Program-made: the position numbers and the translations under genes
Assembly (NCBI RefSeq): GCF_000619845.1
Contig: NZ_JHUX01000003.1
Location: 1,570,064-1,602,063 of the forward strand
Reading direction: 5' to 3'
Origin: Alkanindiges illinoisensis DSM 15370
GTDB taxonomy: Bacteria; Pseudomonadota; Gammaproteobacteria; Pseudomonadales; Moraxellaceae
DNA length: 32,000 bases
Shown here: positions 1 to 32,000 of the stretch, one piece after another
Numbering within the stretch: the first letter of the stretch is position 1
How the letters are laid out: the number at the start of each line of letters is the position of its first letter
Notes under the pieces: model-generated
The model's database searches: none
Told to the model about the DNA's origin: nothing
Seen by the model: the letters and a program-made list of their open reading frames with translations, nothing else

Positions 1-139
1 CATCAGCATTTGGCGCATGATGACACCGGCTTGAATGCCAGTAATGTTGGCAGCGGCTTCAAATATCTTTGTTTCATCATCGGTCAGATTGATATTGAAG
101 CGGTTGTCACGCTTTTGTTTTCTGATACGCAATGACATG
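1..139 (-). CDS. Early-operon protein, ribbon-helix-helix-like, 3' end outside the window
   Basis: ATG at 137-139 is preceded by an AGGAG RBS that overlaps the stop of the upstream gene. Translation is MSLRIRKQKRDNRFNINLTDDETKIFEAAANITGIQAGVIMRQMLM..., a basic N-terminus followed by a beta-strand/helix pattern typical of RHH/MobC-like DNA binders. This ORF is not in the supplied track because it is truncated. Confidence 0.55.
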
Positions 140-147
140 ACCCGCTC

Positions 148-354
148 CTAGTTCTGACTTTGGTTGGCATTTTGGCTGGCGAGCTTGCCGGCATAGTAAA
201 ACTTGGCAATAACGCTAGAACGGCTGGAATCAGTCTGCTCTGCAATTTCATCCAGAAATTTGAGTTCTTCCGCTGGAAGATACAGGGCGCAACGCTCACG
301 ACCACCTGAGATTTTGCGGGCGCGTGTCGATTTAGGTGAATTTGATGTGCTCAT
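148..354 (-). CDS. Ribbon-helix-helix (CopG/Arc-like) DNA-binding protein, first gene of the leftward early operon (functional analogue of Cro/Cox/Apl)
   Basis: Uses the internal ATG of track ORF 148..399. MSTSNSPKSTRARKISGGRERCALYLPAEELKFLDEIAEQTDSSRSSVIAKFYY has the RHH pattern (beta strand RCALYLP, then helices). It is divergent from the repressor gene across an operator-containing 80-bp region. Confidence 0.65.
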   Translation of the reverse strand: MSTSNSPKSTRARKISGGRERCALYLPAEELKFLDEIAEQTDSSRSSVIAKFYYAGKLASQNANQSQN

Positions 355-378
355 AAGGTAAACTCGGCCATAGTGATA

Positions 379-398
379 TGCTATAGCCCAATATAGCA
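379..398. promoter_or_regulatory. Operator-like inverted repeat in the divergent switch region
   Basis: Perfect 7-bp inverted repeat TGCTATA-GCCCAA-TATAGCA, lying between the divergent RHH gene (start 354) and the repressor gene (start 436). Confidence 0.55.
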
Positions 399-435
399 CA
401 AATATTTACCCTTTCAATAGAAATAGGTGAAATTT

Positions 436-891
436 ATGTCTGATTCTTCAGATTCGAATATACATAGCGCCGAAAACATAGCGCATCGCTTTAATGATGA
501 AGTCGCACGTAATGGCTTTAAGGCTAAAAGTTTGTCGCGTGATATTGGCGCGCATGAAAACACGCTGGGCAATTATGTTCGGGGCAAGGTGCCGGATCAG
601 TGGGTGTATTTAGCCAGGCTGCATGAAAAAGGCATTGATATTCGTTATGTGCTGCTGGGCATTGACCCGGATTTTGCAGGGCTGACCAGTGAAGAAAGCC
701 TGTTATTAAAAGCCTATCGGCAGATTAGTCCTGAAGGACAGGAAGCATTACTGGGTTTGGCCAAGGCCTATGCAAAAGATGGTGAAAAAAATGCAATGGT
801 ACAAAGTCAGTATATGGAACCGCTTGATTATGATTTTGATTTGCCAAGCATTAAAATAAAAACTGATGACGATGAAAAATCGTCTGCATAA
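436..891 (+). CDS. XRE/CI-type helix-turn-helix immunity repressor
   Basis: AGGTGA RBS at 425-430 is 5 nt upstream of the ATG at 436; the track start at 427 is a GTG inside the RBS. HTH segment FKAKSLSRDIGAHENTLGNYVRGK...YLARLHEKGIDIRYVLLG. It is divergent from the early operon, as C is in P2 and CI in 186. Confidence 0.8.
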   Translation: MSDSSDSNIHSAENIAHRFNDEVARNGFKAKSLSRDIGAHENTLGNYVRGKVPDQWVYLARLHEKGIDIRYVLLGIDPDFAGLTSEESLLLKAYRQISPEGQEALLGLAKAYAKDGEKNAMVQSQYMEPLDYDFDLPSIKIKTDDDEKSSA

Positions 892-921
892 AAAAACCGG
901 CAACTGAAAACCAGCTGCCGG
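891..921 (-). terminator. Rho-independent terminator of the 1657->939 minus-strand operon
   Basis: The minus strand reads CCGGCAGCTG-gtttt-CAGTTGCCGG (10-bp stem with one G-U pair) followed by TTTTTTT. It lies between convergent genes. Confidence 0.75.
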
Positions 922-938
922 TGATACCACTGCCTAAA

Positions 939-1520
939 CTAACTATCCAGCTTATGCTGCACTTTCTCTAGCTTTTGCTCAATGTCCAGCAGCTTATACA
1001 CCAGGTCATTTAAATTATAGGTGACCTGCGGATTGTTGACTGCACTCTCCAGTGAGCTGCGCCAGATGCGGATGTTACCCAGTGCCATGTCCAGCAATAA
1101 ACCTGTGTCGGGCTGTTGATTTGGATTGACTTGCATAGTTCTCCTGTTGTCCGTTGATATTGTTTGGGTGCTGGCAATCCTGTTTAACTGAAAACGCCAG
1201 CCTGCCACCGCCTCATCATACCAAATGGAACTTTTTACAACGCCCGTTCCATGAAAAATTGGATATTTTGCGTCAGCCAGTGACGCAGTAATGTCTTCGA
1301 GTGGTGGCAGGGCTGGCTGTTCTTCCTGCTGTAATAAGGCTCTGATTTGCTCATAGGAAATCACCAGAAAACCATGCTGGGTAGTATGGTTGATGTTATG
1401 CCCCTGCTGCACCAGATAATCTACCGCAGCAAACAGTTGTTTAAGCACTTTGCGGCTTTTCTTGCAGGTGGCCATGACACGATCGCCAATGGGAACGTAA
1501 GGAATGATGGAATCGTTCAT
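939..1520 (-). CDS. Hypothetical protein, 193 aa, no recognisable domain
   Basis: Long ORF with backbone-like composition. Its ATG overlaps the stop of the upstream small ORF (ATGA). The C-terminus looks coiled-coil-like (LNDLVYKLLDIEQKLEKVQHKL). Confidence 0.6.
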   Translation of the reverse strand: MNDSIIPYVPIGDRVMATCKKSRKVLKQLFAAVDYLVQQGHNINHTTQHGFLVISYEQIRALLQQEEQPALPPLEDITASLADAKYPIFHGTGVVKSSIWYDEAVAGWRFQLNRIASTQTISTDNRRTMQVNPNQQPDTGLLLDMALGNIRIWRSSLESAVNNPQVTYNLNDLVYKLLDIEQKLEKVQHKLDS

Positions 1521-1657
1521 TTGGCACCTGCCTTGATTTTTGCAATCAGTTTGGCAAGCGTGCTTTGAGGTATAGCAAAGTTGGATGCGGTTAAGCGGTT
1601 ATAGCAGATAAGGTCGAATTGAGTGCTTGGACGTGCAGGTGCCTGACGTAACTTCAT
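1517..1657 (-). CDS. Small (46 aa) putative HTH protein, translationally coupled to the 193-aa ORF
   Basis: MKLRQAPARPSTQFDLICYNRLTASNFAIPQSTLAKLIAKIKAGAK. ATGA overlap with the downstream gene. Below the 60-aa cutoff of the ORF track. The RBS is weak (gagaaaag). Confidence 0.4.
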   Translation of the reverse strand: MKLRQAPARPSTQFDLICYNRLTASNFAIPQSTLAKLIAKIKAGAK

Positions 1658-1688
1658 AGTCTTTTCTCGTGAATAAGTTTTAAGTTAT

Positions 1689-1791
1689 CCACCACCTAAC
1701 TTTCCTAGGGTTAGGGTGGCAGATCAGACAAGGCTAGGAAAACCGCTTCACGAGTCGCGGCCAGCCCGAAGGCTGCCCCATCTGATCCACC
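1689..1791 (-). ncRNA. Structured leader or cis-regulatory element upstream of the small-ORF operon; family not recognised
   Basis: Nested complementarity: 1715-1728 pairs with 1781-1791 (GGTGGcAGATCAGA/TCTGATCCACC). The inner hairpin 1762-1775 reads CAGCC-UUCG-GGCUG on the minus strand, a cUUCGg tetraloop. A second hairpin is 1689-1700/1710-1719. Confidence 0.35.
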
Positions 1792-1816
1792 ATAAAAGTA
1801 TGACCAAACAGTTGGC

Positions 1817-1840
1817 AAAAAAATAGCCGCTGAAGCGACT
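1817..1840 (-). terminator. Rho-independent terminator downstream of the NDT-like gene
   Basis: The minus strand reads AGTCGC-TTCA-GCGGCT followed by ATTTTTTT. It lies about 100 nt after the stop at 1941. Confidence 0.6.
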
Positions 1841-1909
1841 GTGTTTTTGCGCTCGTGAAGTATATGCGAGTTTCCTAGGCTCGACACCGATTTTGCGGTG
1901 TAAATATAT

Positions 1910-1938
1910 CTTGTGTCATAGCGTGCTGTTATGTCAAG
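1910..1938 (+). repeat. Cargo-island 29-bp repeat, copy 1
   Basis: CTTGTGTCATAGCGTGCTGTTATGTCAAG. It ends 2 nt from the stop codon of the NDT-like gene. Confidence 0.9.
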
Positions 1939-1940
1939 GG

Positions 1941-2873
1941 TTATTTAAGTACTATCATCTCCATAATACTAACATCTGGTACAACTGTTCTCACTAACTC
2001 TAAAAGTCTATCAAGCATAAAAGTAAAAGGTTTATCCGAAATAATATAGATACTGTTTACCTCCTTATCAGTGAAAAGAGAGTTATTTTTATTAGAATTT
2101 TCTACTGAAAGTCTTTCAAATTTCAATTTAGGATATATTGAATTTATTTGAGTTTTAAAACTTTCATATTCTATATCAGTTAAATATCTTTGTAATATTA
2201 ATCTTAAAATATTCTTTTTGACTTCAATATCATAACTTGATTTGGCTAAGTTTTGATTAGATTGATTTAAAGTAACCTTAGATAATAAATTTTCAATATT
2301 GTCTAACCGATCTAATAGATATCGTTGTGGATCATTCTCCTGAATTTGATCTCTAATAATTTTAGTACTTGAAACCCTATGAACTGGATTATCAGCTTCA
2401 GTTTGGCTCATAGCATCAACAACCGCAGCTTCTAATGCTGGTTTTAATTCTTCAGCTCCATGCATATCATTAAAATAAAAAATGGTACGTTCAGCAGCAA
2501 TATCAAATGGTAGTTTAGTACCATGCTCCGCTAAAACTACAACTGGCTTATTGGTGCAATGCCGTACTGCCAGCTCATACATGACATTGGGATTAAGCTC
2601 ACTTAAATTAGCAATTACCAAATCATCAAATAGGACACGTTCGATAACCTGGCGAGGAATTGAGCCAGCCACTGAGATTTCGTGAGCTGCAACAACATCA
2701 AAACCCATTTCCTTAAGAACAGGGCGCATTACTGCTCTAATTAGTCCATCGGCCGCCCTACGGGTTGGCGTGTTGTCTCCACCAATTGGGGTGACAATAA
2801 AGCATTTTTTCTTTTCATTAACAGCATCATCACTCATGTTTTCATTATTGGTAGCTGATTTTTTTGCAGTCAC
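1941..2873 (-). CDS. Nucleoside 2-deoxyribosyltransferase-like (TIR-related Rossmannoid) domain protein with an uncharacterised C-terminal domain; candidate defence effector
   Basis: GTG start with a GGA-type RBS 9 nt upstream. N-terminal motifs are KKCFIVTPIGG, DLVIANLSELNPNVMYELAV, NKPVVVLA and LPFDIAAERTIFY. These match the CFVIMPFG...ADLS..NPNV.YELG...KP...PFD pattern I associate with NDT-like folds. The C-terminal ~135 aa are AT-rich-encoded with no recognisable motif. Confidence 0.6.
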   Translation of the reverse strand: MTAKKSATNNENMSDDAVNEKKKCFIVTPIGGDNTPTRRAADGLIRAVMRPVLKEMGFDVVAAHEISVAGSIPRQVIERVLFDDLVIANLSELNPNVMYELAVRHCTNKPVVVLAEHGTKLPFDIAAERTIFYFNDMHGAEELKPALEAAVVDAMSQTEADNPVHRVSSTKIIRDQIQENDPQRYLLDRLDNIENLLSKVTLNQSNQNLAKSSYDIEVKKNILRLILQRYLTDIEYESFKTQINSIYPKLKFERLSVENSNKNNSLFTDKEVNSIYIISDKPFTFMLDRLLELVRTVVPDVSIMEMIVLK

Positions 2874-2904
2874 TTGCTTGTATCCTAATGATCTTTAAAA
2901 ATAG

Positions 2905-2933
2905 CTTGTTCCATAGTGTGCTGTTATGTCAAG
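2905..2933 (+). repeat. Cargo-island 29-bp repeat, copy 2
   Basis: CTTGTTCCATAGTGTGCTGTTATGTCAAG, 26/29 identical to copy 1. It lies in the divergent intergenic region between modules A and B. Confidence 0.9.
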
Positions 2934-2978
2934 ATTTGGACAGAATATTTTGATAAAACTAATAATTTTGGGGTAAGT

Positions 2979-3776
2979 ATGGCGTTTATTGGGGCAATTT
3001 TATTTTTATTCCTTATAGCCGTAGTGGTGGCTACAATAGCTGGTCTAATTAATCCAAAAACGCTTGTAAACAAGAAAAAGCCTGAACAGGTTATGAGCCG
3101 AAAACAGATTCTAGGTAGTGGGATAGCCCTTTGTTTATTGCTGGTTGCTTTGATTGGTGTAGTAGCAAGTGATGATAAGGTGAAAGTAACAACTGCCATT
3201 AACGATCCTAGCCCAGCTGCCGCAAAGAAAGAAGAACCTACTAATCTGACAGTCCAAAATAATAACAATCCTACTGAACCTGCCAGTTCTCAATCTGCTG
3301 AAACAGTCCAGCAAAACCTTGGTATAACCGCTGAAGAATTTCGGCAAAAATTTAATGCTGAACTAAAAAAAGCTGATCTATCAGAATTAAGACCTGTAGC
3401 CGAATTTGATATTAAGCAAGGTGAAAAAGCAGGTACTTTTAATGTGATGTTTGGTGATGCCTTAGGCATGATGGGTGTAGTCGATAAACAGAATAATTTG
3501 AAAAGCCTTATTTTTATGATGGGTAGAACTGATGAGGGTGAAAAAGTTGGACTAAATTTATTATTGCTTAGTTCCTTTGCGGCCCGTGTATTAAATCCAG
3601 AAGTTGAACATGAAAAAACAGCGACTACCTTAATGGGACTTATCCAAAAGGCCATGAAAGATCCTACAGCGGAAAATAATACGCATAGTCAGGTCTTTGG
3701 GAATACTAAATATTACTCATTAGCCAGTCCCTACACGGGTTTATGGGTTGGGTTTGAGCCTGTGGAGAAAAAATAA
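2979..3776 (+). CDS. Membrane protein: two N-terminal TM helices, low-complexity linker, ~160-aa periplasm-facing globular domain
   Basis: I prefer ATG 2979 (MAFIGAILFLFLIAVVVATIAGL...) to the track GTG 2916, which lies inside repeat copy 2. TM1 is followed by a KKK-rich loop, then TM2 (ILGSGIALCLLLVALIGVVA), then a P/N/S/Q-rich linker. The stop overlaps the next start (TAATG). Confidence 0.7.
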   Translation: MAFIGAILFLFLIAVVVATIAGLINPKTLVNKKKPEQVMSRKQILGSGIALCLLLVALIGVVASDDKVKVTTAINDPSPAAAKKEEPTNLTVQNNNNPTEPASSQSAETVQQNLGITAEEFRQKFNAELKKADLSELRPVAEFDIKQGEKAGTFNVMFGDALGMMGVVDKQNNLKSLIFMMGRTDEGEKVGLNLLLLSSFAARVLNPEVEHEKTATTLMGLIQKAMKDPTAENNTHSQVFGNTKYYSLASPYTGLWVGFEPVEKK

Positions 3777-4759
3777 TGATGACAGATCCAGGGTTTTTAA
3801 GTGAATTGGAGTATAGCCGAAAGCATGAGGAAGAAGTGCAACGATTAAAGGTTGAGGCTGAACTTAATCAATTTAATAAAGAAAAAGATAAGATCCTAGC
3901 CAATATAAACAGGTTGGAAAACAAATTAAGTAAAGTAAGTAAAAATTCAACTCTCATAAAGAGTATTGATAGTATTAAGCATGCTATGAATACTGAACTT
4001 AAACATCCTCGTGAAGTAACACTATTAAATCTGCTTGAATCAAGCATTCATAGTATGAATCTAGAAATTGAAAAATATGAAAATAAACTTCTTTTGGAAA
4101 ATGCCTTATTTGGAAACATTATTGCAGAATTAGCCGCAATTGAAAGGGCTTTTCAAATTTATAGAGAATCTGCATATTCATTTGAAAAATTTGTCAGGGA
4201 ACCATTTAATGTTTCTTTTACAGAAGTTTTGGAAGAATTGAGGTCATTTAGAAAATCGAGAGCTATTGCTGATAATGCGCGCACAGAAGATTTTTATAAT
4301 AAGGCTGTTGAAAAATATACTGACCTAGAAAGTATATATAGAAAATATTTTTATAATGGAGTAGCTATTCTTGCGGCTTTTACACTTTTATCTACTTTAT
4401 TTAAAAAATACTTTATTGAATATGATGTGATTAGCACAATTGATTTTTGGATAATTAAAGGTTCTGCCCTAATTATTGGAATAACTTTAATTACTTATTT
4501 TTTGAAACAGTCTACTCGTTATCAGAAACTGGCTGACCAAAACTATCAGACACAAGTTGAGTTACAAGCTTATCCTAGCTATATAGAAAGTATTCCTACC
4601 AGTGAAGCAGCTGCTATCCGTAAAGAACTGGCCCTTAAATATTTTGGTCGTGAAATCGATAAAGACAGCAGTAGTTCTAATGAATTACTCACTGACCAGA
4701 TTCAAGCGAGTACTGAGCTGGTCAAAGCATCTATAGAAATTATTAAAAATGTAAAATGA
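3776..4759 (+). CDS. Coiled-coil protein with a C-proximal TM hairpin (possible SLATT-like 2TM effector)
   Basis: About 200 aa of heptad-like, E/K/L/N-rich sequence. Two TM helices follow (GVAILAAFTLLSTLF and GSALIIGITLITYFL), then an ~80-aa tail. Translationally coupled to the upstream gene. Confidence 0.7.
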   Translation: MMTDPGFLSELEYSRKHEEEVQRLKVEAELNQFNKEKDKILANINRLENKLSKVSKNSTLIKSIDSIKHAMNTELKHPREVTLLNLLESSIHSMNLEIEKYENKLLLENALFGNIIAELAAIERAFQIYRESAYSFEKFVREPFNVSFTEVLEELRSFRKSRAIADNARTEDFYNKAVEKYTDLESIYRKYFYNGVAILAAFTLLSTLFKKYFIEYDVISTIDFWIIKGSALIIGITLITYFLKQSTRYQKLADQNYQTQVELQAYPSYIESIPTSEAAAIRKELALKYFGREIDKDSSSSNELLTDQIQASTELVKASIEIIKNVK

Positions 4760-4767
4760 ATATGCTT

Positions 4768-4796
4768 CTTGTGTCTTAGCGTGCCGCTATGTCATT
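4768..4796 (+). repeat. Cargo-island 29-bp repeat, copy 3
   Basis: CTTGTGTCTTAGCGTGCCGCTATGTCATT, 24/29 identical to copy 1. It starts 9 nt after the stop of the module B operon. Confidence 0.85.
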
Positions 4797-4865
4797 ATTC
4801 AAAAATAATTTAGTATTTTTTTGGATTGACATACTTATAAAACATTCAAAAGTCAAGGAATGACG

Positions 4866-5075
4866 ATGAAAAAAGCATTTTTATTAAGTTTAATTATTGG
4901 CATTAATCCTGCTGCTATGGCAGCAACTTGCAAAGACTTTAAGACGCATGCACAGGCTCAGGCTTATTTTGATGCCAAAAAGCCGGGTTATAAGCGACTG
5001 GATCGGGACAAGGATGGTAGCGCCTGTGACTGCTTGCCTGGTGGTAATGGGAAGAAATGTCCAAAGCGGAAGTAA
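4866..5075 (+). CDS. Secreted Excalibur calcium-binding domain miniprotein
   Basis: AAGGA RBS at 4855-4859 favours ATG 4866 over 4860. Signal peptide MKKAFLLSLIIGINPAAMAA, then CKDF..HAQAQAYF....YKRLDRDKDGSACDC, the Excalibur DxDxDGxxC(E/D) motif. Confidence 0.75.
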   Translation: MKKAFLLSLIIGINPAAMAATCKDFKTHAQAQAYFDAKKPGYKRLDRDKDGSACDCLPGGNGKKCPKRK

Positions 5076-5171
5076 CTGCTGCGGAGCAATTAAACTAATT
5101 CGTAACCATAATAGTAATGCCTATAATCGGCAGTGTCAGTAATTTTTAAAAGGTTAATTTAAAAGGATTTA

Positions 5172-7886
5172 ATGATGAACAACTTGAAATTTTCTGAATT
5201 AAAGAAAGAACTTCAAAATAAGATGCGTACTGTCAAAGATTTAGCTCGATATATAGATAAGAAGCGAGAATTACATCCGAATTATAGTATTTTTCTAGGT
5301 TCAGGTGCTTCTGTGACATCTGGCATTAAAAGTGGAGGGCAACTTGTTAATGAGTGGAGAAGAGAAATATATGAACAAACAAGTGAAAAACCATATCTTA
5401 TAAGCATCGAAGATGCGAATAAAACTCTTAGTGAGGAGGACGCTCTTAAGCAAGCTGTTCAATATCTTATTCATGAACAAGGTTCTTGGTACAATCCACT
5501 TAATGAATATTCATCCTTATTTGAAAGAAAATTTGATTTACCTTCACAACGTAGAAGGTTTGTTGAAAAATTAGTAGATGAAAAATTACCATCTATCGGT
5601 TACCTGTATCTTATCTCATTAATAAACGAAGGTTACTTTAATACAATTTTTACAACTAATTTTGATGATTTGATTAATGAAGCTTTCTACCAGTTTTCCA
5701 ATATTAGACCACATGTTTGTGCTCATGACTCATCAATAGGAAGCTTATCTGTATTATCAAATAGACCTAAAATTATCAAACTTCATGGTGATTATCTTTT
5801 TGACGATATTAAAAATACATTAAGAGAAACTGAAAGCTTAGAAACTAATACTAAAGAGAAATTTATTGAATTTTCTAAAGAAAGTGGCTTAATTATTGTT
5901 GGCTATTCAGGCCAAGATCGTTCAGTAATGGACGTAATAAATTATTTACTCCAGCAAGAAGAATATTTGAAAAATGGTTTATATTGGTGTTTTAGAAAAG
6001 ATGATGAGATCCCGCATGAAATTAGAAAAATTCTATGGAGAGATAAAGTTTATTGTATTGAAATCGAAGGATATGATCAATTTCTAGCAGATATATTTCT
6101 ACAATTAAATTGCAAATTATCTTTAACTGATAAAGATTTCCATTCTAAACGTGATAAATGTATTAAAAGTTTCATTGAAGATAATTTTAATCTAAATACA
6201 AGTGAAGCCATTTCAATGCATATTGATGAAATGAAGGCATTAAATAGAAGGCAAGATATTTCAAAATTTTTGCAACAGATAAAGGAAACAGATCTCAATC
6301 AATTAGATCAAATAGAATTTAAAAGTATGCTTGAAATAGAAACTTTGATAAAAGAAAGAAAATTTGATGAAGTTGATAAAAAAATTGATCTAAAGCTTAT
6401 GGAAAAATTAAATCCTGATCTTAAAGAAAATTATTTTAAATTAAAATTAAAAAGTTATAAAATGGCTGGAGAAACAAAAAAGGCTATAGACTTTATTGAT
6501 GAGTTAATCAGAACTGACCCTTTCAATCAAAAGTTATTAACATGGAAGTTGGATTTTTTAGAAGCATTAAAGGAGCAGATTTATACTGTTAAAGATTTTT
6601 GTGATAAAAACCAATACTCTTATACAATACGAAATAAATTAGTACGTTTACTTTTAGAATATAATGAATCCAGAAATAAGTGGCATGAAACTATTACTCT
6701 TGAAAATTCTTTAGATATTATAAATGATAGCTTAAAAATTAATTCTAGCTTAGATAATAGTGCTTATACTCTTAAGTTAAAAATATTAGATCAAATTAAT
6801 AAGAAAAAACTTAAAACTAGTCTAAAACCATCAGAGAAAGATAAATTAAATCAGCCTTTAAAGGACTTAATAAAATCTGCAGAATCAATTAATCCTATAC
6901 ATCTTCAATTCCTCGAATTAAAAAAACTCTTTGCATTAATAACTCTTGATCCATCTGATATTAATAATTATATACAAGCATGTACATTTACTAACTCTTA
7001 CGTTAATAATAAATTACAAATAAATCTTTTAGAGAAGCAAGTTGCTTTTTACAATACTTTATTATTACATAAAGATTTTAATGATATAGAAACAACTAAC
7101 AACATTGAGAAATTTTTTCTACACGCAGGCAATTATCCACATGCAAATACTAATATGATATTTATAATAGGCAAAGTTGATTTTTTAATTGATAATAAAA
7201 GAGATTTAGGTCAAGGTATCGAAATACTATATGATTTATTAGAAAATGTTGAATCTTATAGTTATATTTTAAGTATTATTAATAGAATTTGTTATGATAA
7301 TTCATCTAATAATTTAAGTCGTATTAAAGTTAAATTGGAAAGTATTAAAAATCTTATTGATCACGAAGATTATTTAATATGTTACTGCTATATTACTGAT
7401 GCAGAGAATAAAACATTAGACGCACTTAAATTTTTTATTGAGTTTTTTGAAATTCAAACAAACAAGCAGAATCATCTTATTAAATACACTTATTTCTTAC
7501 TTAAAGCTGAAAAATACGATGAAGTAATTAAGCTTTATGAAGATAATAAAAGCCTTATACGTGAACTAAGTCATGAAAATCAAGTAGTTCTATCTATAAA
7601 TCTTATTTGTGCTGAAAAGGCTAAGTATCAAGTTCTCAGTGAATCTAATAAATCATTGTTAAATCAATATAGATCTTCAAAGCCTACTCCATCAATATTT
7701 ATATGTGCTTTAGCCCTTTTAGAAGATAATCAGGCTTTTCATCATATGAAAGAACGTATCTATAAAGAATTTAGTGCATATTATGAACTGCGTAGCTGGC
7801 CAGCGATGAGTGAGAAATTTAAGAAACTATTAGATCAAGAATTTCAGAATATTACTGTAGATCCCATATCTAAGTTAGCAAGTTAA
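5172..7886 (+). CDS. SIR2_2-family (ThsA/DSR-type) NAD-binding domain fused to a ~600-aa TPR-like helical-repeat region; candidate NAD+-depleting defence protein
   Basis: N-terminal motifs appear in the order seen in ThsA/DSR SIR2 domains: IFLGSGASVTSGI (G-x-G NAD loop), IFTTNFDDLINEAF (TTN[YF]D), IIKLHGDYLFD (catalytic His) and LIIVGYSGQDRSV. The remainder is K/N/L/I-rich with TPR-like segments (e.g. AIDFIDELIRTDPFNQKLL). Confidence 0.8.
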   Translation: MMNNLKFSELKKELQNKMRTVKDLARYIDKKRELHPNYSIFLGSGASVTSGIKSGGQLVNEWRREIYEQTSEKPYLISIEDANKTLSEEDALKQAVQYLIHEQGSWYNPLNEYSSLFERKFDLPSQRRRFVEKLVDEKLPSIGYLYLISLINEGYFNTIFTTNFDDLINEAFYQFSNIRPHVCAHDSSIGSLSVLSNRPKIIKLHGDYLFDDIKNTLRETESLETNTKEKFIEFSKESGLIIVGYSGQDRSVMDVINYLLQQEEYLKNGLYWCFRKDDEIPHEIRKILWRDKVYCIEIEGYDQFLADIFLQLNCKLSLTDKDFHSKRDKCIKSFIEDNFNLNTSEAISMHIDEMKALNRRQDISKFLQQIKETDLNQLDQIEFKSMLEIETLIKERKFDEVDKKIDLKLMEKLNPDLKENYFKLKLKSYKMAGETKKAIDFIDELIRTDPFNQKLLTWKLDFLEALKEQIYTVKDFCDKNQYSYTIRNKLVRLLLEYNESRNKWHETITLENSLDIINDSLKINSSLDNSAYTLKLKILDQINKKKLKTSLKPSEKDKLNQPLKDLIKSAESINPIHLQFLELKKLFALITLDPSDINNYIQACTFTNSYVNNKLQINLLEKQVAFYNTLLLHKDFNDIETTNNIEKFFLHAGNYPHANTNMIFIIGKVDFLIDNKRDLGQGIEILYDLLENVESYSYILSIINRICYDNSSNNLSRIKVKLESIKNLIDHEDYLICYCYITDAENKTLDALKFFIEFFEIQTNKQNHLIKYTYFLLKAEKYDEVIKLYEDNKSLIRELSHENQVVLSINLICAEKAKYQVLSESNKSLLNQYRSSKPTPSIFICALALLEDNQAFHHMKERIYKEFSAYYELRSWPAMSEKFKKLLDQEFQNITVDPISKLAS

Positions 7887-7909
7887 TATTTTCTATAAAA
7901 TTTATTCAA

Positions 7910-7934
7910 AGCCCTGCTCATCTTTAGTAGGGCT
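7910..7934. terminator. Hairpin between the convergent SIR2 gene and ogr (bidirectional terminator candidate)
   Basis: AGCCCTGCT-catcttt-AGTAGGGCT, a 9-bp stem with one G-U pair. There is a partial T-run on the minus side only. Confidence 0.5.
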
Positions 7935-7942
7935 AACAGTAA

Positions 7943-8203
7943 TTATATAGCTGCATGCTCATCATTCGCGGCCTTACGCTGGGCCGTGATCTCATCATGG
8001 GTTTTAAGCTGGATGCCAGGACGTGGACAGGCGCTTGGTGAAATCTGGTGAGTGATTTCCAAATTACCGCCACAAGTAAAACCGCATAGATAATTACTGC
8101 ACTGAAACCAAAGCTGGCGCAAAAGTGGATGCGCTTCCCTGCTGCTTCGTATAGTCATTGATGCTGCACAATGTGGGCATTGAAATTTGCTACGTTGAGC
8201 CAT
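7943..8203 (-). CDS. ogr: Ogr/Delta-family zinc-finger late transcription activator
   Basis: Motif CPHC...(22 aa)...QCSNYLCGFTC gives a four-Cys pattern like P2 Ogr. Its position immediately after gene D is as in P2. Confidence 0.9.
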   Translation of the reverse strand: MAQRSKFQCPHCAASMTIRSSREAHPLLRQLWFQCSNYLCGFTCGGNLEITHQISPSACPRPGIQLKTHDEITAQRKAANDEHAAI

Positions 8204-8278
8204 AATTTTCTGTAACTTTCCATTGATTATTTTATGTCCATCATAGCAAATTCGGTTAAATATTTGTGCTTTAAGTAA

Positions 8279-9535
8279 CTATTTTTTAGATTTTTTTAAA
8301 GCAAGTAGCTCCTGATATTCCCGATTGGCCGCAATGGTTGCGGTCTGCTGGGTTTTATACAGATAGGTCAGGCGTTTTGGTGTGGTCTGATCGCCTGAGG
8401 TGACCTTTGCGGTGTTTTTACCATCCTTATAATATGCCACGATGCCTGTATAGTCGCCGCGTTCATCATCAATCAGTTCACTTAAATCATCGGCATCTGG
8501 CAAATACACTTCCAGCTCAACTGACGTGCTATAGCCATTATCGGCATCCAGTGTATGCACTACCCGTGAACCCAGCCAGATAATATCGTCAATTTCCGGT
8601 TTTAAGCCTAAAAATGATATTGGCATTTCCGGGATAAGTTCTGGCTCACCTTTGGCCAGGTTATAACTAAAAGTGCAGGATTTGCTTTTTAACCGGTTAA
8701 ATTCGGCCTGGGCAGTATGCAGTGCACTATTTTTATCGCGCTGGATGTTGCGAAGTTCCTTGGTGTTTTCATTGGACTGGCCAATGGTGACTTTCTGCTT
8801 TTCGGCCTTGTCCGGATCATAGTAATAACAGGTCACACCGCTAATATCATCTGCCCCATCAGTATCTGAAAAACGGTGGCTGTCGCCCTGGATACGACGA
8901 ATAATAAATTCTGGAAATGACACACCGCTGGCAGTCTGGCCAGTACCTTTAGGCATAAATAGCAAATTGCCATTTTTGACCGTGGCGATTGCGTCGTGTT
9001 CATCGGCGATCCGGGTGATCAGATTGGCATCAGATTCATTCTGATCGATATGAGCCAGCACGATTTTTGCCAGTTCAGGATTAACTTTAGGCGTTAGGCC
9101 CTGTTCGCCAGCAATGGCGGTGATGATGTCGCCAATGGTTTTTTTATCAAAACTACGTTCCTTTTTTTTCTTAAACGTACTTTTTAAATCCGCTGAAGCG
9201 CCACGAATGGTGATGATATCCGGTGCACCGCTATGCTCACGCTCCTTGACCAGATATTTACCTTTATAGACAAGGCCAGTATCACTCCACCCGATCCAGG
9301 CGTGGATCTCTGCCCCCTTGGGTGGAATTTCCAGTTTTCCGTCATGGTCTGACAGCTCAATGTCGATACTATCTGCTTCAATCCCACGATTATCAGTGAT
9401 GGTCATCCGCATTAAGCGTGTGGCCACCAGTGCGCCAATGTCCTTATCATTAACAACCAGGCGGTAAATTGCCTGTGGGTAGGATTCACCCAGCTGCTGG
9501 TTTACATAGGAAATAGCATTACTGACTAAACTCAT
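8279..9535 (-). CDS. D: Tail protein D (late control gene D protein)
   Basis: 418 aa. Follows U with a 4-nt overlap and is the last gene of the FI operon, as in P2. Confidence 0.85.
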   Translation of the reverse strand: MSLVSNAISYVNQQLGESYPQAIYRLVVNDKDIGALVATRLMRMTITDNRGIEADSIDIELSDHDGKLEIPPKGAEIHAWIGWSDTGLVYKGKYLVKEREHSGAPDIITIRGASADLKSTFKKKKERSFDKKTIGDIITAIAGEQGLTPKVNPELAKIVLAHIDQNESDANLITRIADEHDAIATVKNGNLLFMPKGTGQTASGVSFPEFIIRRIQGDSHRFSDTDGADDISGVTCYYYDPDKAEKQKVTIGQSNENTKELRNIQRDKNSALHTAQAEFNRLKSKSCTFSYNLAKGEPELIPEMPISFLGLKPEIDDIIWLGSRVVHTLDADNGYSTSVELEVYLPDADDLSELIDDERGDYTGIVAYYKDGKNTAKVTSGDQTTPKRLTYLYKTQQTATIAANREYQELLALKKSKK

Positions 9536-9963
9536 TTGAATAACTTTCCTGAGATCCAGCGAATCACATTACCGATCAGCGTGGCTGAAGTCTGGGTTTT
9601 CTTCAGTACCAGGCTAAATTCTATTTTTTGTGCGGTGCCATCCTGAAAAAAATAACTCTTTGTTTCTGACAGGCTTTCAATAAACCATAAGCCATAAATC
9701 GTGCCATTGCCGCAGATCAATGGAAATGCACTGCCAGTGTCTGCCATGTCGCGTAATGTAGTTAATGAAGTAGGTGAACCCTTAAAACCTGGCATGATGC
9801 TGCCATCCAGTGTGATAGTGTCTTCCCCACGTCCTACAAACTGATAGGCTGGTGCATCACCTACCCGCGAATTGCTGGCATGCCGCCAGTTATTAGTACG
9901 CTGCAGCTGCTGGTAGGTGGCAGTAGGCAGGGAAAAAACAAACATACCCAAGATCATCATCAT
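9532..9963 (-). CDS. U: Tail protein U
   Basis: MMMILGMFVFSL...NWRHASNSRVG..PAYQFVGRGEDTITLDGSIMP resembles the P2 gpU N-terminus. Confidence 0.9.
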   Translation of the reverse strand: MMMILGMFVFSLPTATYQQLQRTNNWRHASNSRVGDAPAYQFVGRGEDTITLDGSIMPGFKGSPTSLTTLRDMADTGSAFPLICGNGTIYGLWFIESLSETKSYFFQDGTAQKIEFSLVLKKTQTSATLIGNVIRWISGKLFK

Positions 9964-9975
9964 TTGAATATCCCC

Positions 9976-12597
9976 TTAATTATGGTCTTTGTAGCTGTTA
10001 CGGGCACGTGCCTGCTTTTGCTGGTCACGGCGAGTTAGAATTTGCTCTACCTGCTGGGCAATCTGCTGGGGTGACTGTCCTGGTTGTGTATGGAATACAA
10101 ATGAGTTTGTATCGCCCTGGACATGCACCGGTGCAGCAGCTGGACGTGTCTGCAGCTGAACCGGTTTAATCTTGTTGACTAGCGGTGGCGTTACTGCCGG
10201 AATTGACGCTAGTGCTGGATTGCTTGACAGGCCAGCATAGGCAGGGGCTGATGTACCAAAACTAAAGGAAGGCATGGCATTTTTAATATTTGCCCAAACG
10301 CCTTTTAGTTTTTCAAAACCGGACGTTAGGCCGTTGATTAAGCCATTAATGATCAGGCTGCCAAAATCAGTAAACTTGGCAGGCAGATCAACTCCAAACC
10401 AGCTTAATACCTTGGCAAATACAGAATAAAACAGGCCTAGCGGCGACCAATTGGTGATGAGCTTACTCATGCCCCCAATGCCACCACCAAAAGCCGTTTT
10501 TGCTTCTGTCATGCGTGCACCAAACCAGCTGCCGATCGGCGCAAATTTGTCAGTGATAGATTGCTTTACAGAGGTGAATTTTTCTGTAATCGATGTGCCT
10601 AAATCGCTAAAAAAGCCATATATAGGTTCCCAGTTCTTGTAGATCAGGTATGCACCTGCAGCAATCGCTGTAATAGCCAACCCAATAGGATTCATTAAAA
10701 ATAGTCTGCCTACCCATAAAAATATACGGCCTAGACCAAAGAAGGCAGATTTGGCAGCATTAAATACAGTGGGTAATACACTAAAAATACGGGTAAGTAA
10801 TGTGCCACCTGTGCCCAGTGAAGCCATAATCAAGCGAAGGCTGAACATCCCTAGGATCAATGGGGAGAATACGGCCAAAGCGCCACCAATAACGATCAGG
10901 CTTGCTGCAATACCAAGCAGGCCTACACCCAGCATTTTTGCCAGTGCCGGGTTTTGCTGCAGCCACTCAGTAAAGGTTTTTAATGCACCAGTGGCCGTTT
11001 CAAGTGCCTGGGTATAGATGGGTAAAATGGTCTGGCCAAAGTCCAGATAAGCATCATGCAGTTTGGCCTTGGCTTCCAGCTCTTTACCTGCAGTGGTGTC
11101 TTTTGCCTTATCATAAATCTGGTCGATATTATCCGCACCCTCATTGAGCTTGGCATTTTTGTGTACCTGAGTGCGTTGCTGATACATGGTGGCAAACAGG
11201 TTTGATGCAGTCCGGTTGCTAAAAATACTGCCGATAGCATCAATGATATCCCCTTCCTTGGTAATGCCCTTTGCTTTCAACGCAGGCACCAGAATTTGTT
11301 CCATCCATGCGAACTGGTCACGTTTAAATAAATCTGCACCTTTAATCGCGCCAACATCTAAAAATGCAAGCTGGCCTGCTTTATCGCGCTGCACTTTTCG
11401 GCTATCAGAAATTAGCCCAAATTTGTCCAGGTTATCCATTGCCCTATTGGTGGTACGGCCCTGATACAAGTTTTGATATGCCGACATTACAGCTGTCCCC
11501 ACGCGGTGCCCACCCATTTCCTGTACGAATGGTTCCATCTTGTAGTAAAAGGCTTTGTTATCAAGTCCTTTAGCGGCAATACCACCTGTTTTAATGGCAT
11601 TTAGCCATTCTTCACCCTGAACACGGCCACCAGTTGCTGTAATCACCTGTTGAATAATATTGGCCTGTTCCTTGAAAGCAGCTTCACTTTTTAGGCCATT
11701 ACGCATTTCAATGACTTTAAGCATGTCCATGAATTTTTTTTCATTTTCTGCACCATGCTCATTGCCATACATGGCTTCATTGCCAAATTTCATTTTAGCC
11801 AGGATGGGTGCTGCCATTTCTGCATGATGCACGTCAGCAAATGCAGTCAAACCATCACGCATCAGTGTCAGGTTTTCAACCGTAGATGTGCCAAAAGTTT
11901 TCATAGCCCGGGCATGTTTAATGGACTCTTTAGTAACTTGGTCACCTAAACCTAATGATGCAATGCGATAAGTTTCAGTTTCATAATGCTTGCTTTCATT
12001 AATAGGCTTTTTGAACTGGTACATGGCACCAATGCCAGTCATGGCTGCCCCTGCACCATACATGGCTGCCGTACGCAGCTTGCCCGATGTGTTTTGATAG
12101 TTTTGCTGCAGCTGGTTTAAATGCTGCAATTGCTGCTGTTGCTGCTGTAGTCCCTGATTACTCTGATTGAGCTGGGTACGAAGCCGCTGCTGGTGATTAG
12201 CAAGGTTATTGGTAGATAGGCCTGCCTGATTCAAATCGGCACGCATGCGCTGCAACTGGATGCTGTTTTGCTCATGCTGCTGTTTTAGGCGTTTTGCAGC
12301 TGCTACAGACTTATCAAAATCACGGGTTAAAGCTGCAGATGGGTTGGTGGCCATCTGCTGACGTAAGGATTTGATTTTATCCTGCATGTCTTTTAAGGCA
12401 CGTGCGCTGTCCTGTACTGCTTTTTTCTGACGAATGTAGCCATCTACTTTGCCCTGCTGGGCTTCAAGCTCTTTAATTTGTTGTTTGGTTTGCCTTAAAG
12501 CATTGGCAGCAGCTTTACTACTACCAACAATAGTGCGTAAAGCGGGGCTTAACTTGTTAGCCGCCCCGAAAATAACTTCTAGTTTTAATGTTTTCAT
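9976..12597 (-). CDS. T: Tail tape measure protein T
   Basis: 873 aa with an N-terminal coiled coil (Q-rich), Gly/Ala-rich hydrophobic segments and a conserved position after E/E'. Confidence 0.9.
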   Translation of the reverse strand: MKTLKLEVIFGAANKLSPALRTIVGSSKAAANALRQTKQQIKELEAQQGKVDGYIRQKKAVQDSARALKDMQDKIKSLRQQMATNPSAALTRDFDKSVAAAKRLKQQHEQNSIQLQRMRADLNQAGLSTNNLANHQQRLRTQLNQSNQGLQQQQQQLQHLNQLQQNYQNTSGKLRTAAMYGAGAAMTGIGAMYQFKKPINESKHYETETYRIASLGLGDQVTKESIKHARAMKTFGTSTVENLTLMRDGLTAFADVHHAEMAAPILAKMKFGNEAMYGNEHGAENEKKFMDMLKVIEMRNGLKSEAAFKEQANIIQQVITATGGRVQGEEWLNAIKTGGIAAKGLDNKAFYYKMEPFVQEMGGHRVGTAVMSAYQNLYQGRTTNRAMDNLDKFGLISDSRKVQRDKAGQLAFLDVGAIKGADLFKRDQFAWMEQILVPALKAKGITKEGDIIDAIGSIFSNRTASNLFATMYQQRTQVHKNAKLNEGADNIDQIYDKAKDTTAGKELEAKAKLHDAYLDFGQTILPIYTQALETATGALKTFTEWLQQNPALAKMLGVGLLGIAASLIVIGGALAVFSPLILGMFSLRLIMASLGTGGTLLTRIFSVLPTVFNAAKSAFFGLGRIFLWVGRLFLMNPIGLAITAIAAGAYLIYKNWEPIYGFFSDLGTSITEKFTSVKQSITDKFAPIGSWFGARMTEAKTAFGGGIGGMSKLITNWSPLGLFYSVFAKVLSWFGVDLPAKFTDFGSLIINGLINGLTSGFEKLKGVWANIKNAMPSFSFGTSAPAYAGLSSNPALASIPAVTPPLVNKIKPVQLQTRPAAAPVHVQGDTNSFVFHTQPGQSPQQIAQQVEQILTRRDQQKQARARNSYKDHN

Positions 12598-13081
12598 TCA
12601 GCATCTGATCCATTTCGTTCAATGGCTTTTTGATGCCAAAGCATCAATTCTGATAGGGACATGTGTTCATAAGCTTGCGGTGGCCAGTGAAAGACCACCG
12701 CAATATTGGCGATGGCATCTTCTACTGTTGCTGTAAGAGTGCTGCACGCGTCGACTTCGGTTGCAAAAAAGTGATAAATACCGCCCCGAACTGTGCAATA
12801 TCACAAGGATCAAGTTGTTGAACCTGGGCACGGGTTAAGGTTGGTGTGGTCACTTTAGGTAGCAAGGTTAAAACAGATGTAACATCGCCCTGGATTAAAT
12901 CGGCAATCTTTAAACCCTGCAGCGCCAGTGCATTTGGCTTACGCACTTCAACTTCTGTAATTTCCTGATTACCCATCATCAGTGGAGTATCCAGGTTAAT
13001 CACTTCAACATCAGGATTAACGGCGCGTCGATTTTCAAGTTGATCTGCGGTTGGTTCTTGGGTTTGTTTTGCGGTTTGCAT
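12594..13081 (-). CDS. E+E': Tail assembly chaperone E+E', product of a -1 programmed frameshift
   Basis: A slip at T_TTT_TTG (12764-12770) opens 57 further codons (FFATEVDACSTLTATVEDAIANIAVVFHWPPQAYEHMSLSELMLWHQKAIERNGSDAE). They end in a TGA that overlaps the T start codon (ATGA). Confidence 0.85.
12722..13081 (-). CDS. E: Tail assembly chaperone E
   Basis: 119 aa. The pattern L..P...G...I..V.V.KP.A.ALQGL...LPKVTTPTLTRAQVQQLDP resembles P2 gpE. It contains the slippery site near its 3' end. Confidence 0.9.
   Translation of the reverse strand: MQTAKQTQEPTADQLENRRAVNPDVEVINLDTPLMMGNQEITEVEVRKPNALALQGLKIADLIQGDVTSVLTLLPKVTTPTLTRAQVQQLDPCDIAQFGAVFITFLQPKSTRAALLQQQ
12764..12770 (-). promoter_or_regulatory. 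Slippery heptamer TTTTTTG for the E/E+E' -1 frameshift
   Basis: The minus strand reads ACT TTT TTG CAA in the E frame. This is the same heptamer P2 uses. Confidence 0.85.
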
Positions 13082-13116
13082 AAAAATATCCTTAAAGAAT
13101 TAAAACAGCGTTATTT

Positions 13117-13150
13117 AAAAAAACCTTGTGCAACACGTGGCCACACAAGG
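13117..13150 (-). terminator. Hairpin plus T-run between FII and E (intra-operon attenuator or terminator)
   Basis: The minus strand reads CCTTGTG-tggccacgtgttg-CACAAGG followed by TTTTTTT. Confidence 0.6.
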
Positions 13151-13160
13151 GGGAGGAAAC

Positions 13161-13676
13161 TTATAAACCAATGTTTTTGCGATGAGCCTTAAGCAGATCC
13201 ACGCCATTAACCTTTTCAACCAGGTTGGGAATGTCAATTTCCACAATGACTTCGCCATCAATAGTGAGCTTGTAGTAGCTCCAGATGGTTTTAATAGTCA
13301 TTTCAGTATCATCACCGGCTTTGGCATTGCCAAAGTCGATTTCCTGATGCCGACCGCGCACAACAATTTCAACTGCAGACGTTTCACCAGTGTCATCACG
13401 CTGGTAAGAACCGGCAAAGCGCAAGCCAATACCGGATACTGATGTAACCCCAAATTGGCGGATGACTAGCGGATCGATACCGCCCAGCTTCCAAGTCATT
13501 TCAGTAATTGCATCGTCCAGTCCAAAATCGACATCGACCGCGCCATTCATACCGCCACCGCGCCATTTTTCAAACTTGCGGCCAAGCTTTGGCGGGGTGA
13601 CTTCACCTGTTTGGCCCAGGTAGGAATTACCTTCGTTAAACAGGTTCATCAATTTGAGTTTTTTAGGGAGTGCCAT
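13161..13676 (-). CDS. FII: Tail tube protein FII
   Basis: MALPKKLKLMNLFNEGNSYLGQ...PKLGRKFEKWRGGGMNGAVDVDFGLDD closely parallels the P2 gpFII N-terminus. Confidence 0.95.
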   Translation of the reverse strand: MALPKKLKLMNLFNEGNSYLGQTGEVTPPKLGRKFEKWRGGGMNGAVDVDFGLDDAITEMTWKLGGIDPLVIRQFGVTSVSGIGLRFAGSYQRDDTGETSAVEIVVRGRHQEIDFGNAKAGDDTEMTIKTIWSYYKLTIDGEVIVEIDIPNLVEKVNGVDLLKAHRKNIGL

Positions 13677-13689
13677 ATTTTCTAATTCC

Positions 13690-14862
13690 TTATAGGCTCA
13701 TGCGGGCAGCAAAGTCAGACAGGTAGCTGTCTGTGATGCGCTGACGCAAGGTGAGATCTTCCAGTGGTGGTACTGGGGTGTAGTCGTAATCCAGGCGTAA
13801 AATCCCGTCCTTTAAGGTGGTTGCCTGGTTCACGGAAGGATCAAACCAGCACTGGCCATCAATGATGTAACCAGCACTTTTTAAGTCACGGAACTTGGCA
13901 TTAATGCCTTCCACGATGTCACGCGCCAGTGATGGATGCAGGGGTTTATCCACGGCCCACATATGCCCTTCTGCCATAGTGTCAGCCAGAATTTGCGCAG
14001 TACGGGTATAGTTTTCAAACTGAAATAGCGGATCAGCTGAAGTGGTGCGTGAACCCCAGAAACGGAACCCGTCGCGCTGGATCAGCGTGGTGACTTCATT
14101 GGCGTTAAGATAGCCTGCATCGGTATCAGAGCTTTGCAGCTGCCAGAATACGTCCTTGCTGATGCCAGTAACGCCTGCAACTGCGACGTTGGATAGGGTT
14201 TTATGCCAGCCGATTTCATTATCGATCTTGGCACGCAGGCCTAAAGCACGTGCGGTGGCTTCAAATGTCGTGGTGGTATTGGTGGTGGTATTCCAGCCCA
14301 GGAAGTCTGGCCAGATGACCATCAATTCACGTGCACCGAAAGTATCACGGTATGCAGTGGCTTCTTCCTTGCTTTGGCAGCCCGATGCAGATACATATGC
14401 AAAGGCGCGTAGTTTGTCAGTAATGGACACCAAAGCTTGTGCGACCTCTGCTGAATCCAGTCCTGGTGCACCTAAAATACGTGGTTTGACCTTGAGCTGG
14501 GCTTCAGCCACCAGCAAAGCCTTCATGCCGGTATATTTGCCATTCACTACACCACCGATAACAGCGGTTTTCTGCTCTGCTGGTGTCTGTTTGGTTGGTA
14601 CACGCACTACAACAGTTAAAGCGTTGGTTTGGTCGGCAATAGCCTGCAGTGTGCGAGCCAGTGTGCCTTGCACGCCTGCTTTACTAACAGCGGCCTGAAC
14701 ATCGGTAATTAAGACTGCGGTGTCTTCAGGGAAGATGGTTGCATCGGCATCACTTGCTGTGGCCACAATGCCGATGACGGAAGTGGACACGGTGCGGATA
14801 GGCCGCGTGCCCTCATTGATTTCAATGACGCGAACGCCATGATGGTATGAATCTTGAGCCAT
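13690..14862 (-). CDS. FI: Contractile tail sheath protein FI
   Basis: 390 aa, immediately upstream of the tube gene, with P2 gpFI-like size and position. Confidence 0.9.
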
Positions 14863-14940
14863 AAAAATTAAGCCTGTGATCTGGTGTTATATTCAGATGA
14901 CAAGCTTACAAATCATGGGTTTGATGGGTAGCGGTGGCAG

Positions 14941-14961
14941 TTGTTTAAAAGTGCAGTACAA
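14941..14961 (-). promoter_or_regulatory. Ogr-type activator dyad of the PF late promoter
   Basis: TTGT-N13-ACAA dyad (TTGTactgcacttttaaACAACTGCCA on the minus strand), centred about 89 nt upstream of the FI ATG. It shares the TTTAAACAACTGCCA half-site with the PV site. Confidence 0.6.
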
Positions 14962-14966
14962 CACAT

Positions 14967-15251
14967 TTAAGTTTTTTGGATCAGCTGCAGTACATCAGGA
15001 TTTTGAGCCAAAAATTCTGCTAGTTTTGCTTCAGCTGAAATGGCTTCTGGAACCCATGGCTTTTGGATCAGCTCCCAAGTGAACCCGTTCCAGCGTGGCC
15101 ACTGATCTTCTGGCCAGCTTTCCGGTGGTGCCAGTTCGACACAACCGGCGGGAATAAGAAAAATACCTGGCTGCAGTGGTGATTCATCAGCCTGGGTTTT
15201 ACCAATAAATAAACCGGAATAATTGGTTTGATATACAGTTTTTTGATTCAT
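14967..15251 (-). CDS. Putative tail fibre assembly/chaperone protein (G position)
   Basis: 94 aa, AGGA RBS, directly downstream of the fibre gene. The pattern Y..TG.FIG...ADESPLQPG.FLIPAG..E..PP is typical of small fibre-assembly proteins. Confidence 0.6.
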   Translation of the reverse strand: MNQKTVYQTNYSGLFIGKTQADESPLQPGIFLIPAGCVELAPPESWPEDQWPRWNGFTWELIQKPWVPEAISAEAKLAEFLAQNPDVLQLIQKT

Positions 15252-15261
15252 TATTTATTCC

Positions 15262-16650
15262 TTAGTAACGAATGCAGGCAAGCCATGCGATATTACGTGG
15301 ACGGTTTTCATTGCCAACTGTGGCAGATGGATTTGGATTGTCATTATCATATTCTGTACCATCACTGGTGTAATAAAGATAATTGTCTGAGTCAAGGCCT
15401 CCATGACTGCCCATATAACCCAGTTTTGCAGAACGACCAAAGGGCCACTGAATATTTGTATATGATTCACCAAATGAATGATGTTTATGTTTCAAGACCT
15501 GTTGAAACTGCTGACTGCCAACAGCACGGCCAAAATCAATACCTCGGCCATCATCGGCATAACGTGGAAATTCGCCACGTGCATCTGGTATGTTAAAAGT
15601 GGTTACACCATCGCCAGCACCAAAATAAGTCCCAATTGCTGAAAAAAGTTCAGGATACGCTGTGCGTGATACAGCAGCGCCATTGCATTTGAGCAAACGG
15701 TAACCGGTAGGAATATTTGATGTCGCAAGCGTTATCACAGTCCCTGGGGGACAGTCACTGTATCTGGCTTCGTCGGCACTCATGACCCCTAAATTTTGGC
15801 GCGCCAATGGTTTATTCGCTACATCGGATAAATTATTTTTTTGGGCCAATGGATAAGGTGCAACACCCAGGGTTTCATTTTGTACCACCAGAATCTTATT
15901 GTCCGGATATGTTTTACCTAAGGTAATCCGCGTGGCTGATGTTGCGATCCAGCCATCTGCACCGGCCTTATTGGTAATGCGTACACCATTGATATAGACC
16001 GCCGCGCCATATGTGCTAACTGTGGTCAAATCAACAATTGTCTGGTCGGCCACTAAAGACTGTTCTTCTTCAGTGGTATTCACAAAAACATCTGCTGTAC
16101 CGGCATTTCCCCATTCAACATCACCTTCAGCATTGGATGCTTTCTTCAACACTTGGCCAGTGGTGCCACCTGGTAAAAAGTATGCGGTGGTTAAGGTATT
16201 CAAGATCCAGCTGTGCGTTGCTGTAATCGTATTTGGATCAATTTTTAATTCGATTGTGTCACTATTGCCCACAACAAAAGGAATACGATACACAGAATCA
16301 GTAAATGCACCATCTGCCATCGTGGGCTTATGGGTTTCTGGCGTATTGCCAATCATCAGCATATTGCCGTTGCGATCAAACACAGCAATTTCACGTACAA
16401 CAAAACTGCTGGTTTCAACTGGGATAATCAGTTCTGCAGTAAATAAATTTTCATTCTCCGGGTCTTGGTAAATACGATTAACCGGTGCACGAAAGCGTTC
16501 ACGGGTTAATTGTTTCATGGCCGGATCTGGTGTAATGGTATTGCCACCACCATCACCCACGGCCATGTGGGTGATTTCTATTTTTAAGCCGGTTGCTTCA
16601 GCCTGAGCTAATAGCTGCAGGCCAAGTGAAGTATGAATGGTTTTATACAT
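15262..16650 (-). CDS. H: Tail fibre protein, P2 gpH-like N-terminus with a C-terminal phage tail-collar domain
   Basis: I prefer ATG 16650 (GGGA RBS) to the track TTG 16662. The N-terminus (THMAVGDGGGN...REIAVFDRNGNMLMIGN.PETHKP) matches the gpH baseplate-attachment domain. C-terminal evidence: P.GY.LLKCNGAAVSRTAYPELFSAIGTYFGAGDGVTTFNIPDARG is a tail-collar motif, and the protein ends NIAWLACIRY. Confidence 0.9.
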   Translation of the reverse strand: MYKTIHTSLGLQLLAQAEATGLKIEITHMAVGDGGGNTITPDPAMKQLTRERFRAPVNRIYQDPENENLFTAELIIPVETSSFVVREIAVFDRNGNMLMIGNTPETHKPTMADGAFTDSVYRIPFVVGNSDTIELKIDPNTITATHSWILNTLTTAYFLPGGTTGQVLKKASNAEGDVEWGNAGTADVFVNTTEEEQSLVADQTIVDLTTVSTYGAAVYINGVRITNKAGADGWIATSATRITLGKTYPDNKILVVQNETLGVAPYPLAQKNNLSDVANKPLARQNLGVMSADEARYSDCPPGTVITLATSNIPTGYRLLKCNGAAVSRTAYPELFSAIGTYFGAGDGVTTFNIPDARGEFPRYADDGRGIDFGRAVGSQQFQQVLKHKHHSFGESYTNIQWPFGRSAKLGYMGSHGGLDSDNYLYYTSDGTEYDNDNPNPSATVGNENRPRNIAWLACIRY

Positions 16651-16662
16651 AGTTTTTCCCAA

Positions 16663-19362
16663 CTATTTAAATAACAGAACAGCAAAGGCTGGCGCGGCTG
16701 AACTGGTTCTAAACACAACACGATTTGTTGCAGTTTTTGACAGCACTTCCACATTGGCCGATTTCTCAAATACTTCAAAGGAACGCCCGGCATAGTCTGC
16801 TGGCAGTGATACGCTGTCGGTTTTAGCCTGGTGCCAGTCCACGATCAGGAAGTCACCCAGTTTATGCCGTACAGCAATTGCTGATGTGCGATCAGTCGTG
16901 CGCTTGGCATATTTGCGGTAGCCCACGCCGCAAAAGTAATCCCCTGCTGCTAAGGATGTCTTTAAACCATCAATTAATGCTGGATAAACTTTTAGGGAGC
17001 TGGCGCGGATTTGCAGGTACTTGTTCGGTGCATTGGTAACCCGGCTGGCTGGCGTGGCATCCAGAATGGGTAAAAATCCAGTAGCAAAAACAACCTGGTC
17101 ATTACGCTGGAGCAAGCGGTTAACAGGCGTTAAACCATCGGCATTTTTGGCGGCATTAAAATTAATATCATTGGCTGGATTTTTAGCAATAATGTCAGTT
17201 GGATAGCTAAAGTCATACGACACACTATCCTGCGTAAATGCTTTAGATTTAGGTACGATGTATTCAACCGTACCATTACCTGCTGCCATCTTGATTGCTT
17301 GCAGCAGCATAAAGTCAGTAAAAGTAGTCACCGCTTTTAATGCCAACAGGTCGCTGGTAATGACACAGCCGCCATCGATGTCAAAACAGTAGTTCATGCT
17401 TAAAGAGATTGACGCATCCGCATCATACTGCATGGCTGCGGCACCACCATGCGTAATCAGCCATTCGACCATGTCATTCTTAGCCATGATGTCATAGCTT
17501 TCATTAAACGTGACATTGTTGCGGTATTCAGTTTCGCCATCAGCAATAACAACAGGCTTGCCGTCGATTGAGCATGTTAATTTACGGTTTTTAAATACCG
17601 GGTGGAATGCACTATCAGCAGCAGCCGTTGGGGTCATATCCGCCGTATTTACTGCGCCTGAAGAATGTTCCAATTTACCGCTAACAAAACCAGTATTATC
17701 AGTACGTGACGTAATACTAAGCTGGCTCGTGCTAATAATCTCAACAATAACCCATTGTTTACCGCCGCTATTCCACACACTGCCCACATCCGCATTGGTT
17801 TTGCCATGCGCCGCTAATGTGATAGTAGTTTTCAGGTAGCCATGATTTGCACCAATAGTCGTACCGAACGCCCTAATCGGCGCAACATCATCATTCATGG
17901 TGCGCTGTGTAACTTTATTGAATTTATCCTGGATAAAGTTAAATACAGTCGATTTGTCATGTGTGGCTGCAATCGTTAGCAAGGCAGACATCTCAACAGG
18001 CAGCCCATCCACCATGCTTTTCACAGTTACCGTTTGGCCAGCAAAGGTCACAGTATTGGCAGCAGTAGCTGCATTGTAAATTTGTGACGCATCAACCAGG
18101 ATTTTTGTGCCGGATGTCGGGTCATAGGCTGTTGCAGTACTCCCAGCTTCAACCTGCACATTTGAATAGGTAGGGACACTGGATGAATACAGGTTGATCC
18201 GCATGTGCGTGGCACCTGCGGGAGCGGTGACAGTCAGCGGACTTGTGGTAGCGCCGTTATAACTGCCTGCAACTGCCGTAGTAGTGGTTGCACTAGCAAA
18301 GAATGCCACCCCGGCACGGCCACGTATGCCGCTGATTGTATATTGCTGGCCAGCGGTCACGGGGATTGCATCGCTAGTACCCCAGCCAGCAGAAACCATG
18401 ATTCCGCCATTGGTACTATTTAAATACTGACCGTCCTTAACCTTGGTTAAGTCAAACAGGTTTTTGAATGTAATGACCTTTTCATAAGGCTTTTTAACCA
18501 GGTCAGGAATCTGGTCTTGTTTCACCAAATTGTTAGGTAAAACATCTTCTTTAATGGCAAGTGTTGGTTCAGTGTAGGGTGTATAAGCTGAAGCGGCCTC
18601 GCCAGCTTCAATCATCACTTGGGACGGTTCTGCAATAGTATCGCTATACAGGGACACCGCCATAAATTTTGCGCCAGTCGGTGCTTGCACAGTGCGGGCA
18701 GTATTAGCAGCAAGGTCACCGCCTGTATAGCTGCCTGCAATAAAGGATGAATCACTGCCGGTATTATCAGTATAAAAAGCCGTGCCGCCACGCTTGGTCG
18801 CATTACACTTAATCGTGTAATACTGGCCCGGCACCACCGAGATAAACTCAGTAATGCCCCATCCATTTACTGCCCGGATAAAACCTGAATTAGTACCAGA
18901 TAGGATATATTTGTTGACCTGTTTAACCGCCGGGTTATACAAATTCTTGGATGTAATCGTGTTGGCCATTTTTGCAACTTCATTTTTAGTATAGGTTTTT
19001 GCATTGCTTTCTTTGATATCTGCATAAGCATTGGCTTGTACTAAAGGATCATAAGCACTTTTAGTTAGGGTGGAGCCATTCCAGATATTTTCCCCCTGGT
19101 TTGCTCCTGCTTCTGCAATAACTACTGTGGAATTAGCGGGTACTGTTGCTTTCTTGGCATTAAAATCAGCAAGGGTATTAAAGGCAAAATGGCCTTGAAT
19201 AATTTCGCTTTTATTGGCTTTTTGTTCATTTAACCATTCTGTACGATCAAGCAGTGCCTTGGCCTGTTCGTTCATGTTCCCGTTTAAGCCACCACGTGCT
19301 AACTCATTGGTTTCAAGTACACGTACTGGGGACCATTGTTTTTCACCCTGCAGATTAGCCAT
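16663..19362 (-). CDS. Large additional tail fibre/receptor-binding protein with two tandem beta-sandwich (carbohydrate-binding-like) modules
   Basis: 899 aa, between I and H, with an 8-nt overlap with I. N-terminus W.PVRVLETNELARGGLNGNMNEQAKALLDRTEWL is fibre-like. Two ~125-aa paralogous segments each end in (I/V)EAG..A(S/T)AY.P. Confidence 0.75.
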   Translation of the reverse strand: MANLQGEKQWSPVRVLETNELARGGLNGNMNEQAKALLDRTEWLNEQKANKSEIIQGHFAFNTLADFNAKKATVPANSTVVIAEAGANQGENIWNGSTLTKSAYDPLVQANAYADIKESNAKTYTKNEVAKMANTITSKNLYNPAVKQVNKYILSGTNSGFIRAVNGWGITEFISVVPGQYYTIKCNATKRGGTAFYTDNTGSDSSFIAGSYTGGDLAANTARTVQAPTGAKFMAVSLYSDTIAEPSQVMIEAGEAASAYTPYTEPTLAIKEDVLPNNLVKQDQIPDLVKKPYEKVITFKNLFDLTKVKDGQYLNSTNGGIMVSAGWGTSDAIPVTAGQQYTISGIRGRAGVAFFASATTTTAVAGSYNGATTSPLTVTAPAGATHMRINLYSSSVPTYSNVQVEAGSTATAYDPTSGTKILVDASQIYNAATAANTVTFAGQTVTVKSMVDGLPVEMSALLTIAATHDKSTVFNFIQDKFNKVTQRTMNDDVAPIRAFGTTIGANHGYLKTTITLAAHGKTNADVGSVWNSGGKQWVIVEIISTSQLSITSRTDNTGFVSGKLEHSSGAVNTADMTPTAAADSAFHPVFKNRKLTCSIDGKPVVIADGETEYRNNVTFNESYDIMAKNDMVEWLITHGGAAAMQYDADASISLSMNYCFDIDGGCVITSDLLALKAVTTFTDFMLLQAIKMAAGNGTVEYIVPKSKAFTQDSVSYDFSYPTDIIAKNPANDINFNAAKNADGLTPVNRLLQRNDQVVFATGFLPILDATPASRVTNAPNKYLQIRASSLKVYPALIDGLKTSLAAGDYFCGVGYRKYAKRTTDRTSAIAVRHKLGDFLIVDWHQAKTDSVSLPADYAGRSFEVFEKSANVEVLSKTATNRVVFRTSSAAPAFAVLLFK

Positions 19363-19960
19363 TTAAATTGACTCCATTTAATTTTTTACTACCATCTAAT
19401 GACCATGAGCCATCCAAATGAAGTCCACCCGCTGCTTTTGAAAACTCAACTTCCTGGCCTGACACCGCAACAGCTGATGTATAAATCCCTGCTTGGCTTT
19501 CAAGGATGAGTGAACTTTTGATTAGATGTGAACGTAAGTTTTTATAAATACGGATTATTTTGAATAGTTCTTTAAGCGCCAAATGGCTAACGCTGTCCTG
19601 GTTGGTCTTAATAAATAGATTAAAGGTATAGGGCTTACCGACCGGAACCATATTGAACCATTCCTGGACAACCACAGGGAACCCTAGGGAATTTAGTGCC
19701 AGCTCCAACGCGCCAAGCGTTCCTTTGATACTGTGGTTATACAAAGCGGTTTTAACCACATTCCGCTTTTGTTCTTCAGTCCAGTTGTTATCCCAAATAT
19801 CGACTGATTTTTCCCAGGCAAGCCAAGGCAGCACTTGAACTGGTGCCTGTTCTGCATCATTGAAAGTTCGGGTTTTAATCTCAACACTAGAAATACGAGA
19901 AAATGTATTCTCATAATTCATTTCAAATTTGGTCGAATTTGGCGGAAGTAACTTATTCAC
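19355..19960 (-). CDS. I: Baseplate/tail protein I
   Basis: LLPPNSTKFE...VLPWLAWEKSVDIWDNNWTEEQKRNVVK....HSIKGTLGALE matches the P2 gpI signature. Confidence 0.9.
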   Translation of the reverse strand: MNKLLPPNSTKFEMNYENTFSRISSVEIKTRTFNDAEQAPVQVLPWLAWEKSVDIWDNNWTEEQKRNVVKTALYNHSIKGTLGALELALNSLGFPVVVQEWFNMVPVGKPYTFNLFIKTNQDSVSHLALKELFKIIRIYKNLRSHLIKSSLILESQAGIYTSAVAVSGQEVEFSKAAGGLHLDGSWSLDGSKKLNGVNLNG

Positions 19961-19963
19961 TGA

Positions 19964-20875
19964 TTACCCCACTGCAACTAAAGTGAAGTCATCGCAAAAT
20001 GCAACCTGGCCAAGTGAGGTATCAATATTGGCAGCAGGCTTAGTCAAATTGACACGTTTCACACCAGGCTGGTGTAAAGCCTGATAGATCCCGGATAAAC
20101 TTACACCATCATTATAGGAATGAACGGCTTCCGCATAATTTTGTATCGCCTGATAGCAGCTGGCCAGAATGATGTCCCTATCAGGCCCATCAGCAATTTC
20201 AATCTGCGCTTCGATTTGGTAGTGCAGAATAGATGCTGAATAAATCATGGGCTTGTCAGTTAATGGCCGGACAGATTTGCTGTTTAACGCTGCATTAACG
20301 ATATTTAAAAGTTCTTCGGACGCTGCCCCATCCCCTTCAGTTGATAGAACATAGATATTACAAATACCCGTTGGGTTGCCATCCTGGTTCAATGGCGCAT
20401 AGGGAAAGATGTCTTTAACCCGCGGATCTGCATTCATTGCATGAAAAATATATGATCCTTCACTACCCGCTGTGGTTTCGCCTTCAGGTGCCAACTGGAC
20501 ACGCCTGCGCAATGATTCATCAGTTTCTGTTATTTCTGGTGTGGTTGATGTGGCAGGACTAATGATGCGGCGCTGCAATCTGCGTTCAGCGGCTTTATGA
20601 TCCAGATCTGAACCGGCAGCGTAAGCCAATAACACAGATAAAGCCTGGTTGTTTGCTTCTGCACGCACCAGCATTTCCCGATATGCAAAAGCTTCAGCCA
20701 GTTTCATTGCCGGATCTGATTCAAGCAGCTGGGAAAATTCTGGATCTACTTCTTCCATACGTGCATAAAAGTCGGCCAGTGCTTCATTCAAGATGGTTTC
20801 AAAATCAATCTGGCGAATGACTTCAGGTGGCGCGATCTGGGATAGGTCAATAGCCGTATAAGTATTACTACTCAC
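19964..20875 (-). CDS. J: Baseplate protein J
   Basis: 303 aa, between W and I with a 4-nt overlap with W, as in P2. Confidence 0.85.
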   Translation of the reverse strand: MSSNTYTAIDLSQIAPPEVIRQIDFETILNEALADFYARMEEVDPEFSQLLESDPAMKLAEAFAYREMLVRAEANNQALSVLLAYAAGSDLDHKAAERRLQRRIISPATSTTPEITETDESLRRRVQLAPEGETTAGSEGSYIFHAMNADPRVKDIFPYAPLNQDGNPTGICNIYVLSTEGDGAASEELLNIVNAALNSKSVRPLTDKPMIYSASILHYQIEAQIEIADGPDRDIILASCYQAIQNYAEAVHSYNDGVSLSGIYQALHQPGVKRVNLTKPAANIDTSLGQVAFCDDFTLVAVG

Positions 20876-21216
20876 GTTAAAGCTCCAATCGATAGAGGTA
20901 TACTTAAATTTAAACTTTGACCGGTATTGATAAGCCTGCCTTCAATATCGATTACTTGTTTTCCTTGATTAAGACTACTGATAAAAATTTTGCTAATTTC
21001 AATGCGCGGTTCCCAGCGCAAAATTGCCAAATAAATTGTGCTGTAGCACTTTAAATACAGGGCTTCACTGGTGGGCTGATCCAGCAAATTGGCCAGCAAT
21101 GTCCCATACTCACGCCGCATTATCCTTGAACCGACCGGGGTTGAAATCAAATCGGTAAGGCACTGATTGATATGCTCAATTTCAGTTAATGAGGTGCCAT
21201 AATCACGTGACATCAT
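20872..21216 (-). CDS. W: Baseplate protein W (GPW/gp25 family)
   Basis: 114 aa. The pattern ...I.Q.L.DLISTP.GSR.MRREYG..L..LLDQP resembles the GPW_gp25 motif. Confidence 0.85.
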   Translation of the reverse strand: MMSRDYGTSLTEIEHINQCLTDLISTPVGSRIMRREYGTLLANLLDQPTSEALYLKCYSTIYLAILRWEPRIEISKIFISSLNQGKQVIDIEGRLINTGQSLNLSIPLSIGALT

Positions 21217-21875
21217 TTTGGGCCACCTGAATTCTCTGTACCGGCTTTAACAAGGTCATGATGATGTCCACCCAGGCTGATTGAACCAGCTGTCACGTCC
21301 CCAGCCGCTGTTACATCCCCAGCTGCAGCCACGGTGCCTTCTGTGCTGATATTGCCTGTTGATGCCATGCTGCCTGCAGCTGAGATATTCTGATCGGTTG
21401 ATATGGATTTGGCCGAATGCGTAGTACCAGAAATATTTACATCGCCATTAATGGTGGTATCTGCATTAATGGTTAATCCGCCTGGTGCAGTAATGGTGGC
21501 TGTACCGCCTACAGGTAAAATTGCCTGCAGGTCATGTGTCTGAATGTCATAGGAAATCAGGCAGCCATCTTCAAATAGCCGGATTTTCTTATTAAGGTCG
21601 TCGGATGGTGCCGGATACAGCAGGTTATTTAAGCCACTGATAGCTACGCCTAGTGCCAGCTCGCCACCTGGTGACAGGACAATAACTTCCTCGTCAATAC
21701 TGGGTGGATCCCAGGTGCGATCCTTGCCGGCACGTAAATTCAAGTAACGGATATTCGCAGTCGTAATATCGCCTAGATTGACGGTGACTGTCGTAAAGGG
21801 TTGGCCCGGTTGAATGCTCTTGATTTTGCCTAGTCGGATCAGGTTTTCAAGGCGACGGTTGGTATCTGCGCTCAT
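21213..21875 (-). CDS. V: Baseplate assembly/spike protein V
   Basis: 220 aa, first gene after the PV-type site. The N-terminal OB-like segment (LIRLGKI..I....TVTV.LGD) and Gly/Thr-rich beta-helix tail are typical of gpV. Confidence 0.85.
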   Translation of the reverse strand: MSADTNRRLENLIRLGKIKSIQPGQPFTTVTVNLGDITTANIRYLNLRAGKDRTWDPPSIDEEVIVLSPGGELALGVAISGLNNLLYPAPSDDLNKKIRLFEDGCLISYDIQTHDLQAILPVGGTATITAPGGLTINADTTINGDVNISGTTHSAKSISTDQNISAAGSMASTGNISTEGTVAAAGDVTAAGDVTAGSISLGGHHHDLVKAGTENSGGPK

Positions 21876-21920
21876 GCTGCAATCGTGTTGCAGTTGTTTA
21901 TGCTTTGCATGTGCTGGCAG

Positions 21921-21941
21921 TTGTTTAAATGAGGGTTACAA
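21921..21941 (-). promoter_or_regulatory. Ogr-type activator dyad of the PV late promoter
   Basis: The minus strand reads TTGTaaccctcatttaaACAACTGCCA. A further half-site TAAACAACTGCAA lies at 21891-21903. The region sits between S and V, as PV does in P2. Confidence 0.55.
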
Positions 21942-21946
21942 CTGAT

Positions 21947-22399
21947 TTATAGACGGGCTGAGAGGTAAGCCAGGCAGTCGTTTTCAATCATGGCAATTTC
22001 TTGTGGCGTAAAGCCAAGTAGTTCACGGGCAGCATATTTAACCTGTGGCCCATCTTTTTCCACCCGATCCCGTAAACCATACTGGTGCACCGTGGCAATG
22101 CGTGACACACGGCCAACAAACCCAATGGCTATACCCTGCTCGGTATGCTGCAGGCGCATGTACTTGGCATTTTTAATAAGATTAAACATTTTATTTTTGA
22201 TTTTATCGCGCTTGTTACGCAGGCGAAATTTACGCGGAATATAGGCTGAACCATCTGGATTTTTTTGGGTAGTAATACGGGTTTTCTGGCTAGCACGAAT
22301 TTTACGGCCAATGGCCATTGATAATTTACGGCGCTCGGCATTACTAAGCTGGTTTAGTGTAGTGCCCAGGTGGTCAACCAGCGCGTCTAGATCTGCCAT
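21947..22399 (-). CDS. S: Tail completion/virion morphogenesis protein S
   Basis: 150 aa, following R and preceding the PV region, as in P2. Confidence 0.8.
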   Translation of the reverse strand: MADLDALVDHLGTTLNQLSNAERRKLSMAIGRKIRASQKTRITTQKNPDGSAYIPRKFRLRNKRDKIKNKMFNLIKNAKYMRLQHTEQGIAIGFVGRVSRIATVHQYGLRDRVEKDGPQVKYAARELLGFTPQEIAMIENDCLAYLSARL

Positions 22400-22408
22400 G
22401 TCCTGCCC

Positions 22409-22909
22409 TTAAAAATATTGTTGACCTGGTTCAGCAGATAGCCATTCGGCCATGACATTACCCTGCTTATCCAGTAATCGATAGGGCTGCGCCGCTTCAG
22501 CACGGCTGTATTGTGGTTCGTCAGGGAATTTAATATCCAGGGTGCCATCATCTAGCCGCTTGACAATAACACGCTCAGTTAAAGGAATAGATAGTTCCAA
22601 ATCAACTGCATCATTATTTTGCAGCACCGCTTCAAACTTGAAGGAATCCTTGTTTTTATCCAGATTGACCATTAGTTCTGGCTGGTTAGTACGAATCCAG
22701 TCAAACAGCGGAATCATTACTGCGTCCAGCTCTCCTGCGTAATCAGTCAGCAGTAAATTGAGCTTGTATTCATACTCAAATGACATGCCACTGCTCATGG
22801 TGCACCGGATTTTGCCTTCATCTACAAAAATCAGCATGCGATCTGGGTCGCGGTTAAGCTCCCGGATTGCACTCAGCAGATGGTCACGCAGGCTGTTTGG
22901 TTTTTTCAT
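22409..22909 (-). CDS. R: Tail completion protein R
   Basis: MKKPNSLRDHLLSAIRELNRDPDRMLIFVDEGKI parallels the P2 gpR N-terminus (LKPDSLR...NPD...IFVDNG.I). Confidence 0.85.
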   Translation of the reverse strand: MKKPNSLRDHLLSAIRELNRDPDRMLIFVDEGKIRCTMSSGMSFEYEYKLNLLLTDYAGELDAVMIPLFDWIRTNQPELMVNLDKNKDSFKFEAVLQNNDAVDLELSIPLTERVIVKRLDDGTLDIKFPDEPQYSRAEAAQPYRLLDKQGNVMAEWLSAEPGQQYF

Positions 22910-23754
22910 GCGGCATAGCCCAGGCTTTCAAGATGATATAGCTCATCCTGGAATTTGGTTTGATAACCCAGTTTTTTATAAGCAGCACCGTTATACAGGC
23001 TAAATACCGCATTCCAGTCCTGCTGGCGTAAAGCATCAATGAGTTTGCAAGGTTTTCCGTCCACCTGCCCTTCCTTGGTTTCAATAAAACGGACAAAGGC
23101 TTCCAGCTGCAGTGATTCACTGGTTTGCATTTGTTCCACAAAATCAAAAACTGATTGGTAGCCTAGATCCTTCCAGTTTTCGCCCATGATCTGGAAGGAG
23201 CCCCAGCTGCAGGACATAAGTGCGGATTCAGGGTGAATATTCATGGCCAGATTTAACCGGACATATTCAGCTTCCTTGCCTTTATAGCCCCCGGTTGTAA
23301 TATTGACTAGGTTGGGACAAAGGCGCATTTGCTCAACTGCAAAAGCCTTGCCCTTGGCTTTACTGATATGGGCGTACATTTTATGGCGTTCAAACAGGAT
23401 TTTAGCTTTGCCATTATCCAGAAAACCCCTACCCAGTGATTCAGTAGCACCAAAAGCACGAATGACCAGCTCAGGTACTTTCAAGCGTTTGGCAGCCTGG
23501 CTGTAATCAGCATCACGTAAAAACTTGGATATTGGTTTATCGGCCAGTGCCGCCAGGGTTTTATCACCGGCCTTGCCATCATCCACCAGGCCAACTGATT
23601 TTTGGAACTGGCGCACCGCATATTCAGTGTTTAAACCATAATCACCATCAGCAATGACCTGTTTACCGTTTTTGCCATTAAAGCCACGGTTAAGCAGCTG
23701 CTTTTGTAAGGCAATGACAGCATCACCCTTTGCACCAAATTTTAATAAATTCAT
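22906..23754 (-). CDS. Endolysin: N-terminal peptidoglycan-binding domain plus a DUF3380-type N-acetylmuramidase domain
   Basis: I prefer ATG 23754 (ATGA overlap with the upstream holin-like gene) to track start 23838. PG_binding_1 pattern: KGDAVIALQKQLL.RGF...DGDYGLNTEYAVRQFQKSVGL.DDGKAGDKTLAAL. Muramidase pattern: FGATESLGRGF...ILFERHKMY...SWGSFQIMGENW. Confidence 0.85.
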   Translation of the reverse strand: MNLLKFGAKGDAVIALQKQLLNRGFNGKNGKQVIADGDYGLNTEYAVRQFQKSVGLVDDGKAGDKTLAALADKPISKFLRDADYSQAAKRLKVPELVIRAFGATESLGRGFLDNGKAKILFERHKMYAHISKAKGKAFAVEQMRLCPNLVNITTGGYKGKEAEYVRLNLAMNIHPESALMSCSWGSFQIMGENWKDLGYQSVFDFVEQMQTSESLQLEAFVRFIETKEGQVDGKPCKLIDALRQQDWNAVFSLYNGAAYKKLGYQTKFQDELYHLESLGYAA

Positions 23755-24017
23755 GCTGCGCTCCAGATCAGCTTGCCCACGTTGCCACGGGCACGGTAAA
23801 TGATGACTGCCAGCAGTACTGCAAATACGGCATCCCATAAGGTGACAGGATCTTTAAAAAACAGGATATGAACGGTCTGGCCCATAAATGATGCTATTAA
23901 AAATGCAGCAAGCAAGGCATAACCAGAATGATGATTGCCAGCTGGGTTAAAGCAAATAATGCGGAAGCCACAAAACAGATATGCAGCTACTGCAATGAAT
24001 TGAAATAAGGCTTCCAT
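23751..24017 (-). CDS. Holin-like small membrane protein (3 TM)
   Basis: 88 aa with three hydrophobic helices and a charged C-terminus (YRARGNVGKL), directly upstream of the endolysin. Confidence 0.7.
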   Translation of the reverse strand: MEALFQFIAVAAYLFCGFRIICFNPAGNHHSGYALLAAFLIASFMGQTVHILFFKDPVTLWDAVFAVLLAVIIYRARGNVGKLIWSAA

Positions 24018-24382
24018 TATTTACCTCCATTTCTAAATGTAGTGAGTATGGTCGTAATGATGTCGATAATGCTGGATCGGTCAACCCAAGCCATAGCTTT
24101 TAATATAATGGGTACAGCAAAAATTGCTGCCAGCATAGCTGCTGTTGCATCGCTGGTAATATAAGTACGTGCTGTGACTTCAGGTGCCAGTAAGTAGCCA
24201 CAACCAGTTGAAAGCAACATGGTTAATAAACGAGACACAGCACGTAAATCTTTTTTGGTGGTAGCAAATAGTGCTGCACCTAGTACGGCACCCAATAAGG
24301 CATTGCCATTTACAAACGGCAAAAGTGATGCAACGCTGATGGCCAGTGCTGTAGTTGCGGTTGTTGTTGCTGGTTCTGCCAT
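24017..24382 (-). CDS. Holin/antiholin-like membrane protein
   Basis: I prefer ATG 24382 (MAEPATTT...) to the track TTG 24397. It has 3-4 hydrophobic helices and lies between X and the second holin-like gene. Confidence 0.6.
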   Translation of the reverse strand: MAEPATTTATTALAISVASLLPFVNGNALLGAVLGAALFATTKKDLRAVSRLLTMLLSTGCGYLLAPEVTARTYITSDATAAMLAAIFAVPIILKAMAWVDRSSIIDIITTILTTFRNGGK

Positions 24383-24387
24383 TTGTT

Positions 24388-24597
24388 CTAATTCCAAAGT
24401 TGTATGGTTTGTTTGGTTTGTTGTGGCGTTTCAATATCCGGCAGAATTACAGCAGTACCCATCGGTAAAAAGACACCCAGGCTTCCAATATCTGGATTGG
24501 CTGCAAGTACCAGCTCAACGACACCAGTGCTACGTCCGTAATAACGCCAGCAAATGGCATCAATGGTGTCATTCTGGACTGCAATAATGGTTTTCAT
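24388..24597 (-). CDS. X: Tail protein X (LysM-like)
   Basis: MKTIIAVQNDTIDAICWRYYGRSTGVVELVLAANP....LPMGTAVILPDI is nearly colinear with P2 gpX. Confidence 0.95.
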   Translation of the reverse strand: MKTIIAVQNDTIDAICWRYYGRSTGVVELVLAANPDIGSLGVFLPMGTAVILPDIETPQQTKQTIQLWN

Positions 24598-25046
24598 ATC
24601 AGCTCAACAACGGTATGGTTTTTGCCAAGAATCTGCTGAATGGCCCAATTCTTATTACGTCGGGATTCATCAATGCTGGGCGTGAGATCATCAGCACGCT
24701 TGTTACCACTGTTTGAGCTGTCATAACTGCGGTATTTTTCATTGACCTTGGCGGCTACTCCATTGGCCACTGCTGATAAATACAGGTAGTCGGTGTAGGG
24801 TTTACCCGCAATAAATCCCACTGAATAATGGGCCAGCGTTAGGGCTTCAGGCGTTTTTAGGCTAATCAACAAACGATTGACATCAATCACTTCTTCAATG
24901 GCAATCTGGTTTAATCGCTCGTTGGTGACAGTTCCTTCGATCCGCACGGTTTCTCGAATATCATCAAGAGTAATTTCTGGATAAAACGGGTCACTGCTGA
25001 TGGTGATCTGACTTGGTGTTTTATTGCCATTGGCGACAAAGCTCAT
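24594..25046 (-). CDS. L: Head completion/stabilisation protein L
   Basis: 150 aa, between M and X, overlapping X by 4 nt, as in P2. Confidence 0.85.
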   Translation of the reverse strand: MSFVANGNKTPSQITISSDPFYPEITLDDIRETVRIEGTVTNERLNQIAIEEVIDVNRLLISLKTPEALTLAHYSVGFIAGKPYTDYLYLSAVANGVAAKVNEKYRSYDSSNSGNKRADDLTPSIDESRRNKNWAIQQILGKNHTVVELI

Positions 25047-25077
25047 GATTTTGCCTTTAGAATTGGTGCACTGGTGG

Positions 25078-25126
25078 GAACAGTGGCTAAATGTGAATTA
25101 CGATGTAATGACACTTGCCACTGTTC
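25078..25126 (-). other. Compound stem-loop in the M-L intergenic region
   Basis: Perfect 10-bp inverted repeat GAACAGTGGC/GCCACTGTTC enclosing an inner hairpin ATTAC-gat-GTAAT. Confidence 0.5.
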
Positions 25127-25150
25127 GCCAGTGCGGTGCGTGGGCACTCG

Positions 25151-25888
25151 TTATGATGCGGGTGGTGCATCGTCATTGACGGCTGGTGTGTGGCGAGCAA
25201 TCAATTTATTGACATTGCCTAAATCGACCTTGCCACCACATTTATCATCCAGTTCAATTGCGCGGGTTAGTTCTGCCTTGGCCTCAAGCAGGGTCTGCAT
25301 ATCCACGCTGTTGATATCGCTAATCTGTCCAATTAGTGCCTTGCCGATTGCAAGATGCAGCTTGGCTTTTACCTGATCTGGCATATCCACATCAGCATCA
25401 GGCAATAAGCCTTCTAGCATTAGGTCAGACAATACAAGCAGGACAGACAGGTCAACGGCATGGTCTGCTTTGAGCTGCTTTAGATACTCGTTGCAGATAT
25501 TTTCAGTGACCAGTGTGGCAACATTACGCTCAAAGCGTTCGGGCATAGATAACTTATGCTGCAAGGCACAGGCGGCAATGCTCAATGCTTTTTTATAATC
25601 GCCAGTATCAATACACCAGACCAAAATGGTCATCAGGATGTCATCCTGCACACCAGTATTGGCTTCCAAAATCCCTTCAACATACGGCATATAAGTCGGT
25701 AGCAAGGCCTGCTTTAATTTGACTTTGCCCTCGGTGGACTGGATCTGCTTTAAACGCGCACGGTCATTGTTGAGCTGCAGCAATTGCAGCTCATACGCGT
25801 TTAGGTTTTGCATGCTGCCAAAGTCAGTGGCTTGTTCAGCCGCTACCTTGGCAGAATGTTTCTGGAAATGCTGACGGGCTAGGTTCAT
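25151..25888 (-). CDS. M: Terminase small (endonuclease) subunit M
   Basis: 245 aa. LLPTYMPYVEGILEANTGVQDDILMTILVWCIDTGDYKKAL.IA..AL parallels P2 gpM (LLPFWLPWVNGVLELGKGAQDDILMTVMLWRLDTGD). Confidence 0.9.
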   Translation of the reverse strand: MNLARQHFQKHSAKVAAEQATDFGSMQNLNAYELQLLQLNNDRARLKQIQSTEGKVKLKQALLPTYMPYVEGILEANTGVQDDILMTILVWCIDTGDYKKALSIAACALQHKLSMPERFERNVATLVTENICNEYLKQLKADHAVDLSVLLVLSDLMLEGLLPDADVDMPDQVKAKLHLAIGKALIGQISDINSVDMQTLLEAKAELTRAIELDDKCGGKVDLGNVNKLIARHTPAVNDDAPPAS

Positions 25889-25898
25889 GGCCTACTCC

Positions 25899-26903
25899 TT
25901 AAACCATCTCAATGTTTTCAGCCATTGCCATCAGGCCCAGATCTTCAATTACATAATCTTCATTGGAAGATTCGTAGTTTTCGATCTGGTCACGTTTTGG
26001 ATTATCAATCACGGTGCGGCGGCGTGCACCTTCTTGTGCATAAATGGACAGGTTATCAAAGGTGGTGACAATCAGTGCGCCTTCAGGGAAAAATGGTGCT
26101 GCATACAGTGGCAGGTTGCCCATACGCTTCTGGCTAATAATCAAATCAGCAGCCAATTTTTCTGAATTGTCCTGATCCTTATTAACGATTGGAAAATACT
26201 TGTCAGCTGCCAGCTTGCGGTTACAGATAACCACTAAGTCCGGGTTTTCCTGATGAACTTCATCAATCATTTCATCAACCAGGTTCATCACCAGCGCATC
26301 AAGGTTTTTATAGTCACCAGTTGCACCAATTTTGAGTTTGCCAGCGGTAGCACCTTCATCCAGTACACGTGAAGGATTTTCTTCACGCTGCTTTTGCAGC
26401 CAGCCTTTATTGACATCCTGCAATTTTGGATTGGCTACAATGTTAGTCGTTGAAGCAATGGACGTTCCATTAAAGCCAATCATGATACGGTCAAGGGCTT
26501 GACGCTTGATAATGACGCTACGGAAACGTGTGTAAAAATCTGGAAATTTCGCCCACTGATCCAGTTTTTGATACTTGATAGCCGTATCAAAATCAGTTTT
26601 GCGGCAAAAATACACACGCTCATCCAGACCAGTTGGGTCAGTGGCCTGACGATCCGTAGTATCGGTATTAGTACGGGATGCAATGGGACGGGAGATGCCC
26701 AGGCCTACGCGGGAACCGGACTGATCAGGAACTAAAAAAAAGTTAATTTTCTTCAGAAATTCGGAAGATTGCTGGATTTTTTCTTCCAGCTTTTGCTGCA
26801 CTGATGGTGCAACGGTAAATTTTTCACCAACATTAGCAACGCTATTAATGTTGGCCAACTTCACCATTGCAGCGGTATATTTTAATCGGGTTTCTGTACG
26901 CAT
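25899..26903 (-). CDS. N: Major capsid protein N
   Basis: 334 aa, between scaffold O and terminase M, with P2 gpN-like size and order. Confidence 0.9.
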   Translation of the reverse strand: MRTETRLKYTAAMVKLANINSVANVGEKFTVAPSVQQKLEEKIQQSSEFLKKINFFLVPDQSGSRVGLGISRPIASRTNTDTTDRQATDPTGLDERVYFCRKTDFDTAIKYQKLDQWAKFPDFYTRFRSVIIKRQALDRIMIGFNGTSIASTTNIVANPKLQDVNKGWLQKQREENPSRVLDEGATAGKLKIGATGDYKNLDALVMNLVDEMIDEVHQENPDLVVICNRKLAADKYFPIVNKDQDNSEKLAADLIISQKRMGNLPLYAAPFFPEGALIVTTFDNLSIYAQEGARRRTVIDNPKRDQIENYESSNEDYVIEDLGLMAMAENIEMV

Positions 26904-26978
26904 CTTAATTACTCTGTAATTTTGTCAATAAACTGGGGTTAATAAATCAGGGAATAAAAACCTGTGGTGAACTGCTAA

Positions 26979-27827
26979 TTAGCAGTCCACTTCTTCAGAA
27001 AAATTGCTGTTGCCTGCCACTGGGCGGCGTTGGCTAGAATCCGGGGTGTTTTCCAGCTGTTGTTTCAAATCATTAAAGCTGGTTTTCAGCTGCTCATGCT
27101 GTGCCTTTAATTCATTGAAATCATTACCAAGATTGGCTACAGCTTCGCCCTGCTCGGCAGTTTCTTGAGCAATAGCAAGAATGGCTTGCTCGCTATCAGA
27201 AAATTGCTCCTGCTCTGGTTTTTCTTCTTCTACCGTGAACATTTTTTTAACCTTGTCCACCAGGCCAGCTGAAAAAGATTTAACTTCCTTAACTTCTTCA
27301 AACTGGATGCTGGCTTCACAGGCAGCAGTAAACAGGTTGTCCTTGTGTTGCTTGCGGGATGCCAGCGGGTTCGTGGCAGCACCAGCAGCAAATTGCAGCA
27401 TGTCAGTGCCCAACGATGCCGGGCTGTCAGTTACAGCAAGGCCGACCAGATAGGCTTCACCGGTATTGGCAAAGTTTTCAGACACTTCAATGGATGTGTA
27501 AATTTTCTGCTTACGTTTGTTCAGCTCAATCAAGCTATCAGTGGGTTCAATCTGTACAAACAGCGCATCTTTTTCTTCACCGTTGATCGTGACTTTTTCA
27601 GTTTTCACGGCAATTACATCACCGTAGGCACCAAAAGCACTATCAGGATAAATTCCGCGTAAATGCTCTAACCAAACACGGGCACCGTAGGTTTTTGGGT
27701 TAAAATTTTTCGCCATTTGGATAATCCAACTGGCTTCAATCTGGCGGCCATCGCTGGTATCGCCAGCAGTGGCTACTTGAAACCAGTTGGACTTGAATTT
27801 TTTTTGCTGCTGCTTTTCTTTGCTCAT
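26979..27827 (-). CDS. O: Capsid scaffolding protein O
   Basis: I prefer ATG 27827 (MSKEKQQQKKFKSNWFQVATAGDTSDGRQIE) to track start 27986. It parallels P2 gpO (F.IGVEGDTCDGR.I...YG.R..LEHLRGI.PD...YGDV...YTS.E....FANTG..YLVGLAVTD.PASLGT). Confidence 0.9.
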   Translation of the reverse strand: MSKEKQQQKKFKSNWFQVATAGDTSDGRQIEASWIIQMAKNFNPKTYGARVWLEHLRGIYPDSAFGAYGDVIAVKTEKVTINGEEKDALFVQIEPTDSLIELNKRKQKIYTSIEVSENFANTGEAYLVGLAVTDSPASLGTDMLQFAAGAATNPLASRKQHKDNLFTAACEASIQFEEVKEVKSFSAGLVDKVKKMFTVEEEKPEQEQFSDSEQAILAIAQETAEQGEAVANLGNDFNELKAQHEQLKTSFNDLKQQLENTPDSSQRRPVAGNSNFSEEVDC

Positions 27828-27918
27828 GTGCAAACCTATTCGTAAACCGTATAAAAAAGGGTATTCGTCAATAGGTGCAGAATGAGCAATCAGGCATAAG
27901 GCCTGCAATTGCACTGGG

Positions 27919-27939
27919 TTGTTATAAATAGTTATACAA
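27919..27939. promoter_or_regulatory. Ogr-type activator dyad in the divergent PO/PP late promoter region
   Basis: TTGTtataaatagttatACAA, the same TTGT-N13-ACAA architecture as at PF and PV. It is centred 80 nt upstream of the P ATG and 102 nt upstream of the O ATG. Confidence 0.55.
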
Positions 27940-28008
27940 CCGCCTTGGACTGATAAATGGCTTGCGTGCTGCCAATGTTTGCACATTACAGCAAACCTTT
28001 ATTTTCCA

Positions 28009-29784
28009 ATGATTGAACTCTCACAACTGGCGAATTTAAACACGCTCCTGGATAACCGAAGCAAGGCCAAGTTTTTATACTGGCTGGGCTGGAAATTCGT
28101 GGATATTGCCAAAGTCCTAAATGAAAATGAAAAAACAGTGCAGGCATGGAAAGCCCGTGAAGACTGGGATGCGACCAAGCCCAATAGTCGGGTGTGTGAT
28201 GCGATTGAAGTGCGCCTGATCTGCCTGACGTTTAAAGATAAAAAATCAGGTGGCGACTTTAAGGAAATTGATTTATTGGGTCGGCAACTGGAACGCTTGG
28301 CACGGATTGAAAAATATAGTGATGGTGGCACTGAAGCTGACCTGAATCCCAATATTATTCGGCGTAATGCAGGCGATAAAAAGAAAAAAGCCACCAATGA
28401 ATTTACCCAGGAACAGGCGGATCAGCTGGTTATTGCCTTTGAAGAAAACCTGTTTGATTATCAATGGGATTGGTACAGGGCTGGCGATCAGCGCACCCGT
28501 GTCATTCTAAAAAGCCGCCAGATTGGTGCTACTTATTATTTTGCCCGTGAAGCCCTGGTGGATGCGGTACAAACCGGACGTAATCAGATTTTCCTGTCAG
28601 CATCCAAAGCCCAGGCGCATATTTTCAAGAATTATATTAAACGCTTTGCCCTTGATAGCTGCGGTGTGGAATTAACTGGCGATCCTATTATTCTGCCCAA
28701 TGGGGCTGAGATGACATTTCTAGGAACCAATGCCAGAACCGCCCAGGGCCATCACGGTAATTTTTATTTTGATGAATTTTTCTGGACGTATGGTTTTAAT
28801 GAATTAAACAAGGTCGCGTCCGGCATGGCCATGCACAAGAAATGGCGCAAAACCTATTTTTCTACACCATCCACCATGACACACCAGGCTTATGATTTCT
28901 GGACTGGTGAGAGATCCAATAAAGGTCGACCCAAGGATAAGCGCATTACCCTTGATGTCTCACATGATGCCTTAAAGCGTGGCCGTACCTGTGAGGATCG
29001 CAAATGGCGGCAAATTGTCACTCTGCTGGATGCTGAAGCCGGTGGCTGTGATTTGTTTGATATTGATGAATTACGCTTGGAATATTCAGCTGAAGAGTTT
29101 GCCAACTTACTGATGTGTGAGTTTGTGGATGATGGTCAGTCTATTTTTCCACTGAACTTGCTGCAGCCGTGCATGGTGGATAGCTGGGAAGTATGGCGTG
29201 AAGATTATAAACCATTACATGCCCGTCCTTTTGCCAGCCGCCCCGTATGGGTTGGTTATGATCCGGCTGAATCTGGGGACAGCGCCGGATTAATTGTATT
29301 GGCTCCCCCAGCTGTGGCTGGTGGCAAGTTCCGGGTACTGGAACGCCATCAGTTCCGTGGACTGGATTTTAAGGCACAGGCAGAACATATCCGGCAAATT
29401 ACACTACGTTATTATGTTAGTTATGTTGGCATTGATACAACTGGCATGGGTACTGGTGTTGCCCAGCTGGTGCGCCAGTTCTTCCCTGCTGTCACTACAT
29501 TCAAATATAGCCCTGAAGTTAAAACCCAGCTGGTTTTAAAAACCCTGGATGTTGTCCGCAATGGACGACTGGAATTTGATGCCGGTAATACCGATATTGC
29601 TTCATCCCTGATGAGCATCAAAAAAACCATGACACCAGGCCAACGGCAAATGACCTTCGTGGCTGGACGATCCGAAGAAACCGGACACGCCGATTTAGCC
29701 TGGGCACTTATGCACGCGATTTATAACGAGCCACTAGAAGGCTTAACCCAAACCAATTCATCCATTCTGGAAATTTATTCATGA
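28009..29784 (+). CDS. P: Terminase large (ATPase) subunit P
   Basis: I prefer ATG 28009 to the track TTG 27979. AKFLYWLGW...IAKVL......VQAWKAREDWD matches the P2 gpP N-terminus. ILKSRQIGATYYFA is a terminase ATPase motif. Confidence 0.9.
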   Translation: MIELSQLANLNTLLDNRSKAKFLYWLGWKFVDIAKVLNENEKTVQAWKAREDWDATKPNSRVCDAIEVRLICLTFKDKKSGGDFKEIDLLGRQLERLARIEKYSDGGTEADLNPNIIRRNAGDKKKKATNEFTQEQADQLVIAFEENLFDYQWDWYRAGDQRTRVILKSRQIGATYYFAREALVDAVQTGRNQIFLSASKAQAHIFKNYIKRFALDSCGVELTGDPIILPNGAEMTFLGTNARTAQGHHGNFYFDEFFWTYGFNELNKVASGMAMHKKWRKTYFSTPSTMTHQAYDFWTGERSNKGRPKDKRITLDVSHDALKRGRTCEDRKWRQIVTLLDAEAGGCDLFDIDELRLEYSAEEFANLLMCEFVDDGQSIFPLNLLQPCMVDSWEVWREDYKPLHARPFASRPVWVGYDPAESGDSAGLIVLAPPAVAGGKFRVLERHQFRGLDFKAQAEHIRQITLRYYVSYVGIDTTGMGTGVAQLVRQFFPAVTTFKYSPEVKTQLVLKTLDVVRNGRLEFDAGNTDIASSLMSIKKTMTPGQRQMTFVAGRSEETGHADLAWALMHAIYNEPLEGLTQTNSSILEIYS

Positions 29785-30836
29785 ATCCATTTTCATCAGC
29801 AAAAAATCTGCTGTCCACAGCATTAAGTCATTTACCAGCAACAGTACAGCCTGCCCTACCCAGCCATAAAGCAGAAGCATTTACCTTTGGTGATCCAGTA
29901 CCAGTGAATGATGGCCGTGAGCTGCTGGACTATATGGAGTGCTGGTTTAATGGCCGTTTTTACGAACCACAGGTCAGCATGAATGGCTTGGCCAAAACCT
30001 TTAAAGCCACGCCATATTTATCCAGTGGCATTATTTTCAAGCGTAATTTTCTGGCCAATCTGTTTATTCCCCACCGATTGCTAAAACGTAAAGCCTTTGA
30101 ACAGGTAGCACTGGACTTTATCTGGTGTGGTAATGCGTATCTTGAGAAAATCCCATCACGTCTGGGATCAACCATGAGCTATCAGCCAGCCCTGGCTAAA
30201 TATATGCGCCGTGGTGAATATGATGACCAGTTCTTTATGTTGAATCTAAGCCATACCGGTTATCAGGAATATGAGTTCAAGCCTGGCAGTGTTTGCCATA
30301 TCAAGGAAACGGACATCGATCAGGAAATTTACGGCACACCAGAATATATTTCAGTGTTACAAAGTGCTTGGCTTAATGAAGCCGCTACTTTATTCCGGCG
30401 CAAGTATTACAACAATGGCAGCCATGCCGGTTTTATTATGTATGTGAATGACCCAGCCAATGATCCTGATGACATTACCGCATTACGTCAGGCCTTAAAG
30501 GAAAGTAAAGGTCCAGGCAACTTCCGTAACCTGTTCTTCTATAGTCCCAATGGCAAGAAGGATGGCATCCAGATTATTCCAGTATCAGAAATCGCGGCCA
30601 AGGATGATTTTGCCCATATTAAATCCATATCACGTGATGATGTATTGGCAGGCATCCGGGTGCCACCACAACTGATGGGCATTATCCCCAGTAACACAGG
30701 TGGCTTTGGAGATCCAAAGACAGCACGTGATGTATTCTACCAGAATGAAATTATTCCTCTGCAGTCACGCTTGATGCAGTTTAATGAATGGGCAGGTGAA
30801 GAAATCATCCGGTTTAAGGAATTGCCAACGCTATAA
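29781..30836 (+). CDS. Q: Portal protein Q
   Basis: 351 aa with an ATGA overlap with P. It is the last gene before the cos-proximal region, as in P2. Confidence 0.85.
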   Translation: MNPFSSAKNLLSTALSHLPATVQPALPSHKAEAFTFGDPVPVNDGRELLDYMECWFNGRFYEPQVSMNGLAKTFKATPYLSSGIIFKRNFLANLFIPHRLLKRKAFEQVALDFIWCGNAYLEKIPSRLGSTMSYQPALAKYMRRGEYDDQFFMLNLSHTGYQEYEFKPGSVCHIKETDIDQEIYGTPEYISVLQSAWLNEAATLFRRKYYNNGSHAGFIMYVNDPANDPDDITALRQALKESKGPGNFRNLFFYSPNGKKDGIQIIPVSEIAAKDDFAHIKSISRDDVLAGIRVPPQLMGIIPSNTGGFGDPKTARDVFYQNEIIPLQSRLMQFNEWAGEEIIRFKELPTL

Positions 30837-30850
30837 GCAGAACCAATAAA

Positions 30851-30880
30851 AAATCCCTCGATATTTGAGGGATTTTTTTT
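30851..30880 (+). terminator. Rho-independent terminator of the P-Q operon
   Basis: AAATCCCTC-gatattt-GAGGGATTT followed by a T-run. Confidence 0.85.
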
Positions 30881-30936
30881 GCCCAAAGAAAATGCACCAC
30901 AATGGGGCATCAGGCAACCAGCTGACCTGGCTCCGG

Positions 30937-30955
30937 GCAGTTGCCCCACCCCACC
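30937..30955. other. Candidate cos cohesive-end core
   Basis: GCAGTTGCCCCACCCCACC lies about 100 nt after the Q stop. It matches 12/19 positions, in the same orientation relative to Q, of the P2 cos sequence as I recall it (complement of GGCGAGGCGGGGAAAGCAC). It is the only GC-rich patch in this interval. Confidence 0.35.
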
Positions 30956-31203
30956 TGCGTTGTCTAAATAGGGCTGTTTTACTGCAAGACCAGATAAGCC
31001 AAAAAATTAGGGAAAAGTACGCTGGTATTAGGGCTTTTAAGAGAAATATATGTTTTTTCTGTACTGCATTTTACGACACCACCCTACATTCGCTGAACTG
31101 ACAAAAATTCGCTCATTTTAGGCAGTCTTACAAAGCATATTGGTATCACCAGTAAAAGATAAAAGACCATAGGAATGTTTGTAATGAGGGATTAGCAAGA
31201 ATT

Positions 31204-31458
31204 TGAAGTAATAAAGTAATAACTAGACTTAAACTGCTGATTTTATTAATAAACATATATTACATTTTGAAGTATTTTTTTGTAATTTTATAAGTAATAT
31301 TTTATAAGTATCTGTTTTTACTATAAATATATATTAGTAGGTATTGCCTTTTTATACAGTAATAAGTTACTTCAATATTACCTCATTGTTACTTCACTGA
31401 TTAGCTGCATCTTATTGTTTATATTATGGTATTTAAAAAATATTACTTTATTACCTCA
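31204..31458. repeat. AT-rich region with opposed arrays of a ~9-bp iteron (TGAAGTAAT / RTTACYTCA)
   Basis: Plus-orientation copies are at 31204-31212, 31214-31220, 31268-31275, 31291-31298 and 31305-31310. Inverted copies are at 31366-31374, 31377-31385 and 31388-31396 (exact 11-bp phasing), plus 31442-31450 and 31450-31458. A 12-bp direct repeat ATTTTATAAGTA occurs at 31285-31296 and 31299-31310. Confidence 0.6.
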
Positions 31459-31628
31459 AAAAAACGCTAGTCCCCAACTTTTTTCAGACTCCCAAAATCT
31501 GGCTGTTTTGGTGGTTTTTCATTCAAAACTTTTAAAAACGATGGGAATGGAATGGGAATAGAAAGGCAGCTACTAGCAACGTACTAATACACTAACTTGC
31601 TGTTTTACAATGCTTTATAATCAGGAAA

Positions 31629-31705
31629 TGGGGTGGCTAATGGGACTCGAACCCACGACAACCGAGATCACAACCCGGGGCTCTACCAACTGAGCTATAG
31701 CCACC
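31629..31705 (-). tRNA. tRNA-His (GUG), with G-1 and encoded CCA
   Basis: The reverse complement GGTGGCTATAGCTCAGTTGGTAGAGCCCCGGGTTGTGATCTCGGTTGTCGTGGGTTCGAGTCCCATTAGCCACCCCA folds as a cloverleaf. It is near-identical to enterobacterial tRNA-His. Confidence 0.95.
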
Positions 31706-31763
31706 ATAGACAATGCAAGATGCATTATTTTGATGCTTTAATATAAAAGCTGGCGGCATGATG

Positions 31764-31840
31764 TGGCGCGCCTGACAGGATTCGAACCTGTGACCACCCG
31801 CTTAGAAGGCGGGTGCTCTATCCAACTGAGCTACAGGCGC
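31764..31840 (-). tRNA. tRNA-Arg (UCU)
   Basis: The reverse complement is GCGCCTGTAGCTCAGTTGGATAGAGCACCCGCCTTCTAAGCGGGTGGTCACAGGTTCGAATCCTGTCAGGCGCGCCA. The anticodon loop is CTTCTAA. Confidence 0.95.
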
Positions 31841-31908
31841 ATGATTGCTGATGCCTAACAAGTGTTTAGGTTATCACGCGGCTGCACTACAATAAACCGC
31901 CGATTAAC

Positions 31909-31985
<77 letters not shown>

Positions 31986-32000
31986 ATCATCTCAGCTTGT

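What the first reader, a model, noticed from the sequence alone, without database searches (positions are those of the whole stretch)
1910..7940. AT-rich five-gene cargo island between ogr and the immunity region of a P2-like prophage: candidate multi-cassette defence island at a non-canonical locus
The phage backbone is colinear with P2 on both sides (D-ogr to the right, repressor/early switch to the left). In P2 the ogr-to-C interval holds attP and int. Here it instead holds about 6 kb of visibly AT-rich DNA encoding K/N/I-rich proteins. The island is bracketed by terminator hairpins (1817-1840 and 7910-7934), and no integrase is present.

The gene content is an NDT/TIR-like enzyme, a membrane-protein pair, a secreted Excalibur miniprotein and a SIR2-helical-repeat protein. 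This is typical of anti-phage cargo and not of phage propagation functions.

P2-like phages are known to carry defence systems at the tin/old (cos-proximal) and Z/fun (G-FI) loci. In this window the G-FI junction (14863-14966) is empty and the cos-proximal region is non-coding, so the cargo sits at a third position.
Basis: partly seen in the sequence, partly recalled or inferred. Interest (0 to 1): 0.8.

Follow-up and report, generated by a model that had tools for sequence, protein, structure and literature searches.

The report
Variable cargo hotspot in P2-like prophage
A 6-kb AT-rich block inside an Alkanindiges P2-like prophage is a real accessory-gene hotspot holding independently mobile single-gene cassettes, two of them likely untested anti-phage enzymes; this extends a known theme and is not a new kind of system.

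Summary
Window 1,940-7,890 has 30.9% GC against 45.6 ± 0.6% for the phage backbone. It carries five real genes between a C4 antisense RNA/immunity module and ogr-D, in a P2-like prophage of Alkanindiges illinoisensis.

In 22 related Moraxellaceae prophages the same ogr-to-c4 interval holds different cargo. A second A. illinoisensis strain (ogr 96% identical) shares none of the five genes. So this is a genuine variable hotspot.

It is not one system. Each gene is distributed independently.
- The 904-aa SIR2 + TPR-solenoid protein has full-length homologues (38% identity) at the canonical gpA-gpQ hotspot of E. coli P2 prophages. It keeps the sirtuin catalytic residues and has a DSR2-like architecture, so it is most likely a single-protein NAD+-depleting abortive-infection defence.
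- The 310-aa protein has a DNPH1/NDT-type N-glycosidase fold. It is a widespread solo prophage moron.
- The two membrane proteins and the Excalibur miniprotein have no defence evidence.

Relatives carry umuDC-SRAP, DarTG, HicAB and HNH genes at this site, so it is a general moron hotspot and only partly a defence one. The integrase is not missing: it lies about 5 kb left of the window. A 38-nt repeat marks each cassette junction.

Novelty is modest and nothing here has been tested experimentally.

The parts
1712..1797 (-). C4 antisense RNA gene. It is the start of an immI-like module (c4, 46-aa ORF 1517-1657, 193-aa ORF 939-1520) and forms the left backbone anchor of the hotspot.
   Evidence: Rfam RF01695, 69.8 bits against a gathering score of 45, E 8e-12, full model length. 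The region is conserved in relatives.
1816..1840 (-). Intrinsic terminator (stem 1825-1840 plus T-run). It is conserved in relatives and insulates c4 from leftward transcription coming out of the cargo.
   Evidence: Terminator scan. The hairpin and A/T-run are conserved in six related loci (alignment A3).
1901..1938 (+). Junction repeat R, copy 1. It is the last conserved backbone element before the variable DNA.
   Evidence: the repeat finder family D1. No matches in 50 shuffles. Conserved next to c4 in L010, L012, L013, L017 and L021.
1941..2873 (-). Cassette 1: a 310-aa NDT/DNPH1-like N-glycosidase-fold protein with a variable C-terminal alpha/beta domain.
   Evidence: Foldseek top hits are DNPH1, NDT and BcmB (E 4e-5, TM 0.67-0.75 normalised to the target). 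Glu100 in NPNVMYELA is invariant. PADLOC TIR effector E 3e-7. phrog_10872 E 1e-61. 2,679 homologues.
2896..2933 (+). Junction repeat R, copy 2 (87% identical to copy 1). It lies 46 nt upstream of the next + strand gene.
2979..3776 (+). Cassette 2a: a 265-aa protein with two N-terminal transmembrane helices and a soluble C-terminal domain.
   Evidence: Hydropathy. phrog_23546 E 2e-38. A homologue sits in the same interval of Bracchivirus U2F1 with HicAB and without the next gene.
3776..4759 (+). Cassette 2b: a 327-aa protein with a variable coiled-coil N-terminus and a conserved C-terminal two-helix membrane region. It is a Moraxellaceae-restricted family and a frequent resident of the c4-proximal end of this hotspot.
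   Evidence: 286 homologues; every named hit among the 120 listed is Acinetobacter or Alkanindiges, and none has a Pfam domain. Present in 15 of 22 related loci, often in tandem. The start overlaps the upstream stop (TAATG).
4759..4796 (+). Junction repeat R, copy 3 (74% identical to copy 1). It lies 64 nt upstream of the Excalibur gene.
4860..5075 (+). Cassette 3a: a 71-aa secreted Excalibur (Ca-binding) miniprotein.
   Evidence: PF05901, 28.1 bits against a cutoff of 22. N-terminal hydrophobic signal-like segment. 64%-identical copy in L013; fused to a larger secreted protein in L017.
5172..7886 (+). Cassette 3b: a 904-aa protein with an N-terminal SIR2 NADase-type domain (about residues 35-330) and a C-terminal TPR-like alpha-solenoid (about 380-900).
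   Evidence: PF13289 E 1e-14. PADLOC pAgo-associated SIR2 models E 1e-63. phrog_14359 full length E 2e-187. Invariant GAGxS, N162, D164 and H204. AF2 pLDDT 84. Foldseek finds SPARSA SIR2 and then full-length DSR2. Homologues sit in E. coli P2 hotspots.
7910..7934 (.). Hairpin between the convergent SIR2 and ogr genes. It is a possible bidirectional terminator and the right edge of the island.
   Evidence: Read directly from the sequence. Not called by the terminator scan.
7943..8203 (-). ogr late-gene activator, the right backbone anchor.
   Evidence: PF04606 E 6e-15. 96% identical in the conspecific prophage L017.

Best explanation
The interval between the C4-RNA/immunity module and ogr is the main accessory-gene (moron) hotspot of a Moraxellaceae lineage of P2-like phages. 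In this lineage int and attP have moved next to cos.

**Cassette structure (shown).** In this prophage the hotspot holds three cassettes, each preceded by a copy of a conserved 38-nt element (R). In relatives R lies 35-50 nt upstream of the first cargo gene. The cassettes are:
1. an inverted NDT-like gene;
2. two translationally coupled membrane-protein genes;
3. an Excalibur miniprotein gene followed by a SIR2-TPR gene.

The genes are unrelated modules that were acquired separately.

**Functions (inferred).**
- SIR2-TPR is a single-protein abortive-infection defence. The TPR solenoid would bind a protein of an invading phage. This would release the SIR2 domain to hydrolyse NAD+, stopping the infected lysogen and the invader. 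This is the logic shown for DSR2.
- The NDT-like protein is a nucleotide or NAD+ N-glycosidase expressed from the lysogen. Its variable C-terminal domain would set specificity.
- The membrane proteins could be superinfection-exclusion or envelope-conversion factors.
- The Excalibur protein is an extracytoplasmic Ca-binding factor of unknown role.

**What is shown and what is not.** Shown: the anatomy, the hotspot variability, the independent mobility of the genes, the folds and the conserved catalytic residues. Inferred: all biochemical activities and any phage-resistance phenotype.
For: **Variability of the interval**
- 22 related loci share the order D-ogr-[2.5-9 kb variable]-c4/Rha/p193-repressor-cox-primase.
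- Within that set, the SIR2, NDT-like and first membrane-protein genes are unique to the window.
- The conspecific prophage L017 (ogr 96% identical) carries five different genes.

**Independence of the five genes**
- The NDT-like gene sits next to int in A. baumannii relatives.
- It lies beyond the primase in L032.
- It also occurs in an unrelated Pseudomonas prophage and in Streptococcus, Staphylococcus and Enterococcus phages.
- The first membrane-protein gene occurs with HicAB and without the second one.
- SIR2-TPR is solo at the gpA-gpQ hotspot in E. coli P2 prophages and is listed as the single-gene arrangement 'SIR2_2' in Rousset et al., Table S5A.
- SIR2-TPR lies next to gpD in two other Acinetobacter P2-like prophages.
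- SIR2-TPR is solo in Aeromonas and K. aerogenes, once beside IS elements and a DUF4238 gene.

**SIR2-TPR**
- The catalytic and NAD-binding residues are invariant in 49 homologues.
- The architecture resembles DSR2 and the SIR2 domain is of the SPARSA type.

**NDT-like protein**
- The fold and the invariant Glu are shown.
- An NDT-like effector that depletes NAD+ is known from retron Ec86 (PMC13276650).

**Repeat R**
- Three copies lie at the cassette junctions. None was found in shuffled sequence. Two copies flank a cassette in L017.

**Foreign composition**
- The island GC lies about 24 sd below that of 6-kb backbone windows.
Against: - No gene here or in its family has a reported phage-resistance phenotype that I could find.
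- SIR2-TPR does not match the PADLOC DSR1/DSR2 models, and only its SIR2 domain matches candidate PDC-S65.
- The NDT-like protein has no Pfam or NCBIfam hit. Its fold match is moderate: E about 1e-5, with a TM-score normalised to the query of about 0.3 because only the N-terminal domain aligns.
- The same hotspot in relatives carries umuDC-SRAP and other non-defence cargo. Location alone therefore does not imply defence.
- The role of R as a promoter or operator is unproven. I could not fit a convincing sigma-70 -35/-10 pair inside it.
- The Foldseek full-length matches to DSR2 have TM about 0.2 and rmsd above 29 Å. They show a shared architecture only; the two structures do not superpose.
Confidence: 0.62

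Rival explanations
1. The five genes form one integrated multi-gene defence system. In this reading an NDT/TIR-like signal generator activates membrane effectors and/or the SIR2 NADase, in the manner of Thoeris or of the TIR+2TM+1TM system of phage AC1.
For: - All five genes are adjacent in one AT-rich block.
- A TIR protein with two membrane proteins is a validated P2-hotspot system (PMC9122126).
- Thoeris pairs a TIR protein with a SIR2 effector.
- The NDT-like protein has a weak hit to a PADLOC TIR effector model.
Against: - No two of the five genes recur as a set in any of the 22 related loci clustered. The same holds for the other contexts examined.
- The NDT-like protein shows no similarity to the AC1 TIR (BLASTP E 1.5; hhalign probability 0.2%).
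- The SIR2 protein has a TPR solenoid where Thoeris ThsA has a SLOG ligand-binding domain.
- The gene composition is heterogeneous, with GC from 0.24 to 0.44.
- Junction repeats separate the cassettes.
Confidence: 0.06
2. The island is lysogenic-conversion or host-fitness cargo unrelated to phage defence. In this reading the envelope and secreted proteins alter the cell surface, the SIR2 protein acts as a regulatory deacylase or ADP-ribosyltransferase, and the NDT-like enzyme works in nucleotide salvage.
For: - Relatives carry clearly non-defence cargo at the same site, namely umuDC and SRAP.
- Three of the five proteins have no defence-model hit.
- Excalibur and signal-peptide or transmembrane features point to the envelope.
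- NDT and DNPH1 are metabolic enzymes.
Against: - The SIR2 domain is closest to the NADase domain of pAgo-associated defence proteins (E 1e-63 in PADLOC; PDB).
- Its fusion to a long TPR sensor-like solenoid mirrors DSR2.
- The family recurs at P2 defence hotspots and beside DUF4238 and IS elements.
- The NDT-like gene is a solo, oppositely oriented gene in the lysogeny modules of many unrelated prophages. This is the usual setting of exclusion and defence genes.
- DarTG sits at the same hotspot in A. junii.
Confidence: 0.22
3. The AT-rich block is not phage cargo. In this reading it is host or other mobile-element DNA that landed in a decaying prophage.
For: - The composition is strongly deviant.
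- There is no integrase in the window.
Against: - No transposase or recombinase lies in or next to the block.
- Both flanks are intact phage modules.
- A full set of P2 late genes, terminase, portal, an early operon with primase and an integrase is present.
- Every relative has cargo at exactly this point.
- All five proteins match PHROG families or have homologues on phage contigs.
- The element spans about 37 kb, from the integrase to tRNA-His. This is my estimate.
Confidence: 0.03

Closest known systems
P2-like phage defence hotspots (gpA-gpQ 'old/tin' locus; Rousset et al. 2022, PMC9122126; minor hotspots in PMC13586616)
   Same: - A fixed backbone interval of a P2-like prophage holds short, AT-rich, interchangeable cassettes, many of them single-gene.
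- The same SIR2-TPR family occupies the E. coli hotspot.
- The cargo is a mixture of defence, toxin-antitoxin and other accessory genes.
   Different: - The position is ogr-to-immunity, whereas the canonical hotspot is gpA-gpQ.
- The phage lineage (Moraxellaceae, Bracchivirus-like) has int next to cos and a c4/antirepressor module bordering the hotspot.
- A junction repeat separates the cassettes.
- The cargo families are mostly uncharacterised.
DSR2 (defence-associated sirtuin 2, Bacillus subtilis)
   Same: - It is a single polypeptide with an N-terminal SIR2 NADase-type domain carrying the catalytic Asn/His and a long C-terminal alpha-solenoid.
- Foldseek aligns the full length (E 3e-8).
   Different: - There is no detectable sequence relationship outside the generic SIR2 fold. 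No PADLOC DSR hit was found, and DSR2 is absent from the profile-versus-PDB hits.
- The solenoid here is TPR-like, whereas DSR2 has a HEAT-like solenoid.
- The trigger and the oligomeric state are unknown.
SIR2-APAZ of short pAgo systems (SPARSA; PDB 8jkz, 8in8)
   Same: It is the closest SIR2 domain by sequence (E 1e-28 with the family profile; PADLOC E 1e-63) and by structure.
   Different: There is no APAZ domain and no Argonaute gene anywhere in the window. The C-terminal part is a TPR solenoid.
NDT superfamily N-glycosidases (DNPH1/Rcl, nucleoside 2'-deoxyribosyltransferase, BcmB/MilB) and the NDT-like effector of retron Ec86
   Same: - The N-terminal domain has a flavodoxin-like fold with the catalytic Glu in an (F/Y)-E-L motif and a Gly-rich N-terminal loop.
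- An NDT-like toxin is a known defence effector.
   Different: - No Pfam PF05014 hit.
- It carries an extra coiled-coil and a variable C-terminal alpha/beta domain.
- No reverse-transcriptase-sized gene lies in the island or its flanks, and no retron or RT model matched the proteins searched.
- The substrate is unknown.
Rst_2TM_1TM_TIR (phage AC1 system, Rousset 2022)
   Same: Superficially similar gene content at a P2-like hotspot: a TIR/NDT-clan enzyme plus two membrane proteins.
   Different: - No sequence or profile similarity of the enzymes.
- The three genes here are not co-inherited, and the enzyme gene is divergently oriented.
P1/P7 immI region (c4 antisense RNA - icd - ant)
   Same: The left border of the island is a bona fide C4 RNA followed by small ORFs. 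In relatives these include a Rha-family regulator.
   Different: It lies in a P2-like genome, and the downstream proteins (46 aa, 193 aa) have no Pfam match. It is context only and does not belong to the cargo.

Membership tests
Prophage accessory/defence hotspot (variable interval between conserved backbone genes) | Conserved flanking genes with different gene content in related elements | tested here: met
   22 related loci; the clustering shows many cargo families that occur only once or twice. A conspecific prophage shares none of the five genes.
Canonical P2 defence hotspot (Rousset 2022) | Located between replication gene gpA and portal gpQ, next to cos | tested here: not met
   The island lies between c4/repressor and ogr. 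The portal-cos side of the window (30837-31628) is non-coding.
SIR2 NADase/deacylase superfamily | Rossmann NAD-binding GAGxS motif and catalytic Asn/Asp/His | tested here: met
   G42, G44, A45, S46, N162, D164 and H204 are invariant in 49 homologues. PF13289 E 1e-14.
DSR1/DSR2 | Sequence membership (family HMM or detectable homology beyond the SIR2 core) | tested here: not met
   No DSR model among the PADLOC hits at E <= 0.01. The profile search of PDB sequences returns no DSR2.
DSR1/DSR2 | Architecture: N-terminal SIR2 plus a long C-terminal helical-repeat sensor in one polypeptide | tested here: met
   AF2 model with pLDDT 84, all-helical from residue 344 to 902. Foldseek full-length alignments to DSR2.
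DSR1/DSR2 | NADase activated by binding a phage structural protein; protects by NAD+ depletion | not testable with these tools
   Needs infection assays and biochemistry.
SPARSA (short pAgo + SIR2-APAZ) | APAZ domain fused to SIR2 and an adjacent pAgo gene | tested here: not met
   The PDB and PADLOC matches cover only the SIR2 domain (query residues about 35-330). The C-terminus is TPR-like, and no Argonaute-sized gene lies nearby.
Thoeris | ThsA (SIR2-SLOG or TM-Macro) co-occurring with a TIR ThsB | tested here: not met
   No SLOG domain. The SIR2 and NDT-like genes are never linked in the other genomes examined.
Rst_2TM_1TM_TIR (AC1) | Homology to the AC1 TIR protein and conserved three-gene linkage | tested here: not met
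   BLASTP E 1.5; hhalign probability 0.2%. No linkage of the three genes.
NDT / DNPH1 N-glycosidase superfamily | Flavodoxin-like fold with a catalytic Glu nucleophile | tested here: met
   Foldseek hits to DNPH1, NDT and BcmB, probability 1.00, TM 0.67-0.75 relative to the target. E100 is invariant.
NDT / DNPH1 N-glycosidase superfamily | Sequence-level family membership (Pfam PF05014 or related) | tested here: not met
   No Pfam or NCBIfam hit at E <= 0.01. The profile search against PDB sequences returns nothing.
Retron with NDT-like effector | Adjacent reverse transcriptase and msr/msd ncRNA | tested here: not met
   No RT-sized gene or RT domain near the NDT-like gene. Rfam finds only C4 and tRNAs in the window.
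C4 antisense RNA (RF01695) | Covariance-model score above the gathering threshold | tested here: met
   69.8 bits against 45, full-length match at 1712-1797(-).
Excalibur domain (PF05901) | Score above the Pfam gathering threshold | tested here: met
   28.1 bits against 22.
Integron-like cassette array | Repeated recombination sites at cassette junctions plus a dedicated recombinase | tested here: inconclusive
   A 38-nt repeat lies at all three junctions and in a related prophage. No recombinase lies nearby, and the repeat may simply be a duplicated promoter/operator.

The most novel reading that the evidence does not exclude
The hotspot works as a cassette array. Each cassette carries a copy of a conserved 38-nt promoter/operator-like element (R). 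R would double as the homology patch through which related prophages swap cargo. The NDT-like and SIR2-TPR cassettes would then be two new, very widespread single-gene defences that act by nucleotide or NAD+ N-glycosidic cleavage. The NDT-like family in particular (over 2,600 homologues, in prophage lysogeny modules of both Gram-negative and Gram-positive hosts) would be a previously unrecognised defence family.
Probability: 0.15. Interest if true: 0.7.

Novelty: new variant of a known kind. Interest (0 to 1): 0.45.

Why it matters
**Mapping value.** P2-like prophage hotspots have been mapped mainly in Enterobacteriaceae. Here a Moraxellaceae lineage, which includes many Acinetobacter baumannii prophages, concentrates its accessory genes at a different backbone position. 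The anchors are easy to recognise (ogr on one side, a C4 RNA on the other), so the site can be mined systematically.

**Testable candidates.** Two uncharacterised single-gene candidates emerge.
- The SIR2-TPR protein also occupies the canonical E. coli P2 hotspot. I found no report that it has been validated.
- The NDT-fold protein is found across many unrelated prophages.

**Caution.** The same site carries umuDC, SRAP and toxin-antitoxin modules, so a position in a hotspot does not by itself mean defence.

Tried and rejected
- Near-identity DNA search of the first 10 kb against the GenBank phage collection found nothing. The distant search found only late-gene similarity.
- Exact-protein look-ups failed for the 193-aa protein, for the 904-aa ORF starting at the first ATG, and for the repressor. 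The annotated starts differ or the protein is absent from the index. P0001 (903 aa) worked.
- The viral-contig scan with the NDT-like protein gave no confirmed relatives.
- NCBIfam gave no hit for any island protein.
- PADLOC and Pfam on ten cargo proteins of L017, L010 and L012 gave only an Excalibur domain, HNH_5 and the DarT1-associated NADAR antitoxin.
- Literature searches for PDC-S65, for SIR2-TPR names, and for SIR2 + tetratricopeptide + prophage returned nothing. A search on Bracchivirus/Acinetobacter prophages gave no paper on this locus.
- I considered that the NDT-like gene plus the two membrane genes is the AC1 TIR system. I rejected this on sequence and linkage.
- I considered that the island lies outside the prophage, because P2 prophages end at ogr-attR. 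I rejected this because early genes and the integrase lie to its left and host tRNAs lie beyond cos on the right.
- I tried to read a sigma-70 promoter inside repeat R and found no convincing -35/-10 spacing.
- The exact-pattern scan for R in viral contigs found only the conspecific prophage already held.

Full report
**1. What is there**

The window is a P2-like prophage of Alkanindiges illinoisensis (Moraxellaceae). The 904-aa protein is 100% identical to NCBI's 'SIR2 family protein [Alkanindiges illinoisensis]' on a 1.78-Mb contig.

The late region is colinear with P2. It runs ogr, D, U, tape measure, E-like chaperone, tube, sheath, fibre genes, baseplate, lysis, capsid genes, then divergent terminase and portal.

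Positions 1,900-7,940 have GC 0.309. The rest of the phage has 0.456, and 6-kb backbone windows have sd 0.006. The AT-rich block is therefore real and far outside backbone variation.

It contains five ORFs:

| Coordinates | Size | Description |
|---|---|---|
| 1941-2873(-) | 310 aa | NDT-like |
| 2979-3776(+) | 265 aa | two N-terminal transmembrane helices |
| 3776-4759(+) | 327 aa | two C-terminal hydrophobic helices |
| 4860-5075(+) | 71 aa | signal-like N-terminus plus Excalibur domain |
| 5172-7886(+) | 904 aa | SIR2_2 domain, then helices |

These assignments rest. All five have homologues in other genomes or phage families, so they are genes and not chance ORFs.

**2. The borders**

*Right edge.* A hairpin at 7910-7934 lies between the convergent SIR2 and ogr genes. 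It is not called by the terminator scan.

- A C4 antisense RNA gene lies at 1712-1797(-) (RF01695, 69.8 bits against a gathering score of 45).
- On the same strand it is followed by a 46-aa and a 193-aa ORF.
- In relatives a Rha-family regulator sits between these two ORFs. This makes it an immI-like antirepressor module.
- Beyond it lie an HTH repressor (+) and an RHH/cox-like gene (-).
- Between C4 and the cargo lies a terminator (stem 1825-1840 on the - strand, then a T-run). It is conserved in relatives.

*Integrase.* The native contig shows the early operon continuing left through an 897-aa Toprim primase to a tyrosine integrase. The integrase lies about 5.4 kb beyond window position 1.

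*Right end of the window.* After portal and cos comes an AT-rich non-coding stretch, then host tRNA-His, tRNA-Arg and tRNA-Pro.

So in this lineage int and att lie next to cos, where P2 has old/tin. The ogr-to-immunity interval, where P2 has attP-int, is free for cargo. The island is internal to the prophage.

**3. Is it a hotspot?**

Anchoring on gpD found 20 loci in Acinetobacter, Alkanindiges, Pseudomonas and others. Anchoring on the 327-aa protein found 15 IMG/VR prophage contigs.

In the 21 relatives where both ogr and the repressor were found (22 loci counting the window), the order is D-(methylase in some)-ogr-[variable]-C4/small ORF/Rha/p193-repressor-cox-primase.

Clustering the proteins of the variable part gave these results:
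- The SIR2 gene, the NDT-like gene and the 265-aa membrane-protein gene each occur only in the window.
- The 327-aa family occurs in 15 of 22 loci. It is always at the C4-proximal end and often present as two tandem paralogues.

The strongest case is L017, a second A. illinoisensis strain. Its ogr is 96% identical and its p193 78% identical, yet its cargo is five unrelated genes.

Cargo identified in relatives:
- DarT plus its NADAR antitoxin, i.e. DarTG (A. junii)
- HicAB (Bracchivirus U2F1)
- a RelE/ParE-like pair, judged by eye (L019)
- HNH_5 proteins
- a BRCT protein
- umuD-umuC plus an SRAP peptidase, in five A. baumannii-type contigs

The interval is therefore a general accessory-gene hotspot with some defence content. 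It is not a dedicated defence island.

**4. One system or several?**

Several.
- *NDT-like gene.* In A. baumannii prophages of the same backbone it lies between the end of the early operon and int. In L032 it lies beyond the primase. It is also found in an unrelated Pseudomonas prophage near int and in the lysogeny regions of Streptococcus, Staphylococcus and Enterococcus phages. It is never accompanied by the membrane genes.
- *265-aa protein.* Its homologue sits in the equivalent interval of Bracchivirus U2F1 with HicAB and without the 327-aa gene.
- *SIR2-TPR gene.*
  - It is solo between portal and gpA in E. coli P2 prophages.
  - One member of that E. coli cluster, WP_128553443, is listed in Rousset et al., Table S5A, as the single-gene arrangement 'SIR2_2'.
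  - It sits directly beside gpD in two further Acinetobacter P2-like prophages.
  - It is a solo insertion in Aeromonas and K. aerogenes, once next to IS elements and a DUF4238 gene.

The two membrane genes overlap by one base here (TAATG), so they are probably co-translated. They are not an evolutionarily conserved pair.

**5. A junction repeat**

A 38-nt direct repeat occurs three times, at 1901-1938, 2896-2933 (87% identical) and 4759-4796 (74% identical). These are exactly the three cassette junctions.
- No match at up to 7 mismatches appears in 50 shuffles of the window.
- L017 has two copies flanking one cassette.
- Copy 1 belongs to the conserved backbone next to C4 in L010, L012, L013, L017 and L021.
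- In those loci it ends 35-50 nt upstream of the first cargo gene reading toward ogr. I derived this from the coordinates.
- In the window, copy 1 is followed by the inverted NDT-like gene. Copy 2 then restores the usual arrangement for the next gene.

I read R as the promoter/operator region of the cargo operon. It would be duplicated when cassettes were added and may also serve as a homology patch for exchange. This is inference. I could not place a convincing sigma-70 promoter inside it.

**6. The SIR2-TPR protein**

*Sequence.*
- Pfam SIR2_2 matches residues 158-290.
- PADLOC's pAgo-associated SIR2 models match residues about 37-329 at E 1e-63. Candidate PDC-S65 matches only the SIR2 part. 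No DSR model matches.
- PHROG 14359 matches the full length at E 2e-187. The family is therefore already present in phage collections, with 'unknown function'.
- In 49 homologues, the NAD-binding GAGxS motif and N162, D164 and H204 are invariant.

*Structure.*
- The AlphaFold model (pLDDT 84) has an alpha/beta SIR2 domain followed by about 30 helices in a solenoid.
- Foldseek finds the SPARSA SIR2 first (E 3e-10). It then finds DSR2 over the full length (E 3e-8), with TM about 0.2. This means a shared architecture, not a superposable structure. TPR solenoids follow.
- A family profile against PDB sequences hits only the SPARSA SIR2 (E 1e-28) and, weakly, TPR proteins.

*Most likely mechanism.* This follows the logic experimentally established for DSR2. 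The solenoid recognises a protein of an incoming phage and de-represses the NADase, and NAD+ depletion aborts the infection. Shown here: the domain composition, the conserved catalytic residues, the solo mobility and the residence in phage hotspots. Inferred: the activity, the trigger and the phenotype. I found no paper reporting a test of this family.

**7. The NDT-like protein**

- It has no Pfam or NCBIfam hit. It has a weak PADLOC TIR-effector hit (E 3e-7).
- There are 2,679 homologues. The N-terminal 190 residues are 55-65% identical from Acinetobacter to Pseudomonas, Vibrio and Acidobacteria. The C-terminal roughly 110 residues vary.
- The C-terminal part is also much more AT-rich (GC 0.237 against 0.39).
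- The model (pLDDT 76) has a flavodoxin-like N-domain, a long helical linker and a small alpha/beta C-domain.
- Foldseek's best matches are DNPH1/Rcl, nucleoside 2'-deoxyribosyltransferases and the CMP N-glycosidase BcmB (E 4e-5 to 1e-3, TM 0.55-0.75 relative to the target). TIR domains rank lower.
- Glu100, in the motif NPNVMYELA, is invariant and sits where the NDT/DNPH1 nucleophile lies (the positional equivalence is from my knowledge of the family).
- An NDT-like effector that depletes NAD+ is part of retron Ec86 (PMC13276650).

I therefore favour an N-glycosidase acting on NAD+ or a (deoxy)nucleotide, expressed from the lysogen. Confidence that it is a defence gene is moderate to low.

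**8. The remaining genes**

- The 327-aa family is restricted to Moraxellaceae, has no domain hit, and has a conserved two-helix membrane C-terminus under a variable coiled-coil N-terminus.
- The 265-aa protein has two N-terminal transmembrane helices.
- The Excalibur miniprotein recurs in L013 (64% identical). It is fused to a larger secreted protein in L017.

None of the three hits a defence model. Superinfection exclusion or envelope conversion is a reasonable guess and no more.

**9. Comparison with what is known**

Rousset et al. defined the P2 hotspot between gpA and gpQ and validated several systems there, including a TIR + 2TM + 1TM system in phage AC1. The enzyme here is unrelated to that TIR.

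A 2026 survey of thousands of enterobacterial P2 prophages reports minor defence hotspots (PMC13586616):
- between int and att (3% of the defence systems found in P2 prophages)
- between int and primase (8%)
- in the tail genes (16%)

The int-att position is topologically the ogr-attP-int interval. I found no description of the Moraxellaceae arrangement.

The finding is therefore a new variant of a known kind. It is a well-supported hotspot at a different backbone position in an under-studied P2-like lineage, and its two enzyme candidates are uncharacterised but of familiar types.

**10. Verdict**

- Observation: confirmed.
- Interpretation: partly supported.
  - The interval is variable and multi-cassette.
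  - Defence is likely for SIR2-TPR, possible for the NDT-like gene, and unsupported for the other three genes.
  - 'No integrase' and 'membrane pair' need correction.
- Interest: 0.45.

Noticed in passing
window 939-1797 (- strand): A P1-type C4 antisense RNA (RF01695, 69.8 bits) heads a small operon (46-aa and 193-aa ORFs) inside a P2-like immunity region. Relatives insert a Rha-family regulator between the two ORFs. This looks like an immI-like antirepressor module grafted onto a P2-type C/cox switch.
   Followed up: partly
window 1901-1938, 2896-2933, 4759-4796; L017 12874-12902 and 13714-13742: A 38-nt direct repeat lies at every cassette junction. Copy 1 is conserved backbone, 35-50 nt upstream of the first cargo gene in relatives. 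It contains an imperfect dyad (CATAGYGTGCYGTTATG). It may be an operator/promoter and/or a recombination patch.
   Followed up: partly
window 30837-31985: After the portal gene come a terminator and a GC-rich cos-like stretch. These are followed by about 450 nt of 27% GC non-coding DNA and then tRNA-His, tRNA-Arg and tRNA-Pro on the - strand. This is probably the attR/host junction. The att core was not identified.
   Followed up: partly
L010-L014, L016, L021: about 11,250-12,350 (between gpD and ogr): Most Acinetobacter relatives carry a 263-286-aa ORF between D and ogr. I judged it Dam-like (N6-adenine methyltransferase) from its sequence by eye. Some of these loci also carry a 62-79-aa ORF there. 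In the window D and ogr are adjacent (75 nt), so this is a second small variable site.
   Followed up: no
L030, L031, L036, L037, L044 (about 9.8-12.9 kb): The same hotspot in A. baumannii-type prophage contigs carries umuD-umuC (Peptidase_S24, IMS) plus an SRAP peptidase. These are DNA-damage-tolerance genes delivered by the prophage.
   Followed up: yes
L012 14457-15830: The A. junii prophage carries DarT (PF14487; PADLOC DarT) and the DarT1-associated NADAR antitoxin (PF22397, E 2e-91) at this hotspot.
   Followed up: yes
L013 14595-15287; L017 12912-13679; L018 12838-13317: A secreted protein family (motif DPNxQLGRPNQ) sits next to a separate Excalibur miniprotein in L013 and is fused to an Excalibur domain in L017. 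This is a gene-fusion link. The window keeps only the Excalibur part.
   Followed up: no
L045/L046 6001-6897: In A. baumannii prophages of the same backbone, the NDT-like gene lies between the end of the early operon and the integrase. In this lineage that interval is the counterpart of P2's gpA-cos hotspot.
   Followed up: partly
L051 3426-4805: The A. bohemicus P2-like prophage that carries a SIR2-TPR homologue also has a 459-aa DUF4062 protein beside its repressor. It may be another defence-type cargo gene.
   Followed up: no
window 1941-2273 versus 2274-2873: Within the NDT-like gene, the variable C-terminal domain has GC 0.237 and the conserved N-terminal domain has GC 0.39. This suggests domain-level recombination.
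   Followed up: no
L003-L005 12584-12808: In E. coli P2 prophages a 74-aa ORF on the opposite strand overlaps the 3' end of the SIR2-TPR gene in some annotations. Its significance is unknown.
   Followed up: no

Follow-up and report, generated by a model that had tools for sequence, protein, structure and literature searches.

A single gene carried by a P2-like prophage of Alkanindiges, in the window analysed here (32,000 nucleotides of Alkanindiges illinoisensis DSM 15370), encodes a protein in which a domain predicted to be an N-glycosidase is followed by a helical stalk and a hypervariable C-terminal domain. It belongs to a family that forms about 19,600 clusters at an identity level of 50%, occurs in Proteobacteria, Bacteroidota, Firmicutes and Acidobacteria as well as in their temperate phages, and has no name in Pfam, NCBIfam or any source consulted and no system model in Pfam, NCBIfam or PADLOC 2023. 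Because this family is very large, unnamed and found almost only on mobile elements, with some chromosomal exceptions, the ORF is a good candidate for an anti-phage defence of a new, single-protein kind. By analogy with Swarozyc and Vulcan, it would on balance be a prophage "moron", a self-contained and lysogen-expressed single-protein anti-phage effector that is triggered by phage and acts in abortive infection, with N-glycosidase activity of the NADase type. If so, one of the larger unannotated single-gene defence families would join the TIR/NDT/NIR effector assemblage, and a protein of ~300 aa with a swappable sensor of roughly 100 aa would provide a compact system for the sensor gating of an N-glycosidase.

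The predicted N-glycosidase domain

The gene and the parts of its product are the following:

1941–2873, minus strand: whole ORF, 310 aa, GTG start, identical to WP_051526661.1 ("hypothetical protein", Alkanindiges illinoisensis)
2469–2816, minus strand: predicted flavodoxin-like N-glycosidase domain of the TIR/NDT superfamily, aa 20–135 (AF2, Foldseek, PADLOC, alignments)
2574–2576, minus strand: codon of Glu100, predicted to be catalytic, in the motif N-P-N-V-M-Y-E-L (invariant in alignments; weakly aligned with DNPH1 E104)
2259–2468, minus strand: helical stalk, aa 136–205 (AF2 helices 137–156, 163–179 and 182–205)
1944–2258, minus strand: hypervariable ferredoxin-like beta-alpha-beta-beta-alpha-beta domain, aa 206–310 (AF2 secondary structure)

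The GTG start is backed both by an AGGA motif 9 nt upstream (2886–2883) and by homologues, in which the N-terminus MTAKK/MTxKK is conserved. All the motifs on which the sequence-only reading had based an NDT-like domain are found in the translation, namely KKCFIVTPIGG (aa 21–31), DLVIANLSELNPNVMYELAV (84–103), KPVVVLA (109–115) and LPFDIAAERTIFY (121–133). Pfam and NCBIfam searches with the protein returned nothing meaningful, and sequence searches of the PDB, with the protein and with a profile as queries, gave noise only. In the AF2 model (mean pLDDT 74.5; mostly 80–96 in the N-terminal domain, with two 10-residue blocks at 67–69), five parallel strands (22–27, 58–62, 85–89, 111–116 and 130–133) alternate with helices in a flavodoxin-like beta/alpha fold. 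The top match of this model in a Foldseek search of the PDB is human DNPH1 (8rps, E=1.6e-4, TM-score on target 0.69), and further matches include NDTs (8pqr, 7o62 and 6evs), the CMP N-glycosidase BcmB (4jen) and TIR-STING (9lmq, E=2.7e-4). In BFVD, Foldseek recovered a family member annotated as a CMP/hmCMP hydrolase (E=2e-17), followed by NDTs and a CAP12/Pycsar TIR.

At the sequence level, the sole statistically solid link to known systems is the PADLOC HMM for the CBASS "Effector TIR" (PDLC00733), which is matched by 34/34 aligned homologues over aa ~38–132 (best E=6e-11). The NDT model PF05014 is matched by only three of the 34 members (best E=3.5e-4), the ORF protein itself remaining unmatched, and scores 19.9 bits on a Klebsiella relative against a cutoff of 28.8, while the curated TIR models PF01582, PF13676, PF08937 and PF10137 gave zero matches at E<=1 among the 38 proteins scanned. 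Since no family member scanned reaches the threshold of any curated Pfam model for TIR, NDT or DUF4062, the superfamily placement rests on structure prediction and on sub-threshold or third-party HMMs. Taken together, Foldseek, the PADLOC TIR effector HMM and the weak PF05014 similarity bear out the initial proposal of an NDT/DNPH1/TIR-type fold.

The Glu of the NVMYEL motif, which had been singled out as the catalytic residue, stands as a conserved catalytic candidate, being invariant in both alignments (34/34 homologues and 19/19 distant relatives, Gram-positive phage relatives included). It occupies the motif position of the DNPH1 nucleophile (VGYE104LG, compared with VMYE100LA in the ORF protein), according to a weak hhalign alignment (E=0.01, probability 4%) with a DNPH1 sequence entered by hand; in the NDT/DNPH1 superfamily this Glu opens the helix that follows the third central strand, in a G-x-x-E-x-G motif. 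Across the superfamily, the alignments identify C24, I30, I72, N94, N96, E100, P110, F123 and D124 as invariant, with E100, N94, N96, D124 and C24 invariant throughout Proteobacteria, Bacteroidota, Clostridia and Gram-positive phages. The partner residues of DNPH1 and NDTs, Tyr24 (strand 1) and Asp80 (helix 3), are replaced by Cys24/Phe25 and Gln75/Val76 in a low-confidence alignment, and, as these Tyr/Asp catalytic partners are not conserved, the protein is not a canonical NDT or DNPH1. It can tentatively be suggested that the family is one of autonomous single-protein immune N-glycosidases whose small C-terminal sensor is exchanged in situ in the manner of a specificity cassette, the gene being wired in this phage lineage to a duplicated C4 immunity-RNA promoter. 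Given the invariant Cys24, Asn94, Asn96, Glu100 and Asp124 and the missing NDT Tyr/Asp pair, the chemistry of such a family may differ from that of the classical TIR NADases, which could make nucleotides or modified nucleotides its targets.

The same features bear on an alternative in which the defence architecture is kept and the protein acts on the nucleotide pool and not on NAD+; like DNPH1 or MilB/BcmB, it would hydrolyse dNMPs/NMPs or modified nucleotides specific to phages, such as hm-dCMP or hm-dUMP, and thereby starve phage DNA synthesis. The best solved-structure matches (NDTs, BcmB and DNPH1, the last with 5hmdUMP bound in one entry) and the CMP/hmCMP hydrolase annotation in BFVD are in agreement with it, as is the N94-x-N96-x-x-x-E100 spacing, which is that of the NDT motif D92...E98, and the T37-R38-R39 triplet, invariant in subfamily A, could bind phosphate. 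This alternative is nevertheless unlikely, as the TRR motif is not kept across the superfamily, the Tyr24/Asp80 partners are substituted (in the weak alignment mentioned above), and the DUF4062 proteins, once annotated as CMP hydrolases, proved to be NADases (bioRxiv 10.64898/2026.09.04.749371).

Stalk, variable domain and comparison with known effectors

The last part of the stalk, LLxxLDxIE (aa 182–205), is short, conserved and coiled-coil-like; in the 34-member alignment its L190 is invariant, and its L186, D191, I193 and E194 are nearly so. Mean pairwise identity is 13% in the C-terminal domain, compared with 74% in the N-terminal domain. In the closest relative, L040, the C-terminal domain is swapped in situ: identity to the ORF at the DNA level is 78–92% through aa ~206, 58–71% with gaps in the C-terminal domain, and back to 84% in the flank. 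Used alone as a query, this domain retrieved zero candidates and missed even its parent protein. The earlier suggestion that the C-terminal part might act as a sensor is in line with this hypervariability and swapping, and the ferredoxin-like domain is proposed to be the specificity or sensor module, for which the ORF protein and L040 constitute a ready-made pair for a specificity swap.

The course of events that we infer, covering promoter activity, defence role, trigger and substrate, would start with transcription from a duplicated copy of the isrK-like/C4 immunity-RNA promoter. The N-terminal segment (aa 20–135) would belong to the TIR/NDT/CMP-hydrolase assemblage and work as an N-glycosidase through the catalytic Glu100, and the stalk, with its coiled-coil-like segment, probably mediates oligomerisation. 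By analogy with other effectors, the enzyme would be held inactive in the lysogen until a component of a super-infecting phage binds the C-terminal domain, whereupon the oligomeric state would shift and the active site would open. Cleavage of the N-glycosidic bond of NAD+ (the most likely substrate) or of a nucleotide would then arrest the cell and block phage replication. Counting against a defence function, the N-terminal domain is unusually conserved for a defence effector, its 74% identity being reached across phyla.

Several characterised proteins combine some of these features. The effector of Retron-Eco1 (Ec86) is, as proposed for the ORF protein, an NDT-fold N-glycosidase and abortive-infection effector, and reportedly hydrolyses NAD+; neither an RT ORF, nor a retron RNA (Rfam, window positions 1–9000), nor a match to a PADLOC retron effector accompanies the gene. 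TIR effectors of CBASS and the CAP12/Pycsar TIR are linked to it by the PADLOC HMM (34/34) and by the Foldseek matches to TIR-STING and CAP12/Pycsar. Unlike these, the ORF protein lacks a SAVED, STING or cNMP-binding domain, and no CD-NTase, cyclase or ThsB partner is present in the island of the window or in the homologue contexts with called neighbours; moreover, the PADLOC model places the TIR domain at the C-terminus (256–353 of 388), whereas it is N-terminal in the ORF protein, which matches no Pfam TIR model. DNPH1/Rcl, NDTs and MilB/BcmB are the best solved structures (E~1e-4, TM-score on target up to 0.7), but the ORF family differs from them in its stalk and variable domain and in its location on mobile elements instead of in housekeeping contexts.

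A further comparison is provided by Swarozyc, a TIR-like or "CMP-hydrolase-like" DUF4062/NIR protein that is a phage-protein-activated NADase (bioRxiv 10.64898/2026.05.01.722283), and by Vulcan and Avs2-NIR, which are phage-protein-activated NIR NADases (bioRxiv 10.64898/2026.09.04.749371). For NIR proteins, a defence association of 20% is reported, compared with 3.9% expected. Swarozyc and Vulcan share with the ORF protein an N-terminal enzyme with the catalytic Glu near residue 97–108, a helical stalk and a C-terminal sensor (an arrangement predicted by AF2 for the ORF protein), as well as structural neighbours among the CMP hydrolase, ribosyltransferases and TIR, and, like the ORF family, they are each encoded by one gene that lies within a mobile element or defence island. 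In contrast to them, family members and distant relatives fail to match PF13271 (DUF4062) even at E<=1, and the C-terminal domain of the ORF protein is small and ferredoxin-like, unlike the Swarozyc AUX domain or HEAT repeats. A search of the literature other than subscription journals for prophage defence by single genes of NDT-like, DNPH1-like or CMP-hydrolase type surfaced analogues only (DUF4062/NIR, Thoeris ThsI and the retron NDT), with no description of this family.

Genomic settings of the family

Members of the family are solitary genes, located in the lysogeny modules of prophages, in primase-integrase islands where they adjoin the integrase, and in Vibrio integron cassettes. Within prophages, the homologue of Pseudomonas aeruginosa lies close to the integrase of the prophage, those of Klebsiella adjoin int, and that of Streptococcus pyogenes prophage 315.2 is placed between cI and cro in the same orientation as int and cI. 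The Acinetobacter homologues adjoin the integrase in primase-integrase islands that are P4-satellite-like by gene content. In V. cholerae and V. coralliilyticus, the homologues are part of integron arrays, the former as a single-ORF cassette between VCR repeats. The homologues of P. syringae and Acidobacteria are chromosomal, without obvious mobile element or defence neighbours, which speaks against a defence role. Relatives are encoded on 147 IMG/VR contigs, and 29 of 80 IMG/VR loci recovered by jackhmmer adjoin an integrase, a figure that was set aside because the profile had drifted to ORFs of ~180 aa. In PHROG there are three strong matches, all of function not assigned. The ORF had been described as a stand-alone gene belonging to no named defence system, and both points hold: its homologues occupy integron cassettes and several mobile-element slots with no conserved partner, and it matches no named system.

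These settings are also relevant to an addiction or toxin module that stabilises the mobile element, in which a constitutively dangerous N-glycosidase would be restrained by a host factor or through its C-terminal domain, without sensing phage. The product is a single-gene enzyme with toxic potential, the integron-cassette homologue has RelE/ParE-type toxin-antitoxin cassettes as neighbours, and other homologues adjoin island integrases. Such a module is improbable, however, as no small antitoxin-like ORF adjoins the gene in the window or in most contexts, and as the extreme diversification and the swapping of the C-terminal domain are easier to explain if its ligand is external and evolves fast than if it inhibits its own enzyme domain.

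The presence of the family in many temperate phages, together with an N-glycosidase fold that could cut ADPR-derived signals, would also suit a counter-defence enzyme that degrades immune signalling nucleotides (cADPR isomers or cyclic oligonucleotides) or remodels NAD metabolism. Its lysogeny-module or moron positions, in the orientation of repressor and integrase, make this role quite improbable, as do its occurrence in integron arrays and satellite-like islands, which have no need for counter-defence, and its hypervariable tail, which a small-molecule hydrolase does not require. In addition, all 57 phage records matched are temperate-type phages of Streptococcus, Staphylococcus, Klebsiella or Enterococcus, with no virulent phage among them. 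An ordinary phage enzyme of nucleotide salvage or DNA modification (an NDT-type transferase) acting in lytic replication, suggested by a weak likeness to PF05014 and to the NDT phrog_355, is very improbable, since these scores are all below threshold, the gene lies outside the replication module and also in chromosomal integrons and islands, salvage NDTs lack the stalk and variable domain, and related phages hold entirely different cargo in the same slot.

The cargo hotspot and the proposed isrK-like/C4 promoter

In the Alkanindiges prophage, a low-GC cargo hotspot spans from ogr to the isrK-like/C4 promoter, and each related phage examined has other content there. Within this island, whose GC content is 0.33 compared with about 0.45 for the prophage, the ORF is the sole minus-strand gene, in accordance with its earlier description as a single gene on the opposite strand. 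The hotspot of the window also holds a SIR2-domain protein, and most of the cargo proteins of the window, like most of those of the related phages examined, are without assigned function. No nucleotide similarity to window positions 1–9000 was found in GenBank phages. Defence hotspots of P2 and P4 prophages were reportedly described by Rousset et al. in 2022, and the ORF shares with phage morons and P2-like hotspots a promoter-gene-terminator unit, deviant GC content and insertion at a variable site between conserved phage genes; in contrast to the known P2-like hotspots, the edge here is the promoter of a P1 immI-like C4 module. The ogr-isrK-like/C4 hotspot represents a previously undescribed cargo site of Moraxellaceae P2-like phages. 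The elements involved are the following:

1712–1797, minus strand: C4 antisense RNA of the P1/P7 immI type, downstream (Rfam RF01695, 69.8 bits; gathering score 45)
1820–1901, minus strand: isrK-like small RNA (Rfam RF01394, 35.6 bits; under the gathering score, 50)
1901–1938, minus strand: repeat copy 1, TTGACA (1937–1932), 18-nt spacer, CAAGAT (1913–1908) (repeat scan, isrK-like match)
2896–2933, minus strand: repeat copy 2, TTGACA (2932–2927), 18-nt spacer, CAAGCT (2908–2903) (repeat scan)
4759–4796, minus strand: repeat copy 3, decayed, ATGACA, 18-nt spacer, CAAGAA (lying between the two cargo modules that follow)

The repeats form a family of 38 nt (87% for copy 2 and 74% for copy 3), with a 22-nt core that is present twice where shuffles expect 0.00. 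That two copies tightly bracket the ORF, as previously noted, was confirmed: 2 nt separate copy 1 from the stop codon, and 31 nt separate the 29-nt core of copy 2 (2905–2933) from the start codon. That the repeats are targeted by the C4 antisense RNA was rejected, as complementarity is absent; the C4 RNA is complementary to the isrK-like region. Integron attC-like or other recombination sites were likewise rejected, given that in ~10 related phage contigs the repeats always abut the isrK-like hairpin and the C4 RNA, and no GTTRRRY cores were seen in them by eye. The window copy is not an integron cassette, since attC R''/R' cores are absent and true VCR/attC repeats are seen only around the homologue of V. 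cholerae, and by inspection the repeats lack the TGT-N12-ACA of Ogr sites. As a plus-strand RNA hairpin, the repeat core has 95.6% of cells paired, through one-sided G-U/G-C changes and without statistical support.

In the ~10 related phage contigs, the element reads TTGACA-N18-CAAnAT. Repeat copy 1 is the resident isrK-like/C4 promoter and the conserved edge of the hotspot, the 5' end of the isrK-like RNA lying 7 nt past its CAAGAT. Duplicated copies of this promoter separate the cargo modules. Copy 2 would be one such duplicate, positioned to drive the ORF, with a predicted transcription start near 2896; we infer its promoter function from sequence features, the -10 hexamers of the repeats (CAAGCT and CAAGAT) being weak and the repeat promoters not being reported by a generic promoter scan. 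Transcribed from such a duplicate, the ORF would always be expressed together with the isrK-like/C4 module and so, following the P1 model, in lysogens as well.

The terminator that had been assigned to the gene as its own does not withstand closer inspection, as the sole downstream hairpin with a T-run (1840–1825, minus strand) falls within the isrK-like match (1820–1901), at the 3' end of that RNA, and is therefore shared with the isrK-like RNA and not private to the ORF. The isrK-like RNA of L013 scores 40.5 bits, likewise below 50. The L040 gene has a matching 5' leader and, as judged by eye, a matching isrK-like layout downstream.

The gene and its predicted product

The window is a P2-like prophage. 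WP_051526661.1, a "hypothetical protein" from Alkanindiges illinoisensis, is identical to the product of the gene under study, which occupies the left end of a stretch of low GC (0.25-0.37 vs about 0.45). The sequence-only reading placed it on the strand opposite to the rest of the island, and it is indeed the only minus-strand gene of this stretch; likewise, every motif quoted in that reading is found in the protein. The GTG start is backed by an AGGA 9 nt upstream and by the conserved N-terminus MTAKK/MTxKK of homologues, the DNA of one of which has the same leader and GTG. The island is followed downstream by an Ogr/Delta gene, a gene resembling gpD (Phage_GPD at 26.5 bits, slightly under the 30.1 cutoff) and further minus-strand ORFs, which are taken to be tail genes.

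1941-2873, minus strand: ORF of 310 aa, GTG start
7943-8203, minus strand: Ogr/Delta zinc-finger gene (PF04606), downstream of the island

A cluster of tRNA-His, tRNA-Arg and tRNA-Pro at the right end of the window (31629-31985, minus strand), past the prophage's right-end ORFs, may be close to the boundary of the prophage or its attachment region.

Searches with the 310-aa protein found no family in Pfam or NCBIfam and no match among PDB sequences. According to an AlphaFold2 model built from 34 homologues (mean pLDDT 74.5; N-terminal domain mostly 80-96, apart from two blocks at 67-69), a beta/alpha domain of five strands (aa 22-133) is followed by long helices (aa 137-205), ending in a conserved LLxxLDxIE segment, and by a beta-alpha-beta-beta-alpha-beta domain (aa 221-309). 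The best match of the model among solved structures is human DNPH1 (E=1.6e-4, TM-score on target 0.69), accompanied by several nucleoside 2-deoxyribosyltransferases (NDTs), the CMP N-glycosidase BcmB and TIR-STING. Among viral models, the top hit belongs to the family itself and bears the annotation "CMP/hydroxymethyl CMP hydrolase"; NDTs and a CAP12/Pycsar TIR protein come next. The PADLOC CBASS "Effector - TIR" HMM matches all 34 of 34 members (best E=6e-11), and PF05014 (NDT) gives weak hits to a few members as well as to the relatives in Klebsiella and Enterococcus phages. Structure, PADLOC HMM and weak Pfam NDT matches are three lines that converge in placing the N-terminal domain within the TIR/NDT/CMP-hydrolase assemblage.

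Glu100 (N-P-N-V-M-Y-E-L) is invariant across the close family and, together with Cys24, Asn94, Asn96, Phe123 and Asp124, in a 19-sequence alignment covering Enterobacteria, Bacteroidota, Clostridium, Desulfovibrio and Gram-positive phages. The proposal of an NDT/TIR-type fold with the Glu of NVMYEL as catalytic candidate is supported by the structure matches, the PADLOC HMM and this invariance. In a weak hhalign alignment, E100 falls on the DNPH1 nucleophile E104, while DNPH1 Tyr24 falls on Cys24 and Asp80 on Gln75/Val76. The protein therefore combines the fold and the Glu of the DNPH1/NDT enzymes with other partner residues and is no canonical NDT or DNPH1.

Mean pairwise identity declines steadily along the chain:

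aa 20-135: 74%
aa 136-180: 50%
aa 181-205: 41%
aa 206-310: 13%

The closest relative (P0002 on contig L040, 69% identical overall) is encoded in exactly the same slot, where the DNA is 78-92% identical to that of the window from the 5' leader through codon ~206, only 58-71% with gaps in the C-terminal domain, and again 84% in the downstream flank. This drop and recovery indicate that the C-terminal domain was replaced in situ between conserved flanks, a behaviour to be expected of a specificity or sensor module.

Proposed function and related systems

The best-supported reading is that of a single-protein abortive-infection effector expressed in the lysogen; a defence function of the gene is plausible and somewhat favoured over its absence. 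In this reading, some component of the incoming phage would be sensed by the C-terminal domain and the signal relayed by the stalk via a changed oligomeric state, whereupon the N-terminal domain would break an N-glycosidic bond. By analogy, NAD+ would be the most likely substrate, since the closest functional precedents, the DUF4062/NIR proteins, deplete it. These proteins, which belong to the same structural-neighbour set and were once annotated as CMP hydrolases, deplete NAD+ on binding phage portal, terminase or a small phage protein, and need the equivalent Glu (bioRxiv 10.64898/2026.05.01.722283; 10.64898/2026.09.04.749371). A serious alternative for the target is the nucleotide pool, possibly including modified dNMPs, as the predicted structure is matched best by DNPH1, NDT and BcmB. 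An addiction module, a counter-defence enzyme and a salvage enzyme are each less likely than an abortive-infection effector.

The family has its fold and catalytic Glu in common with NDT/DNPH1, TIR and DUF4062/NIR proteins, and its architecture also with Swarozyc and Vulcan. However, it differs from canonical NDT/DNPH1 in that the Tyr/Asp partners are missing (in the weak alignment) and its score is below the Pfam threshold, and it falls outside the Pfam TIR families, DUF4062/NIR, retron effectors and signal-dependent CBASS/Thoeris effectors. The family is classified as probable single-protein TIR/NDT-like immune N-glycosidases and is not categorically new; as far as libraries and papers show, it has not already been described.

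Putative promoter repeats and the immI-like RNA module

The gene was said to be bracketed by repeats, and this is the case: 2 nt separate its stop codon from copy 1, and 31 nt separate its start codon from the core of copy 2. The 22-nt repeat core is present two times, where shuffled sequence gives an expectation of 0.00.

1901-1938: repeat copy 1, 38-nt direct repeat
2896-2933: repeat copy 2, 38-nt direct repeat, 87%
4759-4796: repeat copy 3, 38-nt direct repeat, 74%
1820-1901, minus strand: isrK-like RNA (Rfam, 35.6 bits, below the gathering score of 50), just upstream of C4
1712-1797, minus strand: C4 antisense RNA (Rfam RF01695, 69.8 bits, gathering score 45)

The isrK-like RNA, whose 5' end directly adjoins repeat copy 1, forms together with C4 a P1/P7 immI-type module within the P2-like prophage. 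The terminator attributed to the gene does not belong to it privately, as the hairpin and T-run at 1840-1825 are the 3' end of the isrK-like RNA. C4 nucleotides 44-52 (CUCGUGAAG) are complementary to 1852-1860 of the isrK-like RNA.

An 18-nt repeat core recurs in L013, a sister prophage from another A. illinoisensis strain, and in nine P2-like IMG/VR contigs. C4 RNA is detected in all ten, and the core lies directly upstream of the isrK-like hairpin in all but L025, where a 204-aa ORF (10845-11459) separates the promoter element from C4. A related phage, L020, carries two tandem C4 copies (3586-3668 and 3879-3962). Together, L020 and L025 show that insertions also occur inside the immI-like module. 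Read toward isrK, the element comprises a perfect -35 hexamer (TTGACA), an 18-nt spacer and a weak -10 hexamer (CAA(G/C/T)AT), with the RNA 5' end 6-7 nt further on. On account of this layout and its conservation, the repeat is interpreted as the promoter, and probably also the operator, of the P1 immI-like module. On the minus strand, copy 2 places TTGACA-N18-CAAGCT 23-30 nt upstream of the GTG, and L040 has the same leader. The order of predicted promoter copy, gene, resident promoter, isrK-like RNA and C4 would thus describe a classic moron heading the immunity-RNA operon. Copy 3, located between the next two cargo modules, has a -10 hexamer that lost its T and appears to be a degenerate relic.

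The repeat core (1915-1931, 2910-2926 and 4773-4789) could form a 7-bp plus-strand hairpin, YAUAGYG-UGC-YGYUAUG, in which the variable positions are all pyrimidines facing an invariant G. The 14 copies compared, which come from the window and ten related contigs (11 sources), show no double compensatory changes and give the hairpin no statistical support; the pattern might reflect an operator or an RNA/ssDNA structure. The 18-nt core also occurs once each in eight IMG/VR contigs of an unrelated phage group (L015, L017, L019, L022, L023, L028, L029 and L030), with near-identical flanks (...TTTTCTGTAGTGTGCCGTTATGTCAGACC...), which could be due to chance or to a shared regulatory site.

The cargo hotspot and the wider family

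In Moraxellaceae P2-like phages, ogr and the isrK-like/C4 promoter element are the edges of a hotspot whose 2-4.6 kb differ per phage (L013, 1656-5716; L014, L016, L018, L024, L026, L027). Its genes are mostly unannotated; a few cargo proteins match the PADLOC candidate systems PDC-M53A, PDC-M66 and PDC-S48, some weakly, with one gene matching PDC-M53A and two matching PDC-M66A/B weakly. In the window, the island also encodes a two-gene module of a membrane protein (2979-3776, plus strand) and a 327-aa protein (3776-4759, plus strand), neither with a family match. A 40%-identical homologue of the membrane protein occupies the same slot in the P2-like phage L018 (2980-3702), followed by a 333-aa ORF. 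Further on, a 71-aa Excalibur-domain protein (4860-5075) precedes a 904-aa protein (5172-7886, plus strand) with an N-terminal SIR2_2 domain, matches to the PADLOC pAgo-associated SIR2 and PDC-S65 models, and a long AT-rich C-terminal region without a Pfam match; its gene probably forms a defence module of its own within this hotspot.

When 1.84 billion cluster representatives were searched with a profile, 19,599 proteins matched at E<=1e-3, and 2,841 did so at E<=1e-30. Almost all of them are 190-340 aa long (mostly 270-320) and share one layout. Pfam domains are absent from all family members, and across all sources just two functional labels are given, "Nucleoside 2-deoxyribosyltransferase" (UniRef, P0021) and "RNA helicase" (NCBI, P0393). 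Relatives are found on 147 IMG/VR contigs, and three PHROGs of unknown function are matched by the family. No partner gene is conserved across the homologue contexts examined. In the V. cholerae superintegron, homologues are single-ORF cassettes between VCR/attC repeats, and V. coralliilyticus has one in an integron-like array. In primase-integrase islands of Acinetobacter, whose gene content resembles that of P4-like satellites, the slot adjoins the integrase and holds different alleles with different C-termini. Prophage homologues lie near int in P. aeruginosa, adjoin int in Klebsiella, and are found in Enterococcus phiEf11 and in the lysogeny module of S. pyogenes prophage 315.2, there between cI and cro in the orientation of int and cI. 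Two less clear contexts, in P. syringae and Acidobacterium, are chromosomal. In the Acidobacteria contig L034, a 75-aa HTH_17 (excisionase/MerR-like) gene (6777-7004) overlaps the start of the homologue (7001-7876) by 4 nt and may be a regulator in that lineage.

Follow-up and report, generated by a model that had tools for sequence, protein, structure and literature searches.

Adjoining membrane-protein genes A and B in a defense hotspot of a Moraxellaceae P2-like prophage: apparent side-by-side placement by insertion, and a candidate single-chain sensor and effector

The two membrane-protein genes, A and B, that adjoin each other on the + strand of the window (the whole stretch of 32,000 nucleotides of Alkanindiges illinoisensis DSM 15370 analyzed here) look like neighbors placed side by side by a recent insertion, judging from comparison with related prophages. 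The reading that we favor, with a confidence somewhat above even, is that they are accessory genes of a Moraxellaceae P2-like prophage, independent of each other, with B inferred to combine sensor and effector in one chain and A forming, together with the Excalibur gene, a separate module.

The locus is a defense hotspot of a Moraxellaceae P2-like prophage, being variable in content, conserved in its flanks and home to known defense genes. The window includes head and tail genes of the P2 type as well as ogr and gpD, and an island at about 1900–7900, with a GC content of 27–39% against 45% in the backbone, lies between the early/immunity region (an early operon of the C4-RNA/antirepressor type) and ogr/gpD, with A and B at the promoter-proximal end. 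Downstream of the two genes the island encodes a SIR2 protein (PADLOC Aga_SIR2, E 1e-63), and 100 nt upstream of them, on the other strand, is a TIR-like gene (start codon at 2873, − strand). Related prophages yielded 52 distinct hotspots of 2.1–6.9 kb between an orf939 homologue and ogr, with contents that vary and include PARIS-type AAA_15+DUF4435 genes, other candidate defense genes and weak matches to PDC-type candidate families. In being short, variable and low in GC between conserved phage flanks, and in harboring SIR2, TIR-like and (in a relative) PARIS genes among uncharacterized small membrane proteins, the site resembles the hotspots described in P2-like prophages (Rousset et al., 2022, PMC9122126). 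In E. coli P2 the hotspot is flanked by gpA and gpQ (old/tin locus; PMC9122126), whereas the present one belongs to Moraxellaceae prophages, reaches from the early operon to ogr/gpD and is marked by a repeat of about 30 nt. This context (low-GC island, SIR2, TIR-like gene, PARIS in a relative) favors the anti-phage or exclusion role that the preliminary description had proposed, while the dedicated pairing of A and B that went with it fares poorly, as described below. Since neither protein matches a known defense, Abi or Sie family, the anti-phage role stands on context and architecture.

In many related prophages, the repeat element of about 30 nt precedes the first hotspot gene by 45–50 nt. 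The window holds three copies on the + strand, at 1901–1938, at 2896–2933 (where the TIR-like gene and gene A diverge) and at 4759–4796, the last being the most degenerate and containing a 5-bp hairpin, TAGCG-TGC-CGCTA. Read on the − strand, copy 2 offers TTGACA with a weak −10 element 18 nt later. On the + strand, the sigma-70-like site TGGACA-18-AATAAT at 2937–2966 (10 of 12 positions matched, the best in the region, as a consensus match only) is a candidate promoter of an A-B transcript, and the two genes are probably co-transcribed. Given the position of the repeat and the weak folding z-scores (−2.3 to +0.1) obtained for an RNA or attC-like hairpin, a duplicated promoter region fits better than either of these structures.

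Coordinates bear out the earlier observation that the two genes, overlapping by TAATG, are flanked by repeat copies 2 and 3: gene A (2979–3776, 265 aa) runs from an ATG at 2979 to a TAA at 3774–3776, gene B (3776–4759, 327 aa) runs from an ATG at 3776 to a TGA at 4757–4759, and the stop/start overlap at 3774–3778 has one shared A. The closest related prophage, L008, whose backbone is 88–93% identical to the window, has the order TIR-like gene, A (78% amino acid identity), TAATG and Excalibur. Blastn homology between the two, in blocks at 2374–3779 and 4866–5074, ends at 3779 and restarts at 4866, and the segment absent from L008 (3779–4865, + strand, about 1.09 kb) contains the coding sequence of B together with repeat copy 3 and approximately 65 nt that bring a new ribosome-binding site for Excalibur. 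The GC content of this segment is 31%, compared to 39% for gene A. Excalibur itself, a small secreted Ca-binding protein (PF05901, E 2.6e-6), is encoded at 4860–5075 on the + strand, with the homologous start codon being the ATG at 4866. The alignment of the two prophages shows that the B cassette, which includes one copy of the hotspot repeat, was inserted exactly at the Excalibur start codon. The fact that the nearest prophage has A-TAATG-Excalibur, and that B was inserted there, means that the A/B overlap is the inherited A/Excalibur junction. Translational coupling of A to Excalibur recurs in L010, L012, L013, L032, L046/47 and others; a conserved coupling of A to B was not found, the TAATG of L008 and L012 joining A to Excalibur. 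Given the coupling present in the window, A and B could nevertheless have become functionally linked secondarily.

The product of gene A is predicted to be an inner-membrane protein in which a 2-TM anchor displays a domain of roughly 155 aa in the periplasm. Hydropathy places TM1 at nt 2982–3047 (approximately residues 2–23) and TM2 at nt 3108–3167 (approximately residues 44–63), and the K/R-rich loop between them (nt 3048–3107, NPKTLVNKKKPEQVMSRKQ) contains six K/R residues and should thus be cytoplasmic according to the positive-inside rule. A disordered P/N/Q/S linker (nt ~3168–3305) then leads to a folded, periplasm-facing alpha/beta domain (nt 3306–3773; all + strand). The AlphaFold2 model has helices at residues 2–24 and 41–63, a low-confidence linker at 62–109 and an alpha/beta fold at 110–265 with pLDDT mostly 75–91, the TM and linker parts being poor in a model built from a two-sequence alignment. 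Hydropathy and model together agree with the architecture first described for A (TM1, K-rich cytoplasmic loop, TM2, linker and periplasmic domain). An extracytoplasmic location of the C-terminal domain is very likely, since a second type of C-terminal domain found behind the same N-terminal anchor in relatives of A also occurs behind lipoprotein signal peptides. Homologues at 78% and 36–41% identity indicate that A is a real gene. Its PHROGs matches (phrog_23546, E 1e-38) are to families of unknown function alone, Pfam, PADLOC and NCBIfam gave nothing useful, and the top Foldseek match of its model in the PDB (DUF4309/YjgB, E 0.029) is not significant. A viral scan with alignment A4 returned no match, as its search patterns were derived from the other type of A C-terminal domain.

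Gene B belongs to an undescribed family of modular proteins. Residues 1–149 (3776–4222) are predicted to form a cytoplasmic helical bundle, and residues 150–327 (4223–4759) a conserved module composed of a pre-TM helix, TM1 (nt 4346–4402, approximately residues 191–209), a short periplasmic loop, TM2 (nt 4442–4504, approximately residues 223–243; all + strand) and a Q-rich helix bearing the motif P-x(14)-IRKELALKYFG. The AlphaFold2 model is all helix (mean pLDDT 83.8), with helix 109–208 continuing into TM1, TM2 lying inside helix 221–272 and further helices reaching residue 326, and the charge pattern is consistent with both termini being cytoplasmic, so that only about 13 residues are exposed to the periplasm. 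The previously proposed layout of B, a cytoplasmic helical part followed by a TM hairpin and an 80-aa tail, is likewise upheld by hydropathy and modeling. With 286 word-index matches and 234 representative clusters at 50% identity, B is evidently a real gene; the named members of its family come exclusively from Acinetobacter. Median pairwise identity in the family is 15% in the N-terminal half and 68% in the C-terminal half. Of 20 pairs whose C-terminal halves share at least 85% identity, 17 fall below 30% in the N-terminal half, and some combine 85–89% with 8–14%. This combination of a hypervariable and a conserved half suggests a single-chain sensor plus membrane effector, although a coiled coil under weak constraint, with no diversifying selection, could also account for the N-terminal variability.

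Searches for relatives with assigned roles were largely negative. B has no match in Pfam, PADLOC, PHROGs or NCBIfam, nor in 50,697 phage genomes searched by tblastn. No Foldseek match of A or B in the PDB and BFVD reached E<0.01, the best values for B (E 0.04–0.4) being to generic long helices, and a sequence-profile search of the PDB with the B alignment returned helical bundles only (apolipophorin III, E 0.01; XaxA, E 0.3). When 41 close and 57 distant homologues of B were compared with Pfam and PADLOC, only sub-threshold matches to SLATT_5 and DUF2207_C appeared. An "ACD" match in 26 of the 41 close homologues was set aside because it is below the cut-off and the matches are not independent, the sequences being near-identical in that region. 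Neither protein shows sequence or fold similarity to known exclusion families (Imm, Sp, SieA, Cor/Llp and others), and literature searches brought up neither family, in keeping with the initial failure to recognize either protein as part of a described system.

In the reading that we favor, the N-terminal cytoplasmic helical bundle of B would recognize a phage-derived cue, and the conserved module of TM hairpin and cytoplasmic helices would then disturb the inner membrane, resulting in abortive infection, or would block DNA entry. A and Excalibur would act separately as an envelope-facing exclusion or conversion module.

The alternative that A and B act together, with A sensing phage DNA injection or another envelope event and signaling through its 2-TM anchor to the hairpin of B to cause depolarization, seems to us rather unlikely. 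The TAATG coupling, the shared candidate promoter and the juxtaposition of a B homologue with an A-type gene in L081 speak for it, the first being weakened by its inheritance from the A/Excalibur junction. In a census of about 85 dereplicated arrangements, based on HMM searches of all fetched loci, B stands alone in 27, an A-type gene alone in 20, B with P in 11, P with an A-type gene in 10 and an A-type gene with Excalibur in 9. Direct A-B neighbors were seen only twice, in the window and in L081; L081 has the two genes in the opposite order, 168 nt apart and with an A-type C-terminal domain different from that of the window. The other 55 fetched B loci have no A-type ORF within 4–7 kb, L081 being the exception, and the common neighbors of B over 39 distinct loci are P (in 9), a multi-TM protein of 235 aa (in 7) and a BRCT protein (in 4), or else B has no neighbor; in A. 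baumannii prophages, B homologues hold the first hotspot position with A absent. The dedicated sensor and effector pair envisaged in the preliminary description thus mostly failed this test of co-occurrence.

The behavior of P, a distant B paralogue of about 457 aa, is more favorable to a connection. P is never alone but always adjoins B or an A-type gene, and it lies directly upstream of the A-type gene in all nine unbiased hotspots that have it (9/9), spanning at least six backbone clades, with P proteins in these P-A hotspots being 36–60% identical and both types of A C-terminal domain involved. This may reflect a functional link between B and A-type proteins at the superfamily level, and it raises the prospect of membrane proteins perhaps working in combinations, which would weaken the case for independence of A and B. 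However, A-type genes are present in 58% of hotspots of this lineage and the hotspots measure just 2–7 kb, so some adjacency to an A-type gene is to be expected from the small space alone; when the presence of B/P was compared with that of A-type genes, a Fisher test gave p=0.09. A broader proposal, to which we also assign a rather low probability, is that B, P and A-type proteins constitute a new family of modular, envelope-spanning immunity systems carried by Moraxellaceae prophages, in which a conserved 2-TM "YFG" module would be joined to a hypervariable sensor in the cytoplasm, with an optional periplasm-facing partner (P-A, B-P or A-B), and cassettes would be exchanged at a promoter-marked hotspot.

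It is also important to consider that neither gene may be anti-phage at all, both encoding instead membrane proteins of lysogenic conversion or prophage maintenance (envelope remodeling, adhesion, a Ca-dependent surface function with Excalibur, or a scaffold). This is unlikely in our estimation. The lack of similarity to any known defense family is compatible with it, as are the prevalence of A-type genes, which are almost a core gene of the lineage, and the presence of B homologues at a stable chromosomal site adjoining queA in several Acinetobacter species. On the other hand, the hotspot otherwise holds recognizable defense genes, the pairing in B of an extremely variable N-terminal half with a conserved C-terminal module is typical of molecular-conflict proteins, and the lower GC content of both genes relative to the phage backbone is expected of mobile cargo.

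A further proposal is that B is a pore-forming effector of the SLATT type, switched on by a nucleotide signal from the neighboring TIR-like or SIR2 enzyme, with the TIR and TM-protein system of the P2-like phage AC1 (PMC9122126) as a precedent. B does resemble SLATT effectors (PF18160 and relatives) in its 2-TM hairpin flanked by cytoplasmic helices, as seen in hydropathy and the AlphaFold2 model, and in its conflict-type loci. A distant family member, P0305, matches SLATT_5 over the hairpin and following helix (E 0.0027), and RTasSLATT is matched by 2 of the 41 close homologues (E 0.29) and by P (E 5e-4). Yet the SLATT resemblance suggested at the outset was not confirmed, since neither the B protein of the window nor its 41 close homologues matched any SLATT model in a Pfam hmmscan at E≤1, and SLATT_5 was matched by only 2 of 57 distant members, at best with 17.5 bits against a cut-off of 29.5. 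The 39 distinct B loci show no recurrent operon or fusion, as expected of SLATT effectors, with a domain that makes or senses a nucleotide signal (SMODS, SLOG, TIR or RT); within the fetched loci B is found with SIR2 in the window and L027 alone, and with a TIR-like gene in the window alone. Lacking a significant profile match or a consistent nucleotide-signal neighbor, and having its own large variable N-terminal domain, which suits direct sensing better than a nucleotide receptor, B is very unlikely to work in this manner. A dedicated three-gene system of TIR-like gene, A and B, comparable to that of phage AC1, was rejected because the TIR-like gene occurs with A only in the window and L008/L009 and with B only in the window.

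Several characterized immune proteins offer useful comparisons with B and A. CapRel-type fused toxin-antitoxins are single-chain immune proteins that combine a variable sensing domain with a conserved toxic domain. B, which is also prophage-carried, similarly unites conserved and hypervariable modules in one polypeptide, but the folds are unrelated, the presumed effector is no enzyme but a membrane hairpin, and sensing by the N-terminal domain is inferred. Lambda RexA/RexB consists of two proteins, with a 4-TM channel; B, like this prophage-expressed system, joins a cytoplasmic sensing part to a membrane part, but does so in one chain that is not homologous. T4 Imm is an inner-membrane superinfection-exclusion protein. 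As with Imm and P22 SieA, A-type proteins would present a periplasmic domain where incoming phage components pass, and A and B share with SieA (PMC10883804) the character of small prophage inner-membrane proteins from accessory loci, although, unlike SieA and Imm, they show no related sequence or fold, and B exposes little of itself to the periplasm.

The way in which B came to lie beside A carries a caution, as an inserted cassette can inherit translational coupling and screens for overlapping genes could be misled by it. The hotspot of Moraxellaceae P2-like prophages is a new place in which to mine for defense genes, distinct from that of E. coli P2 and easily found by its element of about 30 nt. 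Should B-type proteins prove to be immune proteins that act as single chains, they would form an undescribed family, extensive at the level of 50% identity clusters and without a Pfam, PADLOC or PHROG model. The family would then provide a ready-made collection of naturally swapped sensor domains in Acinetobacter, a genus that is an active target of phage therapy.

Comparison of the window with its closest relative, the prophage at loci L008/L009 (repressor 95%, Ogr 99% and gpD 93% identical), bears directly on how genes A (2979-3776) and B (3776-4759) came to be adjacent. The L008/L009 island carries, in order, a TIR-like gene, A (78% identical) and Excalibur, the gene of a small secreted Ca-binding protein. 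L008 reads ...GAGAAATAATGAAAAAATTA, with the A stop overlapping the Excalibur start; the window reads ...GAAAAAATAATGATGACAG, in which the TAATG (3774-3778) is identical to that of L008 and is followed by B. Homology between the two by blastn ends at 3779 and restarts at 4866, at the ATG of Excalibur. Judged at the level of sequence, the common TAATG together with this gap shows that the window gained an insert of approximately 1.09 kb, comprising B, the third repeat copy and a short leader, at the start codon of Excalibur, and that B arrived with this insert (GC content is 31% for B and 39% for A). The A-B pair is thus a recent juxtaposition, and the direct pairing in the window is new and atypical.

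A census of gene order gives the same picture. HMMs of the families of A-like (A-type) genes and of the B family were run against six-frame ORFs of all fetched loci, namely B-anchored loci (17 from GTDB genomes, all Acinetobacter, and 28 from IMG/VR), A-anchored and repeat-anchored loci, and 71 loci for which the backbone gene orf939 was the anchor. After dereplication, B stands alone in 27 arrangements and an A-type gene alone in 20; the remainder are B-P 11 (P being a family of approximately 457 aa related to B), P-A 10 (plus 1 with a gap), A-Excalibur 9 (plus 1 A-A-Excalibur), B-B 2, P-B 1, B-A 1 and A-B-Excalibur 1, the last being the window itself. The single B-A case, L081, has B first, a 168-nt gap and an A-type protein whose C-domain is of a third kind. 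The first position of the hotspot (the variable accessory island before ogr/gpD) is often taken by a B homologue in P2-like prophages of A. baumannii, with the A-type gene absent, and B homologues also occur at a chromosomal site adjoining queA in several species. Two B-family genes lie in tandem within one hotspot at L023 5257-7415, and also in L063. The preliminary description had proposed a dedicated system of an A sensor and a B membrane effector, and had named co-occurrence in other genomes as its check; by that measure the census leaves the proposal unsupported, and it is mostly refuted.

The architecture described for the two proteins holds up better. Both are membrane proteins, and their genes overlap at TAATG between repeat copies 2 and 3 as described. 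For A, hydropathy and AlphaFold2 both support two TM helices separated by a lysine-rich loop, then a disordered linker, with residues 110-265 forming a folded domain. The periplasmic placement of this domain gains independent support from proteins such as P0123, which shares the N-terminal anchor (63% identity over the first 80 residues) but bears a different C-domain, since this alternative domain is also found behind lipoprotein signal peptides. A matches phrog_23546 (unknown function) over its full length. Its C-domain recurs in homologues from the skin Peduoviridae phage MF417929 and from five IMG/VR prophages (36-41% identity); the best hit of a fold search, B. subtilis YjgB/DUF4309, was not significant (E 0.029). 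In the window Excalibur (4860-5075, + strand) encodes a secreted protein of 71 aa with the motif DRDKDGSACDC; elsewhere it lies directly 3' of A-type genes (L010, L012, L013, L032, L046/47 and others), translationally coupled to them in at least 9 distinct related prophages.

The AlphaFold2 model of B (mean pLDDT 83.8) likewise has the expected long cytoplasmic helices, TM hairpin (approximately 191-209 / 223-243) and helical tail. B matched nothing in Pfam, PADLOC, PHROGs, NCBIfam or 50,697 phage genomes, fold searches against PDB and BFVD returned nothing significant, and a sequence-profile search against PDB gave no match. An exhaustive profile search recovered 234 representative clusters (99 at E<1e-30), nearly all 300-400 aa long with the hairpin and motif of B, and from Acinetobacter in every source giving a name. 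Median pairwise identity is 15% over the N-terminal 149 residues versus 68% over the C-terminal 178, and in 17 of 20 pairs with C-parts at least 85% identical the N-parts are less than 30% identical. B is an undescribed family with an unusual variable/conserved split, and plausibly a defensive one. Seven of the 39 distinct B loci encode, directly 3' of B, a multi-TM protein of approximately 235 aa with a C-terminal FLELEK motif (L016 6916-7623; L019 6553-7257; L023 7405-8160; L025 6521-7282), overlapping B or 4 nt from it and without a match in Pfam or PADLOC.

The prophage locus in which A and B sit is variable and includes known defence genes. The sequence of the window is that of a P2-like prophage, with gpD (8279-9535), Ogr (7943-8203) and tail and head genes extending to approximately 31 kb, and the island (approximately 1900-7900, between the early region and ogr) has a GC content of 27-39% versus 45% for the backbone. 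The 904-aa protein encoded at 5172-7886 (+ strand, GC only 27%) combines a SIR2 domain with a long tail of helical repeats and matches Pfam SIR2_2 (E 1e-14) and PADLOC Aga_SIR2 (E 1e-63) and PDC-S65 (E 1e-25); a 41%-identical homologue lies directly 3' of a B homologue in L027. The 310-aa TIR-like protein (1941-2873, - strand; phrog_10872) weakly matches a TIR effector (PADLOC PDLC00733, E 3e-7) and has a 47%-identical homologue at the equivalent position in L008/L009, between two repeat copies. Related hotspots carry PARIS-type genes (AAA_15/AAA_21 + DUF4435; L012 7447-9424). In A. baumannii prophages an AbiP-like membrane protein is encoded 3' of the repressor gene, and a pair of genes weakly matches PDC-M66A/B (L002 3242-4165 and 8075-9771).

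At the left edge, a C4 antisense RNA (1712-1797, - strand; Rfam RF01695, 69.8 bits versus a gathering score of 45, E 2e-12) is directly preceded by a sub-threshold isrK-like match (1820-1901, - strand, 35.6 bits), which together suggest that the small orf at 1517-1657 and orf 939 (939-1520) form a P1 immI-type, antisense-controlled antirepressor operon in a P2-like prophage. The repeat of approximately 38 nt (1901-1938, 2896-2933 and 4759-4796) has a core, ATAGYGTGCYGYTATGTCAA, conserved at the left hotspot edge in many related P2-like prophages of Moraxellaceae, 45-50 nt upstream of the first hotspot gene (L008, L010, L012, L031-L040, L045 and L046 among them). Copy 1 reads TTGACA-N18-CAAGAT on the - strand and stops where the isrK-like and C4 matches start, copy 2 precedes the start codon of the TIR-like gene (- strand) by 23 nt, and L010, where the TIR-like gene is absent, has a single copy; the repeats thus resemble duplicates of a leftward promoter region, brought by cassette insertions. 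RNA folding of the copies was not convincing.

The reading that we somewhat favour is that the inserted B would be a single-chain protein, with its variable N-domain as sensor and its conserved hairpin module as membrane effector, acting by abortive infection or entry block, and that A and Excalibur may form a module of their own that faces the periplasm and serves exclusion or conversion. That A and B are true functional partners seems unlikely to us, as their pairing was newly made by the B insertion and an A-type gene adjoins B only in the window and L081, but it draws support from P. Like B, P has a long helical N-terminus and two TM helices followed by a motif (LxxLxPFIxxLxxxxxxxIHKDLIPDYFG), and hhalign over TM2 and the motif (probability 87%, E 3.7e-6) identifies it as a distant paralogue of B. 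P (L006, L044, L045, L078, L096-L144; e.g., L044 8171-9544) is never found alone in our sample, always lying 3' of B or 5' of an A-type gene. Of 52 distinct hotspots from this phage lineage, taken as an unbiased set, 30 (58%) have A-type genes and 11 have B or P (Fisher odds ratio for joint presence 4.3, p=0.09), and an A-type gene lies directly downstream of P in 9/9 P-containing hotspots. These are spread over at least 6 backbone clades, with P proteins 36-60% identical and partners of both A-type C-domains and three anchor kinds; 9/9 against a base rate of approximately 0.5 is unlikely by chance, with shared ancestry only partly controlled.

A non-defence role for A and B is slightly less probable than a true A-B partnership. 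We give very little credence to the idea that B is an effector of SLATT type switched on by a nucleotide signal: SLATT models match 0 of 41 close homologues and only SLATT_5 matches distant members, 2 of 57 below threshold (17.5 versus 29.5 bits), so membership is not established (DUF2207_C matches 17 of the 57, best E 3.5e-6). Given the association of P with A-type genes, proteins of the B superfamily may be functionally linked to those of A type, and the P-A and B-P pairs, which recur, merit closer study.

What the first reader, a model, noticed from the sequence alone, without database searches (positions are those of the whole stretch)
5172..7886. Module C: 904-aa SIR2_2 domain fused to a long TPR-like helical-repeat region (DSR-like single-protein NADase candidate)
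All four hallmark segments of the prokaryotic defence-type SIR2 domain are present in order: GSGAS NAD loop, TTNFDD, KLHGD with the catalytic His, and VGYSGQD. These are the segments seen in ThsA, DSR1/DSR2 and SIR2-HerA.

The domain is followed by ~600 aa of K/N/L-rich helical repeats with no SLOG, HerA, pAgo or STAND NTPase partner in the neighbourhood. This architecture is closest to the defence-associated sirtuins, in which the C-terminal repeat region senses a phage protein and releases NADase activity.

The protein is shorter than the DSR proteins as I recall them, and its tail is very divergent and low-complexity. It may therefore be a distinct subtype with a different trigger.
Basis: partly seen in the sequence, partly recalled or inferred. 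Interest (0 to 1): 0.7.

Follow-up and report, generated by a model that had tools for sequence, protein, structure and literature searches.

The report
Prophage-borne SIR2–TPR candidate anti-phage NADase
A P2-like prophage of Alkanindiges illinoisensis carries one low-GC gene that fuses an NAD-cleaving SIR2 domain to a long TPR repeat domain; it most likely kills infected cells by destroying NAD+, works like the known DSR proteins, and belongs to a separate, untested family.

Summary
The ORF at 5172..7886 (+) encodes 904 aa. All four SIR2 motifs are present. Asn163 and His205 are invariant in 52 homologues and align with the proven NADase dyad N142/H186 of Geobacter SPARSA Sir2.

Residues ~325-900 form a confident all-helical TPR superhelix. 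There is no P-loop, SLOG, APAZ, HerA or pAgo.

The "DSR-like" reading is right for architecture and likely mechanism, but not for family:
- No PADLOC Dsr1 or Dsr2 model matches the protein.
- Its SIR2 domain is closest to pAgo-associated Sir2-APAZ (E 1e-63).
- Its TPR domain is found only in this family: 307 clusters among 1.84 billion representatives, all with the same ~870-aa layout in the best 150.

Context supports defence:
- Here and in Acinetobacter bohemicus the gene lies in a low-GC cargo slot beside gpD of a P2-like prophage.
- In E. coli it is the sole cargo of the P2 gpQ-gpA defence hotspot.
- No neighbour is conserved.
- The effector is 66% identical across homologues, the sensor only 24-28%.

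I found no experimental test of the family (PHROG 14359, "unknown function").

Verdict: a probable single-protein abortive-infection NADase, and a new variant of a known kind. Interest is moderate.

The parts
5172..7886 (+). SIR2-TPR gene (904 aa from the first ATG; 903 aa as annotated from the ATG at 5175), including the stop codon
   Evidence: ORF list and translation. It is 100% identical to WP_051526663.1. It matches phrog_14359 over its full length at 2e-187.
5163..5167 (+). Shine-Dalgarno-like AAGGA upstream of the tandem ATGs
   Evidence: Read directly from the sequence. The spacing fits the second ATG (5175) better than the first.
5172..6131 (+). N-terminal SIR2 (SIRim-type) Rossmann domain, aa 1-320, with a helical insertion at about aa 55-152
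   Evidence: Pfam SIR2_2 covers aa 158-290. PADLOC Aga_SIR2 models cover aa 38-324 at E 1e-63. PDB SPARSA Sir2 matches at 2e-23 for the single protein and 1e-28 for the family profile. AF2 shows strands at 38-42, 158-161, 181-183, 200-203, 239-243, 270-274 and 293-297. Foldseek's top hit is 8jkz_A.
5298..5312 (+). GSGAS NAD-binding glycine loop (aa 43-47)
   Evidence: Motif position. G43, G45, A46 and S47 are invariant in 52 homologues.
5652..5669 (+). TTNFDD motif (aa 161-166) with the catalytic Asn163
   Evidence: T161-D166 are invariant. N163 aligns with GsSir2 N142, whose N142A mutant loses NADase activity (PMC10781750).
5778..5792 (+). KLHGD motif (aa 203-207) with the catalytic His205, followed by a low-confidence loop at aa 208-217
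   Evidence: K203, H205, G206 and D207 are invariant. H205 aligns with GsSir2 H186, and H186A abolishes NADase activity. pLDDT is below 50 at aa 208-217.
5898..5918 (+). VGYSGQD motif (aa 243-249)
   Evidence: Motif position. G244, Y245, G247 and D249 are invariant.
6144..7883 (+). C-terminal TPR-like alpha-solenoid (aa 325-904, about 33 helices); putative sensor and regulatory domain
   Evidence: AF2 pLDDT is 88.6 and pTM 0.79, all helical. Foldseek returns Ctr9, OGT, SPINDLY, APC/C, Ski3 and IFT-A TPR superhelices. The family profile hits the TPR proteins IFT139 (5e-5) and CTPR (2.5e-3). Homologues give Pfam TPR_1, TPR_2, TPR_12 and TPR_14 hits. Identity to homologues is only 20-32%.
7910..7934 (.). 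Imperfect hairpin (AGCCCT, 13 nt, AGGGCT) between the convergent SIR2-TPR and ogr genes; a possible bidirectional terminator (weak)
   Evidence: Read from the sequence. The consensus terminator scan did not call it.
1941..7886 (.). Low-GC cargo island (30.8% GC against 45.7% for the prophage backbone) inside the P2-like prophage, between the early/regulatory region and ogr-gpD; the SIR2-TPR gene is its last gene
   Evidence: Composition. Prophage layout: int, Toprim replication protein, repressor, cargo, ogr, gpD, gpU, tape measure and onward.
7943..9535 (-). Flanking prophage late genes ogr (7943..8203) and gpD (8279..9535), which define the right edge of the cargo slot
   Evidence: Pfam Ogr_Delta at 5.5e-15 and Phage_GPD.

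Best explanation
The gene encodes a self-contained anti-phage abortive-infection protein carried as cargo by a P2-like prophage.

Proposed mechanism:
1. The N-terminal SIR2 domain is an NAD+ glycohydrolase that is kept inactive in uninfected cells.
2. The C-terminal TPR superhelix acts as sensor and autoinhibitor.
3. During infection by a competing phage, the TPR domain binds a phage-made protein. An abundant structural protein is the most likely ligand.
4. Binding changes the conformation and/or oligomeric state so that the SIR2 active site opens. The site comprises Asn163, His205 and the flexible loop after HGD.
5. NAD+ is then hydrolysed and the infection aborts, which protects the lysogen population and its prophage.

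Shown here by computation: the SIR2 fold and an intact, invariant catalytic dyad; the TPR fold; single-gene autonomy; location in a prophage hotspot; horizontal-transfer signature; a conserved effector with a fast-diverging sensor.

Inferred, not shown: NADase activity, autoinhibition, direct sensing of a phage protein, oligomerisation, and the abortive outcome.
For: 1. Effector.
- The SIR2 domain matches the pAgo-associated Sir2 models at E 1e-63 and the solved SPARSA Sir2 at 2e-23 (single protein) or 1e-28 (profile).
- Foldseek's top hits are SPARSA Sir2, then DSR2 and ThsA. All three are experimentally established NADases.
- N163 and H205 align with GsSir2 N142 and H186, whose alanine mutants lose NADase activity.
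- Both residues and the glycine loop are invariant in 52 homologues.
- There is no CxxC zinc module of the kind found in deacetylase sirtuins.

2. Sensor.
- The C-terminal 580 aa are a high-confidence TPR solenoid.
- This region is 24-28% identical across the family, against 66% for the SIR2 domain. That asymmetry is expected of an arms-race sensor.

3. Autonomy.
- In E. coli the orthologue is the only cargo between gpQ and gpA.
- In A. lanii and another Acinetobacter it is a lone insertion among housekeeping genes.
- No neighbouring protein is shared between loci.

4. Defence context.
- The E. coli position is the P2 old/tin hotspot, shown to hold anti-phage systems (PMC9122126).
- Here and in A. 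bohemicus the gene sits in the slot next to gpD of P2-like prophages.
- The gene has 24-32% GC against 38-50% for its flanks in four homologue loci, and 26.6% against 45.7% for the prophage backbone here.
- It is rare and patchy: 19 of 5426 complete E. coli genomes carry it.

5. Precedent.
- DSR2 is a SIR2 plus alpha-solenoid protein triggered by the tail tube.
- EcDsr1 is a SIR2 plus TPR protein triggered by the major capsid protein.
Against: - No experiment on any member of this family was found. PHROGs lists it as 'unknown function'.
- The P2 and P4 hotspots also carry non-defence cargo.
- No Dsr1, Dsr2, ThsA or PDC-S65 model covers the whole protein. The mechanism therefore rests on analogy, not on family membership.
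- GsSir2 R190, mutated in the SPARSA study as Y89A, R190A and the double mutant (one search shows only the figure legend, not the outcome), is Leu209 here.
- Oligomeric state and trigger could not be addressed with these tools.
- The promoter scan around the gene is no better than shuffled sequence. Independent transcription from the upstream same-strand genes is therefore not shown in this locus.
Confidence: 0.68

Rival explanations
1. The SIR2-TPR gene is one component of a multi-gene cassette with the upstream same-strand genes: the membrane/coiled-coil pair at 2916..4759 and the small Excalibur protein at 4860..5075. A further possibility is a Thoeris-like pairing with the weakly TIR-like protein at 1941..2873. 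Under this reading it does not work alone.
For: - Four consecutive genes share the + strand within one low-GC island.
- The 310-aa protein has a weak PADLOC TIR-effector hit at 3e-7.
- No convincing promoter is called upstream of 5172.
Against: - None of these neighbours is found next to homologues in E. coli, A. lanii, A. bohemicus or a further Acinetobacter locus. BLASTP across the Acinetobacter loci found no shared neighbours.
- A terminator-like hairpin at 4777-4789 follows the two-gene pair.
- The TIR-like gene is divergent and 2.3 kb away. It shows no similarity to the AC1 prophage TIR.
- The protein has no SLOG or other nucleotide-signal-binding domain.
Confidence: 0.08
2. It is not an immune NADase but a lysogenic-conversion or housekeeping sirtuin-type enzyme, either a protein deacylase or an ADP-ribosyltransferase. 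The TPR domain would recruit a host or phage substrate, for example to modulate host physiology or prophage maintenance.
For: - SIR2-fold enzymes include deacylases and ADP-ribosyltransferases.
- TPR domains are generic protein-binding scaffolds.
- P2 hotspots also carry non-defence cargo.
- Some Acinetobacter copies are chromosomal, between housekeeping genes.
Against: - The domain belongs to the SIR2_2 immune clade (Pfam PF13289) and lacks the zinc-ribbon CxxC module of deacylase sirtuins.
- Its nearest relatives by sequence and structure are all phage-defence NADases: SPARSA, DSR2 and ThsA.
- The distribution is rare, patchy, low-GC and linked to mobile elements.
- The sensor half evolves far faster than the enzyme half.
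Confidence: 0.12
3. It is a degenerate or orphan relative of the SPARSA Sir2-APAZ protein. It has lost its Argonaute partner and is either non-functional or works with a pAgo encoded elsewhere.
For: - The best HMM and PDB matches are Sir2-APAZ proteins.
- A related lone Vibrio prophage protein carries a 'pAgo__SIR2APAZ' note in its GenBank record.
Against: - The similarity stops at residue ~325, where the models and the solved chains go on into APAZ.
- The C-terminus is a confident TPR solenoid, not an APAZ fold.
- The full-length 860-930-aa architecture is conserved across ~300 clusters at 50% identity, with invariant catalytic residues. Decay would not produce this.
- No pAgo is present in any of the loci examined.
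Confidence: 0.03

Closest known systems
DSR1 (defence-associated sirtuin 1; EcDsr1 WP_029488749.1)
   Same: A single protein with an N-terminal SIR2 NADase and a C-terminal multi-TPR sensor, and no NTPase. EcDsr1 is triggered by a phage major capsid protein, and its NADase domain is required for cell death (PMC12803255). In working logic this is the nearest match.
   Different: - The two PADLOC Dsr1 profiles (1275 and 1227 positions) do not hit this 904-aa protein at E<=10.
- This SIR2 domain is SPARSA-type.
- The Dsr1 sensor is reported to be shared with Avs7 STAND proteins and with other effectors. This TPR domain was found only in ~870-aa SIR2 proteins among the best 150 of 307 hits.
- I could not obtain a Dsr1 sequence for a direct profile-profile comparison.
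DSR2 (Bacillus subtilis defence-associated sirtuin 2)
   Same: An N-terminal SIR2 NADase followed by a long alpha-solenoid in one polypeptide. Foldseek aligns the full-length model to DSR2 chains at E 3e-8. DSR2 is activated by binding of a phage protein to the solenoid.
   Different: - There is no Dsr2 HMM hit and no sequence match to DSR2 chains with the family profile.
- TM-scores are only ~0.2.
- The C-terminal model alone retrieves TPR proteins and no DSR2 in the top 50.
- DSR2 is ~1000 aa, with MID and CTD domains.
SPARSA Sir2-APAZ (Geobacter sulfurreducens GsSir2, PDB 8jkz/8in8) with short pAgo
   Same: This is the closest SIR2 domain by sequence (E 1e-63 against the PADLOC models; 2e-23 to 1e-28 against the PDB) and by fold (Foldseek E 2e-10). 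It has the same Asn/His dyad and HGD loop.
   Different: There is no APAZ domain and no pAgo partner. Nucleic-acid-guided sensing is replaced by a TPR protein-binding domain.
PADLOC candidate PDC-S65 (for example the Bacillus albus plasmid 586-aa SIR2 protein)
   Same: A single SIR2-domain candidate defence protein of the same broad SIR2 clade. This protein hits the PDC-S65 model partially, at 1e-25.
   Different: A true member scores 2e-204 over the whole 592-position model. Here only the SIR2 part matches, and the protein is ~300 aa longer with a TPR tail.
Other SPARSA-type SIR2 fusions on mobile elements (Vibrio prophage proteins of 612-624 aa; Photobacterium plasmid SIR2-TPR of 716 aa; Haloferax virus TPR protein)
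   Same: The same SIR2 clade (24-47% identity over the domain), found without pAgo on prophages, plasmids or viruses. Some have canonical TPRs.
   Different: They have different, non-homologous C-terminal regions and different lengths. None is covered by the C-terminal profile of this family within the best 150 hits.

Membership tests
DSR1 | Match to the family profile (PADLOC Dsr1 models PDLC02183 and PDLC04166) | tested here: not met
   No Dsr1 hit for the window protein or its E. coli orthologue at E<=10. Both models are present in the library, because they give weak hits to other SIR2 proteins.
DSR1 | N-terminal SIR2 NADase with an intact catalytic Asn/His | tested here: met
   N163 and H205 are invariant and align to the proven dyad of GsSir2. 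Enzymatic activity was not tested.
DSR1 | C-terminal Avs7-type bilobed TPR sensor, homologous to the sensors of Avs7 STAND proteins | tested here: inconclusive
   The TPR fold is confirmed. The C-terminal profile retrieved only ~850-930-aa SIR2 proteins and fragments among the best 150 of 307 hits, with no proteins of 1200 aa or more. No Dsr1 or Avs7 sequence was available for a direct comparison, and the supplementary list of Avs7-sensor proteins is not held.
DSR2 | Match to the Dsr2 profile or to DSR2 sequences | tested here: not met
   No PADLOC Dsr2 hit. The family profile against PDB sequences finds no DSR2 at E<=1.
DSR2 | MID plus CTD solenoid resembling that of DSR2 | tested here: not met
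   The full-length Foldseek hit has TM ~0.2. The C-terminal model alone gives TPR proteins and no DSR2 in the top 50.
SPARSA (Sir2-APAZ plus short pAgo) | SPARSA-type SIR2 domain | tested here: met
   PADLOC Aga_SIR2 models at E 1e-63. PDB 8jkz at 2e-23 (protein) and 1e-28 (profile). Foldseek's top hit.
SPARSA (Sir2-APAZ plus short pAgo) | APAZ domain C-terminal to SIR2 | tested here: not met
   Model alignments end at about aa 325. The C-terminus is an all-helical TPR region.
SPARSA (Sir2-APAZ plus short pAgo) | Adjacent short pAgo gene | tested here: not met
   No pAgo or PIWI gene is present in the window neighbourhood or in any homologue locus.
Thoeris ThsA | SIR2 fused to a SLOG/STALD signal-binding domain, with a ThsB TIR partner | tested here: not met
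   There is no ThsA model hit and no SLOG domain. The only TIR-like neighbour is a weak hit 2.3 kb away on the other strand, and it is not conserved in other loci.
SIR2-HerA and SIR2-STAND (Avs5-type) | HerA ATPase partner, or a central STAND NTPase domain | tested here: not met
   No Walker A motif. No strands after residue 325. No HerA/DUF87 neighbour.
PDC-S65 (PADLOC candidate) | Full-length match to the PDC-S65 models | tested here: not met
   1e-25 over the SIR2 region only, against 2e-204 over the full model for a true member.
PHROG 14359 (phage protein family, unknown function) | Full-length profile match | tested here: met
   E 2e-187, covering aa 11-882 of the protein and positions 8-851 of the 864-position profile.
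Generic abortive-infection NADase defence protein (functional class) | Phage protection and infection-dependent NAD+ depletion | not testable with these tools
   This needs plaque assays and NAD+ measurement. No published test of this family was found.

The most novel reading that the evidence does not exclude
This family would be a third, independent lineage of single-protein defence sirtuins (a de facto "DSR3"). A SPARSA-clade SIR2 NADase has swapped the APAZ/pAgo nucleic-acid sensor for a private TPR protein sensor. The family spreads as single-gene cargo of P2-like prophage hotspots across Gammaproteobacteria and recognises a phage protein different from the DSR1 (capsid) and DSR2 (tail tube) triggers. 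If so, one effector clade has been rewired from guide-RNA/DNA sensing to protein pattern recognition.
Probability: 0.45. Interest if true: 0.6.

Novelty: new variant of a known kind. Interest (0 to 1): 0.45.

Why it matters
If the protein is active, it adds a compact (~2.7 kb) single-gene NAD+-depletion system to the defence repertoire. Current PADLOC models miss it or mislabel it as an orphan Sir2-APAZ.

It would also give a natural experiment in effector-sensor modularity: the same SIR2 clade coupled either to Argonaute (nucleic-acid sensing) or to TPRs (protein sensing).

It is directly testable because E. coli carries close orthologues as sole cargo of the P2 hotspot.

It also points to a second cargo slot, between the early region and ogr/gpD, in P2-like prophages of Moraxellaceae. 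That slot could be mined for further systems.

Tried and rejected
1. A word-indexed homologue search with the C-terminal 588 aa alone returned only the protein itself. The low-complexity K/N/L-rich words swamped the candidate list. I replaced it with an exhaustive profile search.

2. I looked for alternative effectors fused to this TPR sensor. The shorter hits (590-800 aa) turned out to be N-terminally truncated SIR2 proteins, not new architectures.

3. I tried to obtain a Dsr1 sequence for direct comparison.
- The preprint's supplements are not held.
- Gao et al. 2020 is not held.
- The single SIR2 system tested by Rousset et al. (pFR88, P4 hotspot) is PDC-S25 and unrelated.

4. Literature searches for 'SIR2-TPR' and 'PDC-S65', and for combinations of SIR2, TPR, NADase and prophage, found no description of this family.

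5. The promoter and terminator scan was uninformative: 20 promoter-like sites against 20.4 in shuffles.

6. I considered a Thoeris-like pairing with the weak TIR-like neighbour and a link to the AC1 2TM-1TM-TIR system. There is no similarity to the AC1 TIR and no PDB relative.

7. The BFVD viral fold library gave only generic giant-virus TPR proteins, none at E<=1e-3.
Full report
**1. Observation**

- The ORF at 5172..7886 (+) is real: 904 codons opening with ATGATG. It is identical to NCBI WP_051526663.1, a 903-aa 'SIR2 family protein' of Alkanindiges illinoisensis, which is annotated from the second ATG. An AAGGA at 5163-5167 fits the second ATG better.
- Pfam SIR2_2 matches aa 158-290 at E 1.2e-14.
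- The gene is 26.6% GC. About 8% of random codons would be stops at that composition, so an open frame of this length cannot be chance (my estimate: about 1e-35).

**2. Anatomy**

I predicted the structure with AlphaFold2 on a 52-sequence family alignment. Mean pLDDT is 84.7.

- Residues 1-320 form a Rossmann-type SIR2 domain with seven strands and a helical insertion.
- From residue 325 to the end there are only helices, about 33 of them.
- A separate model of residues 320-904 is more confident still, with pLDDT 88.6 and pTM 0.79.
- The structural neighbours of the C-terminal model are long TPR superhelices: Ctr9, the OGT and SPINDLY TPR domains, APC/C subunits, Ski3 and IFT-A.
- The family profile also hits TPR proteins by sequence: IFT139 at 5e-5 and a consensus TPR at 2.5e-3.
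- More distant family members give explicit Pfam TPR hits.
- There is no Walker A motif, no CxxC zinc module, and no SLOG or APAZ domain.

**3. Which SIR2**

The N-terminal domain is not closest to DSR, ThsA or HerA-type SIR2.

- Its best matches are the pAgo-associated Sir2-APAZ proteins. PADLOC Aga_SIR2 models score E 1e-63 over aa 38-324.
- The only PDB sequence relatives are the Geobacter SPARSA Sir2 chains, at 2e-23 for the protein and 1e-28 for the family profile. They are also the top Foldseek hits.
- In that alignment Asn163 pairs with GsSir2 N142, and His205 with H186.
- N142A and H186A abolish SPARSA NADase activity (PMC10781750).
- Both residues, the glycine loop and the flanking motif residues are invariant across 52 homologues.
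- The loop just after HGD (aa 208-217) is the only internal segment with pLDDT below 50. The equivalent H186-D188 loop is proposed to gate catalysis in SPARSA. I treat this as a hint only.

**4. The family**

- The protein belongs to a coherent full-length family of 860-930 aa, with 34-48% identity at 95-100% coverage.
- Members occur in Acinetobacter, Escherichia, Klebsiella, Serratia, Pantoea (on a plasmid), Aeromonas, Xenorhabdus and other Gammaproteobacteria.
- PHROGs holds it as phrog_14359, 'unknown function'. The match is full-length at 2e-187.
- The two halves evolve very differently. The SIR2 region averages 66% identity, the TPR region 24-28%.
- I ran an exhaustive HMMER search with a C-terminal-only profile against 1.84 billion representative proteins. 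It found just 307 proteins at E<=1e-3 and 192 at E<=1e-10.
- All of the best 150 are either ~850-930-aa proteins with the sensor at residues ~310-870, or fragments.
- Seven of the ten shorter hits I checked are N-terminally truncated SIR2 proteins or show only TPR repeats; the other three are one 803-aa protein with a complete SIR2 domain and two with no Pfam hit. None carries a different effector.
- As far as HMMER can see, this TPR sensor is private to this SIR2 family.

**5. Context**

The window is a P2-like prophage. Its order is integrase, Toprim replication protein, repressor, a low-GC cargo island (1941-7886; 30.8% GC against 45.7%), then ogr, gpD, gpU, tape measure and the remaining late genes through to terminase and portal. 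The SIR2-TPR gene is the last cargo gene and converges on ogr.

Homologue loci show the following.

- In Acinetobacter bohemicus the gene occupies the same slot, directly beside gpD of a P2-like prophage.
- In E. coli two orthologue clusters sit as the only cargo between portal gpQ and replication gene gpA. This is the old/tin hotspot that Rousset et al. showed to be a reservoir of anti-phage systems (PMC9122126). Their tables list single 'SIR2_2' cargo at P4 hotspot loci and SIR2_2 + DUF87 pairs at P2 loci, and the legend of their P2 hotspot figure lists SIR2 among its domain labels.
- In A. lanii and a further Acinetobacter the gene is a lone insertion among housekeeping genes.
- No neighbouring protein is shared between loci.
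- In every locus the gene is much lower in GC than its flanks, for example 31.8% against 49.6% in E. coli.
- Only 19 of 5426 complete E. coli genomes carry it.

Together these are the hallmarks of an autonomous, horizontally mobile defence gene.

**6. Mechanism**

The best-supported reading is a single-protein abortive-infection NADase. The SIR2 domain is held inactive. The TPR superhelix binds a phage protein. The resulting conformational or oligomeric change opens the active site, and NAD+ is depleted.

- Computational evidence covers the effector's integrity, the sensor fold, autonomy, context, and the split between a conserved effector and a variable sensor.
- NADase activity, autoinhibition, the trigger and the abortive outcome are inferred by analogy with three systems.
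  - DSR2 is triggered by the tail tube binding its solenoid.
  - EcDsr1 uses a TPR sensor triggered by the major capsid protein.
  - SPARSA is activated by tetramerisation of its complex (abstract of PMC11452484).

I give this reading 0.68.

Rivals:

| Rival | Probability | Main reason against |
|---|---|---|
| Multi-gene cassette with the upstream genes | 0.08 | The neighbours are not conserved in other loci |
| Non-immune sirtuin-type enzyme | 0.12 | Disfavoured by clade, distribution and evolutionary pattern |
| Orphan or decayed Sir2-APAZ | 0.03 | The C-terminus is a conserved TPR fold, not APAZ |

**7. Comparison with known systems**

EcDsr1 (SIR2 plus TPR) is the nearest analogue. In family terms it is neither DSR1 nor DSR2.

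- PADLOC holds two Dsr1 models and one Dsr2 model, as shown by weak hits to other proteins. None hits this protein or its E. coli orthologue at E<=10.
- The family profile finds no DSR2 sequence in the PDB.
- The full-length Foldseek match to DSR2 has TM ~0.2. It disappears from the top 50 when only the C-terminal domain is searched.
- It is not SPARSA, because it has no APAZ domain and no pAgo partner.
- It is not ThsA, SIR2-HerA or SIR2-STAND.
- It is not PDC-S65. Here only the SIR2 part matches, at 1e-25, whereas a true member scores 2e-204.
- Whether its TPR domain is a very remote relative of the Avs7/Dsr1 sensor could not be settled. I could not obtain those sequences.

**8. Novelty and score**

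I found no experimental or named description of this family. The only single SIR2 gene that Rousset et al. tested (pFR88) is an unrelated PDC-S25 protein.

The principle, a SIR2 NADase fused to a repeat sensor, is well established, so a specialist would not be surprised. The new elements are:

- a SPARSA-clade SIR2 re-coupled to a private TPR sensor;
- the recurrent use of P2-like prophage cargo slots;
- the fact that current models miss the family.

I rate it a new variant of a known kind, with interest 0.45. The most novel reading is an independent third lineage of defence sirtuins with its own trigger. I give that a probability of 0.45, and it would merit interest of about 0.6.

Noticed in passing
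window 1941..2873 (-): A 310-aa protein at the left edge of the same low-GC island. It has a weak PADLOC 'TIR effector' hit (3e-7, aa 38-132) and strong hits to PHROGs of unknown function (phrog_10872 at 1e-61). It has no Pfam, NCBIfam or PDB sequence relative and no similarity to the AC1 prophage TIR. It may be a second defence candidate.
   Followed up: partly
window 2916..3776 (+) and 3776..4759 (+): Two genes with overlapping stop and start. One is a 286-aa membrane protein (phrog_23546, unknown function). The other is a 327-aa protein that appears, from reading its sequence, to have a coiled-coil N-terminal half and hydrophobic segments near aa 195-245; this was not tested with any tool. 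A terminator-like hairpin at 4777-4789 follows them. No known family matches, and they are not found next to SIR2-TPR homologues elsewhere.
   Followed up: partly
window 4860..5075 (+): A 71-aa protein with an Excalibur calcium-binding domain (Pfam 2.6e-6). Its hydrophobic N-terminus (MTMKKAFLLSLIIGINPAAMAA) looks like a signal peptide, though I ran no predictor. It lies directly upstream of the SIR2-TPR gene and is not conserved beside homologues.
   Followed up: partly
window 1..8300 plus L014 and L017: In this Alkanindiges prophage and in an Acinetobacter bohemicus P2-like prophage, the cargo slot lies between the early/regulatory region and ogr/gpD, not at the E. coli P2 gpQ-gpA site. This may be a separate hotspot in P2-like phages of Moraxellaceae.
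   Followed up: partly
window 30837..32000: No sizeable ORF follows the portal gene (which ends at 30836), and GC falls to 37.7% in 31001-32000. A cluster of tRNA-His, tRNA-Arg and tRNA-Pro genes lies at 31629-31985 (-). This is probably the prophage's right boundary and attachment region.
   Followed up: partly
L012 1354..3228 and L013 3938..5776 (Vibrio cyclitrophicus prophage-like elements PQ189367.1 and PQ189330.1): Lone SPARSA-type SIR2 proteins of 612-624 aa, 40-47% identical to this protein's SIR2 domain. They have unrelated C-terminal regions and no pAgo, and they lie near the integrase of small mobile elements.
   Followed up: partly
L002-L004 10584..10808 (-) (E. coli P2 hotspot loci): A 74-aa ORF that overlaps the 3' end of the E. 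coli SIR2-TPR gene on the opposite strand. It is called in some assemblies and not in others, and has no Pfam hit on record.
   Followed up: no
L011 975..3125 (Photobacterium toruni plasmid pCECT9189-3): A 716-aa protein with a SPARSA-type SIR2 domain (24% identity to this one) fused to strong canonical TPRs (TPR_12 at 1e-31). This looks like an independent SIR2-TPR fusion outside the family studied here.
   Followed up: partly
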